Source: Alkalispirochaeta sp.
GTDB taxonomy: Bacteria; Spirochaetota; Spirochaetia; DSM-27196; Alkalispirochaetaceae
NCBI GenBank assembly: GCA_965601925.1
Contig: OZ271854.1
Coordinates: forward strand, 1,056,001 to 1,120,000
Direction: 5' to 3'
DNA: 64,000 nt
This document shows positions 1 through 64,000 of this stretch, in pieces. The notes beneath the pieces are model-generated. The model saw only the letters and a list, made by a program, of their open reading frames with translations. It had not been told where the DNA came from and searched no databases. Within the stretch, counting starts at the first letter, position 1; the number at the start of each line of letters is the position of its first letter. A program made the translations under genes and the position numbers.

Positions 1-91
1 CGATGAGGCTCCACCGGTCGCCGATCGCCTCCAGGGTGAGATTGATCGGACAGCCCGATCGATGGTTCTCCTTCGGTGAAAACGCATTCAT
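1..91 (-). CDS. HxlR-family winged-helix transcriptional regulator (5' part only; runs off window)
   Basis: Not in the ORF track. Reverse strand from ATG at 91 reads MNAFSPKENHRSGCPINLTLEAIGDRWSLI, the typical HxlR N-terminus (CP....L..IGDRW). Confidence 0.85.
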   Translation of the reverse strand, partial: MNAFSPKENHRSGCPINLTLEAIGDRWSLI

Positions 92-134
92 ATTCCACTT
101 GCATGTTACCATCAGTCGTGATAGAGTTACAACC

Positions 135-151
135 AGTTGCACTACGCAACT
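135..151. promoter_or_regulatory. Inverted repeat AGTTGC-N5-GCAACT, candidate HxlR operator
   Basis: Perfect 6-bp arms between the divergent HxlR and SDR genes. Confidence 0.5.
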
Positions 152-227
152 AGATTCCGATCATCGGCAGCGATGCTGCGGAGGAACGGATGGGAACGCC
201 GCGCGGTGCAGACGAGGGGTGCCACGT

Positions 228-977
228 ATGAACATCCAAGACCGAGTCGCTATCGTTACCGGCGGGGCATCGGGCATCGGCCGCGCCACCGTAGTCGCCC
301 TCGCTGCACGGGGCGCACAGGTTGTGCTCGTAGACGTCGACGCAGCGGGAGCGCGCCGAACGATGGAACTCGCAGGCGGTACTGTCGTGTTTCGACACTG
401 CGACGTAGCGAACGGCGGTGAGTTAGCGGGAACCTTCGATTGGACCGTCGAACGCTTCGGGCGCGTCGATATCGTGGCGAACATCGCCGGCGTAGGTGGT
501 GTCGATCTGTTAGCGGACAATGGAGGCGACTGGCGCCGCGTGATCGATATCGACCTCGCGGCGGTGATCGACTCGACGAGGCTGGCCGTGCGTCACATGA
601 CGAGCAGCGGTCGTGGCGGCGTGATCGTAAACATGGCGTCGCAAATCGGGCTTTATCCGATGGCCGCCGCTCCGGTGTATGGCGCCGCCAAGGCAGGGGT
701 CGTGCATTTCACCCGGTCGCTCGTTTACTTGGCGAACGATGCGAACGTTCGCGTCAACGCCATCTGCCCGGAACTGGTAGATACGCCGATGGCGGCGGTT
801 TTGGGCGAAGATGTCATGGCCGAACTGCGAGACGCCGACAAGGTCCTTGTTCCCGCGGATATCGCGGATTGCGTGATCCAACTTATCGAAGATGATACGC
901 GCGCCGGTGCCGTTCTCGAGATTTCCAAGACCACCGGCGCCACGTTTGTCCGACACACCATACACCAGGAGGAATGA
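228..977 (+). CDS. Short-chain dehydrogenase/reductase (SDR)
   Basis: TGGASGIG Rossmann motif, YGAAK catalytic motif. ATG at 228 follows GAGGGG. Confidence 0.93.
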   Translation: MNIQDRVAIVTGGASGIGRATVVALAARGAQVVLVDVDAAGARRTMELAGGTVVFRHCDVANGGELAGTFDWTVERFGRVDIVANIAGVGGVDLLADNGGDWRRVIDIDLAAVIDSTRLAVRHMTSSGRGGVIVNMASQIGLYPMAAAPVYGAAKAGVVHFTRSLVYLANDANVRVNAICPELVDTPMAAVLGEDVMAELRDADKVLVPADIADCVIQLIEDDTRAGAVLEISKTTGATFVRHTIHQEE

Positions 978-983
978 AACGCC

Positions 984-1376
984 ATGTCGTCACCAAACGC
1001 CGAAATCGTTCGCCGATGCTTCGAAGCCTACGTCAAACAGAAACCCGATCTGTGGCTGAGCTTGGTAGCCGAAAATTTTCGCTTCACCAGCCCGTACGAC
1101 AACCGGATCGACCGACGGGCTTTTCTGCGGCGCTGTTGGCCCGCCGGTCCCCGCATGGCCGAAATTCGCCTCAAGCGAATAGAAGCGGTCGGAAATACCG
1201 TGTTTGTCAACTATGTCGCGCGCGTGGGGTCGGGTGACGAGTTTACCAACGCTGAGATCTTTACCGTCCGCGACGGCCTGGTGCAAGAAGTCGAGGTGTA
1301 CTTCGGCTGGAGTCTTCCGCATCCCGCGGCGGTAGGGAGTTGGATCGACCAAAACGCGGGAGACGCCGATGGCTAA
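984..1376 (+). CDS. SnoaL-like/NTF2-family protein
   Basis: 130 aa; FRFTSPYDNRID...CWP and EVEVYFGW motifs; AGGAGG RBS. Confidence 0.85.
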   Translation: MSSPNAEIVRRCFEAYVKQKPDLWLSLVAENFRFTSPYDNRIDRRAFLRRCWPAGPRMAEIRLKRIEAVGNTVFVNYVARVGSGDEFTNAEIFTVRDGLVQEVEVYFGWSLPHPAAVGSWIDQNAGDADG

Positions 1377-1968
1377 TGTGTTGTGGCACCTTACGATGTC
1401 ATTGGATGGGTTCATCGCCGGCGCGAATGACGACATGGGCTGGGTTCTTCCCTATGCGGCCCCGCATCCCGTCTCCGACGAGACCGTTGATGAGGTGATC
1501 GGACGGGTCGGTGCAATACTTTCCGGCAGGCGCGGGTACAACCTTGGGCGCAGGCCCGGGCTGGACCAGAAGTTCCGCAAGCCCTTCGGCGGCGCGTGGA
1601 CAGGACCGGAGTTCATCTTGACCCATCATCCTCCTGAAGACGAGGACGATCCCGACTACACTTTTCTCTCCGGCGATATCACGACCGCCGTCGATACCGC
1701 CCTGCGCGCCGCCAAGGGAAAGGAACTCCTTGTTCTCGGAGCCGACGTCGCGCGGCAGTGCATTGCGGCGGGACTGATCGATGAGATTCTCGCCCATGTC
1801 GCACCGATCCTACTGGGTACGGGGGTACGGTTCTTCGGTAGTGATTGGGTCAGGTCCGATGCCGATGTAATCTCCGATAGCCAGCGCTTTTCCACGACTG
1901 CCCTGGAGGCGGTAGAAGTGTTGGTCGCCGGGCAGGTATCGATTCTTCGTTACAGAGTCGTCAAATAG
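1369..1968 (+). CDS. RibD C-terminal/DHFR-like protein
   Basis: MSLDGFIAG start; GLIDEI..HVAPILLG.G.RFF motif. Confidence 0.9.
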   Translation: MANVLWHLTMSLDGFIAGANDDMGWVLPYAAPHPVSDETVDEVIGRVGAILSGRRGYNLGRRPGLDQKFRKPFGGAWTGPEFILTHHPPEDEDDPDYTFLSGDITTAVDTALRAAKGKELLVLGADVARQCIAAGLIDEILAHVAPILLGTGVRFFGSDWVRSDADVISDSQRFSTTALEAVEVLVAGQVSILRYRVVK

Positions 1969-1991
1969 ATGGCACAGGTGGAGGAGACTGC

Positions 1992-2558
1992 ATGCGAAAA
2001 GTTGTTTTATCGATGTTTGTGAGTCTGGACGGGTATATCGAAGGGCCGAACAAGGAGTTTATCGCGCCACCGTGGTCGGCCGACATGGACCGGTGGACCG
2101 CGGAACTGCAGGACTCGGGCGATGCGCTGGTGTTCGGACGGGTCTGTTGGCAGGGCATGGTCGAGTATTGGCCGCGGGCCGAACGGGAGCCGAGCAGCGA
2201 TGCCGAGGCGAAGCTCGCCCGATACATGAACCGTGTTCCAAAGTACGTCTTCTCTCGGACCCTCGAATCGGCCGACGCGTGGTCCGCGAGCACGATCGTT
2301 CGAGAAGACCCGGCAACGGCGATCGCCGAGCTCCGGAAGCGGCCGGGCGGTGACATCGTCGTGTTAGGCGGCGCCGCGTTGGCAGGAGCATTCATGAGGC
2401 ACGACCTGTTCGACGAGTATCGCCTTTTGGTTGCGCCGCAACTCTACGGCGGCGGTACGCGACTCTTTGCCGACGACCGCCCGCGATCGCAGTTACAGCT
2501 TGTCGAACATCGGGTGATGGATACGGGGGCGGTACTCCTAAGGTATGGGAGAAGATAG
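1992..2558 (+). CDS. RibD C-terminal/DHFR-like protein
   Basis: MRKVVLSMFVSLDGYIEGP, KYVFSRTL, DEYRLLVAP..GGG.RLF motifs. Confidence 0.92.
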   Translation: MRKVVLSMFVSLDGYIEGPNKEFIAPPWSADMDRWTAELQDSGDALVFGRVCWQGMVEYWPRAEREPSSDAEAKLARYMNRVPKYVFSRTLESADAWSASTIVREDPATAIAELRKRPGGDIVVLGGAALAGAFMRHDLFDEYRLLVAPQLYGGGTRLFADDRPRSQLQLVEHRVMDTGAVLLRYGRR

Positions 2559-2587
2559 TCGCGGAACGGGGAGAGAGGAGCGCTTAC

Positions 2588-3454
2588 ATGAACAGAACAC
2601 TTCGATTGAACGGCGTCGAGATCGCAACGGAATCGTTCGGGAGTCCGTCGGACCCCGCTGTACTTCTCATTATGGGTGCAATGGCGTCCATGCTGTGGTG
2701 GCCGGATGAATTTTGCAGACGCTTGAGTCATGCCAGCTTTTTCGTCATTCGCTATGATAATCGAGATACCGGCCTTTCTACGTGGTACGAGCCGGGCGAG
2801 TCGTCATACGGATTTGACGACATGGCCGCCGACGCGGTCGCCGTGCTTGATGAGTATGGTGTCCCAAAGGCCCATATCGTCGGCATGTCTTTGGGAGGCG
2901 GAATCGGTCAACTGACCGCTTTGCAGTATCCGGAAAAGGTCGCCTCGCTGACCGCCGTCAGCACTTCGCCGTTCGGCATCGATACCTCAGATGTGCCTCA
3001 AACTACGGAGGCTTACATGGCCCATGCCGCCGGCTTCTCCGCAATAGATTGGAATAACAGAGCACAGGTCATCGATTTTTTGGTGAAGGACGCTCGGATG
3101 CTCGCCGGTTCCGCCGGACCATTTGATGAGAGGGCCGTGCGCGCCTTTGTTGAGCGAGATTATGACCGAGCTCGAAACTATCCGAGCGTCACAAATCACT
3201 TTGCCTTGCAAGAGGGAGAGGCTTGGCACGGTCGGCTTCCCGAACTTCGCCCGCCTCTGTTGGTCATACATGGCACGGAGGACCCTATCTTTCCCATCGA
3301 TCATGGCCTTCTGTTGGCTCGGACCGTACCGGGGACTCCGTTTGTCCGGCTGGACGGGGGCGGCCACGAGCTTCACGACGTTCATTGGGACACGATTATC
3401 TCGTCCATCGCCGAGCACGGGAGAAACGCAGCAGCCGGTAGAGATGCAAGATAG
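2588..3454 (+). CDS. Alpha/beta hydrolase, EstX/EstT/RdmC-like esterase
   Basis: ESFG.P.DPAVLLIMGA, RYDNRDTG, nucleophile GMSLG, HGTEDP, GHE. Confidence 0.88.
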   Translation: MNRTLRLNGVEIATESFGSPSDPAVLLIMGAMASMLWWPDEFCRRLSHASFFVIRYDNRDTGLSTWYEPGESSYGFDDMAADAVAVLDEYGVPKAHIVGMSLGGGIGQLTALQYPEKVASLTAVSTSPFGIDTSDVPQTTEAYMAHAAGFSAIDWNNRAQVIDFLVKDARMLAGSAGPFDERAVRAFVERDYDRARNYPSVTNHFALQEGEAWHGRLPELRPPLLVIHGTEDPIFPIDHGLLLARTVPGTPFVRLDGGGHELHDVHWDTIISSIAEHGRNAAAGRDAR

Positions 3455-3501
3455 GCCAGATACGATGCACGCGGTACGCGACAGCCAATGGAGGAATGCA
3501 T

Positions 3502-4159
3502 ATGACACGAGTTCGAGTGGAAGGGTTTTCCATCTCCCTCGACGGATACGGAGCAGGCCCGAATCAGGACATCGATAATCCACTCGGGGTCGGTGGGACG
3601 GACCTACATCCATGGCTCTATCCGACACGCACGTTCAGGCGGGCCCTGTTTGACAAAGACGGCGGCACGACGGGAGTCGACGATGATTTCGCCGCTCGTG
3701 GCTTTCAGAATATTGGAGCCTGGATTCTCGGAAGAAATATGTTCGGACCAATTCGCGGTCCTTGGCCGGAGGAGAACTGGAACGGCTGGTGGGGGGGACA
3801 GCCCGCCCTATCATGTCCCGGTCTTCGTCTTGACGCACCACGCGCGGCCGCCGGTCGAGATGAAGGGCAACACGACCTTTCATTTCGTCACCGGCGGCGT
3901 TCACGAGGCGCTTGACCGGGCACGCGAGGCGGCGGGCGGGATGGACGTACGCATCGGCGGTGGGCCCAACACGATCCGGCAGTATCTTTACGAGGGCCTG
4001 ATCGATGAGCTCCACATTGCCATTACGCCGGTTCTGTTGGGCGATGGAGAACGACTGTTTGAAGGGGTGGACGTGCGCGCATTGGGATACGAATGCGTTG
4101 AGTTTGTGGCGTCGGATAAGGCTACTCACGTCGTTCTGCGGAACCGACGGAGTGCATGA
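3502..4159 (+). pseudogene. RibD C-terminal/DHFR-like protein, frameshifted in G7 run at 3791-3797
   Basis: The N-half (FSISLDGYGAGP...GWWG) and C-half (DSPPYHVPVFVLTH...) are in different frames. Removing one G restores WWGDSPPYH. May be a sequencing error. Confidence 0.85.
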
Positions 4160-4345
4160 TGCGCCCCCTTCGCTACTCGATCGACGTCACATGAGACGGG
4201 TGCTGCGATCATCGCGCGATTCCCGCGGACGAGGAGCTCCATCGTCACGCGCCGGAGACGCTCGCACAGGCCGATGCGCTCCTCTTCAGCCGGATAGTCT
4301 ACGAAATGATGGAGGCGGCGCGGCGGCCGCCCGCGCGCACGTTGT
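4156..4345 (+). pseudogene. Truncated RibD-C/DHFR-like remnant with in-frame stop
   Basis: Reads MMRPLRYSIDVT*DGCCDHRAIPADEELHRHAPETLAQADALLFSRIVYEMMEAA. TGA at 4192; similarity lost after about 60 codons. Confidence 0.8.
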
Positions 4346-4411
4346 CCGAACGCCGAGTTTAGAGTCCCGGCACGCTGTTCGCGCATTGCCGACCGGGCCA
4401 AGGAGACGATC

Positions 4412-4759
4412 GTGGAAGTTCAGGAACTCTTTGCAGTCGCCTGCGTGTCGAATATGGAGCGCAGTGTCGAGTGGTACACCGGTCTGATCGGACGCGAGCC
4501 GGACGACAGACCGATGGACGGCCTCGTTCAATGGCGCAACCTCGGCGGCGCCGGACTGCAGTTGGTGCTGGATGCCGAGAGGGCGGGACGGAGCCTCGTC
4601 ACCATTGTGACGCCCAAGATGGATGATTCGCGGAGCGAGCTCTCGTCGCACAACCTGGAGCTTGGGCCGGATATCCGGGGCGACTATGCCGTTATCGCCC
4701 AAATACGTGATCCCGACGGCAACGAGATAACACTCACGGAACCACCGGAAGGAATGTGA
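4412..4759 (+). CDS. VOC/glyoxalase-family protein
   Basis: SVEWYTGLIGREPD and DPDGN motifs; AGGAG RBS with GTG start. Confidence 0.88.
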   Translation: MEVQELFAVACVSNMERSVEWYTGLIGREPDDRPMDGLVQWRNLGGAGLQLVLDAERAGRSLVTIVTPKMDDSRSELSSHNLELGPDIRGDYAVIAQIRDPDGNEITLTEPPEGM

Positions 4760-4815
4760 GAGCGGCAGACGGAACGCGGATGCCGCGGTGTGGGCGCGCA
4801 CCAAGATGGTACGAC

Positions 4816-6018
4816 TCAAGCTCTCTCCGAGGGCGTTCCCATCACGTCGTCGAGGCGATGGTCGTTGATATCGGTGGCAATTCCTCGATGATGCCAGTGA
4901 GCCCGACACCCGCAGTAGTCGAGGAAGACGCACTGCGAGGCGATGCCCAGACGCCTAAGCTCCAATCCTCCCGGCATGAGATGAAGGGGACAGGCGACCC
5001 CGACCACCCCAACACCTCGACCGACCGCCCAGGTCTTAAGCCAGGCGCTGAAATCGGAGGAGTGCGGCACGATACGCACCGCGAACCTCACTGCGCCGTC
5101 TTTGCCGCGCCGTCGGACGCGGTCCACGGCGCACGTCCGATCGCACCCTACGCATTCCAAGTAGTGTCCGTGGCGTTTCGCGTGACAGAGGCCGTCCGGT
5201 TTGCTCCTCATGCACGCAGGCAACAAGACGTGTTTCTCCACCGTCGATGCGAAGTCGTCCTTCATCGCCCGGTTCATGATCTGTGCGCCGACGAGACTGA
5301 GGGCGTAGTCACGCTCGAAGCGGGTACACAAAAGGTAGTCCTCACGCCATCTTCTCCGCGCACGCGCGCGCTCGGCGTAGCCGTCGACGTGGGCGGTGAA
5401 GGGCCCAAAAAACGACCGATATCCGCGAACGAAGAGGTCGGCGAGCTCCGCGATCGCGGCGTACACCCTGAGCCGCTCGGAGGGGCCGACTCGACCTATA
5501 TACCGAATTAGGAATGCAAGGCGCTTGGCGTCCTGGGAGAGATCGCCGCCGGCGCGCATCCAACGCCACAACGCCTCGAGAGATCGACGTCGAATAGGCG
5601 TCGCCGAGGCGCGGTCCTTTCTGAGCCAAAGGGTACCGAGAATGCCGCGAATCGGGTCGATCACTCTCTTTTTGAGTACCCTGTTGACCGTTCGCATCTC
5701 GTATACGGCGTGTAGTACCGCAGCCTCGATGCGGGAGAGACTTCCGGCTGCGCGCCCGTACTCCCGCCACAACACGCCGACGCTCATGAGGTCGAACAGG
5801 TACTCCTCGATGCTACGCGCCCGTTCCGCCCGTGTACTCACCACGAAATCGCGGTATCGCCGCACCGTCGTTCCCGTCTCCGCGGAGACCCGACGGAGCA
5901 ACGCGTCGACGAAGAGCGGCAGGCCGCGATAAAACGAGTCGGAGTTACCCGTACTCCCGCGAAGATCGTAGGTAACGGGCCTCGCGAGCGCTGTGGTCGT
6001 CCCGGGTGCGGTGATCAT
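4816..6018 (-). CDS. DUF116-domain protein (Cys-rich C-terminal domain)
   Basis: LLPACMR...C...C.GC...C, VPHSS, GVAC...L..GG, LDYCGC..HW motifs. Start approximate. Confidence 0.75.
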   Translation of the reverse strand: MITAPGTTTALARPVTYDLRGSTGNSDSFYRGLPLFVDALLRRVSAETGTTVRRYRDFVVSTRAERARSIEEYLFDLMSVGVLWREYGRAAGSLSRIEAAVLHAVYEMRTVNRVLKKRVIDPIRGILGTLWLRKDRASATPIRRRSLEALWRWMRAGGDLSQDAKRLAFLIRYIGRVGPSERLRVYAAIAELADLFVRGYRSFFGPFTAHVDGYAERARARRRWREDYLLCTRFERDYALSLVGAQIMNRAMKDDFASTVEKHVLLPACMRSKPDGLCHAKRHGHYLECVGCDRTCAVDRVRRRGKDGAVRFAVRIVPHSSDFSAWLKTWAVGRGVGVVGVACPLHLMPGGLELRRLGIASQCVFLDYCGCRAHWHHRGIATDINDHRLDDVMGTPSERA

Positions 6019-6159
6019 AGATACCGTAGATTGTATCACCGTTACGGAAACGGAGTGCGCCGGTATCCGCGAATACACGCCTCCGTGCTCACTGGAGTAA
6101 GGAACATCCCAGTCTTGTGAGGATTCGCGGTTTCGACACAGACCGTGAAATGGTACCGC

Positions 6160-6555
6160 CTATCGAGTTACTTGATACATTTGAATCAGGTTGCCGCACG
6201 TGTCGTCGAAAACGCTTACAACGGCATCGCCGGTATCGGTCGGCTCAACCGTAAACTCCACGCCCAAGGCCTTCAGCCGTTCGTACTCTCCGTGAATGTC
6301 GTCAACCTCGAAGGCGGTGAAGGGAATACCATCGGCAACGAGCGATTCCTTGAGCGCCTTCATCGCCGGGTACTCGGCGTTCGGCTCCAGCAGCAACTCG
6401 GTGCCGTGAGGTTCTTCCGGCGAAACGACGGTGATCCAGCGCGCATCGCCTCCGAGCGGAATGTCGTGTTTCTTCACGAACCCCAGTTTCTCCGTATAGA
6501 AGCGCAACGCCTTGTCGTAGTCATCGATCGATACACTGGTGAGTCGTATCTTCAT
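6160..6555 (-). CDS. VOC/glyoxalase-family protein
   Basis: MKIRLTSVSIDDYDKALRFYTEKLGF...FDDTCGNLIQ; overlaps the AraC stop. Confidence 0.93.
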   Translation of the reverse strand: MKIRLTSVSIDDYDKALRFYTEKLGFVKKHDIPLGGDARWITVVSPEEPHGTELLLEPNAEYPAMKALKESLVADGIPFTAFEVDDIHGEYERLKALGVEFTVEPTDTGDAVVSVFDDTCGNLIQMYQVTR

Positions 6556-6929
6556 GCGGAGCTCCTCTCTTTCAGAATGTGCGTGGCCTCCCGACAATCG
6601 AGCTTTCGAAACGCGCCGGGACTGAGACCGAAATACCTCTTGAATGCCTTGCCGAAAGCGGCATGGGATGCATACCCGGCCGCCAACGCCACCTCGGTGA
6701 TGTCCACCGCGCCCATACGCAGTTTGTATCCCGCCCGCTTCAAGCGTACGCGACGAATGTAGTCCGCGGCGCTTTCGCCGGTGGCTGCAGTAAAGGTTCG
6801 GTGGAGGTGCGGTACGGAGTACCCGGTCAGTTTCGCAAGGACGCTCCGGTTGAGCGGCTCGTCAAGGTGATCACGTATATATCGCCGCGCCTCCGCAACG
6901 AGCGCTTGGCGTTCTTGAAGTCTCCGCAT
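6552..6929 (-). CDS. AraC-family regulator (stand-alone HTH domain)
   Basis: YIRDHLDEPL...HLHRTF...ITEVALAAGYASHAAFGKAFKRYFGLSP. Start may be a GTG a few codons upstream. Confidence 0.9.
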   Translation of the reverse strand: MRRLQERQALVAEARRYIRDHLDEPLNRSVLAKLTGYSVPHLHRTFTAATGESAADYIRRVRLKRAGYKLRMGAVDITEVALAAGYASHAAFGKAFKRYFGLSPGAFRKLDCREATHILKERSSA

Positions 6930-7043
6930 ATTGGTCACCACATCGACAGTATATCCGTGCACCGGGCGATTCGCTATTCCAAGCGTATCATCGCACGCGC
7001 GCGGCGGCCGGGCGGCGGCGGTTCCGATCGCTATATTTGTCAC

Positions 7044-7701
7044 ATGAGCTGGTGGGATGCCGCGTATCGCAGCGGCGTGGTGAACTGGGATCCCGGCGAG
7101 TACGACCGTCACCTTCCGCGGGTGATACGGGAGTTCGACATTGCGCCGGGGCGCGTGTTGGATCTCGGATGCGGCACCGGAAAGAGTGCGATCTGGCTTG
7201 CCGAGCGCGGATTCGATGCAACCGGGATCGATCTATCTCCCGCGGCCATTCAACAAGCGCGACGGTCGGCGCAACGACGGGGCGTGGATGCGCGGTTCAT
7301 CGCGGGGCGCTTTCCGGAGGAGTTCACGCTCCCCTCCTCGGAGCCGAGGAATCGCGACAGACGCCCGGGGCCCGCCCACGAGCGGACTCTTGACGTGTAC
7401 GATACGGTGGTCGATCGCGCCTCGATCCAGCACATGGGACGCGGCGGCGAGCTGAAATCGATAATGACGGCCGTCGCCGCGCTTCTGCGCCCCGGCGGAC
7501 TCATCTACAGCCTCGTGATTGCGGGATTCGGCGTGCCCCGCGGATGGGGAATGGGTGTGTGGAACGAGTCGGCGATCCGTTCGCTCTTTGCCGCCCCATT
7601 CACGCCGCGTCATATCGAGCGAACGGTGTTCACCCCCGGGCGAGGCGGGCTCCGTACCGGCCTGGTTAGTTGTGGCGCAACGCCGGGATACCGGACCGTA
7701 G
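7044..7701 (+). CDS. Class I SAM-dependent methyltransferase (TPMT/TehB-like), apparent frameshift at 7633-7640
   Basis: WDAAY, VLDLGCGTG, GIDLSP motifs. A natural C-terminus (GEAGSVPAWLVVAQR, stop 7701) lies in another frame after CCCCCGGG. Confidence 0.8.
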
Positions 7702-7723
7702 GCGGTGCCGCCGAAGGCCGTCT

Positions 7724-8476
7724 CTACGCCGTTTCGCCCTTTCTCATCGTTCGTCCGGCGCGCTTACAGATGCGGACCGTCTCCTTCGCCTCGCTTTCCC
7801 GCAGCCACCGTTCACACGTCTCGGCGACCCAATCGGCCCGCGTCTTTGACGCGTCGTTGAGCCAGTTGGCGACCGAATCCTGCACGTACTTTTCCGCATC
7901 GGCCTTCAACGGATCGAGAATAGGTAAGCCGAGTTCGGGGTACTCCTTCAAACGCTCGATGTGGGCGCACCAGACGCCGCGCGGTCGGGTGAGCTCACTC
8001 GCGAAGCGCCGTACATAGGCCGATTCGTCGTTCACCCAGGGAGCGAGGATAGCAATCGCTGCATCGATGTCGACGGCGACATCGTCTCTGAGGGCGAGCC
8101 ACGCCCACTCCCGCACACCGAAGTGATCGTCGTCCGCCAAGGAACGGATACGACGCAGCCGGTCGATGAGGGTCAAGTCGGGCAGGCGAGCGAGCACAAA
8201 GGCGGCGAGGCCCCGCATCGTATCGGATGCGTGCGTACGGAACCGCTCGAATGCGTCGACGCCGTAGGTCTCGTACAACGCGTCGGCGGACTTCGCAAAC
8301 TTCCGCGTGATGCCGTCTTTCGGATGAAACGCCAGGGCGTGGGAGTCGACCTCCGGCGCAACGGCACCCAAAAGTTTCACGAAATCGACGGAAAGCCCTT
8401 CGGCGAGATTGGCGGTCTGTCTTGTGCCGGCGTTGAGTTCGGCAACTATCTCCGGGGGAACGTCACGTGGTCTCAT
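7724..8476 (-). CDS. HEAT-repeat DNA alkylation repair protein (AlkC/AlkD superfamily)
   Basis: DDHFGVREWAWLALR, VRRFASELTRPRGVW, YVQDSVANWLNDASK motifs. Confidence 0.9.
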   Translation of the reverse strand: MRPRDVPPEIVAELNAGTRQTANLAEGLSVDFVKLLGAVAPEVDSHALAFHPKDGITRKFAKSADALYETYGVDAFERFRTHASDTMRGLAAFVLARLPDLTLIDRLRRIRSLADDDHFGVREWAWLALRDDVAVDIDAAIAILAPWVNDESAYVRRFASELTRPRGVWCAHIERLKEYPELGLPILDPLKADAEKYVQDSVANWLNDASKTRADWVAETCERWLRESEAKETVRICKRAGRTMRKGETA

Positions 8477-8612
8477 CTCGATACGAAGGTAGTCAATCCC
8501 GGCGGTGATGGGAAAGCGGACGGTGCTCGGTAGCCGCTCCCCGTCGCGACGAAGAGGCTCGCCCGGCGCCGGGCACGGACTCGTCGCTCCGTTCACGGGG
8601 CGTCGACGAGTC

Positions 8613-9029
8613 TCAACTCAAGACGAAGAGTATAGCAGCGACCAAAAGCGCACCGGTCACGTGGTAGGCGCCCGTCACGGCGCCGTAGAGCAAAGGCATG
8701 GGAGTCTTCGGGTTGATCGCGTTATTGAAGGAGATCGGAACGGAGTACCCGACGCCGACGATGAGCCCCAGAACCAGGGCTTCGGAGAACACCGCGATCT
8801 CAAGAGCATTGATGAGTATCGACGTGGCGAGCGTAACGACGAAACTACTCACACCGGGGCCGACATAGTATATCGGCGACCATCTATGCCCCTTCACCCT
8901 CTCGAAGCCGAGCGCCCGGTCATACATCGTCCCAAAGAGCGGGGTGAACCAGAGTGCTCCCAGTAAATAGTAGGCGAGAGTCGCAATCACGATCGCCATC
9001 CAGCTCAATCCGGCGAACACGGGATACAT
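8613..9029 (-). CDS. DUF1761-family membrane protein
   Basis: Four hydrophobic segments; LGALWFTPLFG motif; GGAGG RBS. Confidence 0.85.
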   Translation of the reverse strand: MYPVFAGLSWMAIVIATLAYYLLGALWFTPLFGTMYDRALGFERVKGHRWSPIYYVGPGVSSFVVTLATSILINALEIAVFSEALVLGLIVGVGYSVPISFNNAINPKTPMPLLYGAVTGAYHVTGALLVAAILFVLS

Positions 9030-9086
9030 ACGCTTCCTCCTTCGATCTCTACGGCAAAGACGATCGCCGACGGTATATTGTCTTCC

Positions 9087-9953
9087 ATGGGAGTCCGTAT
9101 CGCAAGAATCGAAGTCCCACGGGACGAGGATATCACGGCTATCGAAACGCTGGTGAGGCGGTGCAACGCGACCGACGGTACCGGCTATCAGTATCAGAAC
9201 GACGACGACTTCCGAAGAGACGGAGAGGCGAGCGCGTTCCTACTGCACACCGGAAGCGAACTTACGGCGGCGGCGACGATATTCGCGCCGCAACGAGACG
9301 AGGGCGAGGTGACCGCATATACCGCGCCTCATGCACGCCGACGCGGATACTTCGGAACGCTGGTGCGCGAAATCGATAGGGAGCTCGTTGCCAGGGGGAT
9401 CGGGAGCATCCTGTTCGTCAACGACCGACGGTCCGATGCCGGCAAGGCGGCGGTCGAGGCTCACGGTGCGCATCACGAGTTCGCCGAGTATGCGATGGAA
9501 TGGACCTCGTCGGCGGGCGCGAGCGAGAGCTCTTTACCGCCGCGTCTCACGGTGCGACCGACGGCGCCGGCGGACGTAGGACGGCTCGCTCTCGTGAACA
9601 ACGAGTCATTCGGCGAAGAGGGCGGGGCCGACTTCATCCGCGAGCTGCTGGCGTCGGAGACTCGCATTCCCTACACGATCGTCCTCGACGACTACGCGAT
9701 CGGGATGATAAGCGTCATTGATGAGGAGCGCCAATACTACATACACGGGTTTTGCATAGATCCGGCGTATCGAGGCAGGGGATATGGAGCTGCGGTGCTG
9801 CACGAGTTTGTCCGGCGACTTCACAACCGTTCGCCCGGGAAAACGATACGACTCGAGGTCGAAACGAACAATGAGTCGGCGCTGACACTCTACACTAAGC
9901 TCGGTTTCTCGGTCGTTACGGTCTTTGACTATTACCGTCGACCGCTTTTCTAA
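9087..9953 (+). CDS. Tandem GNAT acetyltransferase
   Basis: Two acetyl-CoA motifs (ARRRGYF, YRGRGYG); NESALTLYTKLGF. Confidence 0.9.
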   Translation: MGVRIARIEVPRDEDITAIETLVRRCNATDGTGYQYQNDDDFRRDGEASAFLLHTGSELTAAATIFAPQRDEGEVTAYTAPHARRRGYFGTLVREIDRELVARGIGSILFVNDRRSDAGKAAVEAHGAHHEFAEYAMEWTSSAGASESSLPPRLTVRPTAPADVGRLALVNNESFGEEGGADFIRELLASETRIPYTIVLDDYAIGMISVIDEERQYYIHGFCIDPAYRGRGYGAAVLHEFVRRLHNRSPGKTIRLEVETNNESALTLYTKLGFSVVTVFDYYRRPLF

Positions 9954-9960
9954 CGGGCCG

Positions 9961-10031
9961 GGGGGACTCGCGGGGTGTCCGAACGGTTCGACTTTTCGGA
10001 TCGGTTTTACCCGTTCGGTCACCGAGTCTCC
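9961..10031. terminator. Long imperfect hairpin between convergent genes
   Basis: Nested arms GGGGACTCG/CGAGTCTCC and CCGAACGGT/ACCCGTTCGG fill the intergenic gap. Confidence 0.45.
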
Positions 10032-10032
10032 A

Positions 10033-10305
10033 TTAGGCCGCGCCGAATCGTTTTGCCGCCCGAGCTTTGGCCTTGGCGGCCTCTTCCTCGCGATTGCGCG
10101 GACGCGCCGTCGTTACCAGCGAACGAATGAGCTCCCGAGAAATGTCGGTAATCGCATCAACCGCGCGCTCAAAGGCTTCCGCGTTTGCCTGAGACGGCTT
10201 GCCGAACCCACTGATTTTGCGAACGTACTGCTCCGCCGCCGATCGAACCTCGACGGGCGTCGCGGGCGGATCGAAGTTAAACAGCGGCTTGATATTTCTG
10301 CACAT
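10033..10305 (-). CDS. DUF2277-family protein
   Basis: MCRNIKPLFNFDPPAT..EVR.AA.QYVRKISGF signature; GGAGG RBS. Confidence 0.92.
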   Translation of the reverse strand: MCRNIKPLFNFDPPATPVEVRSAAEQYVRKISGFGKPSQANAEAFERAVDAITDISRELIRSLVTTARPRNREEEAAKAKARAAKRFGAA

Positions 10306-10522
10306 GGCGCCTCCCGGATACCGAAGATACTCACTACAGTATAGCGCTGTTTGCCCGTCTATCATCGCACGGCCGAGATCTCCGAAAGACGCCGCAACCC
10401 ACCTCCCGGTAGAGGCGGCTCCCGGCACAACGGCGAGACTACGCCCGCGCGATGCAGCGCACGGCGATGGGGATCGATGCATGTGGACGAACATCCGGCT
10501 GCCGCACTATTCTGACCGAACC

Positions 10523-11137
10523 ATGAATAGCACAGTAAAAGCGATGTTGGCCGTCCTTTCAGTACTGGTCCTCGTTGTCGTTGCAGTGTTCTCTTTCTTC
10601 AGATTCAACTACAACCGCATGGTGGCGTTGGATGAGAGTGTAAACGCCGCGTGGGCACAGGTAGAGAATCAGTACCAGCGTCGCCTGGATCTGATACCGA
10701 ACCTCGTGGAAACGGTGAGAGGTTTTGCCGACCGGGAACAGGAGACGCTCACCGCAGTCACCGAGGCCCGCAGCCGCGCCGGTGGGGTCATGCAGATGGA
10801 CGAGTCGGTTATAGCGGATCCCGAGGCGTTTCGACGCTTTCAAGAGGCGCAACAGGGGCTCGGCTCGGCGCTGCAACGCCTGCTGGTAGTCACTGAGAAC
10901 TACCCCGAGTTACGCTCCAACCAGAACTTTCTCGTCCTGCAAGACCAACTGGAGGGCACGGAGAATCGCATCGCGGTAGAACGGCGCCGCTTCAATGAAA
11001 CGGCCCGGGGCTACAACACCTACATTCGACAATTTCCGCGCGTAATCATCGCCGGTATGGTCGGTTTTGAACCGCGCGAATACTTTGAATCGTCGGCGGG
11101 CGCGGAAAACGCCCCGCAGGTTGATTTTGGCGACTGA
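10523..11137 (+). CDS. lemA: LemA-family protein
   Basis: N-terminal TM; QYQRRLDLIPNLVETV, ENYPELRSN, LEGTENRIAVERRRFN. Confidence 0.95.
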   Translation: MNSTVKAMLAVLSVLVLVVVAVFSFFRFNYNRMVALDESVNAAWAQVENQYQRRLDLIPNLVETVRGFADREQETLTAVTEARSRAGGVMQMDESVIADPEAFRRFQEAQQGLGSALQRLLVVTENYPELRSNQNFLVLQDQLEGTENRIAVERRRFNETARGYNTYIRQFPRVIIAGMVGFEPREYFESSAGAENAPQVDFGD

Positions 11138-11181
11138 GTCGCCGGCCTTGGTATCGTCGTTCGTGCCCGTGGGGAGGTCAT

Positions 11182-11856
11182 ATGCCGCTGTTAACTGAGG
11201 ATGAATCGCGTCGCATCGCCCGGGCGGTCGTCGAGGCGGAGCAAAAAAGCGGAGGCGAAATCACGACCGCGGTCATCGCCGAAAGCGACGACTACGGATT
11301 TCGGGAGCTCGTCTTTGCAATCATTGTGGGGGTCGTCGCATGGACGGGAGCGGTGGCGGCACAGACTCCCCTTACGGCCCTCCTTGAACGTCTCTTTTGG
11401 GGGTGGGAACCGTGGATGCTCTCGGGACTCCAGGGAGCGGTAGGGATGGTCGCCGGGCTTCTGGCCTACTATATCGCTCAGATTCCCGCCGTTGATCGGC
11501 TCATCGTGCCGCGGGCCGTCTTACAAGAGGCGGTCGCCCGACGTGCGCGACGGCACTTTGTAGAGTCCGGAACCTACGACACCGCAGACCAAACGGGGAT
11601 TCTTATCTTCGTCTCGATCTTGGAGCGCCGCGTTGAACTCATTGCCGACCGCGGCATCAACCGACAAGTCACCCCGGATACGTGGAACCGGATCGTACAA
11701 CGCCTGACCGGCGGAATTCGTGCCGGTCACATCGCCGACGCGCTGGTAGAGGCGGTAACGGCGTGTGGTGAGGTCCTCGAAGGACGCGTAGCGCGCCGAG
11801 ACGACGACACAAACGAACTCACCGATCACCCGGACCAACTGGAGAAAGGATCATGA
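11182..11856 (+). CDS. TPM-domain membrane protein
   Basis: AEQKSGGEI, GILIFVSILERRVELIADRGI; lemA context. Confidence 0.9.
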   Translation: MPLLTEDESRRIARAVVEAEQKSGGEITTAVIAESDDYGFRELVFAIIVGVVAWTGAVAAQTPLTALLERLFWGWEPWMLSGLQGAVGMVAGLLAYYIAQIPAVDRLIVPRAVLQEAVARRARRHFVESGTYDTADQTGILIFVSILERRVELIADRGINRQVTPDTWNRIVQRLTGGIRAGHIADALVEAVTACGEVLEGRVARRDDDTNELTDHPDQLEKGS

Positions 11857-12677
11857 AAGCAATCCGCGAACGGCTGATCCTCCTCGCAGCGATCACGGCC
11901 TTTGCAACGGCGGTGAACGGCCCGGTGACGCTCGCTGCGCTGGAGGTACCGCCCCTCACCGGGCGCGTAGTGGACAATGCCGGAATCATTTCCAGCGGGG
12001 CGGAGGGAGCTCTCAACGACTATTTCCGCCGGATCGAGGAAGCGGTGGGCGCTCAAATCGCCGTCCTCACGATTCCGTCTTTGGAAGGAGAGGTCCTTGA
12101 GCGGTACTCAATTCGAGTCGTGGAACGGTGGCGACTTGGTCGGGTCGGCGAGGATAACGGTGTACTACTTCTGATCGCGATGCAAGATCGAAGTGTACGT
12201 ATCGAAGTGGGCTACGGGCTGGAGGGACGCCTCACCGATGCCACCAGCGGCACTATTATTCGAGAGTATCTTCAACCGCACTTTCGCGCCGGTAACTACG
12301 ACGCCGGCGTACTCGCCGCCTCTCAGGCGATCGGCGGCGTCGTAGTCGACGGAGCCGACATCGCACCGCTCGGTGGAGCGGGCGCCGCCGGACCAACGAG
12401 AGAGACCGCGTCGCAATCAGGCACTCGCGGCATTCCTCTAAACCTCGGATTCTTTTTTATCGTCTTCTTCATCGGATCCCTCGGCCGTGTCGGCAGACGC
12501 CGCGGTTCCGGACTTCTCGGTGCTCTGTTCTGGGGCTCCATGGTGGGAGGCTCGGCGCGGCGGCACCATCGGGGTGGTTTCGGCGGTAGCGGATTCGGCG
12601 GCGGAGGGTTCGGCGGCGGCGGCTTTTCCGGCGGTGGAGGCGGTTTCGGCGGCGGCGGCGCCTCGGGCGGCTGGTAA
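11853..12677 (+). CDS. TPM-domain protein (YgcG-like) with Gly-rich tail
   Basis: Signal peptide, GRVVDNAG, DNGVLLLIA, RIEVGYGLEG, C-terminal GGGG.FGGGGASGGW. Confidence 0.93.
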   Translation: MKAIRERLILLAAITAFATAVNGPVTLAALEVPPLTGRVVDNAGIISSGAEGALNDYFRRIEEAVGAQIAVLTIPSLEGEVLERYSIRVVERWRLGRVGEDNGVLLLIAMQDRSVRIEVGYGLEGRLTDATSGTIIREYLQPHFRAGNYDAGVLAASQAIGGVVVDGADIAPLGGAGAAGPTRETASQSGTRGIPLNLGFFFIVFFIGSLGRVGRRRGSGLLGALFWGSMVGGSARRHHRGGFGGSGFGGGGFGGGGFSGGGGGFGGGGASGGW

Positions 12678-12758
12678 CCGAGTTCGATGCGCCGAGCCAC
12701 GGGAGAAGAGAGACGGTCGGCATCAAGGGCTCCAGGCGTTACGCATCGAGAAACGATA

Positions 12759-13499
12759 ATGGAACGCGTATATCGAAGTATCGACATCGCCCGCTCGTGC
12801 GGCATTCACGTGAACACACTACGGTTCTACGAGCGCATCGGGCTGATCTCCCCGGTTCCACGAGAACGAAACAACTACCGTCGCTTCGACGTTCGGCACC
12901 TCCTTCAGGTGCGTGTGATTCGGCTCGTGTATCAAGAGCAGTGGCCCGGTCGCCCGATTCGACGCGCCGGCGAGGCGATTATCGAGGCACTGAAGCGGTG
13001 GCGACCGGCGGAGGCGGAAGCGGCGCTGGCGCGGTACCGGATCCTCATCGAACGAGAGCTCGAGAACGCATTAGCCGCGACAACGCTTCTGCGCGACTGG
13101 AATCGTATCGACGTTGACGACGGGACGGAGTATACGATGATCGAGGTCTCTCGGGCGTTGTCGGTGACCGCCGAAAGCATCCGAAACTGGGAGCGCAACG
13201 CGCTCATACGCATTCCCCGACGCGGTCCCAACGATCGGCGCTACCTCACGACGCGAGAGCTGAACCGTCTACGGATTATCGCGATGCTTCGGAAAGCGGG
13301 CCACAGTGTGGCGGTGATTCACTGCGCCCTCCGCCACCTTCGGGACGGCGGCATCGAGAAGGCGGTGAAGACCTTCCACGACCCGGGCGAGCTCGAGCTC
13401 CTGAGCGCCGGAGACCATTACATTGCGGTACTCCGCAGGACCGCCCATAGTGCGGCGGCAATCGCCCGTATACTCGCCGAAGCGCGCGGCGTTTCGTAG
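12759..13499 (+). CDS. MerR-family regulator with two HTH domains
   Basis: NTLRFYERIGLI...NNYRRF and SIRNWERNALI...R.Y. Confidence 0.9.
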   Translation: MERVYRSIDIARSCGIHVNTLRFYERIGLISPVPRERNNYRRFDVRHLLQVRVIRLVYQEQWPGRPIRRAGEAIIEALKRWRPAEAEAALARYRILIERELENALAATTLLRDWNRIDVDDGTEYTMIEVSRALSVTAESIRNWERNALIRIPRRGPNDRRYLTTRELNRLRIIAMLRKAGHSVAVIHCALRHLRDGGIEKAVKTFHDPGELELLSAGDHYIAVLRRTAHSAAAIARILAEARGVS

Positions 13500-13639
13500 C
13501 GAGTCCTCGACGCCGGCGATGGCCGTCGTAGTGTCTCACGATGGGTTGCGGCGCGTCCGGGGGTCCATACGGGTGCGCGGGAGCTCTCTCAAACCCTACT
13601 ATTGCACACCACCCCGCCGGGTTCCGATACCCTCACGAC

Positions 13640-14848
13640 ATGAGGCGAGTAGAAACCGTGATCCACACCGTGGCCGTCGATATCGGCGAAAGACCGGTCG
13701 GGACCGCGGCCAACCGAGCGGTCTGTCGTTATTTGGCCGACATCGCGAGGGATGGAGGCTACGAAGTGTCGGCACTGTCCTTCGATTGCCTGCGATGGGA
13801 ATGGTCGGCGTCGTCGCTTGACGCGGGGGGAAGCAAACGGACGATCCATCCCGGCCCCTTCTCTCCGGCGCTGGAAGGAACATTCGCCGTCGAATACGTC
13901 TCGACGATCGAGGAGCTGCGCAATGCCGAGTGCGCGGGAAAACTCCTCGTTATCCGGGGAGCTCTCGCGGCGGAGCCCCTCATGCCGAAGGGCTTTCCCT
14001 TTTACTTCCCCGACAGCCACAAAGAGATCATCGATCTCATTCAACGGAACATGCCTGCAGGGGTACTCGCGCTCACGGGAAAACACCCCATGTGCGGATG
14101 GGATCCCTTTCCGCTCTTTGAAGACGGGAACCTCGACATACCGAACGCTTTCGCTCCGGCCGCACGAGGATACGTTCCCGCGCTTCGCCTGCGGAACGCG
14201 TCCGAGAGGAGCGGAACGCCCGAGATATCGGTGGCACTCAGCTCATCGACCGTCCCGTCGACGGGGGAACAACTCATCTTCTCCCGTAACTCGGCAGCGG
14301 GAAGACGCGTTATCCTGTGCGCCCACATGGATACCAAATACGGTACGCCCGGGGCTTTGGACAACGGGGCGGGAGTCGCGACTCTTGTCGGTGTGATGGA
14401 GCGCCTCGCCGATGCGAACCTTCCCGTAGCACTAGACGTCGTGCCGTTCAACGGGGAGGAATACTTCGCCGTCCCGGGGCAACTCGCCTACCTCGACCAC
14501 CGAGAATCGAATGTTGAAACGACGAGACTCGTCATTAACATCGACGGCCTCGGCCACGTGGATTCGAAGAATGCCTTCTCGTACTATAACGTGTCGCCGG
14601 AGGAGACCGCCCGGATCGCCGGAGTCGTCGGGAAGAACGACGCCGTCACCGGGAAGCGGTGGATCGCCGGCGACCACACGATGTTCGCGTTCCGAGGGAT
14701 CCCGTGCATCGCCGTCACCTCGTCCAACCTCACCGAGGCGGTTGTCGACCTCACCCACACCGCCGCCGATACGGTGGACAACGTCGACGGTACACTGATC
14801 GAGAGCGCCGCCGACGCGATCGCCGAGATCATTCGCTCCGTGCGGTGA
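13640..14848 (+). CDS. M28-family metallopeptidase
   Basis: AHMDT, GALDNGAGV, GEEY, INIDG, GDH, HT..D zinc-ligand motifs. Confidence 0.9.
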   Translation: MRRVETVIHTVAVDIGERPVGTAANRAVCRYLADIARDGGYEVSALSFDCLRWEWSASSLDAGGSKRTIHPGPFSPALEGTFAVEYVSTIEELRNAECAGKLLVIRGALAAEPLMPKGFPFYFPDSHKEIIDLIQRNMPAGVLALTGKHPMCGWDPFPLFEDGNLDIPNAFAPAARGYVPALRLRNASERSGTPEISVALSSSTVPSTGEQLIFSRNSAAGRRVILCAHMDTKYGTPGALDNGAGVATLVGVMERLADANLPVALDVVPFNGEEYFAVPGQLAYLDHRESNVETTRLVINIDGLGHVDSKNAFSYYNVSPEETARIAGVVGKNDAVTGKRWIAGDHTMFAFRGIPCIAVTSSNLTEAVVDLTHTAADTVDNVDGTLIESAADAIAEIIRSVR

Positions 14849-14903
14849 GTCTCGGGCGACGACGCGTCGCCTCGGCGAGGCACGGTGTAGCCGAGGTTCG
14901 AAT

Positions 14904-14942
14904 GTGACACATGTCACCCTCCCCACGTATGACACATTTCAC
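14904..14942. promoter_or_regulatory. Tandem TGACA-N2-TGTCA-type boxes, candidate NarL-type regulator site
   Basis: GTGACACATGTCAC (14904-14917) and ATGACACATTTCAC (14929-14942) upstream of the ABC exporter operon. Confidence 0.65.
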
Positions 14943-15001
14943 GGTGTTCGCCGATGCGGTTCGCTACTACTGTATGGGCATCCGGATACGAGGAGTAGCA
15001 A

Positions 15002-15934
15002 ATGGTCGTACACATGCAAGGAGTCGTGAAACGGTACAAGAACACCGTCGCCGTCGATAACGTCGACATCTCGATCGAACGCGGAGAAATCGTCGGTCTC
15101 CTGGGACCAAACGGTGCCGGAAAGACTACGACGATCAACGGCATACACGGGCTGACGCAATTCGACGCCGGCGAAGTCTCCCTCTTCGGTCGTTCGATGA
15201 ACGGTATCGACCGCGGGATCAAGCGAAAAATGGGCGTCGTTCCCCAAGACATTGCGGTATTCGACGATCTGACCGCCGAGGAGAACGTGTCGTACTTCGC
15301 CCGCCTCTACGGACTTTCGGGAGGATCGCTCGCGGAGGGGGTATCGTTTGCGTTGGAGTTCACCGGCCTTGCGGGTCGACGGACCGAAAAGCCGAAAACC
15401 TTTTCAGGAGGCATGAAACGCCGCCTCAATATCGCCTGTGCACTGGCCCATCGCCCGGAGTTGGTCATCTTCGACGAACCGACGGTGGGCATCGATCCCC
15501 AATCGCGCAACCATATCCTCGAGTCGGTTCGCCGCCTCAACGGAGACGGCGCGACGGTCATCTACACATCCCATTACATGGAGGAGGTGGAGGCGGTGTG
15601 CTCCCGAGTAATCGTGATGGACCACGGTCGTGTGATCGCCTCGGGAACCCAGAGCGATCTGAAGGCCCTGGTCTCCAACGAGGATACGATCGATATTGAG
15701 CTGGAACGAATGTCTCCGGGGATTATCGAGGCGGTGCGCGGCGTCGCCGGGGTGACGGATTGCGCGGCGGAAGGGGTTCACCTGAGAGTGACCGTCGAGC
15801 GCGACGGCGTACGCCTCGGCCGCGTGGTAGAGAAAGTGAGCAGCCTCGGCGCCGAGGTCCTTTCGGCGCACGTCGAGCGCCCGAGCCTCGAAAGTGTCTT
15901 TCTCTCCCTGACCGGTAGAACGCTTCGGGACTGA
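15002..15934 (+). CDS. ABC exporter ATP-binding protein (LnrL/DrrA-like)
   Basis: GPNGAGKTT, FSGGMKRR, DEPTVGIDPQSR. Confidence 0.95.
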   Translation: MVVHMQGVVKRYKNTVAVDNVDISIERGEIVGLLGPNGAGKTTTINGIHGLTQFDAGEVSLFGRSMNGIDRGIKRKMGVVPQDIAVFDDLTAEENVSYFARLYGLSGGSLAEGVSFALEFTGLAGRRTEKPKTFSGGMKRRLNIACALAHRPELVIFDEPTVGIDPQSRNHILESVRRLNGDGATVIYTSHYMEEVEAVCSRVIVMDHGRVIASGTQSDLKALVSNEDTIDIELERMSPGIIEAVRGVAGVTDCAAEGVHLRVTVERDGVRLGRVVEKVSSLGAEVLSAHVERPSLESVFLSLTGRTLRD

Positions 15935-15945
15935 AGGGGGGGACT

Positions 15946-17079
15946 ATGATGTACGTACTCATCGTATTGCGATACACGCTTCTCAGAAACGTTCGGGATG
16001 TCGCCGCTACGGCGGAGCAAATACTCATGCCCGTGGTGCTCATCTTCGTGCTCGGAACGGTGACCGGCGACGCCTCCCCGGCGCGCGATGTCGGTCCGAC
16101 GGCAGTGGCCTACGCGATCGAAGGCGACGGGCCCCAGGCGCGGGCCCTGCGAAGTTTTCTGGAGCGCGAGGAGATCGGACGCTACCTCTCGGTAACCGAA
16201 TCATCGACGCCGGAGGAGGCTCTCGGACTGCTCGAGGCGGAGCAGGCGGTTACGGCGATCATCCTCACCGCCGATGGTACGAGAAACTCGGGGGCGTCGC
16301 CGGTGACGCTCATCGAGCGCCCGGGAAACTCCCTCCGCACGGGGATCGTACGTTCGATCGTCGACGGCTTCGTGCGAAGCGCAAACGTCTCCGAGGCCGT
16401 CACCCATATCGGCCGCGATGAAATCATCCACGAGGTACCACCGACGACCTTCGACGAACAGGTGATCTCCAAAGTGGGACGCGCACCGAGCGCGCCGGAC
16501 TTCTACGCAGTATCCATGCTTGTGCTCTTTACGATGTACATTGCCGGATACGCGGTCGCCGGCTTGCGCGAAGATCTCCTGGAGTCAACCGGCGATCGGG
16601 TACGTTCGACGCCGATCAGAGGGTGGGAACACATCGCGGGGAAACTGGCCGCCCATGTGGTAACGGGCGTAATCCAAGGGGCAATTATCATTACGGTAAG
16701 TCTCGTCGCCTTCGGTACGAACTGGGGCTCCCGGCCCGTCGCGCTGGCCGCGCTCCTCGTCTCGTTGTGTATCTTTGCCGTCGCATTCGGCGGCCTCGTC
16801 TTGGCGATTACGAGGGACGGGCAGCAAGCGCAGTACATCACGAACTACGCGATTCTCGGATCGATGATCCTCTCCGGAGGCGCTTTCCGCTTCAACGTGG
16901 AGAGCTCATGGTTTCGGATCGCCCAACACCTCCTTCCCCATTATCAGGGGCAGCGGGCCGTACTTGCCATGGCCTACGGCGGCGAACCCGGCATTGTGCC
17001 GGGGGCGTTCATCTATTTTCTCGGCGGCGCGGCAGTCCTGTTTGCGCTAACGGTTGTGTTCTCACGGAGGCACGTATGA
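15946..17079 (+). CDS. ABC-2 type permease
   Basis: N-terminal TM, large extracytoplasmic loop, multiple C-terminal TMs. Confidence 0.88.
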   Translation: MMYVLIVLRYTLLRNVRDVAATAEQILMPVVLIFVLGTVTGDASPARDVGPTAVAYAIEGDGPQARALRSFLEREEIGRYLSVTESSTPEEALGLLEAEQAVTAIILTADGTRNSGASPVTLIERPGNSLRTGIVRSIVDGFVRSANVSEAVTHIGRDEIIHEVPPTTFDEQVISKVGRAPSAPDFYAVSMLVLFTMYIAGYAVAGLREDLLESTGDRVRSTPIRGWEHIAGKLAAHVVTGVIQGAIIITVSLVAFGTNWGSRPVALAALLVSLCIFAVAFGGLVLAITRDGQQAQYITNYAILGSMILSGGAFRFNVESSWFRIAQHLLPHYQGQRAVLAMAYGGEPGIVPGAFIYFLGGAAVLFALTVVFSRRHV

Positions 17080-18191
17080 CGGTGTGTAGAACGTATTTGA
17101 AGCGTATATTCGCTCGTCGGTGGACGGTGGTACTTACCGTCGCCGTCCCGGTGCTCATCGCCCTCCTCGGCGGCACCGGCGACGACGATCGCATTCGGGT
17201 CGCTCTCTTCGATCGAGACGACAGTACTCTCTCGCGCATGGTGATCCGCGCTATAGAGCCCGTCGCGGTGCTCATCGACATTGAGTACGACCGGATCGAC
17301 GCCGGCCTCACGGACGGCCGAATCGAGTACGCCATGGTCATTCCCTCCGGTCTCGAAAATGGGGTCCTCCGCGGCGAACGGACGCGTATCGAGACCTACT
17401 CGATCCGAGGCGTCGAGACGACCGCCGCGATACGCAACGCCGCCGACAGCGCTCTCTCCGCTGCACGGGATGTGGCGCGCCGTGTAGGGGGCGATCGGGA
17501 CGCCTTTGCGGAGGCGTTGGGGCTCGTCCGGAGCGGGCCGTTTACGGTGGAGAGTGAACCCCTTCGATACGAGCGCGGAGCGTTACGCGGGCCGCAGGCC
17601 GACGGCGTTACACGACTGATCGGCATCCTGGCTCTTACGATGCTCTCCATGACGACGGTGACCTGCTTCATGTTTCTGCAGGACATCGAGGCCGGCACCC
17701 TCCACCGAAGCCTTGCAGGTCCCGTATCGGTAACGCGATACATGATCGAGACGAACCTGGCGTTCTTTCTTGTAACGTCGCTTCAAGGTATTGCGGCCGC
17801 GACGGTCGTCGGAATGGTCTTCCGCGATGTGTCGACGGGAGCGGTGTTTACGCTTCTGCTCATCCTCGCCACCTTCTCTTTGGTGGCGGTATCCCTCTCC
17901 CTCGCCGTCGCCAATATCGCGGGAACGGTTCGACGGACTCAGGTAACGATTAATTTCATCGTGATTCCGATGGCTATGCTCGGCGGGGTATTTTGGCCCG
18001 TTGAGATCATGCCCGAGTTCCTGCAACGGGTGAGTGATTTTACGCCGATTCGATGGGCTATCTCGGCGACCCAAGCCGCCCTTTCCGGCGCCGAGTTTAC
18101 CGAGGTCGCGCCGCACATCGGCATACTCGCGCTCTTCGCCGTTGTGTTCCAAGCGATGAGTGCCTGGAAAAAAGTCGACGTGACACGGTGA
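17076..18191 (+). CDS. ABC-2 type permease
   Basis: ATGA overlap with upstream gene; LGGVFWPVEIMP..LQ..S.FTP motif. Confidence 0.88.
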   Translation: MTVCRTYLKRIFARRWTVVLTVAVPVLIALLGGTGDDDRIRVALFDRDDSTLSRMVIRAIEPVAVLIDIEYDRIDAGLTDGRIEYAMVIPSGLENGVLRGERTRIETYSIRGVETTAAIRNAADSALSAARDVARRVGGDRDAFAEALGLVRSGPFTVESEPLRYERGALRGPQADGVTRLIGILALTMLSMTTVTCFMFLQDIEAGTLHRSLAGPVSVTRYMIETNLAFFLVTSLQGIAAATVVGMVFRDVSTGAVFTLLLILATFSLVAVSLSLAVANIAGTVRRTQVTINFIVIPMAMLGGVFWPVEIMPEFLQRVSDFTPIRWAISATQAALSGAEFTEVAPHIGILALFAVVFQAMSAWKKVDVTR

Positions 18192-18209
18192 GCGGAGTAG
18201 AATCGGCCC

Positions 18210-19322
18210 GTGGAGCGCCCTGAGGTCAACACCATCCGTTGCATCATAAAAGCGACGATCTGGATCGCCATCGTCGCGACGCTCGTCTCCGAGACGAGGG
18301 TCTCGTCGGAGACCGTCGCGTTCGTTTTGGCCGGGCTCATCGCGGAGATTACAAACGCCCGCTTCGCGCGATCCCGTTCGGTAACGGTCGTCAAGTGCGC
18401 GTTCTTCGTACTCTGCGCCGCCTTGGACGACTCCTTCGCACTGCTCGCCGCATCGGCGGCCTTTGACTTGGCTCTCGGCGCGCCGGGAGCCTTCGCGACG
18501 GTTCCGGTCGTCGCGACCGTTGCCGTCACCCCGCCCGAACGGTGGGCGATTGTGGTTTTGTGTTCCGTTATCGCGGCCGCAGCGGGGTGGATTGCGCAAC
18601 GGCACGTCGCGGCGTGGCACGGCCATACCCTCGCCCTCGATCGCGAGCGACGACTGCGATACCGCGGGGAGGAGACTCGAAGGCGCTTGGAACGGACATC
18701 GCGGGAGCTGATTCGTGCGACCGAAGAGGCCGAACGCACGCGAATCGCTCATGCAATCCACGACGACGTGGGACACCGATTGACCGGTACCCTCATGCAG
18801 ATTCAGGCCGCACGCCGCCTCGTATCGTCCCACCCCGGCCGCGCGATGGACATGCTCGATACCGCAACCGGAGCGCTCACCACGGCGGTCGAATCGATTC
18901 GCGAGACCGTCTACGATTTGCGACCACGCGCCGAGTCGGACGCGGCGGCGATACGGAGGCTCTGCGCTGAGTTCCGCTTCTGTCCCGTCGAGGTATCCCT
19001 CGACGACGAAGCGTACTCGGCGCTGGCCGAACCGTATCGCGACGCCTGTCTCCTCACGATTCGCGAACTCCTGACGAACGCGGCGCGACACTCGAGGGCC
19101 GAGAGAATTCGAGTGCGTGTCGACCTGGGAGCGTACATGAGGCTCGTCTACGAGGACGACGGGATCGGCTCGACGACGGCGCGCGAAGGGATCGGTATCG
19201 AGGGTATCCGCAGCCGGACCGAGGCGCTCGGCGGTACCTTCGTTACCTCGGGGCACCGCGGCTTCGTCGTACGAATCGCGATACCCCTCGATAATCACGA
19301 TGCGAGGAGAGGATCGGGATGA
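18210..19322 (+). CDS. Membrane sensor histidine kinase (HisKA_3)
   Basis: ERTRIAHAIHDDVGH, ELLTNAARHS, DDGIG, GIGIEGI. Confidence 0.93.
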   Translation: MERPEVNTIRCIIKATIWIAIVATLVSETRVSSETVAFVLAGLIAEITNARFARSRSVTVVKCAFFVLCAALDDSFALLAASAAFDLALGAPGAFATVPVVATVAVTPPERWAIVVLCSVIAAAAGWIAQRHVAAWHGHTLALDRERRLRYRGEETRRRLERTSRELIRATEEAERTRIAHAIHDDVGHRLTGTLMQIQAARRLVSSHPGRAMDMLDTATGALTTAVESIRETVYDLRPRAESDAAAIRRLCAEFRFCPVEVSLDDEAYSALAEPYRDACLLTIRELLTNAARHSRAERIRVRVDLGAYMRLVYEDDGIGSTTAREGIGIEGIRSRTEALGGTFVTSGHRGFVVRIAIPLDNHDARRGSG

Positions 19323-20005
19323 ACGTGATACGGGTGGCACTCGTCGACGACGACGGGCTCATTCGCGACGGTCTCGGCGCAATTCTCGAAATGTACGACG
19401 ATATCGAGTTCGTCGGCGCGGAGGAGGACGGCGAGGCGGGCGTGGCCCTTTGCGACCGCACACGCCCGGAGGTAGTCTTGATGGACATCCGCATGCCGGT
19501 TCTCGACGGAGTCGCCGCGGCGGCGCGAATCAAGGAGACGTGGCCCGATATGAAAGTCATTATGCTGACGACCTTCGGGGACGGCGCCTCCATTCGGAGC
19601 GCCATCGCCCTCGGGGCCGAGGGATACATCCTCAAGAGTTCATCGGCCGATACCATCGTGGAAAGTATTCGTGCCGTCCATCGGGGGACGACGGTGCTGC
19701 ACAACGATGTCGCGCGAACCTTGGGCTCGATACTGACCGACACGACCGTCGATTCGATATCGACGCGTGAGGCGGCCTCGCCGCACGCCCCCGTCGAACG
19801 TGGGCGATTGGAGGCGTTGGGGCTCAGCCCGCGAGAGCTCGACGTACTCACCCTTATCGCCCAAGGGCACTCAAACAAAGAGATCGCCGCGGAGCTCCGC
19901 CTATCCGACGGTACGGTACGTAACTACATCTCCGACATGCTTGCGAAGCTTGCGGTGCGCGATCGGACCCAACTCGCGATTCTCTACTATCGAAGCCTCG
20001 GCTGA
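19319..20005 (+). CDS. NarL/LuxR-family response regulator
   Basis: LMDIRMP receiver; LSPRELDVL...SNKEIA...TVRNY HTH. Confidence 0.95.
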   Translation: MNVIRVALVDDDGLIRDGLGAILEMYDDIEFVGAEEDGEAGVALCDRTRPEVVLMDIRMPVLDGVAAAARIKETWPDMKVIMLTTFGDGASIRSAIALGAEGYILKSSSADTIVESIRAVHRGTTVLHNDVARTLGSILTDTTVDSISTREAASPHAPVERGRLEALGLSPRELDVLTLIAQGHSNKEIAAELRLSDGTVRNYISDMLAKLAVRDRTQLAILYYRSLG

Positions 20006-20054
20006 AACCGGCTCCCTTGGCGGAGACGCCGGGGGGTGAGTATCCTCGGTACCG

Positions 20055-21050
20055 ATGGAAGGCCCACCGATCGACCGATACGCGGACCGCAACGATTTCG
20101 ATCGCCTCGTGCATCGCCACCGGCGAGAACTCCTCTCGTACTGTTACAAGATACTCGGTTCGATCGATGATGCGGAGGATGCGCTCCAGGAGACCCTTCT
20201 CAAGGCGTGGCGGAGCATCGATACGTACCGCGGCGAAGGGAGCGTCCGAGCATGGCTGTACGGAATCGCGACCAACACCTGCCTCACCGAGGCGAAACGG
20301 AGAGCTCGCCGTCGGTCGTTGCCGTCGGAACTGTACGCCAAGTCGGAAGAGGTAGCCGCGATTCCCGACCCGGTGAGCGATCCGATATGGCTCGATCCCG
20401 CACCGTCGGCGTACTGCGCCGATCCCTCCGAGCGGTTCGAATTGCGCGAGAAGACCAAGATCGCCTTCCTGCTGCTCTATCAACTGTTGAATCCTCAGCA
20501 GCGCAGTATTCTAATACTCCGAGATATCTTGGCCTTCTCCGCGAGAGAGACCGCCGGCATCCTCGGTCTCTCGACCTCGTCGGTAAACAGCTCACTTCTG
20601 CGGGCGAGAAAGAGGGTGGAACGCGAGATTCAACGATATCCGGCAGATACGGTAGACCTCGCGGAGCGCAACGGTGCGGTAGAATCCCTGGTGGAATCGT
20701 TCATGCGCGTCTGGGAGCGATCGGACGTAGCAGGACTCGTCTCTCTCATGACGGAGGATTCGATCGTGTCCATGCCGCCGTTGCCGATATGGCTTCGCGG
20801 ACGCACGGCTATCGAGTCGTTCTTAACCCGACATGTGTTCTCAAAGCGGACACGACTGGTACGTACCGACGCGAATGGGCAGCTCGCCTTCGCCGGATAT
20901 CGTCTCGACGGTGAGCGGTACGTGCCGCATACGCTCTTAGTGCTCTCGATCGCCGCCGGCGCCGAAAATGCACGGATCACCTCCATGATATCGTTTCTGA
21001 ATCCGCGGTTGTTCTCGCCGTTCGGACTCCCCGCATCTCTCGGCCCGTGA
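20055..21050 (+). CDS. ECF sigma factor with C-terminal SnoaL-like domain (SigG/ECF56-like)
   Basis: DAEDALQETLLKAWR, WLYGIATN, region 4, C-terminal SMPP...W..G and ANGQ.AFA motifs. Confidence 0.9.
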   Translation: MEGPPIDRYADRNDFDRLVHRHRRELLSYCYKILGSIDDAEDALQETLLKAWRSIDTYRGEGSVRAWLYGIATNTCLTEAKRRARRRSLPSELYAKSEEVAAIPDPVSDPIWLDPAPSAYCADPSERFELREKTKIAFLLLYQLLNPQQRSILILRDILAFSARETAGILGLSTSSVNSSLLRARKRVEREIQRYPADTVDLAERNGAVESLVESFMRVWERSDVAGLVSLMTEDSIVSMPPLPIWLRGRTAIESFLTRHVFSKRTRLVRTDANGQLAFAGYRLDGERYVPHTLLVLSIAAGAENARITSMISFLNPRLFSPFGLPASLGP

Positions 21051-21145
21051 GCACCGCTCCACGAGAGACGTACGGCACCAACGACTTTTTTCCACCCCGC
21101 TTATTTTTCCGATCTCGAATGGTCGTACTACTCAGGAGGATTGCA

Positions 21146-21535
21146 ATGAATGTGTTGATACTTATCGCCGGGGTTCTGAGTCTGTTCACGACGGCGGGAC
21201 ACGTCGCCGCGGGCGGTACAATGTTCCTGAAACCCATTCTCGACTCGGACGCCCCGGAACTACCGAAAAAGGTGTTTCACGCCCTCTTTCATCTGATCAC
21301 CGTAAACTTTGCGCTGTTCACGGTAGTGCTTTTTTTGGCCGGCCTTTCCGTCGATATGGAACCGCGCCTTGCACCGTTGGTCCTTTTTTGCGGCGTAAGC
21401 TACGTGCTCTACGCCGCGGTCGAGGTGATCGTGGCACTTACCGCCCGCCTCCCCGGGGCGCTCAAGAAGATGTTCGTTTGGGTCTTCTTCCTGACCACCG
21501 GCGTCGTCGCGCTTCTCGGATATCTCGTTTCTTAA
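21146..21535 (+). CDS. Small 4-TM membrane protein
   Basis: AGGAGG RBS; four hydrophobic helices. Confidence 0.75.
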   Translation: MNVLILIAGVLSLFTTAGHVAAGGTMFLKPILDSDAPELPKKVFHALFHLITVNFALFTVVLFLAGLSVDMEPRLAPLVLFCGVSYVLYAAVEVIVALTARLPGALKKMFVWVFFLTTGVVALLGYLVS

Positions 21536-21708
21536 CCGTCCGACGGCCTACCGCTCGTCGGATAGCTTGCTGAGTTTCACCGACACAGTCTCGCCGGCAC
21601 CGGTGCGGGGTTAGTCCGAGAGAGATGCCGCGGCGCGCTCCGTTGCGCGCTATGAGCCTTGCCGAGCACTCGCATTTCGCGAGATGCTTGCGGAATGAGG
21701 AGCAGCGT

Positions 21709-22908
21709 GTGCGCGGAGTAATCGGGTTGATCGTGTCGACGATCTTCGCTCTCACATCGGGCGCGAGCGGTGTCGTCGCACAGAACTACATCGGTGTGAT
21801 CCAAGCCGATCGCGGGGCGGACGGAAACCGTCTTGTACGTGCACCTCTTCCGCTTCCGCTCATGCGCAACGATCGGATCGAGACCGGTCGGAGCGCCGAG
21901 TGGGCCGCCGGATACGTTTTGGACGGTCGCCCGGCGTGGCTGGTCCGGCTCGACGACGGATCGTTCGTCCGCGTCCGCATTGAGGGGGACCGTCCGGTCC
22001 CGACACCGATCGAGGTCGCCGGGATCGACGACTCGACGGCGGACCGCGGTGAACACTCGGCGACGCTCACCCTCGCGTGGAATGCAGACACGCGGCGTTG
22101 GTTGCCGCTCCCCCTCGGCTCATACCCCGCCGGCTACCTCGATTCGTCCCTCCCCGCTCCGCTTCCCGACGGACACATCAGCGTAGGGTCGGACCAGGTC
22201 GTCGCCTATCTCTCACATCCGACCGACCGCTACGCCCACGGCGTGATCGGCGACACGATTGAAGCCGGCGCTCTCACGATCTTGTCTCACGCCCCGCCGC
22301 GAACGGTCGAGTTCGACGGGACGGTGGCCGAGGAACGGGGTGTCCTTCTCACGGACCTGCATCGCGACGGCTCCATCGAGATCGTCACGGTTCTCGCGCG
22401 AGCCCGACTCGGCGCGTGGCTTGCGGCCTTCAGTCTGAACGGACGGCTCGTCGCGGAAGGGGAAGCGATAGGAAGGGGATTCCGCTGGCGACATCTCATC
22501 GGTGCCGGCCCGCTGGGACCCGAGGGAGAAGAGCTCATTGCGGCGGTCCGCACTCCCCACATCGGCGGCGAGCTCGAATACTACAACGAGGAGCTCGAAG
22601 TGGTTGCCCGCGTGCCCGGTTATTCAAGCCACGGCTACGGTGCGCGGAGTCTGGGCGACGCGTGGATCGTGAACGTCGACGGCGACGATCGCTGGGAGGT
22701 CGTGCTTCCCACACAGCAGCGCACTCGCCTCGAGGCGGTCTCTCTCTCGCAGCGCGGTCCGGACGTCCTCTGGCACTACGACCTCGACGCGCCGCTCAGC
22801 TCAAACCTCGCTCCGGCCGATCCTCGCACCGATCAGGGAACCTCGACCGGCGGCGGCGGCGGCCTTCTTGTGGGCACGCGCGACGGCGCGCTCCACGTCT
22901 GGTGGTAG
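21709..22908 (+). CDS. Secreted FG-GAP/VCBS-like repeat protein
   Basis: Signal-like N-terminus; DLHRDGSIEIV and NVDGDDRWEVV loops; TDRYAHGVIGD and RTPHIGG motifs. Start uncertain. Confidence 0.65.
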   Translation: MRGVIGLIVSTIFALTSGASGVVAQNYIGVIQADRGADGNRLVRAPLPLPLMRNDRIETGRSAEWAAGYVLDGRPAWLVRLDDGSFVRVRIEGDRPVPTPIEVAGIDDSTADRGEHSATLTLAWNADTRRWLPLPLGSYPAGYLDSSLPAPLPDGHISVGSDQVVAYLSHPTDRYAHGVIGDTIEAGALTILSHAPPRTVEFDGTVAEERGVLLTDLHRDGSIEIVTVLARARLGAWLAAFSLNGRLVAEGEAIGRGFRWRHLIGAGPLGPEGEELIAAVRTPHIGGELEYYNEELEVVARVPGYSSHGYGARSLGDAWIVNVDGDDRWEVVLPTQQRTRLEAVSLSQRGPDVLWHYDLDAPLSSNLAPADPRTDQGTSTGGGGGLLVGTRDGALHVWW

Positions 22909-22923
22909 CTTCTCGCAATCCGG

Positions 22924-23511
22924 TCACTTCCGCCACTGGTTGGCGCGAATATTTTGCTCCGCAAGCTCCGCGGTTTCGCGTATGCGCTTTGCGCGAGTCT
23001 CCGCTCGTTTTGCGTGAGCGATCCACTCCAGAATGCCCCGCTTGGCCGACCGCGGAAAGGCCTCGAAGTGGCCTCCGGCCCGTGGGAAACGAGCGAGGGC
23101 GGCCGCTAAGTCGGCGGGAACCTCGAGTGCCTCGACGGCGTCCAAGGCGGTCCAGGAGCCGTCCCTCTTCGCCGCCTCGACCTTCGCAAGCCCCGCTTCG
23201 GTCATGAGTCCCCGAGTGATCATGCGCTCGACTCGCTCTTTGTTCGGCGCGGACCACCAGCTTCCGGCCTTTCGCGGGGCGAACCACAGCATGGACCGCT
23301 CGTCGTCGAGCTTGTTCGTCTTACTGTCGACCCATCCGAAACACAACGCTTCCTCGACCTGATCGTTGTACTCAATGCGGGGCTTACCGGTAGCTTTCTT
23401 GAAACCGACGAACCACACGCCTTCGTTCCGCGCGTGATGTTCGGCCAGCCAAGCTCGCCACTGTTCGCGGGAAAGGGGATGTACCGAGTTCTCGGGGGCT
23501 GGAACGGCCAC
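22924..23511 (-). CDS. YdeI/OmpD-associated family protein
   Basis: VEEALCFGWVDS, WS..NKERV, AKRAETRAKRI. Confidence 0.92.
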   Translation of the reverse strand: MAVPAPENSVHPLSREQWRAWLAEHHARNEGVWFVGFKKATGKPRIEYNDQVEEALCFGWVDSKTNKLDDERSMLWFAPRKAGSWWSAPNKERVERMITRGLMTEAGLAKVEAAKRDGSWTALDAVEALEVPADLAAALARFPRAGGHFEAFPRSAKRGILEWIAHAKRAETRAKRIRETAELAEQNIRANQWRK

Positions 23512-23513
23512 GT

Positions 23514-23801
23514 CTACTCGCCCTTCGGCGCCGGTTCGAAGGTGGTCCGCACCGATTCGTCGTCCTCGACGGGAACGGCCGCGACCGGAACGTGACTCTC
23601 ACCCGGGTAGATCGTCCCGACGCCCTCTCGCGCGAGGCCGCCGTGCCGGCTCCGTTCGGCATGCGTCCACGAACGGACGAAGAGGCGGCGGTCGTAGACT
23701 ACCATCCAGCTCGGGAGAGGCGTATGTCCGCCCGTCCCGGCCGACAAGCCGATCTGCTCCGTCCCACCGGTGAGGCGGGGCATTGATTTCTCGAATCGCA
23801 T
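23514..23801 (-). pseudogene. Degenerate DUF2255-like protein
   Basis: WMVVYDRRLFVRSW resembles the family motif; the ORF is short and lacks a typical C-terminus. Confidence 0.45.
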
Positions 23802-24029
23802 AGTGGAAAGATAGTCATCCCACAGCGCCTCACCAAGCCGGCGAGAGCGACGCGCTGCGGCGTACACCGGAAGGCTCTGCAAGCGCGACCGTGGGAACGG
23901 TGCGGTTGAGGTACTCAGCGTGTTCACTCTCGATGAACTCGTCCCCTTCGCCTCGAGCGATCGCGATCGGCACGGCGATTCCGGCCGACTCATCGGCCGA
24001 GTAGCCGGACTCCGTGTCGGTCGCGCCGC

Positions 24030-24758
24030 TCACTCCGAACGGCCCGCACTTTTGGCGCTACGCGTCATGTAGTGCCGTTTGGTTTCCTTGTCCAGTTTCT
24101 CGACGGCGTAGCGCAACGTGACTCGGGGCATGGTCGCGGCGTAGGTATCAAGGAAGTCGCGGAGTCGCCCTTCGTCTTTTTTTCCAACCTCGCGCAGGAA
24201 GGTGCCGACCGCCTTGTTGACGAGTTCGTGTCCGTCGTCGATGAGAATCTCGGCGATTGCGAGAGTATCGTCGAGCTCTCCCTTCTTGACAAAAAAGTAC
24301 GTCGCAACGACGGCCGTCCGCCGCTCCCACGGGTTGTCGGACTTCGCGAGGCGGTACAAAGGGTCGCGCGATTTGTCCACAAGATAACCACCGACGACAT
24401 GTGTCGCCGCACGATCCACGAAGTCCCAATTGTCGATGCGGTCGTGACGACGGAGGTAGAGATCGTAGAGCTTACGTTTGTGCTCCGGCGGCGTCTTTTT
24501 CGCCCGCGCCTGGAAGTCCATGATGCTCACCGCGCCCATACGTACCTCGTAGTAGTCGCTTTCGAGGAGCGTCTCTATCTCGACGAGGGGCATGGCTGTG
24601 TATCGCCGCGCCGTATCGAAAACGATCCCGAAGCGCACGCCGAGGGCCTCAGTTTGCCGATCGTCGCCCTTGTAGAAGCGTGCGAGTTTGTCCTTTTCTT
24701 TCTCGGTGATGTGGGGCGTGAGCGCGCGTACGAATGAACGCGCCGTCATGTCATCCAT
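24030..24758 (-). CDS. AlkD-like DNA alkylation repair protein
   Basis: IDNWDFVD, WERRTAVVAT, KAVGTFLREVGK, MPRVTLRYAVEK. Confidence 0.92.
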   Translation of the reverse strand: MDDMTARSFVRALTPHITEKEKDKLARFYKGDDRQTEALGVRFGIVFDTARRYTAMPLVEIETLLESDYYEVRMGAVSIMDFQARAKKTPPEHKRKLYDLYLRRHDRIDNWDFVDRAATHVVGGYLVDKSRDPLYRLAKSDNPWERRTAVVATYFFVKKGELDDTLAIAEILIDDGHELVNKAVGTFLREVGKKDEGRLRDFLDTYAATMPRVTLRYAVEKLDKETKRHYMTRSAKSAGRSE

Positions 24759-24917
24759 TTAGTTCCTCCCGTTGATTTGCCGGACGGCCCACCCGTTACC
24801 ATCGGGATCCTTCAAAAAGACGAACCCGACGTGAAATCCAAGGCCGTTGGCATAAAAGCGCTTGGCCCGATCGAGGTCGGTTACCGGCACGCACACGAAC
24901 TCGAGCATCCGGTTCAT
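24759..24917 (-). pseudogene. Internally deleted VOC protein (52 aa, in frame)
   Basis: Not in the ORF track. Reads MNRMLEFVCVPVTDLDRAKRFYANGLGFHVGFVFLKDPDGNGWAVRQINGRN*: VOC N-terminal and C-terminal motifs directly joined. Confidence 0.8.
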
Positions 24918-25426
24918 ACTGTCCCTCCCCGCAGGTCCGATCGTTCCGCGGTCGGTGCGCCGAGCGCTTCATCAAGGGCCCGATATGTAGCCTCCATACC
25001 GTCGGTCATGCCGGTCTCGAGCGCCCGGTCACGCGCCTCCCTCGACGAGTAACGGATCGTGGTCGCCACCGCGGTCCCGTCGCCGTCCTCTCGAAAGTGC
25101 GTCGTCACGAGCGTCTCGCCGCCGGTCCAGTCCGCGTCATAGAGCTCGGTCGTAACGAGCCGTGCGGGAGCGGCAATCTCACGATACTCGCCGCCCATGC
25201 CCATCGTCTCGCCCTCTGGACTCCGCCATTCATAGCGAAAACGGCCGCCGACGCGTAGGTCGATCTCGCATACCTCAAGACTCCACCCGTCGGGGCCGTT
25301 CAACCAGCGCTTCACGAGTTCGGGTCTCGTATACGCGGCAAAGACGTTCTTCGCCGAAGCCGAAAAGCGACGCGTGACGACAAGCTCTCGGTCGTTGGGC
25401 ATCGTTACCGTTGTCTTCGTGTTCAT
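24914..25426 (-). CDS. SRPBCC/AHSA1-family protein
   Basis: ELVVTRRF, PELVKRW, DLRVGGRFRYEW, GM..GME..Y..LD. Confidence 0.93.
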   Translation of the reverse strand: MNTKTTVTMPNDRELVVTRRFSASAKNVFAAYTRPELVKRWLNGPDGWSLEVCEIDLRVGGRFRYEWRSPEGETMGMGGEYREIAAPARLVTTELYDADWTGGETLVTTHFREDGDGTAVATTIRYSSREARDRALETGMTDGMEATYRALDEALGAPTAERSDLRGGTV

Positions 25427-25806
25427 AGCGTGTCTCCTTGTCCATTGCTTGTTGCTTCCAACTCATCGAGGACCGCATCCAATCGCGAGAAGTTTTCTTC
25501 CCAGATGCGCCGGTACGATTCGAGCCAGCCCAGGACCTCGCCGATCGTCTCGACGTTCACCGAGGCCGGTCGCCGCTGGGCGTCCCTACTCCGCGACACG
25601 AGGCGCGCCCGCTCCAATACCTTGAGGTGCTTGGTCACCGCCGGCTGGGACATGGAGAACGGTGCGGCCAACTCAGTAACGGTCGCCTCACCCTTAGCAA
25701 GGAGCATCACGAGCATCATTCGCCGGGTGGGGTCGGCAAGGGCTTGGAAAACGAAATCGAGACGAGGGTTGCGCGCCGCCTCGGTTAGATTCATTACCGC
25801 ACTCAT
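25423..25806 (-). CDS. ArsR/SmtB-family regulator
   Basis: FQALADPTRR, ELAAPF.MSQPAVTKHLKVLERA. Confidence 0.93.
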   Translation of the reverse strand: MSAVMNLTEAARNPRLDFVFQALADPTRRMMLVMLLAKGEATVTELAAPFSMSQPAVTKHLKVLERARLVSRSRDAQRRPASVNVETIGEVLGWLESYRRIWEENFSRLDAVLDELEATSNGQGDTL

Positions 25807-25821
25807 GTCCGCTCCATTTTA

Positions 25822-25864
25822 TATAACCGTTTCATTTTATAACCCTATGGTAATGTAATGTCAA
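25822..25864 (-). promoter_or_regulatory. Sigma70 promoter TTGACA-N17-TATAAA overlapped by ATAACC repeats (ArsR operator)
   Basis: Minus-strand -35 and -10 boxes; TATAACC at 25822 and 25838, with a partial palindrome ATAACC-N4-GGTAAT. Confidence 0.65.
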
Positions 25865-26162
25865 TAGATGATCCGGTCAACTCTCATTGCAACTTTTATT
25901 GACGAGCTCGGTACTCTCACATTGAACCGCTATATGGCGAGGGCCGATATCGGTACGGACACACCGCGAAAGATGATCGGTCCTTGCAAACCAGAGAGAG
26001 CCCATGAGAGAATTGTTACGATTCCGTGATTGATCGTCGATCCGGCGTGCATAGCGGTCTGAGCAACCCCACGTCGGACGCATGCGCGGAGTGCCGGCAC
26101 GTCGCGAACTCTCCGTAAACTGCCGATTCAGGTTCCGGCGAGGTCCACCGGAGGTAATAATA

Positions 26163-28676
26163 ATGGGAAGACAACCGATGTTGGGGATAGAGGAACGGCC
26201 GTCACTGTTCGAACGCATCGCGACAATGGGAAACGCGCCGGGCGATACTGAGGAGCTTCGCCTGCACAAACGGTTTCTCATTTATATGGCGGTGCTCATG
26301 AGCGGGGGTGGTATCCTGTGGGGCACGATCTGTTCGGTATTCGGTTTGTACGTTCCAGCAATAATCCCGTTTGGGTACACGGTACTGTCGATCATAAACT
26401 TGTCTTCGTTTGCGATTTGGAAGCGATTTCGACCGGTACGTTTTTTCCAAGTGCTCATCAGCCTGTTACTGCCCTTTCTCTTTCAATGGAGTTTGGGCGG
26501 CTTTGTCGTTACAGGAGCGGTCATGCTGTGGGCGTTGCTGGCGCTCATCGCGTCGATCTCTTTTCAGAACGTCACGCTCGCCGCGCGTTGGTTCGTCGCC
26601 TACATTATATTGACCGTCATTTCGGGTGTCGTTGATCCATGGCTTCCGTTTCGGATGCCCAGCACGGAGACGACGGTCGTCATGTTCTTCGTGACCAACG
26701 TGGTGGTCATATCTTCGATCGTCGGAGTGTTGGTACTCTACTTTGTCCACGCCAAAGAGGTGGCGAACGCGAAACTTCTCAGGCTCAAGGAGAGTCTCGA
26801 GTCGATGGTTGCGACGCGAACCCATGAACTCTCCGACGCCTTGGCACATCTTCGCGCGATCGTCGATAACATCGCCGACGGTTTGGTCGTGACCGACAAC
26901 GACGGCCTTATCACACATGCCAATCCGGCGCTGGAATCGATGTTTGCAGTCGACCGAGAGGGCGTAATCGGACGTTCCGCGAAGGAGCTCAGTTCGACGA
27001 TTTGGGAGCTGGTGCATCGCAGTTGCACGACTCGCACGATGTCCAACGCCGAGGTTCCTCTGGTAGGGAGACGAGTTGCCAAGGCGGTCACCAACACCAT
27101 TATCAAGGACGTCGATGAGAACGATAGCGCGACGCTCGAATGTCTCGGCTCGGTAACGGTTATACGCGATATCACGCGCGAGAAGGAGATCGACGCGATG
27201 AAGACCGATTTCATCTCCAACGTCTCACACGAACTGCGTACTCCCCTGACCTCCGTACTCGGATTTGCAAAGATGATCGGGAAGAAATTCGATGATACGC
27301 TCCTTCCGATGCTGGATGTCGACGATCGCAGGGTACAGCGCGCGATCGATCAGGTGCGTGGAAATCTTAATATCATCGTATCGGAAGGGGAGCGGCTCAC
27401 GTCGCTCATCAATGACGTACTCGATATCTCCAAGATGGAGGCGGGTAAAATTGAATGGAAGTTTCAACCGCATCGGTTGGACGAGGTCATCGACCGCGCG
27501 GTGGCCGCAACAAGCGGACTCTTTGCCGCCAACCCCCGTGTCGTACTTCGAACCGAGATAGAAGAGAACACGCCGGTACTCAACATGGATCGTGACCGTA
27601 TCATTCAAGTGTTGGTGAACCTTATCTCCAACGCGAACAAGTTCACTGCCGAGGGTAGCGTCACCGTACGTACCCGACTCAGTGGATCGGAAATGGTCGT
27701 CAGCGTCGTCGATACCGGAGCCGGTATTCCGGCGGAACACCGAACGCTGGTATTTGAAAAGTTCAAGCAGGTCGGGGATACCTTGACCGACAAGCCGATG
27801 GGCACCGGACTCGGGCTGCCGATCTGCAAGCAGATCGTGGAGCACCACGGTGGGCGCATCTGGGTGGAAAGCGGCGCCGAAGGCGGCAGCACCTTCGCTT
27901 TCAGTCTGCCGCTCGATGCTGCATCGAGCGACGATGCAAGTGTGCGAATGACAGATCTCGAGACACTCATCAAGAGTCTCAAGAGGAAAGCAACCGAAGG
28001 CCATGTAGACACCGATGCCGCCGCCGAAAAACGTGTTTTTATCGTCGATGACGACGAAAGCATCCGGACCCTTCTCCGTCAGGAACTCGAGGACGACGGC
28101 TACGTCGTAGACGAAGCGGTAAACGGTACGGAGGCCCTGGAATACCTTCGCACCAACCGGCCGGCGTTGATGATCCTCGACGTCATGATGCCGGGTATGA
28201 ACGGCTTCGACGTTGCCGCCATCGTGAGAAGCAACCCCGATACTATGGATATTCCGATCATCATTCACTCGATCATTGAGGACCGCGAGCGAGGCTATCG
28301 ACTCGGCGTAGATAGGTATCTGACCAAACCGATCAATACTCAACATCTCCTCCAGGAGATAGGCGCAGTCGTTGAGCAGGGAAGCAAATCGCGAAAAAAG
28401 GTTCTCGTGCTCGACGAGAACGAATCAACGGTGAAGTCTCTGATAGACGTGCTTTCGGCGCGCGGTTATCACGCGATCGGGGCATACAGCGGCACGGAGG
28501 GTCTGGAGCGGGCGCGGAACGAAAAACCGGACATGGTCATTGTAGACTCAATCCTGTCGGAACGGTACTCGATTATTCAGACGTTACGTTTTGAACGGGA
28601 AACCGAGAATCTGGTCTTTGTAGTACTCGGCGAGGAAAATCGGAATGAAGGCGATCAACCTAAAGCGCGTGATTAA
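26163..28676 (+). CDS. Hybrid histidine kinase: multi-TM sensor, PAS, HisKA, HATPase, REC, degenerate REC
   Basis: SHELRTPL, NLISNANKFT, DTGAGI, GTGLGL, ILDVMMP. Confidence 0.93.
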   Translation: MGRQPMLGIEERPSLFERIATMGNAPGDTEELRLHKRFLIYMAVLMSGGGILWGTICSVFGLYVPAIIPFGYTVLSIINLSSFAIWKRFRPVRFFQVLISLLLPFLFQWSLGGFVVTGAVMLWALLALIASISFQNVTLAARWFVAYIILTVISGVVDPWLPFRMPSTETTVVMFFVTNVVVISSIVGVLVLYFVHAKEVANAKLLRLKESLESMVATRTHELSDALAHLRAIVDNIADGLVVTDNDGLITHANPALESMFAVDREGVIGRSAKELSSTIWELVHRSCTTRTMSNAEVPLVGRRVAKAVTNTIIKDVDENDSATLECLGSVTVIRDITREKEIDAMKTDFISNVSHELRTPLTSVLGFAKMIGKKFDDTLLPMLDVDDRRVQRAIDQVRGNLNIIVSEGERLTSLINDVLDISKMEAGKIEWKFQPHRLDEVIDRAVAATSGLFAANPRVVLRTEIEENTPVLNMDRDRIIQVLVNLISNANKFTAEGSVTVRTRLSGSEMVVSVVDTGAGIPAEHRTLVFEKFKQVGDTLTDKPMGTGLGLPICKQIVEHHGGRIWVESGAEGGSTFAFSLPLDAASSDDASVRMTDLETLIKSLKRKATEGHVDTDAAAEKRVFIVDDDESIRTLLRQELEDDGYVVDEAVNGTEALEYLRTNRPALMILDVMMPGMNGFDVAAIVRSNPDTMDIPIIIHSIIEDRERGYRLGVDRYLTKPINTQHLLQEIGAVVEQGSKSRKKVLVLDENESTVKSLIDVLSARGYHAIGAYSGTEGLERARNEKPDMVIVDSILSERYSIIQTLRFERETENLVFVVLGEENRNEGDQPKARD

Positions 28677-30069
28677 ACCCGCCGCGATTCGCAGACTTCT
28701 CAACGAGTTCGGAACCGAGATAGCGCCGGGTCTTACGATATGTGAGCCTGACGGGACGATTCTCTGGGGAAAACGGACGCGCGGCGACGCGGTCCCGATT
28801 GCGTATCAACAGACCGAGCTCGGCGTGGTCTACGCCGAACGAAACGCCGACCACGTCGCGGCGTGCCTCTCCTATATGGCGCAGCAGGAGGCGGAGAAGC
28901 GAACACTCGCAGCTGAGACATTGGACCGCTACAAGGAAGTTACCTTGATGTACCGACTCACCGAGAGGCTGGCGTCGAGCCTTGTAGTGACCGAACTGGC
29001 CGAGCTCGTGTTGGAAGAGGCCCTAAAAAACCTTCCCGGTGACGCCGCCTCAATCATGATTCTGGACGAAGAGAGCGGGCGCTTGGTAAAAACCGCGGCA
29101 ATCGGTACAGCGGGGTTGGAGACACACCGAGATACGAGCCCGGATGACGGGATCGTCGGAGCGGTGTTCTCCTCGGGGCAGGCGGAGATCGTCAACGATG
29201 TCGCGCAGGATCCTCGCTACGTGCCGGGCGAAGAGACCGTCAGTTCGATGATGTGCGCGCCGCTCAAGGCCAAAGGGAAATGTTTCGGCGTCGTGAAAAT
29301 CAGTAGCCGCGCGTCGCTCATCTACAACGCAAGCGACCTGAAACTGTTTAGCGCCGTCTGCCTCGAAGCGGCCTACGCAATTGACAACGCGAATCTACAT
29401 GTAAGTAAACTGAGGGAAGAACGTATTAAGGGTAACTTACAGCGCTATGTTTCCACTCAGTTGGTGGAGGCGATCATCGGTTCGCACGGGGAGTTGTCGC
29501 TCGAACCGCGAAGAATGAACATAACGATCCTCTTTTCGGATATCCGTGATTTTACGTCAAAGTGCGAAAACCTCGCGCCGGAGACGTTGGTCGGCCACCT
29601 CAATGACTATTTCACCCGCATGGTGAACGTGATCTTCGACAAACACGGCACGATCAATAAGTTTGTCGGCGATATGATCGTCGCTCTGTTCGGCGCGCCG
29701 TTGCCGGTGGATAACCACGAACGTAACGCGGTACGCGCGGCCATCGATATGCAGTTGGACCTCCGCCAATCAGCGGATCCTTGGATTCAAGAAAACTTCA
29801 ATACCGGGATAGGTATAAACAGCGGAGAGGTGATCGTCGGCAATATCGGATCTCATCATCACACCGACTACACCGCAATCGGTGATGAGGTCAATGTTGC
29901 TGCGCGCCTTCAAGCACGTGCCCGAGGGGGCCAGATATTCGTGACCGAGAGCGTGTACGGTTTAACGAAAGACGACTTCGAATACCGCAAAGTCGGTAGT
30001 GAATACTTGAAAGGAAAGCAGAGACCGGTCGACGTCTATGAGGTCGTCTATGACCACGAGGACACATAA
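28645..30069 (+). CDS. GAF-domain class III adenylate cyclase
   Basis: LFSDIRDFT, KFVGDM, YTAIGDEVNVAARLQ, KGK. Confidence 0.93.
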   Translation: MKAINLKRVIKPAAIRRLLNEFGTEIAPGLTICEPDGTILWGKRTRGDAVPIAYQQTELGVVYAERNADHVAACLSYMAQQEAEKRTLAAETLDRYKEVTLMYRLTERLASSLVVTELAELVLEEALKNLPGDAASIMILDEESGRLVKTAAIGTAGLETHRDTSPDDGIVGAVFSSGQAEIVNDVAQDPRYVPGEETVSSMMCAPLKAKGKCFGVVKISSRASLIYNASDLKLFSAVCLEAAYAIDNANLHVSKLREERIKGNLQRYVSTQLVEAIIGSHGELSLEPRRMNITILFSDIRDFTSKCENLAPETLVGHLNDYFTRMVNVIFDKHGTINKFVGDMIVALFGAPLPVDNHERNAVRAAIDMQLDLRQSADPWIQENFNTGIGINSGEVIVGNIGSHHHTDYTAIGDEVNVAARLQARARGGQIFVTESVYGLTKDDFEYRKVGSEYLKGKQRPVDVYEVVYDHEDT

Positions 30070-30070
30070 C

Positions 30071-30454
30071 ATGAGCAACAAAATTTTGATCATCGACGAT
30101 GAAGCCCACATCCGCCTACTGCTCCAGCAGACCCTGGAGGATTTCGAAGATGAAGGCGTACAGATCATAACGGCGGACAACGGAAAGGACGGATATGAGC
30201 TGATCAAAAGCGAGGAGCCCGACCTCGTCTTCTTGGACGTGATGATGCCGCACATGAACGGATACGAGGTCTGCGAGTCGGTGAAGAGGGATCATGATCT
30301 AAAAAAAACGGTGATCGTTCTCCTAACGGCTAAGGGCCAGGAGGCGGATAAGAAGAAGGGTGACGAAGCGGGGGCCGACGCCTATATGACCAAACCATTC
30401 GATCCGGACCTTGTCGTCGCCAAGGCATCGGAGGTCTTGAGAATTGAGATCTGA
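30071..30454 (+). CDS. Single-domain response regulator
   Basis: ILIIDDE, LDVMMP, LTAKGQ, TKPFDP. Confidence 0.95.
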   Translation: MSNKILIIDDEAHIRLLLQQTLEDFEDEGVQIITADNGKDGYELIKSEEPDLVFLDVMMPHMNGYEVCESVKRDHDLKKTVIVLLTAKGQEADKKKGDEAGADAYMTKPFDPDLVVAKASEVLRIEI

Positions 30455-30469
30455 TATGTTCATACGATC

Positions 30470-30660
30470 TTGATAGTAGTTCACCATTAAGATCGTGCCG
30501 TGGACCTCTTGGCGAAAGCGCACCGTAGCGAGTGATTCGTCGCCGGTCCGGTCGGCGTCGTACAGCTCCGTGGTGACAAGCCGTGCCGGTTCCACAATCT
30601 CCCGGTACGTGCCGTCCATACCCGTCGTCTCACCGGAGGCAGGTCGCCACACGTAGCGAA
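30470..30660 (-). pseudogene. SRPBCC remnant (central fragment)
   Basis: RYVWRPASGETTGMDGTYREIVEPARLVTTELYDAD closely matches the protein at 24914-25426; both ends are missing. Confidence 0.8.
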
Positions 30661-30768
30661 GACAGCCGCGGACGTGACGATACTGCAACGACGAGTCGTC
30701 GGGTACACGCCGGGACGCCGTTGATGTACCCGTGTCGAGGCCTGGTACCGGTAGAGATCGAGCGCAGG

Positions 30769-31374
30769 TTATCGAAGCTGCCGCACGTAGGCGGAAAGAC
30801 AGCGGGCCGCCTCCGATAGAAGCTCTTCCAACTCCGGCGTGCCTGCGTATGCGGGCAGGCGGAACAGCACCGACTCAATGACTCCGTAGATCACACGTCC
30901 CGCGGCCGGAGCCCTTGTCGGTTGATCGCGTAATCGGGTGGCGGCGAGTATCGTCGCTACCTCACCTTCGAGTTTGCGTTCGAACAGGGAGACGGTGGCG
31001 GCAACGTCGTCGTCGTGCACCGTGAGATCGTAGATGTCTCGAAATAGCGCTCCGAACGAGACGACGTACGCGGCGGCCTCGTCCAGCAGAGCGCGCATTC
31101 GTGCTTCATCGTCGTGCGTAGTCGGTCCCGAAAAGAAGCGCGCAATATCGAGGTCACCGAAGCCCTCCAAGAATGTATCGAGAATCTCTATGAAGGCGGC
31201 TCGTTTGTCGGGGAAGTACTCATAGAAAGTTCCGACCGCGACATCGGCCCCCCGCGCAATATCGCGGGCCTGGGTCTTCCGGTATCCGGTGGCGACAAAA
31301 CACGTCCGCGCCGCGTCTACGAGACGGTCGCGGGTGGCGCGGCTTCTGGTTTGTCGGGGAACTCGACGAGGCAT
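30769..31374 (-). CDS. TetR-family regulator
   Basis: PRQTRSRATRDRL, DIARGADVAVGTFYEYFPDK. Confidence 0.93.
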   Translation of the reverse strand: MPRRVPRQTRSRATRDRLVDAARTCFVATGYRKTQARDIARGADVAVGTFYEYFPDKRAAFIEILDTFLEGFGDLDIARFFSGPTTHDDEARMRALLDEAAAYVVSFGALFRDIYDLTVHDDDVAATVSLFERKLEGEVATILAATRLRDQPTRAPAAGRVIYGVIESVLFRLPAYAGTPELEELLSEAARCLSAYVRQLR

Positions 31375-31408
31375 ATGTCAAAGCATATACGAACATCATG
31401 ACAGATAA

Positions 31409-31480
31409 AAGTCGAAGTCAAGTTCAATTTCTCTTGACAGATCGTCGGACGATTTATAAATTGAAGTTGAGTTCAATTTC
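31409..31480. promoter_or_regulatory. TetR operator pair with TTGACA promoter
   Basis: AAATTGAA-N6-TTCAATTT (31458-31479), imperfect copy at about 31409-31430, TTGACA at 31434. Confidence 0.7.
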
Positions 31481-31496
31481 AATTAAGGAGATGCAT

Positions 31497-32009
31497 ATGA
31501 CAATTCAATCCATGGATAGGTCGACGTTCCCGCACGCGCGAGCCCTGGTAAATCGGGTATTTCCCGTTCAGACCCTCGTGGAACGATCATTCTTCTGGGC
31601 GTGGAAGCACCGCGACCGTCGGTGGATGCAACGGCTTCTTATTCTCGCGGGGGTCCACTCGTTGGACGACTTCTGGGTCGCGGTCGACGGAGACGGGACG
31701 GTCGTTGGAACGACGGGATTGCATGCCTATGCACGCGACCACGAGGAGGCGCGCTGGCTCAGTTGGTTTTGCGTCGCCCCGGAGGCGCGTGGAAGGGGAA
31801 TAGGCAGAGATCTCCTCGACTTTGCGATCCGTCAAGCTCGCGAACGAGGATTTCGCTACCTCCGCCTCTACACCGGCTCGGACCCCGACGAAGCGAAGGC
31901 GCAAGTGCTCTATGAGTCGCGGGGGTTACGCGAAGTTCGTCGGACGCCGAAACTGGGATTCGAGCGCATTGATCGCGAGTTGGAGCTGTCGAGCGTACGG
32001 CACGCGTGA
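31497..32009 (+). CDS. GNAT acetyltransferase
   Basis: CVAPEARGRGIG, LYESRG; AAGGAG RBS. Confidence 0.9.
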   Translation: MTIQSMDRSTFPHARALVNRVFPVQTLVERSFFWAWKHRDRRWMQRLLILAGVHSLDDFWVAVDGDGTVVGTTGLHAYARDHEEARWLSWFCVAPEARGRGIGRDLLDFAIRQARERGFRYLRLYTGSDPDEAKAQVLYESRGLREVRRTPKLGFERIDRELELSSVRHA

Positions 32010-32119
32010 GGGGGCGGGTTCCCCTTCTGCGCCCCGGTCGCCGCCTCGCTTATAACGCATCGACGGATATCGAGCGCACACTACTTCTCTCGCGGGAGCG
32101 ATACCGTTACCGTTATGAC

Positions 32120-32503
32120 ATGGACAGTATCTCCCTCGAAGTACGCGACTATGAGTTGGACGCACAAGGCATTGTGAATAACGGGATCTATTTCGGCTAT
32201 TTCGAACACGCCCGTCATAGGTGGTTAGCGGACCGCAACATCGACTTCGTGGCCTTGCACGAACGCGGCATCGATCCGGTTGTGGTAGAGGCGAACATCG
32301 TCTATGTGCGCCCGTTGAAAAGCGGTGATCGCTTTCGGGTCGTGACGGCTGTCAGAAAGCGCGGCGCGCTCCGTTACATCTTTGACCAGCGTATCGAGCG
32401 TATCGAGGACGATGCCGAGTGTGCTCGAGCGGAGATAACGGCGGTGAGCCTTAAAGACGGCCGGCCGGCAAAAATACCCGCGCTGGAAGAGGCGTTTGCC
32501 TGA
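32120..32503 (+). CDS. Acyl-CoA thioesterase (YbgC/FadM hotdog fold)
   Basis: VRDYELDAQGIVNN..YF.YFEHAR. Confidence 0.92.
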   Translation: MDSISLEVRDYELDAQGIVNNGIYFGYFEHARHRWLADRNIDFVALHERGIDPVVVEANIVYVRPLKSGDRFRVVTAVRKRGALRYIFDQRIERIEDDAECARAEITAVSLKDGRPAKIPALEEAFA

Positions 32504-32535
32504 GGCGCGTCGGAGCGGTTGAAAGGGAGCGTGTT

Positions 32536-32946
32536 TTGAAAAGGCCGATCGATGTGGTTGCCCTCGCAGTCGTGCGGAACGGAAGGCTTCTGTTAGCCCG
32601 GAGCCGCGGAAAGACGGCGTTTTATCTACCGGGCGGAAAGCGCGAACCGGGCGAGTCGGACCTTGCGGCGTTGCGACGCGAAATCGTCGAGGAGCTGGGT
32701 TGTGAGCCCGATATGGCCCAAACGACGTTCTTCAGAACGTACGACGCGCCGGCGTTCGGCGAGAGTGTGGGAACGCGTGTCGTTATGAAACTATTTCGCG
32801 GACCTCTTACCGGCCGTCCAGCACCGCGACGAGAGATCGAAGAGATCAGGTACTTCACCGTTGCCGAGTACGCCGATATGGTGGCCAGGGCCCCGGCCTC
32901 CGAGCTCGTGTTGGAAGATTTACGCGCCATTGGTGTCGTCGATTGA
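32536..32946 (+). CDS. NUDIX hydrolase
   Basis: PGGKREPGESDLAALRREIVEELG Nudix box. Confidence 0.93.
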   Translation: MKRPIDVVALAVVRNGRLLLARSRGKTAFYLPGGKREPGESDLAALRREIVEELGCEPDMAQTTFFRTYDAPAFGESVGTRVVMKLFRGPLTGRPAPRREIEEIRYFTVAEYADMVARAPASELVLEDLRAIGVVD

Positions 32947-32981
32947 CGTAAGGTTTCGACGAATCACGTATAATGGGTATC

Positions 32982-34631
32982 ATGGAAGGAGGCGAGGCGA
33001 CGGTGTCGAGCAAACCGGAATCGCCGAGCATACCCGACGACCCGGGCAACCCGAGCGAGCGAACGGTAGACACGTCATCGGGCGGCGCTCCGCCGGAGGA
33101 CGTACGCTGCTCTCTTAGAGCCCACGGGGCGACTCAGCTCCAGATTAAGACGTCATATCCCTTCGAAGACCGAAGACGCAGCGCATTTCAGACGAATGTG
33201 TACATCATCGTGCCGCGACAGTTCAGTATTCGATTAGACGAACGGGGTCGTAGGGCACTTCTCGAAGACACCCAATCGGCGACTCGCTTCACCGTGATCA
33301 ACATGGGGCTGGCACAACTGGTCGACCCCGACGCTCGAGACAGCCCCCTATTCCGCATCGCCGCGGAGCTGAATCGCGCTTCGCGAGCCGGTCGTCCCGA
33401 TCATCGACGCATCGACTACGAGATCCGCACGTTCTGTAACGTATTCACATTTCAAATAAAGTCGATGGTTCGGTTCATACGGTCGATACCGACCCCGATC
33501 CACACGCCCACGGAGATCGCAACCGCCGCGAAACACTTCATACGAGACGCGGCCAAAACGCTCACGGTCTTTCGTGACATTCGCACACGACTCCTGGATC
33601 CGTCGATCCCGGAGTCGGTTCGACACACCCACGTCGTCGCGGACGAGTACGTGGGAGACCAGTTCGTGCGCCATCTGCTCGACCTCGCCGCCCGCTTCCG
33701 AGATATGGACGATGCGGACAATATCCGGCGTCGCCTCGAACGGGCGGTGGAACGGGAGCTTGCGTACCAGACCGAGCGCGGCTACTCCGCGGTTCGATCC
33801 GACACGATCTCGCCCGGGGACGAGCGATCGCTGGAACGGCTCGTCGTTCGCGAGAGTCGCCTAAAGAAGTGGGTACAGTCGGTGCTGTATATGGATGTAG
33901 AAGAGTCGGGAACCCCGCGAAGGGTCGGTCACGCGATCGCTTCGGTCGCCGCGGCAACGGCAATGAGTATCGCGGTCGTCGCGGCCTTTTTTGCCGATCG
34001 CTGGTACGCCAGCTACAGCGTTCCGTGGGCGTTGCTCATTGTCGGCTCATACATCCTGAAAGATCGTATAAAGGAGATGCTACGTTCCGCCCTGGTTCGG
34101 TACGTACCCGGGGTGATATCCGATCGCACCCGCATACTCAACGATCCGGCCACTCAGCGACGGGTCGGAAGTGCGCGACTCAGTATTCGAAGCGTAGATG
34201 TCGGTGCGGTGCCCGATTTGCCCTCCGGAGAAACGACACGTGAAGACGATATCCTGTCGGAAACGGTCGCACGGAGTTGTGTGATGTTTTCTACGGCGGT
34301 GCGCCTCAACGGGCACAGACTCCTAAGCCGCCATCGGCGGGTGAACGGCATAACCGATATCACCCGTATTCGTTTGGACAGGTGGCTCCGCGATATGGAT
34401 GCGCCGACAAAGGAGGTTCGTCTCTTTGTAGATCGCCGCCACGTTACGGTCACCGCACCGCGTACGTATCGCTTGCAAATCGCGGTGCGCGTCTCACAAT
34501 TCGGAGAGCGATCTCCGAGCACTCGGTTCTGGACCGTTGTCCTTACCCGCACCGGCATCGTCCGCGTCGAGGCGGGACACGGAACTCGCGAGGCGGAAGA
34601 GGTCGACATATTCGATCTCGAACACGATTGA
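32982..34631 (+). CDS. Hypothetical protein, about 550 aa with an internal two-helix membrane hairpin
   Basis: Long open frame; hydrophobic pair ending SYILKDRIKE; TATAAT 7 nt upstream of ATG 32982. Confidence 0.8.
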   Translation: MEGGEATVSSKPESPSIPDDPGNPSERTVDTSSGGAPPEDVRCSLRAHGATQLQIKTSYPFEDRRRSAFQTNVYIIVPRQFSIRLDERGRRALLEDTQSATRFTVINMGLAQLVDPDARDSPLFRIAAELNRASRAGRPDHRRIDYEIRTFCNVFTFQIKSMVRFIRSIPTPIHTPTEIATAAKHFIRDAAKTLTVFRDIRTRLLDPSIPESVRHTHVVADEYVGDQFVRHLLDLAARFRDMDDADNIRRRLERAVERELAYQTERGYSAVRSDTISPGDERSLERLVVRESRLKKWVQSVLYMDVEESGTPRRVGHAIASVAAATAMSIAVVAAFFADRWYASYSVPWALLIVGSYILKDRIKEMLRSALVRYVPGVISDRTRILNDPATQRRVGSARLSIRSVDVGAVPDLPSGETTREDDILSETVARSCVMFSTAVRLNGHRLLSRHRRVNGITDITRIRLDRWLRDMDAPTKEVRLFVDRRHVTVTAPRTYRLQIAVRVSQFGERSPSTRFWTVVLTRTGIVRVEAGHGTREAEEVDIFDLEHD

Positions 34632-35151
34632 GGATGGTGTCGTCGACATCAACTCGGAAGAGGCGGTTGAAGACCTCCTCTCCGCCGTATCTCCGATAAA
34701 TCATTTAGTCTTGACCGTTTCGGCTCCCGGCGCAGCGTCCGGCATCGTCGATACCCCTGTCGATCAGGCGAAGGCGGCCTTCGAGCGATTCTGGATGAAC
34801 TACAGGATACTGCATCGTGCCTCGGACTACCTCGTGCGAAACGGCTCCGTTACGCTGATTTCAGGGAGCAGTAGCAAAACGCCCCGTAAGGGCTACGGCT
34901 TCTGGGGCACCTTGCACGGCAGCATTGAAGCGTTGGGAAGGAATGCGGCGCTGGAGCTGGCCCCCATTCGAGTCAACGTCGTGTCGCCCGGAGGCATCGG
35001 ATTGCCACCCGATCGACAGTTAGCTGAACACCACGGTCGACCGGAGGACGTAGCAACGATGATCCTGGCGATAATCCGGAACCCGGCGGTTACCAATGCG
35101 AAAATCGATGTGGACGGCGGTGAACGTCAGGGAACATGGCCGTCCGGTTAG
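34630..35151 (+). pseudogene. N-terminally truncated atypical SDR
   Basis: GSVTLISG, ALELAPIRVNVVSPG, IDVDGG present. No Gly-rich Rossmann strand and no plausible start. Confidence 0.75.
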
Positions 35152-35363
35152 CGCACCGTCACTTCACCCGTGCACGAAGCGCCCCAAACGTCGAAATCGC
35201 CGGAGCTACGCACCCGATGAGCGCGACGATGCTGTAGTACAGCAGTCGGGCGTGAGACATACCGGAGTCGTGTGTTCACGTGCCGACCGTGTCCGGAGCG
35301 GCGGAACGCCGATATGAGAGCGAGGGGCCGTCGGCGCCGTATCGCCCGGTCAGATGAGCATAG

Positions 35364-36260
35364 TCAGTGTGGGCAAGTGCGCCCACGGGGCCGGTCGGCC
35401 CGTCGGCGAAATCGCGTCAAATACACGCCCGGCGTTACCCCGATATGTACCGAAAAATCGCGGATAAAGTGCGATTGATCGGCATATCCCAACTCAGCGG
35501 CCAACGCCGCCCAATCGACGCGGTGCGAGGCGTCAAGACGCGCAACCGCCTCCATGAGACGATACCGATTAATGATCCATTTGAGCCCTACTCCGACGTA
35601 GGTATGAAAAAGATGCTGGAGCGTTCGCTCGGTAATGGAGAAGTGCTCGGCGATCTCGCGGACTCGCGTGATGGTTCGATCTCCCACGACCCGGTCGATA
35701 ATCGCGTTGATCATCGTGATCCGATCGTCTCGTGCGGGGAGCACGGGGCGCAAAAAGGCCTCGACCGTTTTAATCATACTCGCCGGATCGGGTGTCGCGA
35801 GTACAGCGCGCTCGATTCGCTCGTCATAGGTCCGAAAGACGTCCTGTACTTTCATCGTCTCGTCGGTGAGGTCCGAAACGGGTCGGCGAATGAATGGATG
35901 AAAGGCGCCTGGGCGAAACGTGACGCCGAACACGCCCCCTGCACCGCGAAGGTCGTAGCTGAACCTTCCGGTGATTACGCCGAAGACGGCCGTCTTTCCT
36001 CTGTCGAAAACCAATTTTACGCACGGGTGAGGCAGAGTCTCCGACGTATACACCTCACCTTTCGGAAGATCCCAGCGCACAATCCAGTAACGCTCGACGA
36101 AGAACGCGAGGTCGTCGGTTGGAACAAACCGATCGAGCTGAAAAAAACGCCGCCCACGCACCTGATGGAGGAGTCCGTGGGGTTTGGCGGTATGCGATGA
36201 TCCGCTCTTTTCGTCGGTGACGTCCGATTGCGTATTGCGGATTTCTTCAATACCGGCCAC
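35364..36260 (-). CDS. AraC-family regulator with N-terminal cupin-like (DUF6597-type) domain
   Basis: VERYWIVRWDL, LPHPCV, ELGYADQSHFIRDF. Confidence 0.92.
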   Translation of the reverse strand: MAGIEEIRNTQSDVTDEKSGSSHTAKPHGLLHQVRGRRFFQLDRFVPTDDLAFFVERYWIVRWDLPKGEVYTSETLPHPCVKLVFDRGKTAVFGVITGRFSYDLRGAGGVFGVTFRPGAFHPFIRRPVSDLTDETMKVQDVFRTYDERIERAVLATPDPASMIKTVEAFLRPVLPARDDRITMINAIIDRVVGDRTITRVREIAEHFSITERTLQHLFHTYVGVGLKWIINRYRLMEAVARLDASHRVDWAALAAELGYADQSHFIRDFSVHIGVTPGVYLTRFRRRADRPRGRTCPH

Positions 36261-36306
36261 GGCAGCTCAAATATACTGACGTTGAATCGTTCATGGAGGA
36301 AGCACT

Positions 36307-36618
36307 ATGTACTACGGTCTGCATGGAAAACTCGTCGCGAAGCCGGGCGCGCGCGACGCCGTCGCCGCAATACTCACGCGCGGAGTGGATGAGCTCGTCG
36401 CCTTTGGATGCCTACTTTACATCGTGAGTCTCGACCCCGAACATTCCGACGTCATCTGGGTGACCGAAGTCTGGAAATCCGCCGACGGTCACGCCGCATC
36501 GCTTGAGTCGCCGTCGGTCAAGGAAGCCGTCGCCGAGGCAATGCCGATGCTTACCGGAGCGTTCAGCGGAACGACGCTCTCGGTCCTCGGCGGGCTCGGT
36601 CTGCCGGAGAACGCATAG
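36307..36618 (+). CDS. Antibiotic-biosynthesis-monooxygenase (ABM) family protein
   Basis: GCLLYIV...IWVTEVW.S...H.ASL; GGAGG RBS. Confidence 0.9.
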   Translation: MYYGLHGKLVAKPGARDAVAAILTRGVDELVAFGCLLYIVSLDPEHSDVIWVTEVWKSADGHAASLESPSVKEAVAEAMPMLTGAFSGTTLSVLGGLGLPENA

Positions 36619-37012
36619 TTGATACGCACGCGACGGCGAAGAAGGTAGGCGGTTCGCGCTACAGTCCGCTCACGAGTGCTCCCTTCGCGAGTCCTCCCGT
36701 CGACGTCGAAATGGGAGGGAAGGACCAAGGGAAAGTTCCATCGCCGCGCACGCAGCAGCGTGTGCGGAGCCGGGTACCGAAGCCGCTTCTTGACTGCCGA
36801 ATGTCCTTTCGCTACAACCGAACCGATCCTCGACAACGTCATCGCACCGATATATCGTTGGCGGACGACGGATCCGGAACGAGGTAAGACTGTTATTAAA
36901 ACCGGCACCGTGAGATGAGTGTCTGAACAGTGACCGCGCGACCATCCCGATGACCGACGGTAGCGTGAGTGCGGAGCGATCGACCGCGCGGAAAAAGAAG
37001 GGGGCGAACGGG

Positions 37013-38029
37013 ATGATGAACATGTTACATGCCTGGAGACGCTTGCGCCGTCGCACCAAAGCAGCCCTGATTGTACTGACCGTCCTCTGGCTCCTCGCGG
37101 GCTCGCTGACGGTGGTGACGTCGACGGAGGCGAGAGGCGTCGGAGCGGTCGCGGCGATTCTATTCGTCTGCGCCTTGGTGTTCCATCTGGGGCGCAGCCG
37201 TCCGTACGCACGAGATCTGCCGGATATGGTTACCGTCTCACTCCCTCGATTGAAGTACCTACCGGCGCTCGCTTTGACCGTGGGCGTGCTCCTCGCCCTC
37301 TTTTGGGTGGGAGGCCTCTTCCATCCCTGGTTGGTGTTGGTAACGGCCTTAACGTCGATCGCCCTTTGGGTAATCGGCACGCGGCGACGGCAGCTCTCTC
37401 ACCGTCCGGTGCTGCTCGGAGTAGCGGCCGGCGCCCTCTGTCTACTCCTTGCGCTCCTCGGCAACCGTCTGGACGGTTACCAAGCGTTTTATTTGGCGTG
37501 CGTGCCGCTCCTGTTCATCGCCGGCGTCCTCCTTACGCGCGAGAGTAATCTCGCCCGAGTCCGCAGCGCCGATGGTGCGTGGCGGCTCTCGCTGAGAGGA
37601 TTCGCAACGGGTTGCCTCTTGGCGGTGCCGGCCGCGCTTCTCAATGTTGCGGACGGAGCCTCGACGAGCGACGCGTGGGTCGACCGACCCTGGGAGCCGT
37701 TGATTGCCCTGGTCCCGGGCATCGCCGAAGAGACGTGGGCCCGACTCTTCATGACGACGCTCATCTACGCGATCCTGCGCCCTCGGAGTAGGCCACGACC
37801 GACTCGAGCGGTGACGGCCGCCGTTTTGATCGCCGCGTTCGCCCACAGCCTCGTGCATCTGTCCGGGTCGATGATTTTCAGTCCGGCGGCGATTCCCGCT
37901 CTCCTGAACGGTCTTCTCTTCGGTGTACCCTTGGGGCTCCTCTTCGTCAAGCGCGATTTCGAGCACGCGGTGGGATACCACTTCTTCATAGACTTCGTAC
38001 GCTTCGGTGCCGCGTTGGAACAAGCATAA
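37013..38029 (+). CDS. CPBP (Abi/CAAX) intramembrane metalloprotease
   Basis: Polytopic; GIAEETWAR, FAHSLVH, HAVGYHFFID motifs. Start approximate. Confidence 0.82.
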   Translation: MMNMLHAWRRLRRRTKAALIVLTVLWLLAGSLTVVTSTEARGVGAVAAILFVCALVFHLGRSRPYARDLPDMVTVSLPRLKYLPALALTVGVLLALFWVGGLFHPWLVLVTALTSIALWVIGTRRRQLSHRPVLLGVAAGALCLLLALLGNRLDGYQAFYLACVPLLFIAGVLLTRESNLARVRSADGAWRLSLRGFATGCLLAVPAALLNVADGASTSDAWVDRPWEPLIALVPGIAEETWARLFMTTLIYAILRPRSRPRPTRAVTAAVLIAAFAHSLVHLSGSMIFSPAAIPALLNGLLFGVPLGLLFVKRDFEHAVGYHFFIDFVRFGAALEQA

Positions 38030-38106
38030 CGCGCGGTGAGATGGACCCTGTCGAAGCACGTTGCGCTCCATCGACGGGAAATACGTGTAGAGCTCGGGCG
38101 AAACGA

Positions 38107-38135
38107 TTGACACTTACTTACATGTAAGTTATTAT
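38107..38135 (+). promoter_or_regulatory. Promoter TTGACA-N17-TATTAT containing palindrome ACTTACATGTAAGT
   Basis: Perfect 14-bp palindrome at 38116-38129 in the spacer. Confidence 0.8.
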
Positions 38136-38141
38136 GTGTGT

Positions 38142-38717
38142 ATGCGAGAAGAGATTTTGCGTTTGGCACGGAACCAACTTATGTCCGGGGGGTACGACAA
38201 TCTCAGTTTCGCCGCGATTGCGGACTCGCTCTCTACGACGCGCGCCAATATACACTATCACTTCAAGAACAAAGAGGGATTAGCGACCGAGGCGACAAAG
38301 GCGCACATCGCCGAGGAGCTCGATCTCATGAAGTCCGTAGCACAGCGATACCACGACGATTTCGCCGCCTTCATTGCGGATGTCGAAGCGCGGTTTGTCT
38401 CCATGATCAAGAAGAAGAGGGACAAAAAAATAGACATCTGCAGTCAACTGATCCGCACGGACGGTGTGCCCGCTGAGCTTACCAAGCTCGCGCAAGATCA
38501 CTTCAAGGATGTTCATGATCTCTGTGAAGAGGTGATCGTCGCCTCGCAGCGGGCGGGAACGATACAAAGCGATATCCGTGCATCCGACTTAGCGGCCCAA
38601 GCGGTTGCGATGATGTTGGGAGTGATTCAGTTGGCGATCGTGTACCACGACCGCGGCGGTGACTCGTCGGAACGGATCCGCGGCCTTTTGACCGGCTGGG
38701 TTCGGAGCTATGTATAA
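38142..38717 (+). CDS. TetR-family regulator (NemR-like)
   Basis: GYDNLSFAAIA...ANIHYHFKNKE. Confidence 0.92.
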   Translation: MREEILRLARNQLMSGGYDNLSFAAIADSLSTTRANIHYHFKNKEGLATEATKAHIAEELDLMKSVAQRYHDDFAAFIADVEARFVSMIKKKRDKKIDICSQLIRTDGVPAELTKLAQDHFKDVHDLCEEVIVASQRAGTIQSDIRASDLAAQAVAMMLGVIQLAIVYHDRGGDSSERIRGLLTGWVRSYV

Positions 38718-38732
38718 AAAATTTATCGACAT

Positions 38733-38752
38733 ACTTACTTACATGAAAGTTA
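38733..38752. promoter_or_regulatory. Second TetR operator copy ACTTACTTACATGAAAGTTA
   Basis: One mismatch to the copy at 38112-38131; lies upstream of the redoxin/epimerase genes. Confidence 0.75.
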
Positions 38753-38914
38753 GCAGAAGGAGGCTCATCACATCGTAACGCTCAGATTGCAACCGACCAC
38801 CACCAAGAAAGAGAGGAAGTATGATACGCATTAACAAACGCACATTCGCTACCGCTTCCGGCAGCGACGATTTTTTCGGTCCGTATGACGCAACCAACGT
38901 TCGAGGCGGTCGTC

Positions 38915-39442
38915 ATGTCCGCGTTTAACCGACTAATACCCGGCGCACCCTTCCCCGACATCACGCTTTCCGCAACCGACGGCTCACGGATTGTCCTTGG
39001 GGAGAGAGGGTGGCGCGCGATCTTTGTGATACGCGGCGCCCATTGCGGAATCTGTCGCGCCTATCTCGGCCAGCTTGAAAAGAGACGCTCCGCGTGGGAG
39101 ACGAGGGGCATCGATGTCCTCGTTGCCAGCGCCGACTCGGTGGAGAAGAGCCGCACATTCATAGCCGAGGCGGGGTACCGGGGACGCGCGGCGTGCGACT
39201 TGGACGTGCCCGCCATGCGGGCCCTCGGCCTGTGGATGACCGGGCCGGAGGCGTCGGAGCTCGACTACGTTCATCCCGAGCCCGGCTTTTTTCTGATCGA
39301 TCCCGACGGCAACGTGGCCGCCGCCGAGGCGTCGACCATGCCCTCGGTTCGACCGGACCTCGAGTGGCTCGATAAAAGTCTGACATACGTCGTCGAACAC
39401 GATGTGCGGCCGCCCTACGGCCGCTATGGGGTGGCGGCATGA
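38915..39442 (+). CDS. Redoxin/AhpC-TSA-family protein
   Basis: RGAHCGIC CxxC motif, EPGFFLIDPDG, RPDL. Confidence 0.88.
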   Translation: MSAFNRLIPGAPFPDITLSATDGSRIVLGERGWRAIFVIRGAHCGICRAYLGQLEKRRSAWETRGIDVLVASADSVEKSRTFIAEAGYRGRAACDLDVPAMRALGLWMTGPEASELDYVHPEPGFFLIDPDGNVAAAEASTMPSVRPDLEWLDKSLTYVVEHDVRPPYGRYGVAA

Positions 39443-40347
39443 GCGGACCACTGACGCGTAACGGAGAAACGGTCCTGCTCACCGGGGCGACGGGGTACGT
39501 CGGATCGGTTGTCGCCGAGAAATTGTGCAAAGCGGGATATGTGGTGCGAGGCCTCACGCGCTCCGAACGAAAGGCGCCCATCCTCGAGGCGGCGGGAATC
39601 GAGCCGATCGTCGGGGATGTCGGAGATATCGACCTCATGGCCGAGGCGGCAGCGGGCGTAAACGCGATCGTTCACACGGCGGCGCCGAACGCCCCGGTCC
39701 CGGGGGAGAGTATGGCGCAAATAATCGCCGGAGCGGCTCGCGCCGTGGAGCTGGCAGCCGATTTGGCCGCCACGAACAACGCCCGCCTGATCGTCACGAG
39801 CGGGGTCTCGTTATACGGGCCGACCGGGGGCCGCGTCGTAGACGAGACCGCACCGCTACAAACACCGCCGTTCGCCGCCCCCCTTGCCGAGGCGGAGACC
39901 ACATTTGCCGAACGGGGCCGTGCGTATGTCCTCCGGTTAGGCGTCGTGTACGGCCGCGATCAGAGCGCCCCGATGCGCGCGCTCATCGACGGCGTCCGTG
40001 AACGGGGTGCACCCGTCATGATAGACCACGCGAATCGACTTTCGGTTGCGCACGTCGACGATCTCGCGGACCTCTATACCGCTATTCTTGAGGCCGACGC
40101 ACCGCCGACGGTCGTGAACGGCGTCACCGCTATCCTCACGTGGCCCAGGGTGATGGACGCCGTCGCCACGGCGGCGGGTATCTCGGCGGAACCGGAAACC
40201 ATCACGGCGGAGGAAGCGGGAGCGTTGGGCGGTCCGGCGATATACATGGCTATGGATATGGCCGTCTCGGGCGAGCTGGCACGGCGGACCCTTGGATGGC
40301 TACCGAAAGCGCCGGACTTTGAAACCGATCTGACGAGAGGATCGTGA
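39439..40347 (+). CDS. NAD-dependent epimerase/dehydratase-family protein
   Basis: TGATGYVG, HVDDLADLY, ARRTLGW.P. Confidence 0.9.
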   Translation: MSGPLTRNGETVLLTGATGYVGSVVAEKLCKAGYVVRGLTRSERKAPILEAAGIEPIVGDVGDIDLMAEAAAGVNAIVHTAAPNAPVPGESMAQIIAGAARAVELAADLAATNNARLIVTSGVSLYGPTGGRVVDETAPLQTPPFAAPLAEAETTFAERGRAYVLRLGVVYGRDQSAPMRALIDGVRERGAPVMIDHANRLSVAHVDDLADLYTAILEADAPPTVVNGVTAILTWPRVMDAVATAAGISAEPETITAEEAGALGGPAIYMAMDMAVSGELARRTLGWLPKAPDFETDLTRGS

Positions 40348-40459
40348 GGAAGCGTCCGCGGGTACGGAGCGCGACGCGCGGCCCGCTCCGCGGTTCTCAG
40401 CCTTCGCCGACGAGAGCGGATTCACTCCCCGCCTCGCCGGCGCAATGAACTCGCAGTAG

Positions 40460-41374
40460 TTACACGCGACGGTATGAGAGGGCGCGCGCCTTCTCGTACC
40501 CCAATATCTCGTCCCGCTTCAACTCCCCCGGATCGACCGAAGAGCCGAACCGAGCGGCGAGCTTAGCCTGCACCGTATCGCGAAACGCCTCCAAGGTCGG
40601 GCGCGCGCCGGTGAGCTCCTCGACGGAGGTCATCGGTTCGACAACCTTGTCCTTCACCTCCGGTGTCACCCATACCACCTTGAAAAAGTCGTCGGTTTTT
40701 AACGGAGCGAGGAAGACGACGCAGTTCACCACATAGAGATTCTCGATCTCGCTAACGAGAATCGTTGCAAGTTTTCTTCCGCGGGCGCGCACACTACCGC
40801 GATGTTTGTACCACGCCTCTTCGGCGCCCAGCTCGTGGAGCGTTTCGACCAACAGCTCACCGGCGGCGCGGAACGCCCCGTCGCCGGAGCCGAATGTGTG
40901 CTTGTCGACGACGAACTGGACGTTGGCGGTCGCCTCCGGGGTAAGGAAGACGAGCGTACGCTGACCGGTGATGATCACATGTTCCAACGCCGGCGTGTCC
41001 TCCCGGATCTCGTTGATCAGGTTGACGGAGCTCGCCAGGGTCACGATGGCACGGGCACCGGAGTCGTTGAGGATATGGGTGATCTCGCGCCCTTTGTACG
41101 TGGTATTGAAAGGCACCGCCGTACCGCCCAACTTCTGGATGCCGAAGAAGGTGTACACGAACTCCGGGATGTTGGGAAGCATGATCGCGACGCGATCTCC
41201 CGGCTCGATTCCGAGGCCGACGAGACCGTTTGCGACGCGATTGGCATTTTTATCCAACTCCTGATAGGTAATCGTCCGCCCGGCGACGCGCAACGCCTCT
41301 TTTTTCTTGTACGCGGCGGTGACGGTCTCGAGCATTCGGCCGATCGTCATCGGTTCGGTTACGGGGGAACTCAT
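40460..41374 (-). CDS. Fusion: acyl-CoA ligase N-terminal part (aa 1-137) + LplA-like C-terminal half
   Basis: TYQELDKNANRVANGL, GDRVAIMLPN, LNDSGA (ANL A1/A2), no P-loop. Then VRARGRKLA, EVKDKVVEPMTSVEELTG, GEL..DE resembling the LplA C-half. Confidence 0.8.
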   Translation of the reverse strand: MSSPVTEPMTIGRMLETVTAAYKKKEALRVAGRTITYQELDKNANRVANGLVGLGIEPGDRVAIMLPNIPEFVYTFFGIQKLGGTAVPFNTTYKGREITHILNDSGARAIVTLASSVNLINEIREDTPALEHVIITGQRTLVFLTPEATANVQFVVDKHTFGSGDGAFRAAGELLVETLHELGAEEAWYKHRGSVRARGRKLATILVSEIENLYVVNCVVFLAPLKTDDFFKVVWVTPEVKDKVVEPMTSVEELTGARPTLEAFRDTVQAKLAARFGSSVDPGELKRDEILGYEKARALSYRRV

Positions 41375-42918
41375 GATGCATCTCCTTGGGCGTCGGCTAC
41401 ATCGGATGAACGCTCGATCAGCCGGTCGTCGGTCGCCTCTCCGGTGAGCTCGCGGCGTAGGATTTTGCCGGTCGCGCTCTTTGGAAGGCTTTCGACGAAC
41501 TCGACGAGCTTGGGAACCTTGTACGCCGCCAGGTTGGCGTGACAGTACTCGGTGATGGCGCTCGTCTCGATAGTCTCTCCCGGTTTCAATACGACGAACG
41601 CTTTCACCGCCTCGCGGTCGCGCTTGTCCGTCACCGCGACGATCGCCGCCTCTTCCACCGCGGGATGGGTCATGATCGTCTCCTCCACCTCCCGCGGGGA
41701 GATGTTAAACCCGCCGCGAATGATGAGATCCTTCTTGCGATCGGTAATGAAGTAGTACCCGTCAGTGTCCCGATAGCCGAGATCGCCGGTGTGAAACCAC
41801 CCCTCCACGATCGCCTCCCCGGTCGCCTCCTCGTTTTTCCAGTAGCCCGGCGTAACGACTGCGGCGCTGATGACGATCTCGCCGACCTCGCCGTCGCCGA
41901 GGATGGTGCCGTCGTCGTCCATGATCGCCATCTCGACCGGTCCCGCGGGCGGCCCGATCGATCCCTCCTTGTACGCATCGCCGCTCGGATTGAGGCTGAC
42001 CGCGGAGGTCGTTTCAGTGAGGCCGTACCCCTCGTTAATGCGCGTCTGAAAGAGCTCCTCGAACTCGCGGATCGTCGTGACCGGAAGCGGCGCACCGCCG
42101 GAGACGCACGTATGGAGCGAGGTGGGGATCGATGTGTTTCGCACGCGCGCAAACTGCAACAGGTGCTGGTACATCGTAGGAATCGCGATGAGAATCGTGG
42201 CGTGATTCTCGCTGATCGCATCCAGAAGATTGCGTGGGGAGTAGTGCGAAACGAGGATCATCGTCGACGCATTGAAGAGTCCCGCAACCAACCCGTTGGA
42301 TAGTCCGTAGACGTGAAAGAGCGGCAGCACGAGCACGACACGATCGTCTTTGGTCATCTCGAATATCGTCGGGACGACCTCGGCGCACTGCGAATGGAAG
42401 TTGCGGTGAGTGAGCATCACGCCTTTCGGCTTGCCGGTCGTACCGGAGGTGTACAGCAACACGGCGGGCTGTTCGAGATCGACCTCCCTCGCCTTGAAGC
42501 GGTCGGAGGAGCGGACCATGAGCTCCGCCAAGTTGATCGTATCGACCGGCGCGGCGCCCGATCGGCCGCTTCGCGCCTGCTTCGCGACCGTGATACCTTC
42601 TTGCTGTGCGGCCTCTTGGTCTATGCGAAGGTCGGCGCCGGCTACCATACCCTTGCCGGTGACGCCCTGAACGACGACCGTGTCGGGCAACCGTTCATTC
42701 GACAACATATATTTACCGGCGATTCGCCCCTCCGCGAGGCCGGTTGCGTACGCGACGATATCCGCCGCGTCACCGTCGGGATTGTAGAGAAGTCGCCACC
42801 CCGGATGCGTTGCGTCGGATTCGGTCGAACCGTCGCCCTGTAGACTCTGCGTGTCTCGTCCCTCGGGACGCTCCGACGGGGCCGGTCGACCCTTTTTCCG
42901 TCTTCCGAATAGTGCCAT
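41371..42918 (-). CDS. Fusion: LplA-like N-terminal half + acyl-CoA ligase catalytic core and C-terminal domain
   Basis: WRLL...LPDTVVV...IDQEAAQQEGITVAKQ, then YTSGTTGKPKG, YGLTET, FHTGDLG, DRKKDLIIRGG, LPKSATGKILRR. Confidence 0.85.
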   Translation of the reverse strand: MALFGRRKKGRPAPSERPEGRDTQSLQGDGSTESDATHPGWRLLYNPDGDAADIVAYATGLAEGRIAGKYMLSNERLPDTVVVQGVTGKGMVAGADLRIDQEAAQQEGITVAKQARSGRSGAAPVDTINLAELMVRSSDRFKAREVDLEQPAVLLYTSGTTGKPKGVMLTHRNFHSQCAEVVPTIFEMTKDDRVVLVLPLFHVYGLSNGLVAGLFNASTMILVSHYSPRNLLDAISENHATILIAIPTMYQHLLQFARVRNTSIPTSLHTCVSGGAPLPVTTIREFEELFQTRINEGYGLTETTSAVSLNPSGDAYKEGSIGPPAGPVEMAIMDDDGTILGDGEVGEIVISAAVVTPGYWKNEEATGEAIVEGWFHTGDLGYRDTDGYYFITDRKKDLIIRGGFNISPREVEETIMTHPAVEEAAIVAVTDKRDREAVKAFVVLKPGETIETSAITEYCHANLAAYKVPKLVEFVESLPKSATGKILRRELTGEATDDRLIERSSDVADAQGDAS

Positions 42919-43297
42919 CTTCAAAAATTATGCGATGAATAGGCGTAGGTCAATAAAAAAACGGTCGCCGACCGAGTTAAAATTATAAAAGGGGTCGTTT
43001 TGTGCCCGCGGTCACCTCGATGCCGCGTTCCACCGGCGCGTCCGAAAAGTCCACCCCGAAAGTTGGAGCACGAGACGGACGCCCGGCCGGCCGCCGCCGA
43101 CTTCGCCGACGGAGCAAGGTCGCCGTCGAAGCGATTGAAAAAAGAAGGCTCGACGTGGCGCTGTCTGTACGGGATCCTCCCGGGTATGATTCGGTCATAA
43201 CGTGACGGAGGTGTGATATGCAACGAGTACTCGGCTCATCGAATATCAAAGTGAGCGCCATCGGCATGGGTGAAGTGATCTGCGTCGAGAGGGAGCC

Positions 43298-43990
43298 GTG
43301 ATGAAGGAGAAACCGGTTATCACCGCCGGGGAGGCGGTGGGCCACATACGGAACGGCGATACGATCATGGTGGGAGGCTTCATGGGAGTCGGCTCGCCTC
43401 CGGGACTTCTACGCTCTCTCAGGGAGTCGGGACGACGGGATTTAGTTCTCGTCTGTAGTGACAATGGTCTGTACCTAGGAGACGAGGACGAGGCGACCGG
43501 CGTCGCGTTGAACGTGCGGGCGCGTCAGTTTCGCCGCATCGTCTCCAGTCACATCGGCCTCAACAAGGAGACGCAGCGACAGATGATAACGGGCGAGACC
43601 GAGGTCGAGCTCGTTCCTCAAGGAACGTTGGCGGAACGCATACGAGCCGCCGGTGCCGGTCTCGGCGGTATCCTCACCCCCACCGGTATCGGGACTGAGG
43701 TTGCCGACGGCAAGGACGTGCTTCGGGTCGCCGGCCGCGACTACCTCTTGGAGCTCCCGATCCACGCCGACGTGACCCTTATCCGAGCGGCCAAGGCCGA
43801 CAGAGGAGGAAACCTCACCTACGCCGCCTCGGCCCGGAACTTCTGCCCCTTGATGGCTACGGCGGGTCGTACCGTCTTGGTGGAGGCGGACGAGATTGTA
43901 GAGGTCGGAGCGCTCGACCCGGAGGAGATCGTTACCCCCGGGATCTTCGTAGACTATCTGATTCAACGCGATGCGGGAAATGCGGTATGA
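43298..43990 (+). CDS. Family I CoA transferase subunit A (AtoD/ScoA-like)
   Basis: MVGGFMG, SHIGLN, PQGTLAERIRAAGAG, TPGIFVD. Confidence 0.95.
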   Translation: MMKEKPVITAGEAVGHIRNGDTIMVGGFMGVGSPPGLLRSLRESGRRDLVLVCSDNGLYLGDEDEATGVALNVRARQFRRIVSSHIGLNKETQRQMITGETEVELVPQGTLAERIRAAGAGLGGILTPTGIGTEVADGKDVLRVAGRDYLLELPIHADVTLIRAAKADRGGNLTYAASARNFCPLMATAGRTVLVEADEIVEVGALDPEEIVTPGIFVDYLIQRDAGNAV

Positions 43991-44649
43991 CATACACTCC
44001 GGACAAGACGAAAATCGCTCGACGGATCGCCGGTATGTTTTGTGACGGTGATGTAGTGAACCTGGGGATCGGGTTACCCACATTGGTGGGCAACTACATT
44101 CCCGATGACGTGGAGATTCTCCTCCAGTCTGAAAACGGCTTCCTCGGTTTGGGGCCGCAACCGCCCGCGGGGGAGGAGAACCCCGACCTCATAAATGCCG
44201 GGGCCGTCCCGGTGACCATTCTTCCGGGCGGGTGCTTCTTTGATTCCGCAGTCTCGTTCGGTATCATCCGCGGCGGCCATATCGACTATACGGTCCTCGG
44301 TGTTTTGGAGGTCGACCAGGAGGGCAACATCGCGAACTACAAAGTACCCGGCACAATGGTGCCCGGTATGGGGGGAGCCATGGATCTATTGACCGGTGCG
44401 CGGACGGTGATTGCCGCAACGGTTCATTTGGATAAGTCGGGTAACTCCAAGATGGTTACGCGGTGCTCTTTGCCCCTCACCGCCGCCGGAGAGGTGAATT
44501 ACGTGGTTACCGATGTCGGGCTGTTTGAGGTGGGAGAACGTCACTTCATCCTCAAGGAGTATTTTGCCCCGGCGACTCCGGAATGGATTGCGGAGGTGAC
44601 GCACGCCTCGGTTGCCGTCGCCGCCGATTGCCGGGAGTACCGATTCTGA
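43987..44649 (+). CDS. Family I CoA transferase subunit B (AtoA/ScoB-like)
   Basis: VNLGIGLPT, LQSENG (catalytic Glu), GMGGAMDL. Confidence 0.95.
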   Translation: MTYTPDKTKIARRIAGMFCDGDVVNLGIGLPTLVGNYIPDDVEILLQSENGFLGLGPQPPAGEENPDLINAGAVPVTILPGGCFFDSAVSFGIIRGGHIDYTVLGVLEVDQEGNIANYKVPGTMVPGMGGAMDLLTGARTVIAATVHLDKSGNSKMVTRCSLPLTAAGEVNYVVTDVGLFEVGERHFILKEYFAPATPEWIAEVTHASVAVAADCREYRF

Positions 44650-45521
44650 TACGAAATATCGCGTTCTTTCGGTTGCCGGGATCGACGCCGAACTCGATAA
44701 GGGCGCATCGTGCTCCCGGCGCGACGGAATCCGGGACGTCCCGCGGGGGGACGAGTTAACCCTCCCCTCGGGCTCCACGCCGGTACCGTCGAGAGGTCGA
44801 AGCGTCGGAGTCGGGGTTCTCCGTGACCCGTCGGTACTAGTCTTTTCGCACGGTGCAACGTGCTCCGGTGTGTACTCCCGGCGGAAGTACGCGGTCCGGC
44901 TCACCCCGCACCGACGCCCGGGAACTACACAGCTCGGCCGCTGCGGTACGAAACACGTCGTCGGGATCGTGTCGTCCCGATCGTCTCCGTCGTAGAGGTC
45001 GCATCGTTCGTCGTAGTGCTCGATAAGCGCCGTCTCGGAACGCGACGCGATTCCCGGGGCTCTTGAGCGGGTCGGCATCGACCGGGACGCATTAGAAGTT
45101 GCGGGGGGTATGACCTCCGGCCATCGGTACATGGAACGGTACGCACCGATCGACGAACACTGGACGGCCATAGCCCACCAGTACCGCGCCGGAACTGCGT
45201 ACGCGTACGTCGTCTCGGGGGGCATCGATAGCGATCGCGATTCGTTACCCTCGGCGGCGCCGAGCGCCTTTGCGGAGCTGGAGGCGCTGGTGCGGAGTCA
45301 AGCGCGCGGGAGGAGTGAAGGGCACGGCCACCGATGTCGTGCGCTTCGGAACGCTCTTTCTGGAGGGCGGTCGCGACGAGTGCGCGAGTCGCATCGCTTC
45401 GCGTGGGAGGAACTCAATCCATGGTCGGCCGTCGACCGGCGGGAGGCGAGTGAGGTGAAGTCGTCGTACGATAGGCCGGCATCGGACGAGAGCGTGTGCC
45501 CCGGCGGTCGATCGTGACGAC

Positions 45522-46532
45522 CTAACGCCGCACGGCCGCCGGCGGGGCGGTCGAGTCGCGCACCAGCAGTTCCGCCTGTCCGTCGTACTCCACGTTGGAT
45601 ATCGGGCGATCGTCGACGATATCGAATAGCATCGACGCCGCGGTCCTGCCGAGTTGATGGCGTGGGACGTGAATCGTCGTGAGCGTCGGACGAATCATCG
45701 TCGCGAGGGGGATATCGTCGAATCCGGTGATCGAGACCTCGTCCGGCACACGCACGCCGCGGTCGAGGCACTCGAGCATGGCGCCGACTGCCACGACGTC
45801 GTTGTAGCACGCCACGGCGGTAACGTCGTGTTCCAACATCTCAGCCATGGCTCGACGTCCCTCTTCTACCGTGAGGCGCTCGGTCTGCACCACCAACCGC
45901 GGATCAAACGCAATGTCGTTCGCCGACAATGCAGCACGGTAGCCGTTGAGTCGTTCGCAGTTACCCTCCCGACGAAAACCGAGATGACCGATAGCGCGAT
46001 GGCCGATCTCGACGAGATACCCGGTTGTGCGATACAGACCGTCGTTTCCCGGTATATGAAGGGTCGATGCGTTCCGTGGATGTTGACTGGTGATCACGAC
46101 GACGTGGTGGCGTTCGGCAATGGCACTCAGCTCTTCCTCGCCGAGGCGTGTGCCGCACAAGATCAAGCCGTCGACCTGCTTGTCCGCCATCGTCTCGATC
46201 AAGACGCGCTCCTGGGAGGGATCCTCGTCGGTATTTCCCAGCAGGACGCTGTATCCGCCGGCCTTGCACGCCTCTTGTACACCGTTGATGAACTCCGGGA
46301 AAAACGCGTCGGTGATCTGAGGGATGATCGTGGCGATTAGATGACTCTTACCCATCACCAGCGTTCGCGCCACGGCGTTCGGTCGGTATCCGAGCTCCTC
46401 GATGATGCGTTGCACCCGTTTTCGCGTATCTTCCGATATTTCGCCTTCGCCGTTGACGACTCGCGAGACGGTACGAATCGAGACGTTGGCATGACGGGCG
46501 ATATCTTTGAGCGTGGCTCGATTCTTCGGCAT
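45522..46532 (-). CDS. LacI-family repressor
   Basis: TLKDIARHANVSIRTVSRV, YRPNAVAR, SITGFDD, LTTI. Confidence 0.95.
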   Translation of the reverse strand: MPKNRATLKDIARHANVSIRTVSRVVNGEGEISEDTRKRVQRIIEELGYRPNAVARTLVMGKSHLIATIIPQITDAFFPEFINGVQEACKAGGYSVLLGNTDEDPSQERVLIETMADKQVDGLILCGTRLGEEELSAIAERHHVVVITSQHPRNASTLHIPGNDGLYRTTGYLVEIGHRAIGHLGFRREGNCERLNGYRAALSANDIAFDPRLVVQTERLTVEEGRRAMAEMLEHDVTAVACYNDVVAVGAMLECLDRGVRVPDEVSITGFDDIPLATMIRPTLTTIHVPRHQLGRTAASMLFDIVDDRPISNVEYDGQAELLVRDSTAPPAAVRR

Positions 46533-46568
46533 CGTTGTTCTTCTCTTCGGTGTAGTGTAGCCCGTTCC

Positions 46569-46580
46569 GCCGACGTTGGC
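46569..46580. promoter_or_regulatory. LacI-type operator GCCGACGTTGGC
   Basis: CG-centred near-palindrome just upstream of the LacI gene. Confidence 0.65.
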
Positions 46581-46639
46581 AATTTCGTATTTCAGCCGGC
46601 CGATCACGATTCCAAAACGTGAAGTATCGACATCATTCC

Positions 46640-46704
46640 TTGACAATAAACGTCTCCGTGGTAGTATGAGGATGTCCGCCAACGTAAACGTTTAGGTTGG
46701 CGGA
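46640..46704 (+). promoter_or_regulatory. Promoter (TTGACA...TAGTAT) followed by operator TCCGCCAAC-N12-GTTGGCGGA
   Basis: 9-bp perfect inverted repeat at 46675-46704. Confidence 0.75.
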
Positions 46705-46753
46705 GCTTGTTTTCGCCGTTCAGCACCGATCAGGATCGAAAAAGGAGACCTAT

Positions 46754-48112
46754 ATGAAAAACCTATGGACCGTTTTTTTTGTTGCGCTGTTCCTCGTACG
46801 GTTCGCAGCGCCCGCGTTTGCAGGAGGGACCGCCGAAGGTGGTGAACAACGGGAGACGGTAGAGATCACCGTACTGCTGGCCGCCTCGGACGTCGGCGCG
46901 GATGTGCTGGAGATATACAACGAGATGTATCCTCACGTGCGCGTGAACGCCGAGCAGCACAACTGGGAGAAGCTCGGCGCCATGGTGACCTCCGGCGACA
47001 TCCCCGCCGTGACGGCCATGACCCAGACACGCGTGGCGCGCTTCGCCGCGATCGGTGCGATCGCGCCGATTGACGACTTAGTCGAGCGCTACAGCGAGAT
47101 CGAGGTGAGCGATTTCATGCCGAGCGAAGAGGGTTGGATTCTCGATGAGAACTTTCTTGCGGGCAACGGCGGATCGCGTTACGGGATCTCCAAAGACTGG
47201 AACCTTACCGAGGACTTCTTCTATCGCAGAGATATCTTCGCAGAGGCGGGCGTGGCGGAGCCTGCGGAAAACGAGCTCCTAACCTACGCGGAGTTCCGTG
47301 AGATGCTCGAGCAACTGGCGGTACGGGAGAACGACGTCACCCGACGCTGGGCCGTCGACGGGTATCTCTTTGCCGACGTCACGGCGGCGTTTCGCACGCT
47401 CCTGTACACCGCGGGAACCGATGTTTACAACGGTGAGATGACGCGCGTCGATATCTCGGGTAACGACGAGGCGTTGCGCGTGTTGCGATTTCTCCTCGAT
47501 CTCCAACGAGACTATCTTGCGCCGAGCGTGATCGACCCGGCGCCGGTGTGGGCGTTGCCGCTCATGAACAACATTGAGGAGAGTCCCCTCGCGATAATGC
47601 AGTGGGGCCAATGGGCGCTCTCTTCGATTCTGGAGGAGCCGGAGGAGTTGATCGAGAACGTCGCCTTTGCCGAGGGGCCGGTGTGGAGTACTCAGGTCGA
47701 GGTGCAACTGTTCCACCCCTCGGTGGGCTACTCCATCGGCGCCGGGCTCACGCCGGAGCAGGAGGAGGCGGCGTGGGACTTCCTGGAGTTGCTTACGTAC
47801 GGCGAGGTGGGGCGTTACCGGGCCGAGCAGGGATGGGGCTTTCCGGCCTTTCGCTCGATGATGGAGCTCGCGCCGCGAGACAACGCCCTCGCCGACCAAG
47901 TGTGGCGTGTGTCGATGCACCAAATCGAAAACCAACAGTTCGACGTCTTGGGGTGGACGCCGTACGCGTCGTTCCCGCTACAGACGGCTATTAACGCCAA
48001 TCGCGACGCGTATCTGCGCGACGAGATCTCTTTTGATGAGTTCGTCCGTATCGTGGAGACGGAAGCCAACGAGGCGTTGCGTCGCGGCATCGAAGCCTTG
48101 GCCGCCGAGTAG
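46754..48112 (+). CDS. Carbohydrate ABC transporter solute-binding protein
   Basis: AAGGAG RBS, signal peptide ending FAGGTAE, FFYRRDIFAEAG, AAWDFL. Confidence 0.9.
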   Translation: MKNLWTVFFVALFLVRFAAPAFAGGTAEGGEQRETVEITVLLAASDVGADVLEIYNEMYPHVRVNAEQHNWEKLGAMVTSGDIPAVTAMTQTRVARFAAIGAIAPIDDLVERYSEIEVSDFMPSEEGWILDENFLAGNGGSRYGISKDWNLTEDFFYRRDIFAEAGVAEPAENELLTYAEFREMLEQLAVRENDVTRRWAVDGYLFADVTAAFRTLLYTAGTDVYNGEMTRVDISGNDEALRVLRFLLDLQRDYLAPSVIDPAPVWALPLMNNIEESPLAIMQWGQWALSSILEEPEELIENVAFAEGPVWSTQVEVQLFHPSVGYSIGAGLTPEQEEAAWDFLELLTYGEVGRYRAEQGWGFPAFRSMMELAPRDNALADQVWRVSMHQIENQQFDVLGWTPYASFPLQTAINANRDAYLRDEISFDEFVRIVETEANEALRRGIEALAAE

Positions 48113-48168
48113 TTCGCATTGGTTACAAGCGGGATGAAGCATATGCACGGATCGGCTCATGACGCGGT

Positions 48169-49125
48169 GTGCGTCTCGCGGGAATCGGCACATTGAGCTT
48201 TCAACGCAGACGACGCAACCGGCGCGCATTCTACGCCTTCATCGCTCCGTGGTTGTTCGGTATCGTCTTCCTCAGCCTCTTCCCGCTGTTGTGGGGTCTG
48301 GTATTCAGCTTCTCCAACTATACGGGACTCACGCTCCGCAATATGCGCTGGGTCGGTTTCGAAAACTACATCGAAGCGCTCGGCGACGCGGCGTTTCGCC
48401 ACGGTCTGACGCGTACCGCCGTGATCACCGTGATCGCCGTACCGCTCAAAGTGGGACTCGGCTTGATGCTCGCACTCCAGATGCAAAAGGTCCGTCGGGG
48501 TGTGGGCGTCTTTCGCACGCTTCTCTATATACCGGTGATGCTTCCGATCGTGGCCCAGGTATTCATCTGGAACGCGATCTTTCACCCGACGGCCGGCTTT
48601 CTTAACGGGCTGTTGAACGTGTTCCTCGACGGCGTGCGCATCAACTGGGTCGCCGACTACTCGTCGACTCTGCTCATCGCGCTCTTTACGTGGGGGGTCG
48701 GTGAGACGGTCGTAATCTTCTTTGCCGCGCTGATGACGCTCCCCGACGATCTACTGGAGTCGGCGCAACTCGACGGTGCAACGCGTTTCGCCCTGCTGCG
48801 GCACGTCAAGCTGCCGTTGATGTCGCCGATCGTCTTTTTGCAGGTCGTGATGAACCTGGTGAAGTCGCTGCAACTGCTCACGCCGGCGATGTTGTTGATT
48901 CCACCGGGCGCTCCCATGGCGCGCAGTGGACGCCTCTCGACGTTGGAGGTCCCGACGCCTAACCGCCTTGCGCTCATCCACATCTACGAAGAGGCGTTCG
49001 TACACAATCGTTTCGGCTATTCACTAAGTCTGTCGTGGATCTTCTTCGTGCTCACCGCGCTCGTGGGCGTCCTCTTCTGGAGAGTCAGCCGCAACCATAT
49101 CTACTACGAGACGGACATCGACTGA
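48169..49125 (+). CDS. Carbohydrate ABC permease (MalF-like)
   Basis: FIAPWLFG, WVGFENY, ESAQLDGA (EAA loop). Confidence 0.92.
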   Translation: MRLAGIGTLSFQRRRRNRRAFYAFIAPWLFGIVFLSLFPLLWGLVFSFSNYTGLTLRNMRWVGFENYIEALGDAAFRHGLTRTAVITVIAVPLKVGLGLMLALQMQKVRRGVGVFRTLLYIPVMLPIVAQVFIWNAIFHPTAGFLNGLLNVFLDGVRINWVADYSSTLLIALFTWGVGETVVIFFAALMTLPDDLLESAQLDGATRFALLRHVKLPLMSPIVFLQVVMNLVKSLQLLTPAMLLIPPGAPMARSGRLSTLEVPTPNRLALIHIYEEAFVHNRFGYSLSLSWIFFVLTALVGVLFWRVSRNHIYYETDID

Positions 49126-49136
49126 AAGGGAACGCC

Positions 49137-49985
49137 ATGAGTGTTACGACGACTCGGAAAACAGAAAAGATCATCGCCTACGCCGTTCTCATCGTCGTCG
49201 TCGCCGTCGTCACCATCCCCTTGATCTGGCTCGTCTTCGGAGCGCTTAAGAGCGATCGTGACTTCGCCTCGATGACGCCGCGCCTCTTTGCGCGCGAGTT
49301 TCAGTGGCGCAACTTCATCGACGTGTTCGGCCGGGCAAGCTTTCTCCAGGGGTTTCGTAACTCGTTGGTGATGGCGACGATCTATACCTCCCTCGCGGTA
49401 ATGGGAAGCAGTATGGCCGGATACGCCTTTGCCCGTATTTACGTCCCGGAGCGGCGCGCAATTTTCACCTTTCTCTTTCTCACGATGTTCCTTCCGATGA
49501 TCGTCACCCTGATCCCCTCCTACCTGCTGTTCACCTTCTTGGGAATCGCCGGTTCATACTGGCCGTGGGTCTTGTGGGGTATCGGCGGGAACCGCCTCAT
49601 CATCTTTCTCTTTCGACAATTCTTTGCCGGTATGCCGAGATCCTTGGAGGATGCGGCGATGATCGACGGGTGCGGCCCCTTTCGCACCTTTGTGGCGATC
49701 ATGGCGCCCAACGCCGCCTCGACCTACGTGCTGTCGATCATTTTTCTATTTACGTTCATCTGGTCCGACTTTCTCACTCCGTTTCTCTACCTTCCCGTGG
49801 AGCTTCTGCCGTTGGCGGTGGTCATTCAGACGGGACTCGACCCGCCCTACACCGCCTACGGCGTGATGGACATCCCGATGAAGCTCACCGCAACCGTGTA
49901 CTTCATCGTACCGATCGTCATCTTTTTCTTCTTGGTGCAAAAGAAGATCATGAAGGGCGTGGCGACCACCGGTATCAAGGGATGA
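49137..49985 (+). CDS. Carbohydrate ABC permease (MalG-like)
   Basis: AGYAFAR, LEDAAMIDG, C-terminal GVATTGIKG. Confidence 0.92.
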   Translation: MSVTTTRKTEKIIAYAVLIVVVAVVTIPLIWLVFGALKSDRDFASMTPRLFAREFQWRNFIDVFGRASFLQGFRNSLVMATIYTSLAVMGSSMAGYAFARIYVPERRAIFTFLFLTMFLPMIVTLIPSYLLFTFLGIAGSYWPWVLWGIGGNRLIIFLFRQFFAGMPRSLEDAAMIDGCGPFRTFVAIMAPNAASTYVLSIIFLFTFIWSDFLTPFLYLPVELLPLAVVIQTGLDPPYTAYGVMDIPMKLTATVYFIVPIVIFFFLVQKKIMKGVATTGIKG

Positions 49986-50075
49986 GTAGCGGCGTGCGGG
50001 ACGCCGCTCTCTCTCCCGGTCGCCGGCGTTCGTACCGGGTGCGAGACCATCGAAGCGTACACGAGCGTTGACGCA

Positions 50076-50954
50076 ATGGTCCGCGGAGTGTTCCTGTGCG
50101 TTGCAACCGGCGCGGTGTGGACGGCCATCGCGGTCCTCTACCGCTCCGTCGCCGGCGACCACAAGACGATCGTCGGCTTTCACCTCGTCGCCAAGGTGCT
50201 GGGATTTTGCGTCAGTTGGAGCCTCTTCGTGCGCTGGAACGCCATTGACACGGGGTATTGGCGCGAGCAGGCGCCGATGCTCGGCATCATCTATATCGGG
50301 GCGTCGATCGGCGCGATCTATCCCTTTTTCATGTCCCGCGCGATGCGTCTCGGCGGCAGCGGTATCTCGTGGGCGGTGGGCCAGGCGGCGATGGTCGTCC
50401 CGCTCCTTGTTGCAATCATCGTGTGGGGTGAGGCGGTGACGCCTGCGCGGACGGTCGGCTTTTTCGCGATCCTCGCAATGGTGACCGCCCTGGGTGCCGG
50501 CGACTCCACCGGCCGGCGCGAAGGGACGTGGTACTCGATGATGGCCCTCACCTTTCTCTTAATCGGCACCTCGCAAGCGCTCGTCTCGATTCCCTCCCAT
50601 ACGGAGGCGTGGATCGACGGTGCCAATATTCGCGTAGCGACGGTGAGCACCGCGGCGCTTGCGGTGTACATCGTTCTCGGCGTCGCCGTCGGCCCGCACT
50701 TTTCCCCCCGCACCGTGGTGTTAGGGGGCGTGCACGCCCTGTTGGCGCCGTTGAGCCACCAACTGAGCTTTTCGGCGATGGACGTCTTGGGTACATTCGG
50801 AATGGTGGGGTTCTTTTTTCCGATCGCGATCGGCGTGTCGATGGTCGGGGTGGCGGCGTTCGGCATCGTGAGCGGCGACGAGCGCGCGACACCCCGAGCC
50901 ATCGTCGGTCTCGCCGTCGGCATCCTCGGCATCTTTTTGGTGTCGGTGGGATGA
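50076..50954 (+). CDS. EamA/DMT-superfamily transporter
   Basis: About 10 TMs in two repeats, WGE and GDER motifs. Confidence 0.75.
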   Translation: MVRGVFLCVATGAVWTAIAVLYRSVAGDHKTIVGFHLVAKVLGFCVSWSLFVRWNAIDTGYWREQAPMLGIIYIGASIGAIYPFFMSRAMRLGGSGISWAVGQAAMVVPLLVAIIVWGEAVTPARTVGFFAILAMVTALGAGDSTGRREGTWYSMMALTFLLIGTSQALVSIPSHTEAWIDGANIRVATVSTAALAVYIVLGVAVGPHFSPRTVVLGGVHALLAPLSHQLSFSAMDVLGTFGMVGFFFPIAIGVSMVGVAAFGIVSGDERATPRAIVGLAVGILGIFLVSVG

Positions 50955-51206
50955 GGAGAACGTCACGGTTGAACCCGGGGTGAGTGACAATCCGCGGAGG
51001 ACTGGATTCCATTGTACCGAGGAAAACGTGATCTGCGGCGGTGCGGCCGTCTCCTGGTTACAGGCTGTGCGCCGCGTCGACGCAACCGCGGAGTTCGAAC
51101 GGGCCGATCAGACCAACGGGGCCAGTCGGATGACCGTGAAGAGTTCGCCGAGTGTTTCTTGCTCCGACAGTTTGGTCACCGCCGGCGATTCGAGAAGATA
51201 CACCGC

Positions 51207-52820
51207 TCAAGCCGTACGTTCCGCCGATTCCTTCAGTACGTCCGGATACCATTGTGCGAAGTAGTTAAGCACGTGCTCCGGCGACTCGGGAGAACACCGG
51301 ACCGCGATATAGTTGTCGGGTCTCACTAACAGCAGAGTAGGTTGTACAAACCCATATCGTTTGTGCGCCACGCTATCCAAATCATGAAAGAGGTTAGCAG
51401 CACGATAGTGACTCGCAGGTGCCGACGAAACGATGAACTTCAGACAGCTCTGTAGGATTGGATGATCAAAGACGGCCGGGCTCGATCCCTCGCGTCCCGC
51501 ATCGAAGAAAATCACCTTCCATCGGGGAACGCAGAGCTCTCGGAAAAGGGAGACCTCTTCGCGATCCGTACCACGTTGAACGTCGGCGTCGGCAACCCGC
51601 TCCCCCGCTCGAACACCCTTTCTGCCAAGCGTTTCCAGGGTCAGAGGACTTCGATTGTACGCTAAGCCGAGCTGACTGAAGGCTTTCGCGAGCTTGGGCC
51701 AAATCCTGTCCATGATCCAGTTCCCGTACCGTCTGAGGATCAAACGATTCAGCGTAGGCGCCGGTAGCGTGAACTTGAGCGTATTGATCTGAACTTTTTC
51801 CAACGCCAGTCGGTTTGCCCGACGCTCAGCATCGTAGGTCTTCAGAAGCGCCGGCGTTGCCTTCCCCCTCACGGTATCATGCAGCTTCCACGCGAGATTG
51901 AGGGCGTCCTGTATTCCAACATTCAACCCTTGGCCCCCATTGGGTAAAATCGGATTGCAGGCATCTCCGGCGAGGATAACGCGACCGTCGACCATCGACG
52001 GGGCTACGCCGGTAAGGAGCTCGCCGTGACTGACCCACGTTTCGTCCGTCAAGGTTGCAGTCGGATCACCGCTCATCTCCCTGAGCCGATCCTGCATCTC
52101 ATGCAACGTGGGCTCGCGCTCCGGCAAGCGTCCTTTCTCTTCGAAGACCATGACCTTCGTTACGTCGTTCGGCAGATGAATGACCGCACCGAACCCTTCC
52201 GGATAGTAGTACAACCACATTTGTTTCATCGTCCGAAGGCCGGTCCATTGAAGCTTTGCATCTACCTGCCAAACATACTTTCCGGTCTTCACCGGTTCGA
52301 AATCACAATCCGAGAATCGACGGACCGTGCTTCGAGGTCCGTCGCACCCAACTACATACTTGAAGCGTGTTCTCTTCGTTTCGCCGGAGTGCTCTATCAA
52401 AGCCGTGACACCGCGCTCATCCTGCGACAACGACGCGAGTCGGTGCCCAAAGAGGACATCTGCTCCGCGGTCCGGCAAGTATTCACGGAGATTCCGGTCA
52501 ATTCGATCTTGTCCCAAAAAAATGACGTTCGGATGCGGACTCTCGTTGAGATGCATCTCTCGCGGTCCAACGTTCGAACCGTACATGTGGATCATGTAAC
52601 GAAGCATCACGCCGCCGGCCTCGTACATCCGATCCGTCAATCCGAAAACATCTAACTGCTCGAGCGTACCCGGCATTAAGTTCGTCGCCTTTGTGTGTAT
52701 AGAGGTCGATTCCCGAGCTTCGATGAGCGTACATGAAGTGCCGAGTCGGTGGAGGGCGTTCGCCAAAGCTAACCCTGTCGGCCCAGCGCCCACGATCAAC
52801 ACGTCGTTATCGAAATCCAT
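51207..52820 (-). CDS. FAD-dependent monooxygenase (PheA/TfdB, aromatic hydroxylase-like)
   Basis: GAGPTG, VGCDG..S.VR, LAGDA....P.GGQGLN.GIQDA.NLAWKL, LVRPD. Confidence 0.93.
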   Translation of the reverse strand: MDFDNDVLIVGAGPTGLALANALHRLGTSCTLIEARESTSIHTKATNLMPGTLEQLDVFGLTDRMYEAGGVMLRYMIHMYGSNVGPREMHLNESPHPNVIFLGQDRIDRNLREYLPDRGADVLFGHRLASLSQDERGVTALIEHSGETKRTRFKYVVGCDGPRSTVRRFSDCDFEPVKTGKYVWQVDAKLQWTGLRTMKQMWLYYYPEGFGAVIHLPNDVTKVMVFEEKGRLPEREPTLHEMQDRLREMSGDPTATLTDETWVSHGELLTGVAPSMVDGRVILAGDACNPILPNGGQGLNVGIQDALNLAWKLHDTVRGKATPALLKTYDAERRANRLALEKVQINTLKFTLPAPTLNRLILRRYGNWIMDRIWPKLAKAFSQLGLAYNRSPLTLETLGRKGVRAGERVADADVQRGTDREEVSLFRELCVPRWKVIFFDAGREGSSPAVFDHPILQSCLKFIVSSAPASHYRAANLFHDLDSVAHKRYGFVQPTLLLVRPDNYIAVRCSPESPEHVLNYFAQWYPDVLKESAERTA

Positions 52821-52942
52821 GCTTATGTCCCTCGCTGTCAGCCGGTTTTTGTTCGACGCTCCCCACATGCGACGGCTACATGCGCCGAAACAACCTCTTT
52901 GCGCACCGCTGATTCATGCATGGTGGTTCTGCACTAATATTT

Positions 52943-52958
52943 TGTACTGTATAGTACA
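52943..52958. promoter_or_regulatory. TetR operator TGTACT-N4-AGTACA
   Basis: Palindrome in an AT-rich divergent intergenic region. Confidence 0.7.
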
Positions 52959-52987
52959 TTTTTTTAAGAGACAAAGCAAACGTTTCG

Positions 52988-53608
52988 ATGCAGAATGAGA
53001 GCGATATGACGCCTAAAGGGTCGGCGAGAAGAGCAGCAATTCTGGAAGCCGCGGCGGCGCTGTTTTTGGAGAACGGGTATGAACGCACTTCGCTCGACAG
53101 CATTCTCGAACGCACAGGTGGATCAAAGGCTTCGGTCTACGCCAACTTTGGGAGCAAGGCAGGTCTTTTCCGAATGGTCGTTCTCGAGCTATGCGACGAG
53201 ATGTTCGCGTCGCTCTCGGGTGGCATACCGGCCAACGAAGGACCGAAGGAAGTCCTCAACAAAGTCGCCCAACGATTCCTCAAGATACTCTGGGGATCGG
53301 ACGTCCTGGCGTTGTCGCGCATCGTGTACGCCGAAGGTGGTCGAAATCCGGAGATTGCGGATGTCTTTTTTGAAAACGGCTACGAGGAAGGTTATCGACA
53401 ACTTGCCGATTATTTGGGCCTGATATCGACCGGCTTGTCCGATGATACGTTGTTGGAGCTTTCGCGGATGTTTCTTACGATGCTCCCGGGAGACGCCTAC
53501 GACCGTCTCCTGGCCGGATGCTCGGTTCAACGAAGTCACGCAGAGCTTGAGAGGCAGATCGCTATCTCTGTCGAGTGGCTACTATGGAAGCTCGGTCGCA
53601 TCGGATAA
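52988..53608 (+). CDS. TetR-family regulator
   Basis: FLENGYERTSLD.I...GGSKASVY..FGSK. Confidence 0.93.
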   Translation: MQNESDMTPKGSARRAAILEAAAALFLENGYERTSLDSILERTGGSKASVYANFGSKAGLFRMVVLELCDEMFASLSGGIPANEGPKEVLNKVAQRFLKILWGSDVLALSRIVYAEGGRNPEIADVFFENGYEEGYRQLADYLGLISTGLSDDTLLELSRMFLTMLPGDAYDRLLAGCSVQRSHAELERQIAISVEWLLWKLGRIG

Positions 53609-53737
53609 TCAACGCAGGGAGATCTGCCGTGCTACGTTTCAAACCGGCGGATGACCGGACGAACACCCCGCACGGCGCTCACCGAGCACGCAGAAGCGGA
53701 GCGCTCGTGTAACACCGTCGCCGCGTCACCGCTCCCC

Positions 53738-55339
53738 TCAATCGGAACCCGGCACGGAACCGTCAATGGCCCCGTGAACACTGTCAGGGACTCCGCGATA
53801 TCGAAAGCGGTGGAAACGGGCGTGCCCGGCGCCGTAGGCGCACAATGCAACCCGCAGGCTCAAGAAGCAGCCCAGTACGTTGTGGTGAAAACCGGACACC
53901 TCGAACCCGCGAGCAAGACGCACCGGCGCCTCGTTCTCACCCCCAGCGTAGAGGTCGATCTCGTTACAATCGTTGACCAGGCGCAGCGTGCATCGCCGTG
54001 ATGCGACCTCACGACCGATGGTGCGCCCATAGTGACTCACGGCGTAGACGGTGTCGCCGGCGTACGATACCCCGACCGCCGCGCGCTCGTTGTAGTACAG
54101 CAGAAGCGCGGCCTCGCAGCTCTCGCTCACCTCGACTTCCACCTCTACCTCGTAGGCGTGGTGGCGCGGGATCATCGCTACGGGAGACGAGGTGAGGTGT
54201 GACTCGCCGACGGCTTGCAGGGTGAGCCCGTTACCGGTAGAGAGGCGCCGGAGCGCCTCGCCGCGCCACGCGCGCCAATGGGGGCCGAGCTCGACGTGCC
54301 GGAACTCGTCGACAAACTCGGTGAAGCGCGCTTCGGGCGATGCGTTGGTCATAGTGCCGCGCGGAGCTTCGGCCTCGTAACGATCCGCTTCGATTTCGGT
54401 CGCAAGAGCGGTGGGCGCTCCAAGGGGCGTAGCGTTCCGCATGTCGTCCGGCCACGCGCCGGTGGCGGGTCCTTCGCCGGCCGCCGTACCGTCCGGAGTC
54501 GAGCCTGCGACAGGCCAGCCGTCGGCGCTCCATGTGATCGGCTCGATCAGCGTCTGGCGGCCGAGATTTCGATATTCGTCTTCGTAGGCGTGGTAGAGGC
54601 AGTACCAGCGTCCGTCGGGCCCCTCGACCAAGGAACCGTGTCCGCGGGACCGCCAGCGTTCCTCGCGCCGGGAGGTATGGATGAGCGGGTTGTACGGCGA
54701 GTCGCGCCACGGCCCGAGAGCGTCGTCGGAACGCGCTACGACGACCATGTGGCTCGTCGCCGGCCCCGCGGTGCCGCCCATCGCCGAGAGCATGTAATAG
54801 AATCGGCCTCGCCGCAGAAGCTTAGGTCCTTCCAGACACCTCCCTTCGATACGCCACGCGGGAGGAATAGACCACCCCTCGTACACGATTCGGGGCGCGC
54901 CCGTTACCGAGAGACCGTCGTCGGCGAGCGGTACGACGTTGCCGCCGGAGAGATAGAGGTAGCGCCGGCCGTCGGCGGCGACGACGTGCCCCGGATCGAT
55001 CAGCCGGACATCTAAGTCGACCGGATCGTCCCACGGCCCGTGCGGAGTCGGAGCGGTCACAACCCAATTCGTGCCCCCCGCCGGAAAGTAAATGAAGTAG
55101 CGCCCGCCGTGTTCGACAAGGTCCGGCGCCCACACCGAGCCGATGTAGCGTGTAAGGGCGTAGCCGATCGACCGCCAATGCAATAGATCGCGAGAGTGCC
55201 ACATGAGGAGTCCCGGCACGTACTCGAATGACGAGTGGGTCATGAAGTAATCGTCGCCCACTCGCAGGACCGTCGGATCGGGAAAGTCCCCGGGAACGAT
55301 CGGGTAGGGAAACTGCAGCGTATGCTCGCTCATCGTCAT
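53738..55339 (-). CDS. GH43 glycoside hydrolase (beta-xylosidase/arabinofuranosidase) with C-terminal beta-sandwich
   Basis: PDPTVLRVG, WAPD, IDPG, EGP, GHGSLV motifs. Confidence 0.93.
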   Translation of the reverse strand: MTMSEHTLQFPYPIVPGDFPDPTVLRVGDDYFMTHSSFEYVPGLLMWHSRDLLHWRSIGYALTRYIGSVWAPDLVEHGGRYFIYFPAGGTNWVVTAPTPHGPWDDPVDLDVRLIDPGHVVAADGRRYLYLSGGNVVPLADDGLSVTGAPRIVYEGWSIPPAWRIEGRCLEGPKLLRRGRFYYMLSAMGGTAGPATSHMVVVARSDDALGPWRDSPYNPLIHTSRREERWRSRGHGSLVEGPDGRWYCLYHAYEDEYRNLGRQTLIEPITWSADGWPVAGSTPDGTAAGEGPATGAWPDDMRNATPLGAPTALATEIEADRYEAEAPRGTMTNASPEARFTEFVDEFRHVELGPHWRAWRGEALRRLSTGNGLTLQAVGESHLTSSPVAMIPRHHAYEVEVEVEVSESCEAALLLYYNERAAVGVSYAGDTVYAVSHYGRTIGREVASRRCTLRLVNDCNEIDLYAGGENEAPVRLARGFEVSGFHHNVLGCFLSLRVALCAYGAGHARFHRFRYRGVPDSVHGAIDGSVPGSD

Positions 55340-55402
55340 CTCTTCCTCCTCGCAGCGCGAAATCCCTTGACAGTAGAACGCCCTCAGTATACCGTAAAAT
55401 TG

Positions 55403-55434
55403 TTCCGCCAACGTATGCGATAACGTTGGCGAAA
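55403..55434. promoter_or_regulatory. LacI-type operator array TTCCGCCAACGT-N8-ACGTTGGCGAAA
   Basis: Same motif as 46675-46704, between the divergent GH43 and cupin genes. Confidence 0.75.
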
Positions 55435-55533
55435 TCGTAAGGAGACACTATGCGATGTACCGCACAGGTGCAACCCGTTTTCGGCATTCCTACTGCACGG
55501 GACGGGTGCCGAGGACGGCAAGGAGGCGTAACG

Positions 55534-55950
55534 ATGGGTGTGTACAAAGTCGGACGGATGGATACCGCGCTCCACGGCGAGTTTCTGGAACCGCCGCGCG
55601 ACGTCTTCGTCTATTTCACGAGCGAAGATAATGACGCTTTGGGGGCCGGGGTATGTCGCATACCTCCGGGGAGCAGCAACGCCGAGCACGCCCACGACGA
55701 CGCCGATGAGGTGATCTACGTCATTGCCGGCTCGATGCGGATCGTGTGCGACGGAGAGGAGATCCTGCTCAACCGAGCCGATGCGGTCTTCGTCGGCCGC
55801 GGTGTCGTACACCAGATCTTTAACGCCAGCCGCACCGAGGAGGTGATTCACACCTTTACCTTCAACCCGCCCCATCCCTCGGATGCAATCGGTAAGGGAT
55901 ACGGTAACGATGCAAACTTCAAAATTCACCACCCGGCGGGCGGGGCTTAG
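55534..55950 (+). CDS. Cupin-domain protein
   Basis: HAHDDADEVIYVIAG and G..HQIFN metal motifs; AGGAGG RBS. Confidence 0.9.
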   Translation: MGVYKVGRMDTALHGEFLEPPRDVFVYFTSEDNDALGAGVCRIPPGSSNAEHAHDDADEVIYVIAGSMRIVCDGEEILLNRADAVFVGRGVVHQIFNASRTEEVIHTFTFNPPHPSDAIGKGYGNDANFKIHHPAGGA

Positions 55951-55958
55951 GAGAGGGT

Positions 55959-57035
55959 ATGAATACTATGGAAAGCCTGAATCGCACCGTAGAAATCGAG
56001 TCCCCGCCGTCTGAGTGGGAGCGGTTGGGAAAGGTGCTGAGTCACGGTCCCGAGGGCACCTACGACGCCCACGTAATCGGAGATCCGTGTATCGTGTGGG
56101 ACGACCGACTGGGGCGCTACCGCCTCTACTACTTCGGCCAGAACCACGACGGTGCAGCCGAAATCAACCAAACCGCTACTGCGGTCGCGATGGGAACCGA
56201 CGGGTATGGAACGGGGAGCTGGCAAAAGATCGGCTTGTTGGAATACGCAAACCGCGAGGTGATCGGGGTACAGGGCCACAAGGTTTTTGTGGTGCAGGAC
56301 GCGTTACGTCCCAACGTCGCGGCAAAGATCAACGGTGAGTACTGGCATTTCCTGGCTCACTACCGCGGCTACAACAAGGTAATCCTCCTTGCCAAGTCGG
56401 AGAGCTTGGTCGGACCGTGGGTCGTGCAGGAGGAGCCTGTGATCGACCTCGGCGGCGAAGACGAGTTCGACGGCTACAACTGCGATAGTCCGACGGCGTA
56501 CTGGTTCGAGGACCGTCAAGAAGTGCTTATCTACTACAAAGGCTATCCGCGCGTTCCGCAGCCCGACCAGCCGCACTCGCCCCTTGGATCGACGCCCGCC
56601 GCAGCGGTGATGAGGGCCGACGATCGCGTCGCGACCAAACTGGGTAAGATTCTCTCCCTGCCGGAGGTCGAGGGACATTGGGCGTCCGGCTGGATGTCGA
56701 CACCACAAATCGTGAAGGCGGCAAAGGGTGGATGGTACGGAATCGCGAACGGCAGTGTTACCACCCCCGCGCCGGTCGAAGAGGAGCCGGCAATGCGTGA
56801 GCCGATGCCGGTACGCGGCGGGTGGATGTATACGCCCGAGGAGTGGCCCGTCGCAGGATGGACCGTCTTCGATCGCCCCTTCGATTGGGTAGAGGCGGCG
56901 CTCGAGGCCGGCGAAGGTCCGAGCTTTTGGAAACACGGCTTCCTCTTCGATCCCGACGGCTCGCTTTACCTCTACTACCATTGCGGCCACTACGGCGACG
57001 AGCACTTCTTTGGTCAAAGGGCGCGATGGAGGTAA
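55959..57035 (+). CDS. Putative five-bladed beta-propeller glycoside-hydrolase-like protein
   Basis: YDAHVIGDPCIV, FDGYNCDSPTA, IYYKG and LYLYY blade repeats. Confidence 0.65.
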   Translation: MNTMESLNRTVEIESPPSEWERLGKVLSHGPEGTYDAHVIGDPCIVWDDRLGRYRLYYFGQNHDGAAEINQTATAVAMGTDGYGTGSWQKIGLLEYANREVIGVQGHKVFVVQDALRPNVAAKINGEYWHFLAHYRGYNKVILLAKSESLVGPWVVQEEPVIDLGGEDEFDGYNCDSPTAYWFEDRQEVLIYYKGYPRVPQPDQPHSPLGSTPAAAVMRADDRVATKLGKILSLPEVEGHWASGWMSTPQIVKAAKGGWYGIANGSVTTPAPVEEEPAMREPMPVRGGWMYTPEEWPVAGWTVFDRPFDWVEAALEAGEGPSFWKHGFLFDPDGSLYLYYHCGHYGDEHFFGQRARWR

Positions 57036-57120
57036 CGGCGATCTTGCCGTCCGGTGACGCGACGGGCGGACCCGCGCCGGCGTTGCGCGCTCCGGACCCT
57101 CGCACGGCGGGAGTGTACGT

Positions 57121-57936
57121 ATGATCGGGGTGCAGATCGCCGCTCCGGAGAGCGGTGTCACCGATGAATTTCGACGCCTCCTTGCCGACATACGCGGCAC
57201 CGGCGCCGAAAGTGTGGAGATCAACGTCGTCGATCCCGAGACGTTCGGCGTTGCCGACCTTGCGCACGCACTCGACGACGTCGGACTCGTAATGACTCAC
57301 TACGCGACCGGCGCCGACGCAAACCGCAACGGTCTCTCCCTCGCCGCGGAGTCCGCAGAAGCGCGACATCGCGCCGTGGAACGCTGCCGGCGGTACATCG
57401 AGGTTGCCGCTCGTTTGGGCGCCGGCATCATCATCGGGCTCCTCAAGGGCGGACCCGGAAGCGACGCGGCCGTGGCGGCGCGTTACGTGCAGGAGTCGCT
57501 CGCGGCCGTAGCCCCACATGCGCGGGGGGCGAACGTGCCGGTCTATCTGGAGGCGACCAACCACTACGAGGCGTCGGTTGCACGCACCCTCGACGAAGCG
57601 TGGGAGATTATCGCGCCGTTGGGCGAGCCGTTGCTTCAGATCCTCCCCGATACGTACCATATGAACATCGAAGAGACGAACGTGTACGCCGCGCTGGAGA
57701 GACACTTCGGTCGATACGGCAACGTTCACGTGTCGGACAATACACGCCGCTTTCCGGGATGCGGACGGATCGATTTCAAGGAGCTCCTGGGCTTCCTGGC
57801 GAGCAAGGGTTACGAGGGCGACTTCGCGATCGAGGGTGTCGTCGATGGACCGTTCCGTGACGAACTGTCAAAGGCGATGCGTTACCTCGAAGCGGTGGCG
57901 CCGACGTCGACGATCAAGCAACCAACGACGAAATAA
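57121..57936 (+). CDS. Sugar phosphate isomerase/epimerase (xylose-isomerase-like TIM barrel)
   Basis: LEATNHYE, DTYHMNIEE, HVSDNTRRFPG.G.IDF. Confidence 0.92.
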   Translation: MIGVQIAAPESGVTDEFRRLLADIRGTGAESVEINVVDPETFGVADLAHALDDVGLVMTHYATGADANRNGLSLAAESAEARHRAVERCRRYIEVAARLGAGIIIGLLKGGPGSDAAVAARYVQESLAAVAPHARGANVPVYLEATNHYEASVARTLDEAWEIIAPLGEPLLQILPDTYHMNIEETNVYAALERHFGRYGNVHVSDNTRRFPGCGRIDFKELLGFLASKGYEGDFAIEGVVDGPFRDELSKAMRYLEAVAPTSTIKQPTTK

Positions 57937-57947
57937 GGAGATACGAC

Positions 57948-58910
57948 ATGACCAAAGACCAAAAGTTTGACCGCGCCTACGGGTCACTCATCGGCCTGGC
58001 GATCGGCGACGCGTTCGGCGACCAGGGGCGATCCGATGACTTCCACGAGCGCTTCGGGTTTCAGTTGGACTTGCGTGTCGGGGGCGATTGGAGTACCGAC
58101 GACACCGAGTTTGCCCTCTTGGTCGCCAAGGAGCTCATCGACAGCGGGGGCGAGCTCACCCCCGAGGTGGTGACCGAGGCGTGGCTCGAGCACGTCGTAA
58201 CCGAGGACTATCTCAATAAGGGCGGTCCGAGCGAGCGCGGGGCGGCCTACAACGTGCGGCGCGGACTTCGACCGCCCTACTCCGGCATAGACAACGGCAA
58301 CAACGACAGCGACGGCGCGGCAATGCGGATCGCCCCGGTGGGCATCGTCTACGCCGGCGACCCGGATAAGGCGGCGAAAGTGGCCGCCGTGGACGCTGCG
58401 ATCAGCCACGCCCGCGACGGTATCTGGTCGGCCCAGGCGATCGCCGCAAGCGTCGCCGTCGCGATGACCGGGGCCGACACCGACGAGATCATCGCCACAG
58501 GCCGCCGCTTTATCCCCGACGACTCGTGGATGGGGCGCTGGTTCGACCGCGCGATGGAGATCGTCGATGAGTCCGCAGGCGACATCTGGACGGCGTGGGA
58601 TCCGCTGCATATCGATCTGCGCGCCGAGTACCGGGCATCGTCGGCCGAAGCGGTCAATCAGATGTATGCGGTGCTGAGGCTCACCGACACCGACTTTCGC
58701 AACGGGTTGGTCTACGGCGCCAACTTCGGTCGCGACGCCGATACGATCGGGGCGCTTATCGGCGCAATCGCCGGCGCACGGTGCGGCGCCGAATCGATAC
58801 CGTCGCAGTGGATCGAGAAGTGTCGCTATCCCGGCGGCAACTGCCTCAGCTTTACCAAGGGGAGCGATATCAAGGACGTCGCCGAGCAACTGGCGCGCAT
58901 CATGCGATAG
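57948..58910 (+). CDS. ADP-ribosylglycohydrolase-family protein
   Basis: GLAIGDAFG, STDDTE, DGAAMRIAP, GRDADTIGA. Confidence 0.93.
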   Translation: MTKDQKFDRAYGSLIGLAIGDAFGDQGRSDDFHERFGFQLDLRVGGDWSTDDTEFALLVAKELIDSGGELTPEVVTEAWLEHVVTEDYLNKGGPSERGAAYNVRRGLRPPYSGIDNGNNDSDGAAMRIAPVGIVYAGDPDKAAKVAAVDAAISHARDGIWSAQAIAASVAVAMTGADTDEIIATGRRFIPDDSWMGRWFDRAMEIVDESAGDIWTAWDPLHIDLRAEYRASSAEAVNQMYAVLRLTDTDFRNGLVYGANFGRDADTIGALIGAIAGARCGAESIPSQWIEKCRYPGGNCLSFTKGSDIKDVAEQLARIMR

Positions 58911-58919
58911 TTCCGCCGT

Positions 58920-60383
58920 ATGTCGAACGCGGACAAGCGGCCCAATATCGTCTTTCTTCTCCCGGACCAGCAGCGGCACGACTTTTTGGGGTGCTACGGT
59001 GCACCGTTCGTGCGCACCCCCAACATCGACGGCCTGTGCACCGGCGGCACACGCTACACGCACGCCTATTCGCTGCACCCGGTGTGTGTACCGGCGCGCT
59101 GCGCCCTGTTGACGGGAATGCACGGGATGCGCACCGGGGTGTTGGAAAACGGTTCTTTTCTGCCGGCCGACCGTACCGATCTCGGGATGCGCACCTGGCC
59201 CGAGATCCTCGCCGATGCGGGCTACGATACGGCCGCGGTCGGCAAGATGCACTTTTATCCGTGGGACTCCACTCACGGGTTCGCCTATCGCGACATCGCC
59301 GAGGACAAGCGTTGGATTCATATTCAGGACGACTACGCGACCCATCTCCGAAGCAAGGGATTGCGCAAAACGCACGGGAACGAGCACGCCGAATACCACG
59401 AGCACGGGGGAGCGGTCGTATCACCCCTGTCCCATGAGGACAGCGTCGACCGCTACGTGGGTGAGGCGGCGTGTCGATACATCGCCGACCGCGAGGCGGG
59501 GCGCCCCTTTGCGCTCATGGTCGGGTTCCCGAGTCCTCACTGTCCCTACGACCCGGTGCTCGAGTTCGCCGAACGCTATGCGCCGGAGGACATGCCGCCG
59601 GCGATCGAGGACGGCCACGCCGATCTACCGCGCCTCCACGCGCGCTTCATCGAGGCACATAAGGCGCCGTGGTGCGACCTCGACTACTCGACGCTGTCGC
59701 CGAAGACGAAGGCGGTCATCCGCGCACATTACGCGGCGCTCGTGGAGCAGATCGACGTCGAAGTGGGAAGGATCATCGACGCCCTCAAGGTGTCCGGCGA
59801 GTACGACAATACGGTCATTATCTACGCGTCTGACCACGGCGATCTCCTGGGTGACCACGATATGGTCGGCAAGTCGGTCTTCTACGAGTCGAGCATCCAC
59901 GTACCGCTTATCGTCCACGAGCCGTGGCGTACCGACGCTGCCGTATGCGATCGCCTCGTGTCGCTCCACGATATCACCGCCACGATCCTCTCCTACGCGC
60001 GGTGTGAGAGACCGACGGCGTGCGACGCGCGCCCACTCCCGGGATTCGACGCCGGCGGTGCCGACGGGGACGGTGGACGCAACTACCTCGTAGGTGCGCT
60101 TTCCGACGGCTGGATGTGTTTTGACGGCCGTTATCGCCTGGCGCTGTACGGCGCGGGCGAGGCGCTCCTCTTCGACCTCGACGACGACCCGCAGGAGGTG
60201 CACAACCTCTATACGCTACGCGAGTCGGCGGAAATACGATCGAGGCTTGCGGCGCGCCTCGCCGCAGAGATGATGGACCACCTCGCGGTGCGTAACCGGA
60301 CCCTCAGGTTGCCCCCGGGACTCTCGGTCAGTGCGGAGTTCGGTCGGCGCGGGTGGCGTCGCCCCACTCCGTCCTCGCATTAG
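58920..60383 (+). CDS. Sulfatase (Cys-type)
   Basis: PNIV...DQQR, CVPARCALLTG (CxPxR), GKMH, PHCP, SDHG. Confidence 0.93.
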   Translation: MSNADKRPNIVFLLPDQQRHDFLGCYGAPFVRTPNIDGLCTGGTRYTHAYSLHPVCVPARCALLTGMHGMRTGVLENGSFLPADRTDLGMRTWPEILADAGYDTAAVGKMHFYPWDSTHGFAYRDIAEDKRWIHIQDDYATHLRSKGLRKTHGNEHAEYHEHGGAVVSPLSHEDSVDRYVGEAACRYIADREAGRPFALMVGFPSPHCPYDPVLEFAERYAPEDMPPAIEDGHADLPRLHARFIEAHKAPWCDLDYSTLSPKTKAVIRAHYAALVEQIDVEVGRIIDALKVSGEYDNTVIIYASDHGDLLGDHDMVGKSVFYESSIHVPLIVHEPWRTDAAVCDRLVSLHDITATILSYARCERPTACDARPLPGFDAGGADGDGGRNYLVGALSDGWMCFDGRYRLALYGAGEALLFDLDDDPQEVHNLYTLRESAEIRSRLAARLAAEMMDHLAVRNRTLRLPPGLSVSAEFGRRGWRRPTPSSH

Positions 60384-60437
60384 ATAGTTGCGGCCTCGCG
60401 GTCCGACCGAGACGCGAGGCGCATAGGGAGGCTGGTC

Positions 60438-60968
60438 GTGCACTTGATCGAACGCGACACCGGAGTATCGGTACGGACCGATGCGGATCGCCAACTATTC
60501 TTCGTTTCCACCGACCGGCGCTATCGCACTCACATACACCCGCTGAACGTTCCCGGTTGCGATCGACCGTTGACGCGCTTCCGCCCCGTCGACCACCCGT
60601 GGCAGTACGGCGTGTTCACCGGCCTCAACGGTGTAAACGGCATAGACTTCTGGTGTTCCGGCGACGCCTACTACGAGAGAAGTGTACGCGGCACGATGCG
60701 CAACCGCGAGTTGAAAGTCCTTGAGGCCGGACCGGCACGAGTCACGGTCACCGACGTATATGAGACGGAACCGCTCCCCGACGACGACCCGATCCTGGGA
60801 CGCGAAAATGTCATACATCTGCCGCACATCGCCGGCAGAACGCGCGACGCCAATCTGCGTCTCGCCGACATCTTAGCCGACGACATACTCCGCGTCCTAA
60901 ACGGCGTCGCTCCGACCTCGGTTCTGACGGCGGAGGCGATTGCGGTGCGCACCGGAAAAAGGCCGTAG
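60438..60968 (+). pseudogene. Chimeric ORF: DUF6807/PmoA-like N-terminus fused to a D-2-hydroxyacid dehydrogenase C-terminus
   Basis: HIHPL...RPVDHPWQYGVF...NGIDFW, then abruptly DVYETEPLP.D.P....NVIHLPHIAG near 60750. Confidence 0.75.
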
Positions 60969-61042
60969 CGCCCGGACGATCGGCAGCCGCGATCGAGCGT
61001 TCCAAACGGACGCCTTTTTCCTACTAAACGAGTAGGTTTTTC

Positions 61043-61114
61043 TTGACAGGCCCACGGCGGCATGGAATACTGAGTTCCGCAAACGATAACGACATCGTTG
61101 GCGAAACGTTATTT
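61043..61114 (+). promoter_or_regulatory. TTGACA promoter followed by LacI-type operator array
   Basis: TTCCGCAAACGATAACGACATCGTTGGCGAAACGTT at 61075-61110. Confidence 0.7.
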
Positions 61115-61162
61115 GCGCCGTTATCTTTGACCAATGTGAGAAGGTGGAGCTAAGGAGGACGT

Positions 61163-62506
61163 ATGAAGTCGATATTTCATCACAAGACGATCCGAACACT
61201 CGGCGCGGTCTGCGCGATCATCGTGGTAGCTGCCGGTTGTGCCCGACCGGAAGGGGAGGAACAAGTCACGCTCGAAGTGCTCATCCAACCCAATGACTTC
61301 TCCGAAGCGCACGCCGCCGCGTTCATGGAGGAGAATCCTGACATCGAGCTGATTGTCCAAGGTTTCGACTGGGAAAACTTGGCGACGCGGCTCACATCGG
61401 GACAGGCTCCGGATCTCTCAGGATTCTTCAGTAGCCGCGTACCGCAATACGTCAACAACGGATGGCTGGAACCGCTCGACGAGTGGATCGACTCGAGTGA
61501 GGTAATCAACTGGGACGATCTCCAGATCGTTTCCGACGCGTGGCGCTACGATCCACAGACGCGGGAGCACCTGACGGGTCCCAAGTACGGTATGACCAAA
61601 GACTGGAACATTACCAGCGCTTACTTCTACCGTCGCGACCTCTTCGAGGAGGCCGGGTTACCGCTGCCGGAGCCGACCGAGACGATCACCTACCAAGAGT
61701 TCTACGACAACTACGTCAGTCAAATCGGTGTGCGCGAGGACGGCGTGACGACGCGATGGGCGCTCGACGGCGCGCTCGTACGGACTGCGGAGGTCTCCAT
61801 TCGCAACATGTTGGCGACCGCCGGCACCGACATCTATAACGAGGATCTCAGCGAGATCAACCTCGTCGACAACCCCGAAGCGATGGAGGCGTTGCGATTT
61901 ATCGCCGACCTGCCCAAGGACCGCTACTTCCCCAGCGTGATCGATCCGGCGCCCAACTGGGGTGCACCCCTGCTTGCAAACTTGGAAGAGTCGCCGCTCG
62001 GCATCTACCAGTACGGGTACTGGGCCGTCGCCTCGATCGTCGCGATCAACCCGGAGGCGGCCGACCAGATCGGCTACGCGATCGGCCCTGCGTGGAGCAC
62101 CGACGTGGACGTTCAACAGTTACCGCTGATCGTCGGCTTCACCATGTTCGCCGACAGCCCGGACGAGGAAAAAGAGGCGGCGTGGCGGCTCATGGAAGAG
62201 TTGGTAGCCGGGTCGGTGGGTATCGAGCGCGCCCGAAGCGGTTGGGGCATCCCGGCGCTGCGGTCGATGTTCGACCTTCTACCGGAGGAGAACTCCCTGG
62301 CACGGCAAGTAAAAGAGGTTACGGCGTGGCAGATCGAAAACCAGAATCTGGTCAATGAGCAAGTAAACCCGTATGCGAGCGATCCGTTCTCAATCGCGTT
62401 CGAGCAACACCTGCCCGCCTACCTCCAGGATGATGTAACCTTTGAGGAGTTTGCGCAGATCCTCGAGGACGAGGCCAACGCGCTCATCGCCGATCAGCGT
62501 AATTGA
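61163..62506 (+). CDS. Carbohydrate ABC solute-binding lipoprotein, paralog of 46754-48112
   Basis: AAGGAGG RBS, lipobox AAGC, shared KDWN, FYRRD, PSVIDPAP and EESPL motifs. Confidence 0.9.
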   Translation: MKSIFHHKTIRTLGAVCAIIVVAAGCARPEGEEQVTLEVLIQPNDFSEAHAAAFMEENPDIELIVQGFDWENLATRLTSGQAPDLSGFFSSRVPQYVNNGWLEPLDEWIDSSEVINWDDLQIVSDAWRYDPQTREHLTGPKYGMTKDWNITSAYFYRRDLFEEAGLPLPEPTETITYQEFYDNYVSQIGVREDGVTTRWALDGALVRTAEVSIRNMLATAGTDIYNEDLSEINLVDNPEAMEALRFIADLPKDRYFPSVIDPAPNWGAPLLANLEESPLGIYQYGYWAVASIVAINPEAADQIGYAIGPAWSTDVDVQQLPLIVGFTMFADSPDEEKEAAWRLMEELVAGSVGIERARSGWGIPALRSMFDLLPEENSLARQVKEVTAWQIENQNLVNEQVNPYASDPFSIAFEQHLPAYLQDDVTFEEFAQILEDEANALIADQRN

Positions 62507-62545
62507 CGTTGGTCCGTTCACGTCGATAGACCTATGGGAGGTGCG

Positions 62546-63508
62546 ATGCGCCGCTTGGGCAATCGAAAACAATCAGGCTTGATGGAGCGCGCCGAGCGGC
62601 GCGCTTTCTACGCGTTCATCGCACCGTGGCTCTTCGGCACGGTGGGGCTCCTGGCGTTTCCCCTCATATGGGGACTCGTCATCAGTCTCTTCGACTATAC
62701 CGGCCTCAACATCAACGCCCTCAATTTCGTCGGGTTGGAAAACTATCGACGCGCCTTCTCCGATCCGCAGTTTTTCCACGGCCTTCGACGTACCCTCTAT
62801 CTCGCCTTTGTCGCGGTACCGCTGAGAATCGTCATCGGGTTCGTCATCGCCGGTGCGATGATAAAGGTCAACCGCGGCGTCGGCGTGTTTCGGACGATCT
62901 TCTACCTGCCGGTGCTGATACCGGCGGTCGCCGCGGTGCACATCTGGGCGGCGATCTTCAACCCCAACGCGGGGCTGATTAACAGCTTCGTGCGCATCTT
63001 CGGCCTCCCGGGGCGTACCAATTGGATGTTGGAATACCCGTCGGAGCTGTTGGTGCTGCTCTTTGTATGGGGTTTGGGCGAGACCGTGGTGATCTTTTTC
63101 GCCGCGCTCCAGGGCATTCCCGACGAGCTTACCGAGGCGGCGGCGATCGACGGCGCCGGTTCGCGGGCGATCCTCGCGCGTCTTATCCTACCGCTGGTGA
63201 CACCGATCATATTCTTTCAGTTCCTCCTGAACCTCGTTCGCGGTTTCCAGTTACTCGCACCGGCGCTCTTGCTGGTGCCGCGCACCGCCGGCGGGCTTGC
63301 CGACTCGGGAGTCCCGGTCTCGCAGGTACCGGTACCCAACCGGCTCGTACTTATTCACATCTACGACCACGCCTTTCAGCGCAACAACTTCAGTTACGCC
63401 TTGGCGATGTCGTGGGTGTTCTTCGTGCTGATCGTCGCGCTTGTGTTGCTCAACTGGCGACTGTCGAAGTACTGGGTCTATTACGAGGTCGACGCGGACG
63501 ATGCGTAA
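62546..63508 (+). CDS. Carbohydrate ABC permease (MalF-like)
   Basis: RAFYAFIAPWLFG, EAAAIDGA. Confidence 0.92.
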   Translation: MRRLGNRKQSGLMERAERRAFYAFIAPWLFGTVGLLAFPLIWGLVISLFDYTGLNINALNFVGLENYRRAFSDPQFFHGLRRTLYLAFVAVPLRIVIGFVIAGAMIKVNRGVGVFRTIFYLPVLIPAVAAVHIWAAIFNPNAGLINSFVRIFGLPGRTNWMLEYPSELLVLLFVWGLGETVVIFFAALQGIPDELTEAAAIDGAGSRAILARLILPLVTPIIFFQFLLNLVRGFQLLAPALLLVPRTAGGLADSGVPVSQVPVPNRLVLIHIYDHAFQRNNFSYALAMSWVFFVLIVALVLLNWRLSKYWVYYEVDADDA

Positions 63509-63520
63509 GGGGGTCGTGTG

Positions 63521-64000
63521 ATGAAACGTTCCTTGTATGCCGGCGAACGGATAGAGCACGCCGCGATCTATCTCTTTCTCGTCCTCTTGGCGGCTCTGTT
63601 CCTCGTACCCTTCTTTTGGATGATCACCGGTGCCCTAAAGACGGAGATCGAGTTCGGTAGCATGACGGTGCGGCTCCTTCCGGCCGAGCCGCAGTGGGAT
63701 AACTTCGTCGAGGTGTTTCGGCGCTCCAACGTGCCTCGCGGCTTTCTCAACTCGTTTAAGATGGCGTTTATCTATACGGTGCCGGTGCTCATCTCGAGCA
63801 GCATGGGCGGCTATGCATTCGCACGCATGAGGGTGAAGGAGAAAAACACGCTCTTCGGTGTGCTGTTGGCGACGATGATGCTGCCGCGAATCGCGACGTT
63901 GATTCCTTCCTACATGCTCTTTTCAACGCTGAACCTGACCGACACGTTTTGGCCGTGGTTTCTGTGGGGCGTCGGAACCGCGGCGGTGCTCGTGTTTCTC
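63521..64000 (+). CDS. Carbohydrate ABC permease (MalG-like), runs off window
   Basis: Not in the ORF track. Reads MKRSLYAGERIEHAAIYLFLVLLAALFLVPFFWMITGALK...GGYAFARM...MMLP. Confidence 0.9.
   Translation, partial: MKRSLYAGERIEHAAIYLFLVLLAALFLVPFFWMITGALKTEIEFGSMTVRLLPAEPQWDNFVEVFRRSNVPRGFLNSFKMAFIYTVPVLISSSMGGYAFARMRVKEKNTLFGVLLATMMLPRIATLIPSYMLFSTLNLTDTFWPWFLWGVGTAAVLVFL

Follow-up and report, generated by a model that had tools for sequence, protein, structure and literature searches.

Two spirochaete genes encode reciprocally exchanged parts of an ANL ligase and an LplA-family domain and are predicted to form a heterodimer

Introduction

The folds of ANL ligases and of lipoate ligases, the insertion of domains into adenylation domains, and lipoate ligases that are split are all already known. 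Of the inter-motif sites at which NRPS adenylation domains are interrupted (a2-a3, a6-a7 and a8-a9), the a2-a3 loop is documented in PMC8341866. Such interrupted domains are single chains within NRPS modules, and their insert, typically a methyltransferase, is joined by its own termini.

In LplA proper, the accessory domain at the C-terminus is needed to make lipoyl-AMP, as stated in PMC7253636. The bipartite lipoate-protein ligase LplA-LplB (Thermoplasma type; solved example 3r07) is split between the catalytic and the accessory domain, and circularly permuted lipoate ligases are likewise built from rearranged parts. In NCBIfam, models exist for the large subunit, the small subunit and the fused LplAB form. 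In mammals, the lipoate-activating enzyme is an ANL-family medium-chain acyl-CoA synthetase. It has been proposed to act in sequence with LIPT1, which PMC7253636 presents as a 'half ligase', that is, an LplA homologue unable to adenylate that acts via acyl-AMP; the physiological coupling of the two is doubted in the same source. Split inteins offer an analogy of topology only: each gene product combines a part of the host with a part of the insert, and the two products must associate.

Here we describe a pair of genes, A and B, from Alkalispirochaeta sp. that resembles each of these systems in part. As in interrupted NRPS domains, a foreign catalytic domain lies in the a2-a3 loop of an ANL fold, but the insert is LplA-like, the whole is distributed over two genes, and the ligase is a stand-alone enzyme, usually encoded behind a transporter; we found the a2-a3 position of interrupted adenylation domains, and neither the single chain, nor the NRPS context, nor the methyltransferase insert. 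Since the LplA-like insert is entered at an internal loop, its natural termini are left free. In contrast to LplA-LplB, the catalytic domain itself is cut, at its RRxxGGG loop, the accessory domain is absent, and the pieces are fused to those of another enzyme. The mammalian pair also combines an ANL-type enzyme with a non-adenylating LplA homologue, as separate and complete proteins, whereas the folds of A and B are predicted, from sequence and structural modelling, to be physically interlocked. Unlike in split inteins, the insert halves are in the opposite order (the N-terminal part of the host carries the C-terminal part of the insert), and there is no sign of splicing. A reading of the pair as an intein was rejected, as Pfam searches found no Hint or intein family in A or B at E values up to 1.

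Results

Two overlapping genes share one ANL ligase

The window, the whole stretch of DNA analysed, comprises 64,000 nucleotides. The features of the locus within it are as follows.

41371..42924, minus strand: gene A, 517 aa from TTG 42924; intact ORF
40460..41374, minus strand: gene B, 304 aa; intact ORF encoding a ligase N-terminal part, then an LplA-like C-terminal part
41371..41374, minus strand: overlap of the stop of A with the start of B (ATGA in the sequence), read as translational coupling
42799..42924, minus strand: A residues 1-42, variable tail (alignment of A proteins)
42565..42798, minus strand: A residues 43-120 (WRLL ... VAKQARSG), first third, from the N-terminus, of an LplA-family catalytic domain
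41374..42555, minus strand: A residues 124-517, ANL ligase from the a2-a3 loop to the natural C-terminus (Pfam and NCBIfam coordinates)
40964..41374, minus strand: B residues 1-137, natural ANL N-terminus with motifs A1 and A2, up to the strand HVIITG
40463..40963, minus strand: B residues 138-304, the family lysine K201 among them; C-terminal two-thirds of an LplA-family catalytic domain

Translation of gene A more likely starts at ATG 42918 (515 aa), which agrees with the N-termini of its relatives in the alignment of A proteins. The protein consists of a variable basic N-terminal tail, the LplA-like N-terminal part and the ANL ligase from before motif A3 onwards. The tail, which opens with a motif resembling M(x)LFG(R/K)KK, is absent or short in most relatives, many orthologues starting 1-10 residues ahead of the conserved WRL. 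A promoter scan of 40200-43400 found no sigma-70-like promoter.

The ligase is divided between the two proteins at the loop that separates motif A2 (in B) from motif A3 (in A). In A, Pfam AMP-binding positions 151-384 of 384 match residues 124-362 (E 2.9e-62) and AMP-binding_C matches residues 412-487; in B, AMP-binding positions 3-124 of 384 match residues 17-135 (E 3.2e-33). The NCBIfam family PRK06187 (531 positions) is the top family for both proteins, B residues 7-143 covering its positions 6-142 and A residues 107-498 its positions 128-523. Thus the full ANL fold (PF00501 and PF13193, motifs A1-A8 and the A10 lysine) is present only in A and B together, and in the window as well as in related loci it is divided over two genes, no single polypeptide containing all of it. 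Among A orthologues, residues T159-G168, E298-E304, G380 and D381, D395-K398, and G486 and K487 are invariant, and with them the P-loop, YGLTET, TGD, the hinge DRKK and the GK lysine of the ligase part. The ligase part of A and B, having all catalytic motifs, is most likely carboxylate-activating, as predicted from its sequence.

These results agree with the original prediction, made from the DNA letters, in three respects: two intact genes overlap by an ATGA stop/start, both frames being open on the minus strand; A has the later ANL motifs and lacks the ligase start, which B supplies, as seen from the complementary coverage of the Pfam and PRK06187 models; and the junctions, earlier placed at ~40965 and ~42565, lie within about 10 nt of those computed here. 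In B the junction falls between residues 137 and 138 (nt 40964|40963), and in A it extends from residue 120, where the LplA-like homology ends (nt 42565), to residue 124, where the Pfam ligase match starts (nt 42555). Current annotations read 'long-chain acyl-CoA synthetase', 'AMP-binding protein' and 'lipoate--protein ligase family protein, partial'.

The remaining parts of A and B are pieces of one LplA-family catalytic domain

A family search of the non-ligase pieces, proposed earlier as a check, succeeded for B and failed for A: Pfam LplA-B_cat (PF21948) positions 75-199 of 200 match B residues 150-272 with 27.7 bits (cut-off 27), and the N-terminal piece of A (A_N) alone gave no Pfam match. 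The LplA-like nature of A_N is, therefore, seen only via an intact relative. The closest sequence relatives of the module are intact archaeal LplA-family proteins of about 365 aa (the P0137 cluster, named from Jordarchaeia/Freyarchaeota MAGs, and P0140, from Sulfolobaceae). They share with the A/B module the WRL start and the motifs AWYKH..G...G(R/K)K and PE..KDK but, unlike it, are single chains with an intact RRxxGGG and an LplB-like C-terminal domain. We used as reference P0137 (365 aa; LplA-B_cat, 92.8 bits). By BLASTP, A 43-120 matches its residues 5-79 (E 3e-10) and B 141-297 its residues 81-242 (E 2e-21), so that both pieces are colinear on P0137 and abut at the RRxxGGG loop, with 32% identity across the two.

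Profile-profile comparison with the intact archaeal family, A4, gave the same result, both for A_N (97.2%, E 3.8e-11) and for the C-terminal piece of B (B_C; 99.9%, E 2.8e-35). When the alignments of A_N and B_C were joined, they produced one colinear match over positions 2-245 (E 6.9e-44), whereas in a control with the pieces in reversed order the B_C part alone matched. A4 itself matches solved lipoate ligases (6jom, E 2.6e-35; 2ars; 1x2g, E 3.9e-13), and the module has the LplA/LipB/BPL catalytic-domain fold. The homology is decisive only with the archaeal family as the template: against 29 canonical LplA orthologues of the same order, hhalign placed A_N in the wrong region (E 0.16) with nothing significant, and gave E 4.1e-4 for B_C and 3.4e-4 for the joined alignment. 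Searched against PDB sequences, the B_C profile found no lipoate ligase, its sole match (E 0.48) being due to chance; a search with the whole-B profile and a Foldseek search with the B model were dominated by ANL matches and are uninformative on the second domain. The suggestion that the foreign pieces represent the N- and C-terminal parts of a single LplA-family catalytic domain, divided within its RRxxGGG loop, is thus borne out by the matches to P0137 and A4, and the proposed in-silico joining of the halves behaved as that suggestion would have it.

In the LplA-like module, B K201 is invariant and aligns with K141 of P0137 (invariant in A4), which in turn aligns with the lysine of GKKVSG in 6jom; in LplA proper, the lysine of this G(R/K)K motif has a catalytic role. 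The RRxxGGG adenylate-binding loop is not intact, as the chains cross inside it; where RR would align, the window copy has K/Q, and relatives vary. At the position of D134 of P0137, an Asp that is invariant throughout the intact family, B has Ser or Ala, and the glycine that follows the lysine motif is lost. The accessory LplB-like domain is missing: neither A nor B matches Lip_prot_lig_C, and B ends at about residue 245 of P0137. By sequence, the module is under strong constraint but has lost hallmarks of self-adenylation.

These losses raise the question of whether the LplA-like halves are a catalytically dead scaffold, a dimerization clamp for the ligase fragments left from an accidental rearrangement. 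The loss of these LplA hallmark residues (RR, Asp and glycine) would suit such a clamp, as would a Pfam score scarcely above the cut-off and the failure of B_C to match solved lipoate ligases by sequence. A scaffold, however, would hardly be expected to be conserved at least as well as the ligase part (mean column identity is 66% for B_C and 65% for A_N versus 57% for whole A), to keep the family lysine invariant, and to gain invariant motifs that have no counterpart in intact relatives, namely R118/G120/R121 at the junction and the family-specific insert AEGRIAGKYxLS in A_N. We therefore consider a dead scaffold possible but doubtful.

The pair and its breakpoints are conserved

The same four-part order with the same breakpoints was found in 20/20 loci fetched from the same order and in 5/6 loci of another spirochaete family (f27), as expected if the pair were a genuine gene arrangement recurring in other genomes. 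B_C is present in 34 of the 41 relatives searched (23/26 high-quality genomes), and 123 database homologues of B have the same two Pfam domains or lengths. A misassembly, or decay that left pseudogene remnants of one ligase gene and one LplA gene, was weighed as a rival, and nothing was found in its favour. The source genome is a single contig of 5.05 Mb, which excludes misassembly. The four public runs found are contigs of one sample, probably that of the genome itself. Separately built contigs from two public runs, probably of the source sample, cover 40300-43100 in one piece and without differences, and shorter contigs of a third public run bridge each junction. Of the loci fetched outside the source genome, 25/26 have the identical architecture, four more single-contig genomes being among their sources, and both frames are open and under constraint. 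Misassembly, which the original prediction had named as a way to be wrong, and gene decay are thus refuted by conservation, and we assign them a negligible probability.

B starts inside the end of A in 12 of the 20 fetched loci and 2-30 nt after it in the other 8, so that in relatives the B start ranges from -14 to +30 nt, counted from the end of the A stop codon. Since this start shifts in both place and reading frame with respect to the A stop, we rejected fusion of A and B by read-through or frameshift. No fused single-chain form was found among 66 profile matches (longest 541 aa) or among proteins of 533-2000 aa, the latter search being weak evidence.

A and B are predicted to bind each other

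Complex modelling of A with B gave a score of 0.84, and the best of three controls gave 0.00, in support of the proposal that the two proteins form a heterodimer. The 0.84 mark is reached by 116/157 solved complexes and by 2/215 mismatched pairs, a calibration that holds only roughly here because our own alignments were supplied. The runs agree in at least 94% of contacts, with a partner pLDDT of at least 88, and the predicted interface takes in nearly all of A 40-119 and B 132-302, plus the ligase halves. Since A and B are in effect halves of known folds, part of the score may stem from single-chain structures of ANL and LplA enzymes that the model had already learned.

A reciprocal swap could, in principle, extend from chain to chain, and nothing in the sequence forbids the two halves of each A from pairing with two different B chains, so that filaments or larger rings would arise in place of a closed 1:1 dimer. 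The model, though, puts both complementations in one A:B pair with high confidence, and the linkers at both junctions are short; we find an open-ended assembly very improbable.

Genomic context and the role of the LplA-like module

A sodium:solute symporter gene (SSS, PF00474) lies directly upstream of A in 19/21 loci, the window copy and one other locus being without it; the link to a transporter is, therefore, indirect for the window copy. In f27 the symporter is upstream in 4 of 5 pair-bearing loci, and the fifth is cut at a contig end. No acyl-CoA-using genes are conserved downstream in the operon, so that the context lends no support to CoA as the acceptor. At the one Jordarchaeia locus examined (of 5 retrieved, from one archaeal lineage) no ANL ligase lies next to the intact LplA-like gene, which leaves an older LplA-like/ANL partnership without support.

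The context bears upon a second view of the LplA-like module, in which the ANL part makes only an acyl-adenylate, such as that of lipoate, octanoate or some other acid taken up by the cell, and the LplA-like 'half ligase' acylates a lysine of an acceptor protein. The pair would then correspond, in a bacterium and in physically fused form, to an activating enzyme and a lipoyltransferase that are otherwise separate. The retained family lysine, the loss of a conserved RR pair in a loop replaced by the chain crossing, and the absence of the accessory domain found in the closest intact relatives are as one would expect of such a hand-off. So is the crossing itself, which sets the ligase beside the LplA-like active-site loop, and the best-scoring model for the upstream symporter is PanF, a pantothenate symporter, although the score is far below the cut-off of that model (134.6 versus 328 bits). 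Yet the ligase keeps the hinge and the C-terminal domain typical of CoA ligases, the Asp corresponding to D134 is replaced, and no acceptor protein gene is conserved near the pair at the loci examined. Apart from the pair, moreover, the genome contains a canonical LplA (215 bits) and another full-length gene of the LplA-B_cat family (144 bits), and the presence of two diverged paralogous pairs within one genome fits substrate diversification of CoA ligases better. Adenylate hand-off is, on balance, unlikely.

Discussion

We propose, with a probability of roughly 80%, that A and B constitute an obligate heterodimeric enzyme built from an ANL ligase and an LplA-family domain, each divided at one place and fused crosswise to parts of the other. 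The evidence supports the view that only A and B together can rebuild both folds, neither protein containing a complete domain. In the proposed arrangement, A (LplA N-part and ligase C-part) and B (ligase N-part and LplA C-part) would be brought together by coupled translation, and their pairing would complete both folds side by side, with two crossing linkers tying the folds at one point. A carboxylic acid, presumably one imported by the usually upstream sodium:solute symporter, is the most likely substrate of the ligase part, which would form first the acyl-adenylate and then probably the acyl-CoA. We infer the heterodimer in vivo, the class of substrate and CoA as the acceptor. The LplA-like module may serve in binding of the substrate or adenylate, in regulation or in acyl transfer. 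A form of this enzyme whose ANL ligase has taken over the adenylation half-reaction of a lipoate-ligase-like transferase, the adenylate of the imported acid crossing the junction to an LplA-like site that acylates a protein lysine or another amine, seems to us improbable.

In our searches of the literature, which covered open-access papers, we found no description of a cross-fused ligase/LplA-like pair, in line with the earlier statement that no such system was known. What appears to be new is a conserved natural gene pair that cuts each of two unrelated catalytic folds once and fuses the pieces reciprocally, one fold to the other. Present annotations treat A and B as ordinary or truncated proteins and miss this architecture.

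The pair offers a natural model of how fragment complementation, domain insertion and gene rearrangement lead to obligate heteromers. It shows the ANL a2-a3 loop and the LplA-type RRxxGGG loop to be sites that tolerate chain breaks and crossings, which is useful for protein engineering. If the LplA-like module is catalytic, new acyl-transfer chemistry tied to a dedicated uptake system is possible. Were the adenylate indeed handed over, the pair would represent a novel way of acylating proteins or salvaging a cofactor and the first natural case of two enzymes that reciprocally exchange fragments between two genes.

Division of a ligase between two genes

Genes A (an LplA-like N-terminal piece, then an ANL ligase from before motif A3) and B (the ANL N-terminal part, then an LplA-like C-terminal piece) are both intact open reading frames, the A stop codon overlapping the B start codon in ATGA:

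41371-42924, minus strand, gene A, 517 aa from a TTG
40460-41374, minus strand, gene B, 304 aa

For A, the ATG at 42918, preferred in the original prediction, is a likelier start than the TTG at 42924. In Pfam, A residues 124-362 correspond to positions 151-384 of the 384 in the AMP-binding model (E 2.9e-62), and A also matches the AMP-binding C-terminal domain. B residues 17-135 match AMP-binding positions 3-124 (E 3.2e-33), and residues 150-272 match positions 75-199 of 200 of LplA-B_cat (27.7 bits; cut-off 27). The best NCBIfam model, PRK06187, is common to both proteins, its positions 6-142 aligning with B 7-143 and 128-523 of 531 with A 107-498. Because these ranges together span the model, the ligase is, by sequence comparison, shared out between A and B with no conserved motif lost. 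Motifs A1 and A2 are located in B, and A3 to A10 in A. The catalytic hallmarks of the ligase part are all invariant in alignments of A and B orthologues. The original prediction of two intact genes, with A missing an N-terminal ligase part that B carries, is borne out at the coordinates it gave.

The foreign pieces and the intact LplA-like family

Residues 1-123 of A had no Pfam match, and comparing them with canonical LplA orthologues from within the order gave nothing either. A profile of the LplA-like piece of B, searched against 1.84 billion representative proteins, gave 66 matches: B-type proteins of ~300 aa, fragments, and intact proteins of 350-540 aa, in which the matching region was about residues 81-245. 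The best intact match, P0137 (365 aa; LplA-B_cat 92.8 bits), represents a cluster with members named from Jordarchaeia/Freyarchaeota MAGs; a related cluster is from Sulfolobaceae. By BLASTP, P0137 residues 5-79 aligned with A 43-120 (32% identity, E 3e-10) and residues 81-242 with B 141-297 (32% identity, E 2e-21). Since one range ends at 79 and the other starts at 81, the pieces abut inside VVRRPIGG/G of P0137.

In profile-profile comparison with the intact family, the A piece reached 97.2% (E 3.8e-11) and the B piece 99.9% (E 2.8e-35). Joining the alignments of the two pieces row-wise, the swapped joining that had been proposed, produced a single match that was colinear across positions 2-245 (E 6.9e-44, score 297.7); in the reversed-order control the B piece alone matched (score 233.7). 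The intact family itself matched solved lipoate-protein ligases (6jom, E 2.6e-35; 2ars; 3r07; 1x2g, E 3.9e-13) and bovine lipoyltransferase (2e5a, E 8.1e-9). The BLASTP and profile-profile results identify the two foreign pieces as halves of one LplA-like domain cut at the RRxxGGG loop, as predicted. Two distant matches, P0161 and P0176 (519-541 aa), carry a full LplA-B_cat with Lip_prot_lig_C and DUF116, an LplA fusion unrelated to the A-B pair.

Conservation and origin of the pair

The window genome is a single contig of 5.05 Mb. Among relatives of the same genus, family and order, the LplA-like piece of B was present in 34 of 41 genomes, and in 23 of the 26 of high quality. The order A LplA-like piece, A ligase, B ligase, B LplA-like piece was found in all 20 fetched loci, and every junction abuts to the codon. 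Across the phylum, 12 of 401 sampled genomes were positive, four from the window's own order (window genome included) and eight from another spirochaete family, f27 (8 of 17 sampled). Five of six fetched f27 loci had the same architecture, the remaining one being a truncated remnant only. At L070, in a complete f27 genome (G120:C1:2650366-2660857), only an LplA-like C-terminal part is kept, attached to the final 30 residues of the N-terminal ligase part (about 2998-3582); no A gene lies nearby, and this part looks like a truncated remnant. Database homologues were named from Spirochaetota, with one cluster from candidate division TA06; a 196-aa record is named 'lipoate--protein ligase family protein, partial'.

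Contigs assembled separately from public runs, probably of the source sample and thus not independent support, cover 40300-43100 without differences. Together with conservation in other genomes, they dispose of misassembly: the junctions are genuine, and the pair recurs elsewhere with the same breakpoints. Measured from the end of the A stop codon, the start of B varies from -14 to +30 nt across the 20 fetched loci, overlapping A in 12 and following it by 2-30 nt in eight. This spacing fits translational coupling, and its variability rules out read-through fusion as a conserved feature. Fused forms were not seen among the 66 profile matches (longest 541 aa), or in a search for longer fused proteins, which by its own note is weak evidence.

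The window genome holds a second, diverged A-B pair (G000:C1:2339591-2342068; about 55% identity). Its locus, outside the window (L020, G000:C1:2338047-2342068), has a symporter orthologue preceding the pair. Two orthologous types seem to exist within the genus, at about 72-74% versus about 54-57% identity to the window copy.

The ligase has kept both of its natural ends, as has the LplA-like catalytic domain, and the gene order is A, then B. We infer that, if one event was responsible, the simplest would be for ligase DNA to have inserted at the RRxxGGG loop within an LplA-like gene. The inserted DNA would run from the a2-a3 loop (between motifs A2 and A3) in one of two tandem ligase copies to that loop in the other, or would be a circularised ligase gene opened at that loop; one insertion would create both chimeric genes together. 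Alternatively, a single-chain ligase with a permuted insert might have been tandemly duplicated and then trimmed. No intermediate form appeared among the 66 matches or in the longer-protein search, and at the one archaeal locus examined the intact LplA-like gene had no ligase neighbour.

Modelling of the complex

A 40-517 was co-folded with B, using the alignments of both chains, alongside three controls. The model favoured the predicted heterodimer, scoring 0.84 against 0.00 for the best control; 116 of 157 solved complexes and 2 of 215 mismatched pairs attained that score mark. Runs shared at least 94% of contacts, with partner pLDDT of at least 88, and the confident interface covered almost the whole of A 40-119 and of B 132-302, plus both ligase parts. 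The model supports binding of A to B. The two chains amount to halves of folds for which many single-chain structures are solved, so the pass may partly reflect memory of those folds.

Gene neighbourhood

In 19 of 21 loci, the window being counted among the 21, the gene immediately upstream of A and co-oriented with it encodes a sodium:solute symporter (PF00474, E about 1e-28). Among NCBIfam models the symporter scores best on PanF, PutP and MctP, though far short of each cut-off. It is absent upstream at the window copy and at one other locus; the genome's sole orthologue of the conserved symporter is at the paralogous pair. Upstream of window A come about 370 nt of non-coding sequence and the divergent CoA-transferase genes. 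The window neighbours, none of them conserved at other loci, are:

43298-44649, plus strand, two CoA-transferase subunit genes (PF01144), divergent from A
45522-46682, minus strand, LacI-type regulator
38136-40347, plus strand, TetR regulator, AhpC/redoxin-like gene and NAD-dependent epimerase, downstream of B and convergent

Since the symporter adjoins A in 19 of 21 loci, the conserved unit is symporter-A-B, which suggests that a carboxylate is taken up and then activated.

The DNA just upstream of A (42962-42974, minus strand, and 42925-42960) has a terminator-like hairpin bearing a T run. After it, hexamers TTGACC and CATAAT were noted by eye about 8 nt before the A ATG; a promoter scan rejected them, the spacer being too short. 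The A leader may be very short. A short basic motif, M(x)LFG(R/K)KK, occurs at the B N-terminus in most relatives (L015-L034) and at extended A N-termini; the window A N-terminus, MALFGRRKKG (42890-42918), is of this type. It may, as one guess, serve membrane or transporter contact.

Predicted function

Mean column identity is 66% (B) and 65% (A) in the LplA-like pieces against 57% for whole A, a conservation at least equal to that of the ligase. The LplA-like part retains the family lysine (B K201), its RR pair is unconserved, Ser or Ala replaces an Asp that is invariant in the intact family, and the accessory C-terminal domain of intact relatives is missing (Pfam). New invariant features are AEGRIAGKYxLS in A, and R118/G120/R121 and G137/R139 at the chain crossing. 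The first (window about 42712-42747, A residues 64-75) holds a 7-residue insertion relative to intact LplA-like relatives; its Arg and Lys, with the invariant Arg residues at the crossing, may form a new binding site.

Because the ligase hallmarks are invariant, the LplA-like part is at least as conserved and the symporter adjoins, we commit to A and B as the probable subunits of an obligate heterodimeric carboxylate-activating enzyme, acyl-CoA being the more likely product; the LplA-like module would be functional, whatever its role. The main functional rival, in which the ANL site feeds acyl-adenylate to a transfer-only LplA-like site, is unlikely. Two points in PMC7253636 lend it plausibility: lipoyl-AMP synthesis requires the lipoate-ligase accessory domain, and LIPT1 is half a ligase.

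Relation to known systems

The a2-a3 loop is a documented site of embedded domains in interrupted adenylation domains, and this interruption site is common to them and the A-B pair; unlike the pair, these are single-chain NRPS domains with methyltransferase inserts (PMC8341866). Two-protein lipoate ligases are known (NCBIfam models; 3r07) and are split between domains, whereas the A-B cut falls within the catalytic domain. Public annotations name the pair's proteins as acyl-CoA synthetases, AMP-binding proteins or partial lipoate ligases, and we found no description of the pair in the open-access literature. The A-B pair is real, and the evidence supports the original reading of it: the kinds of component are already known, and their topology is unusual and apparently undescribed.
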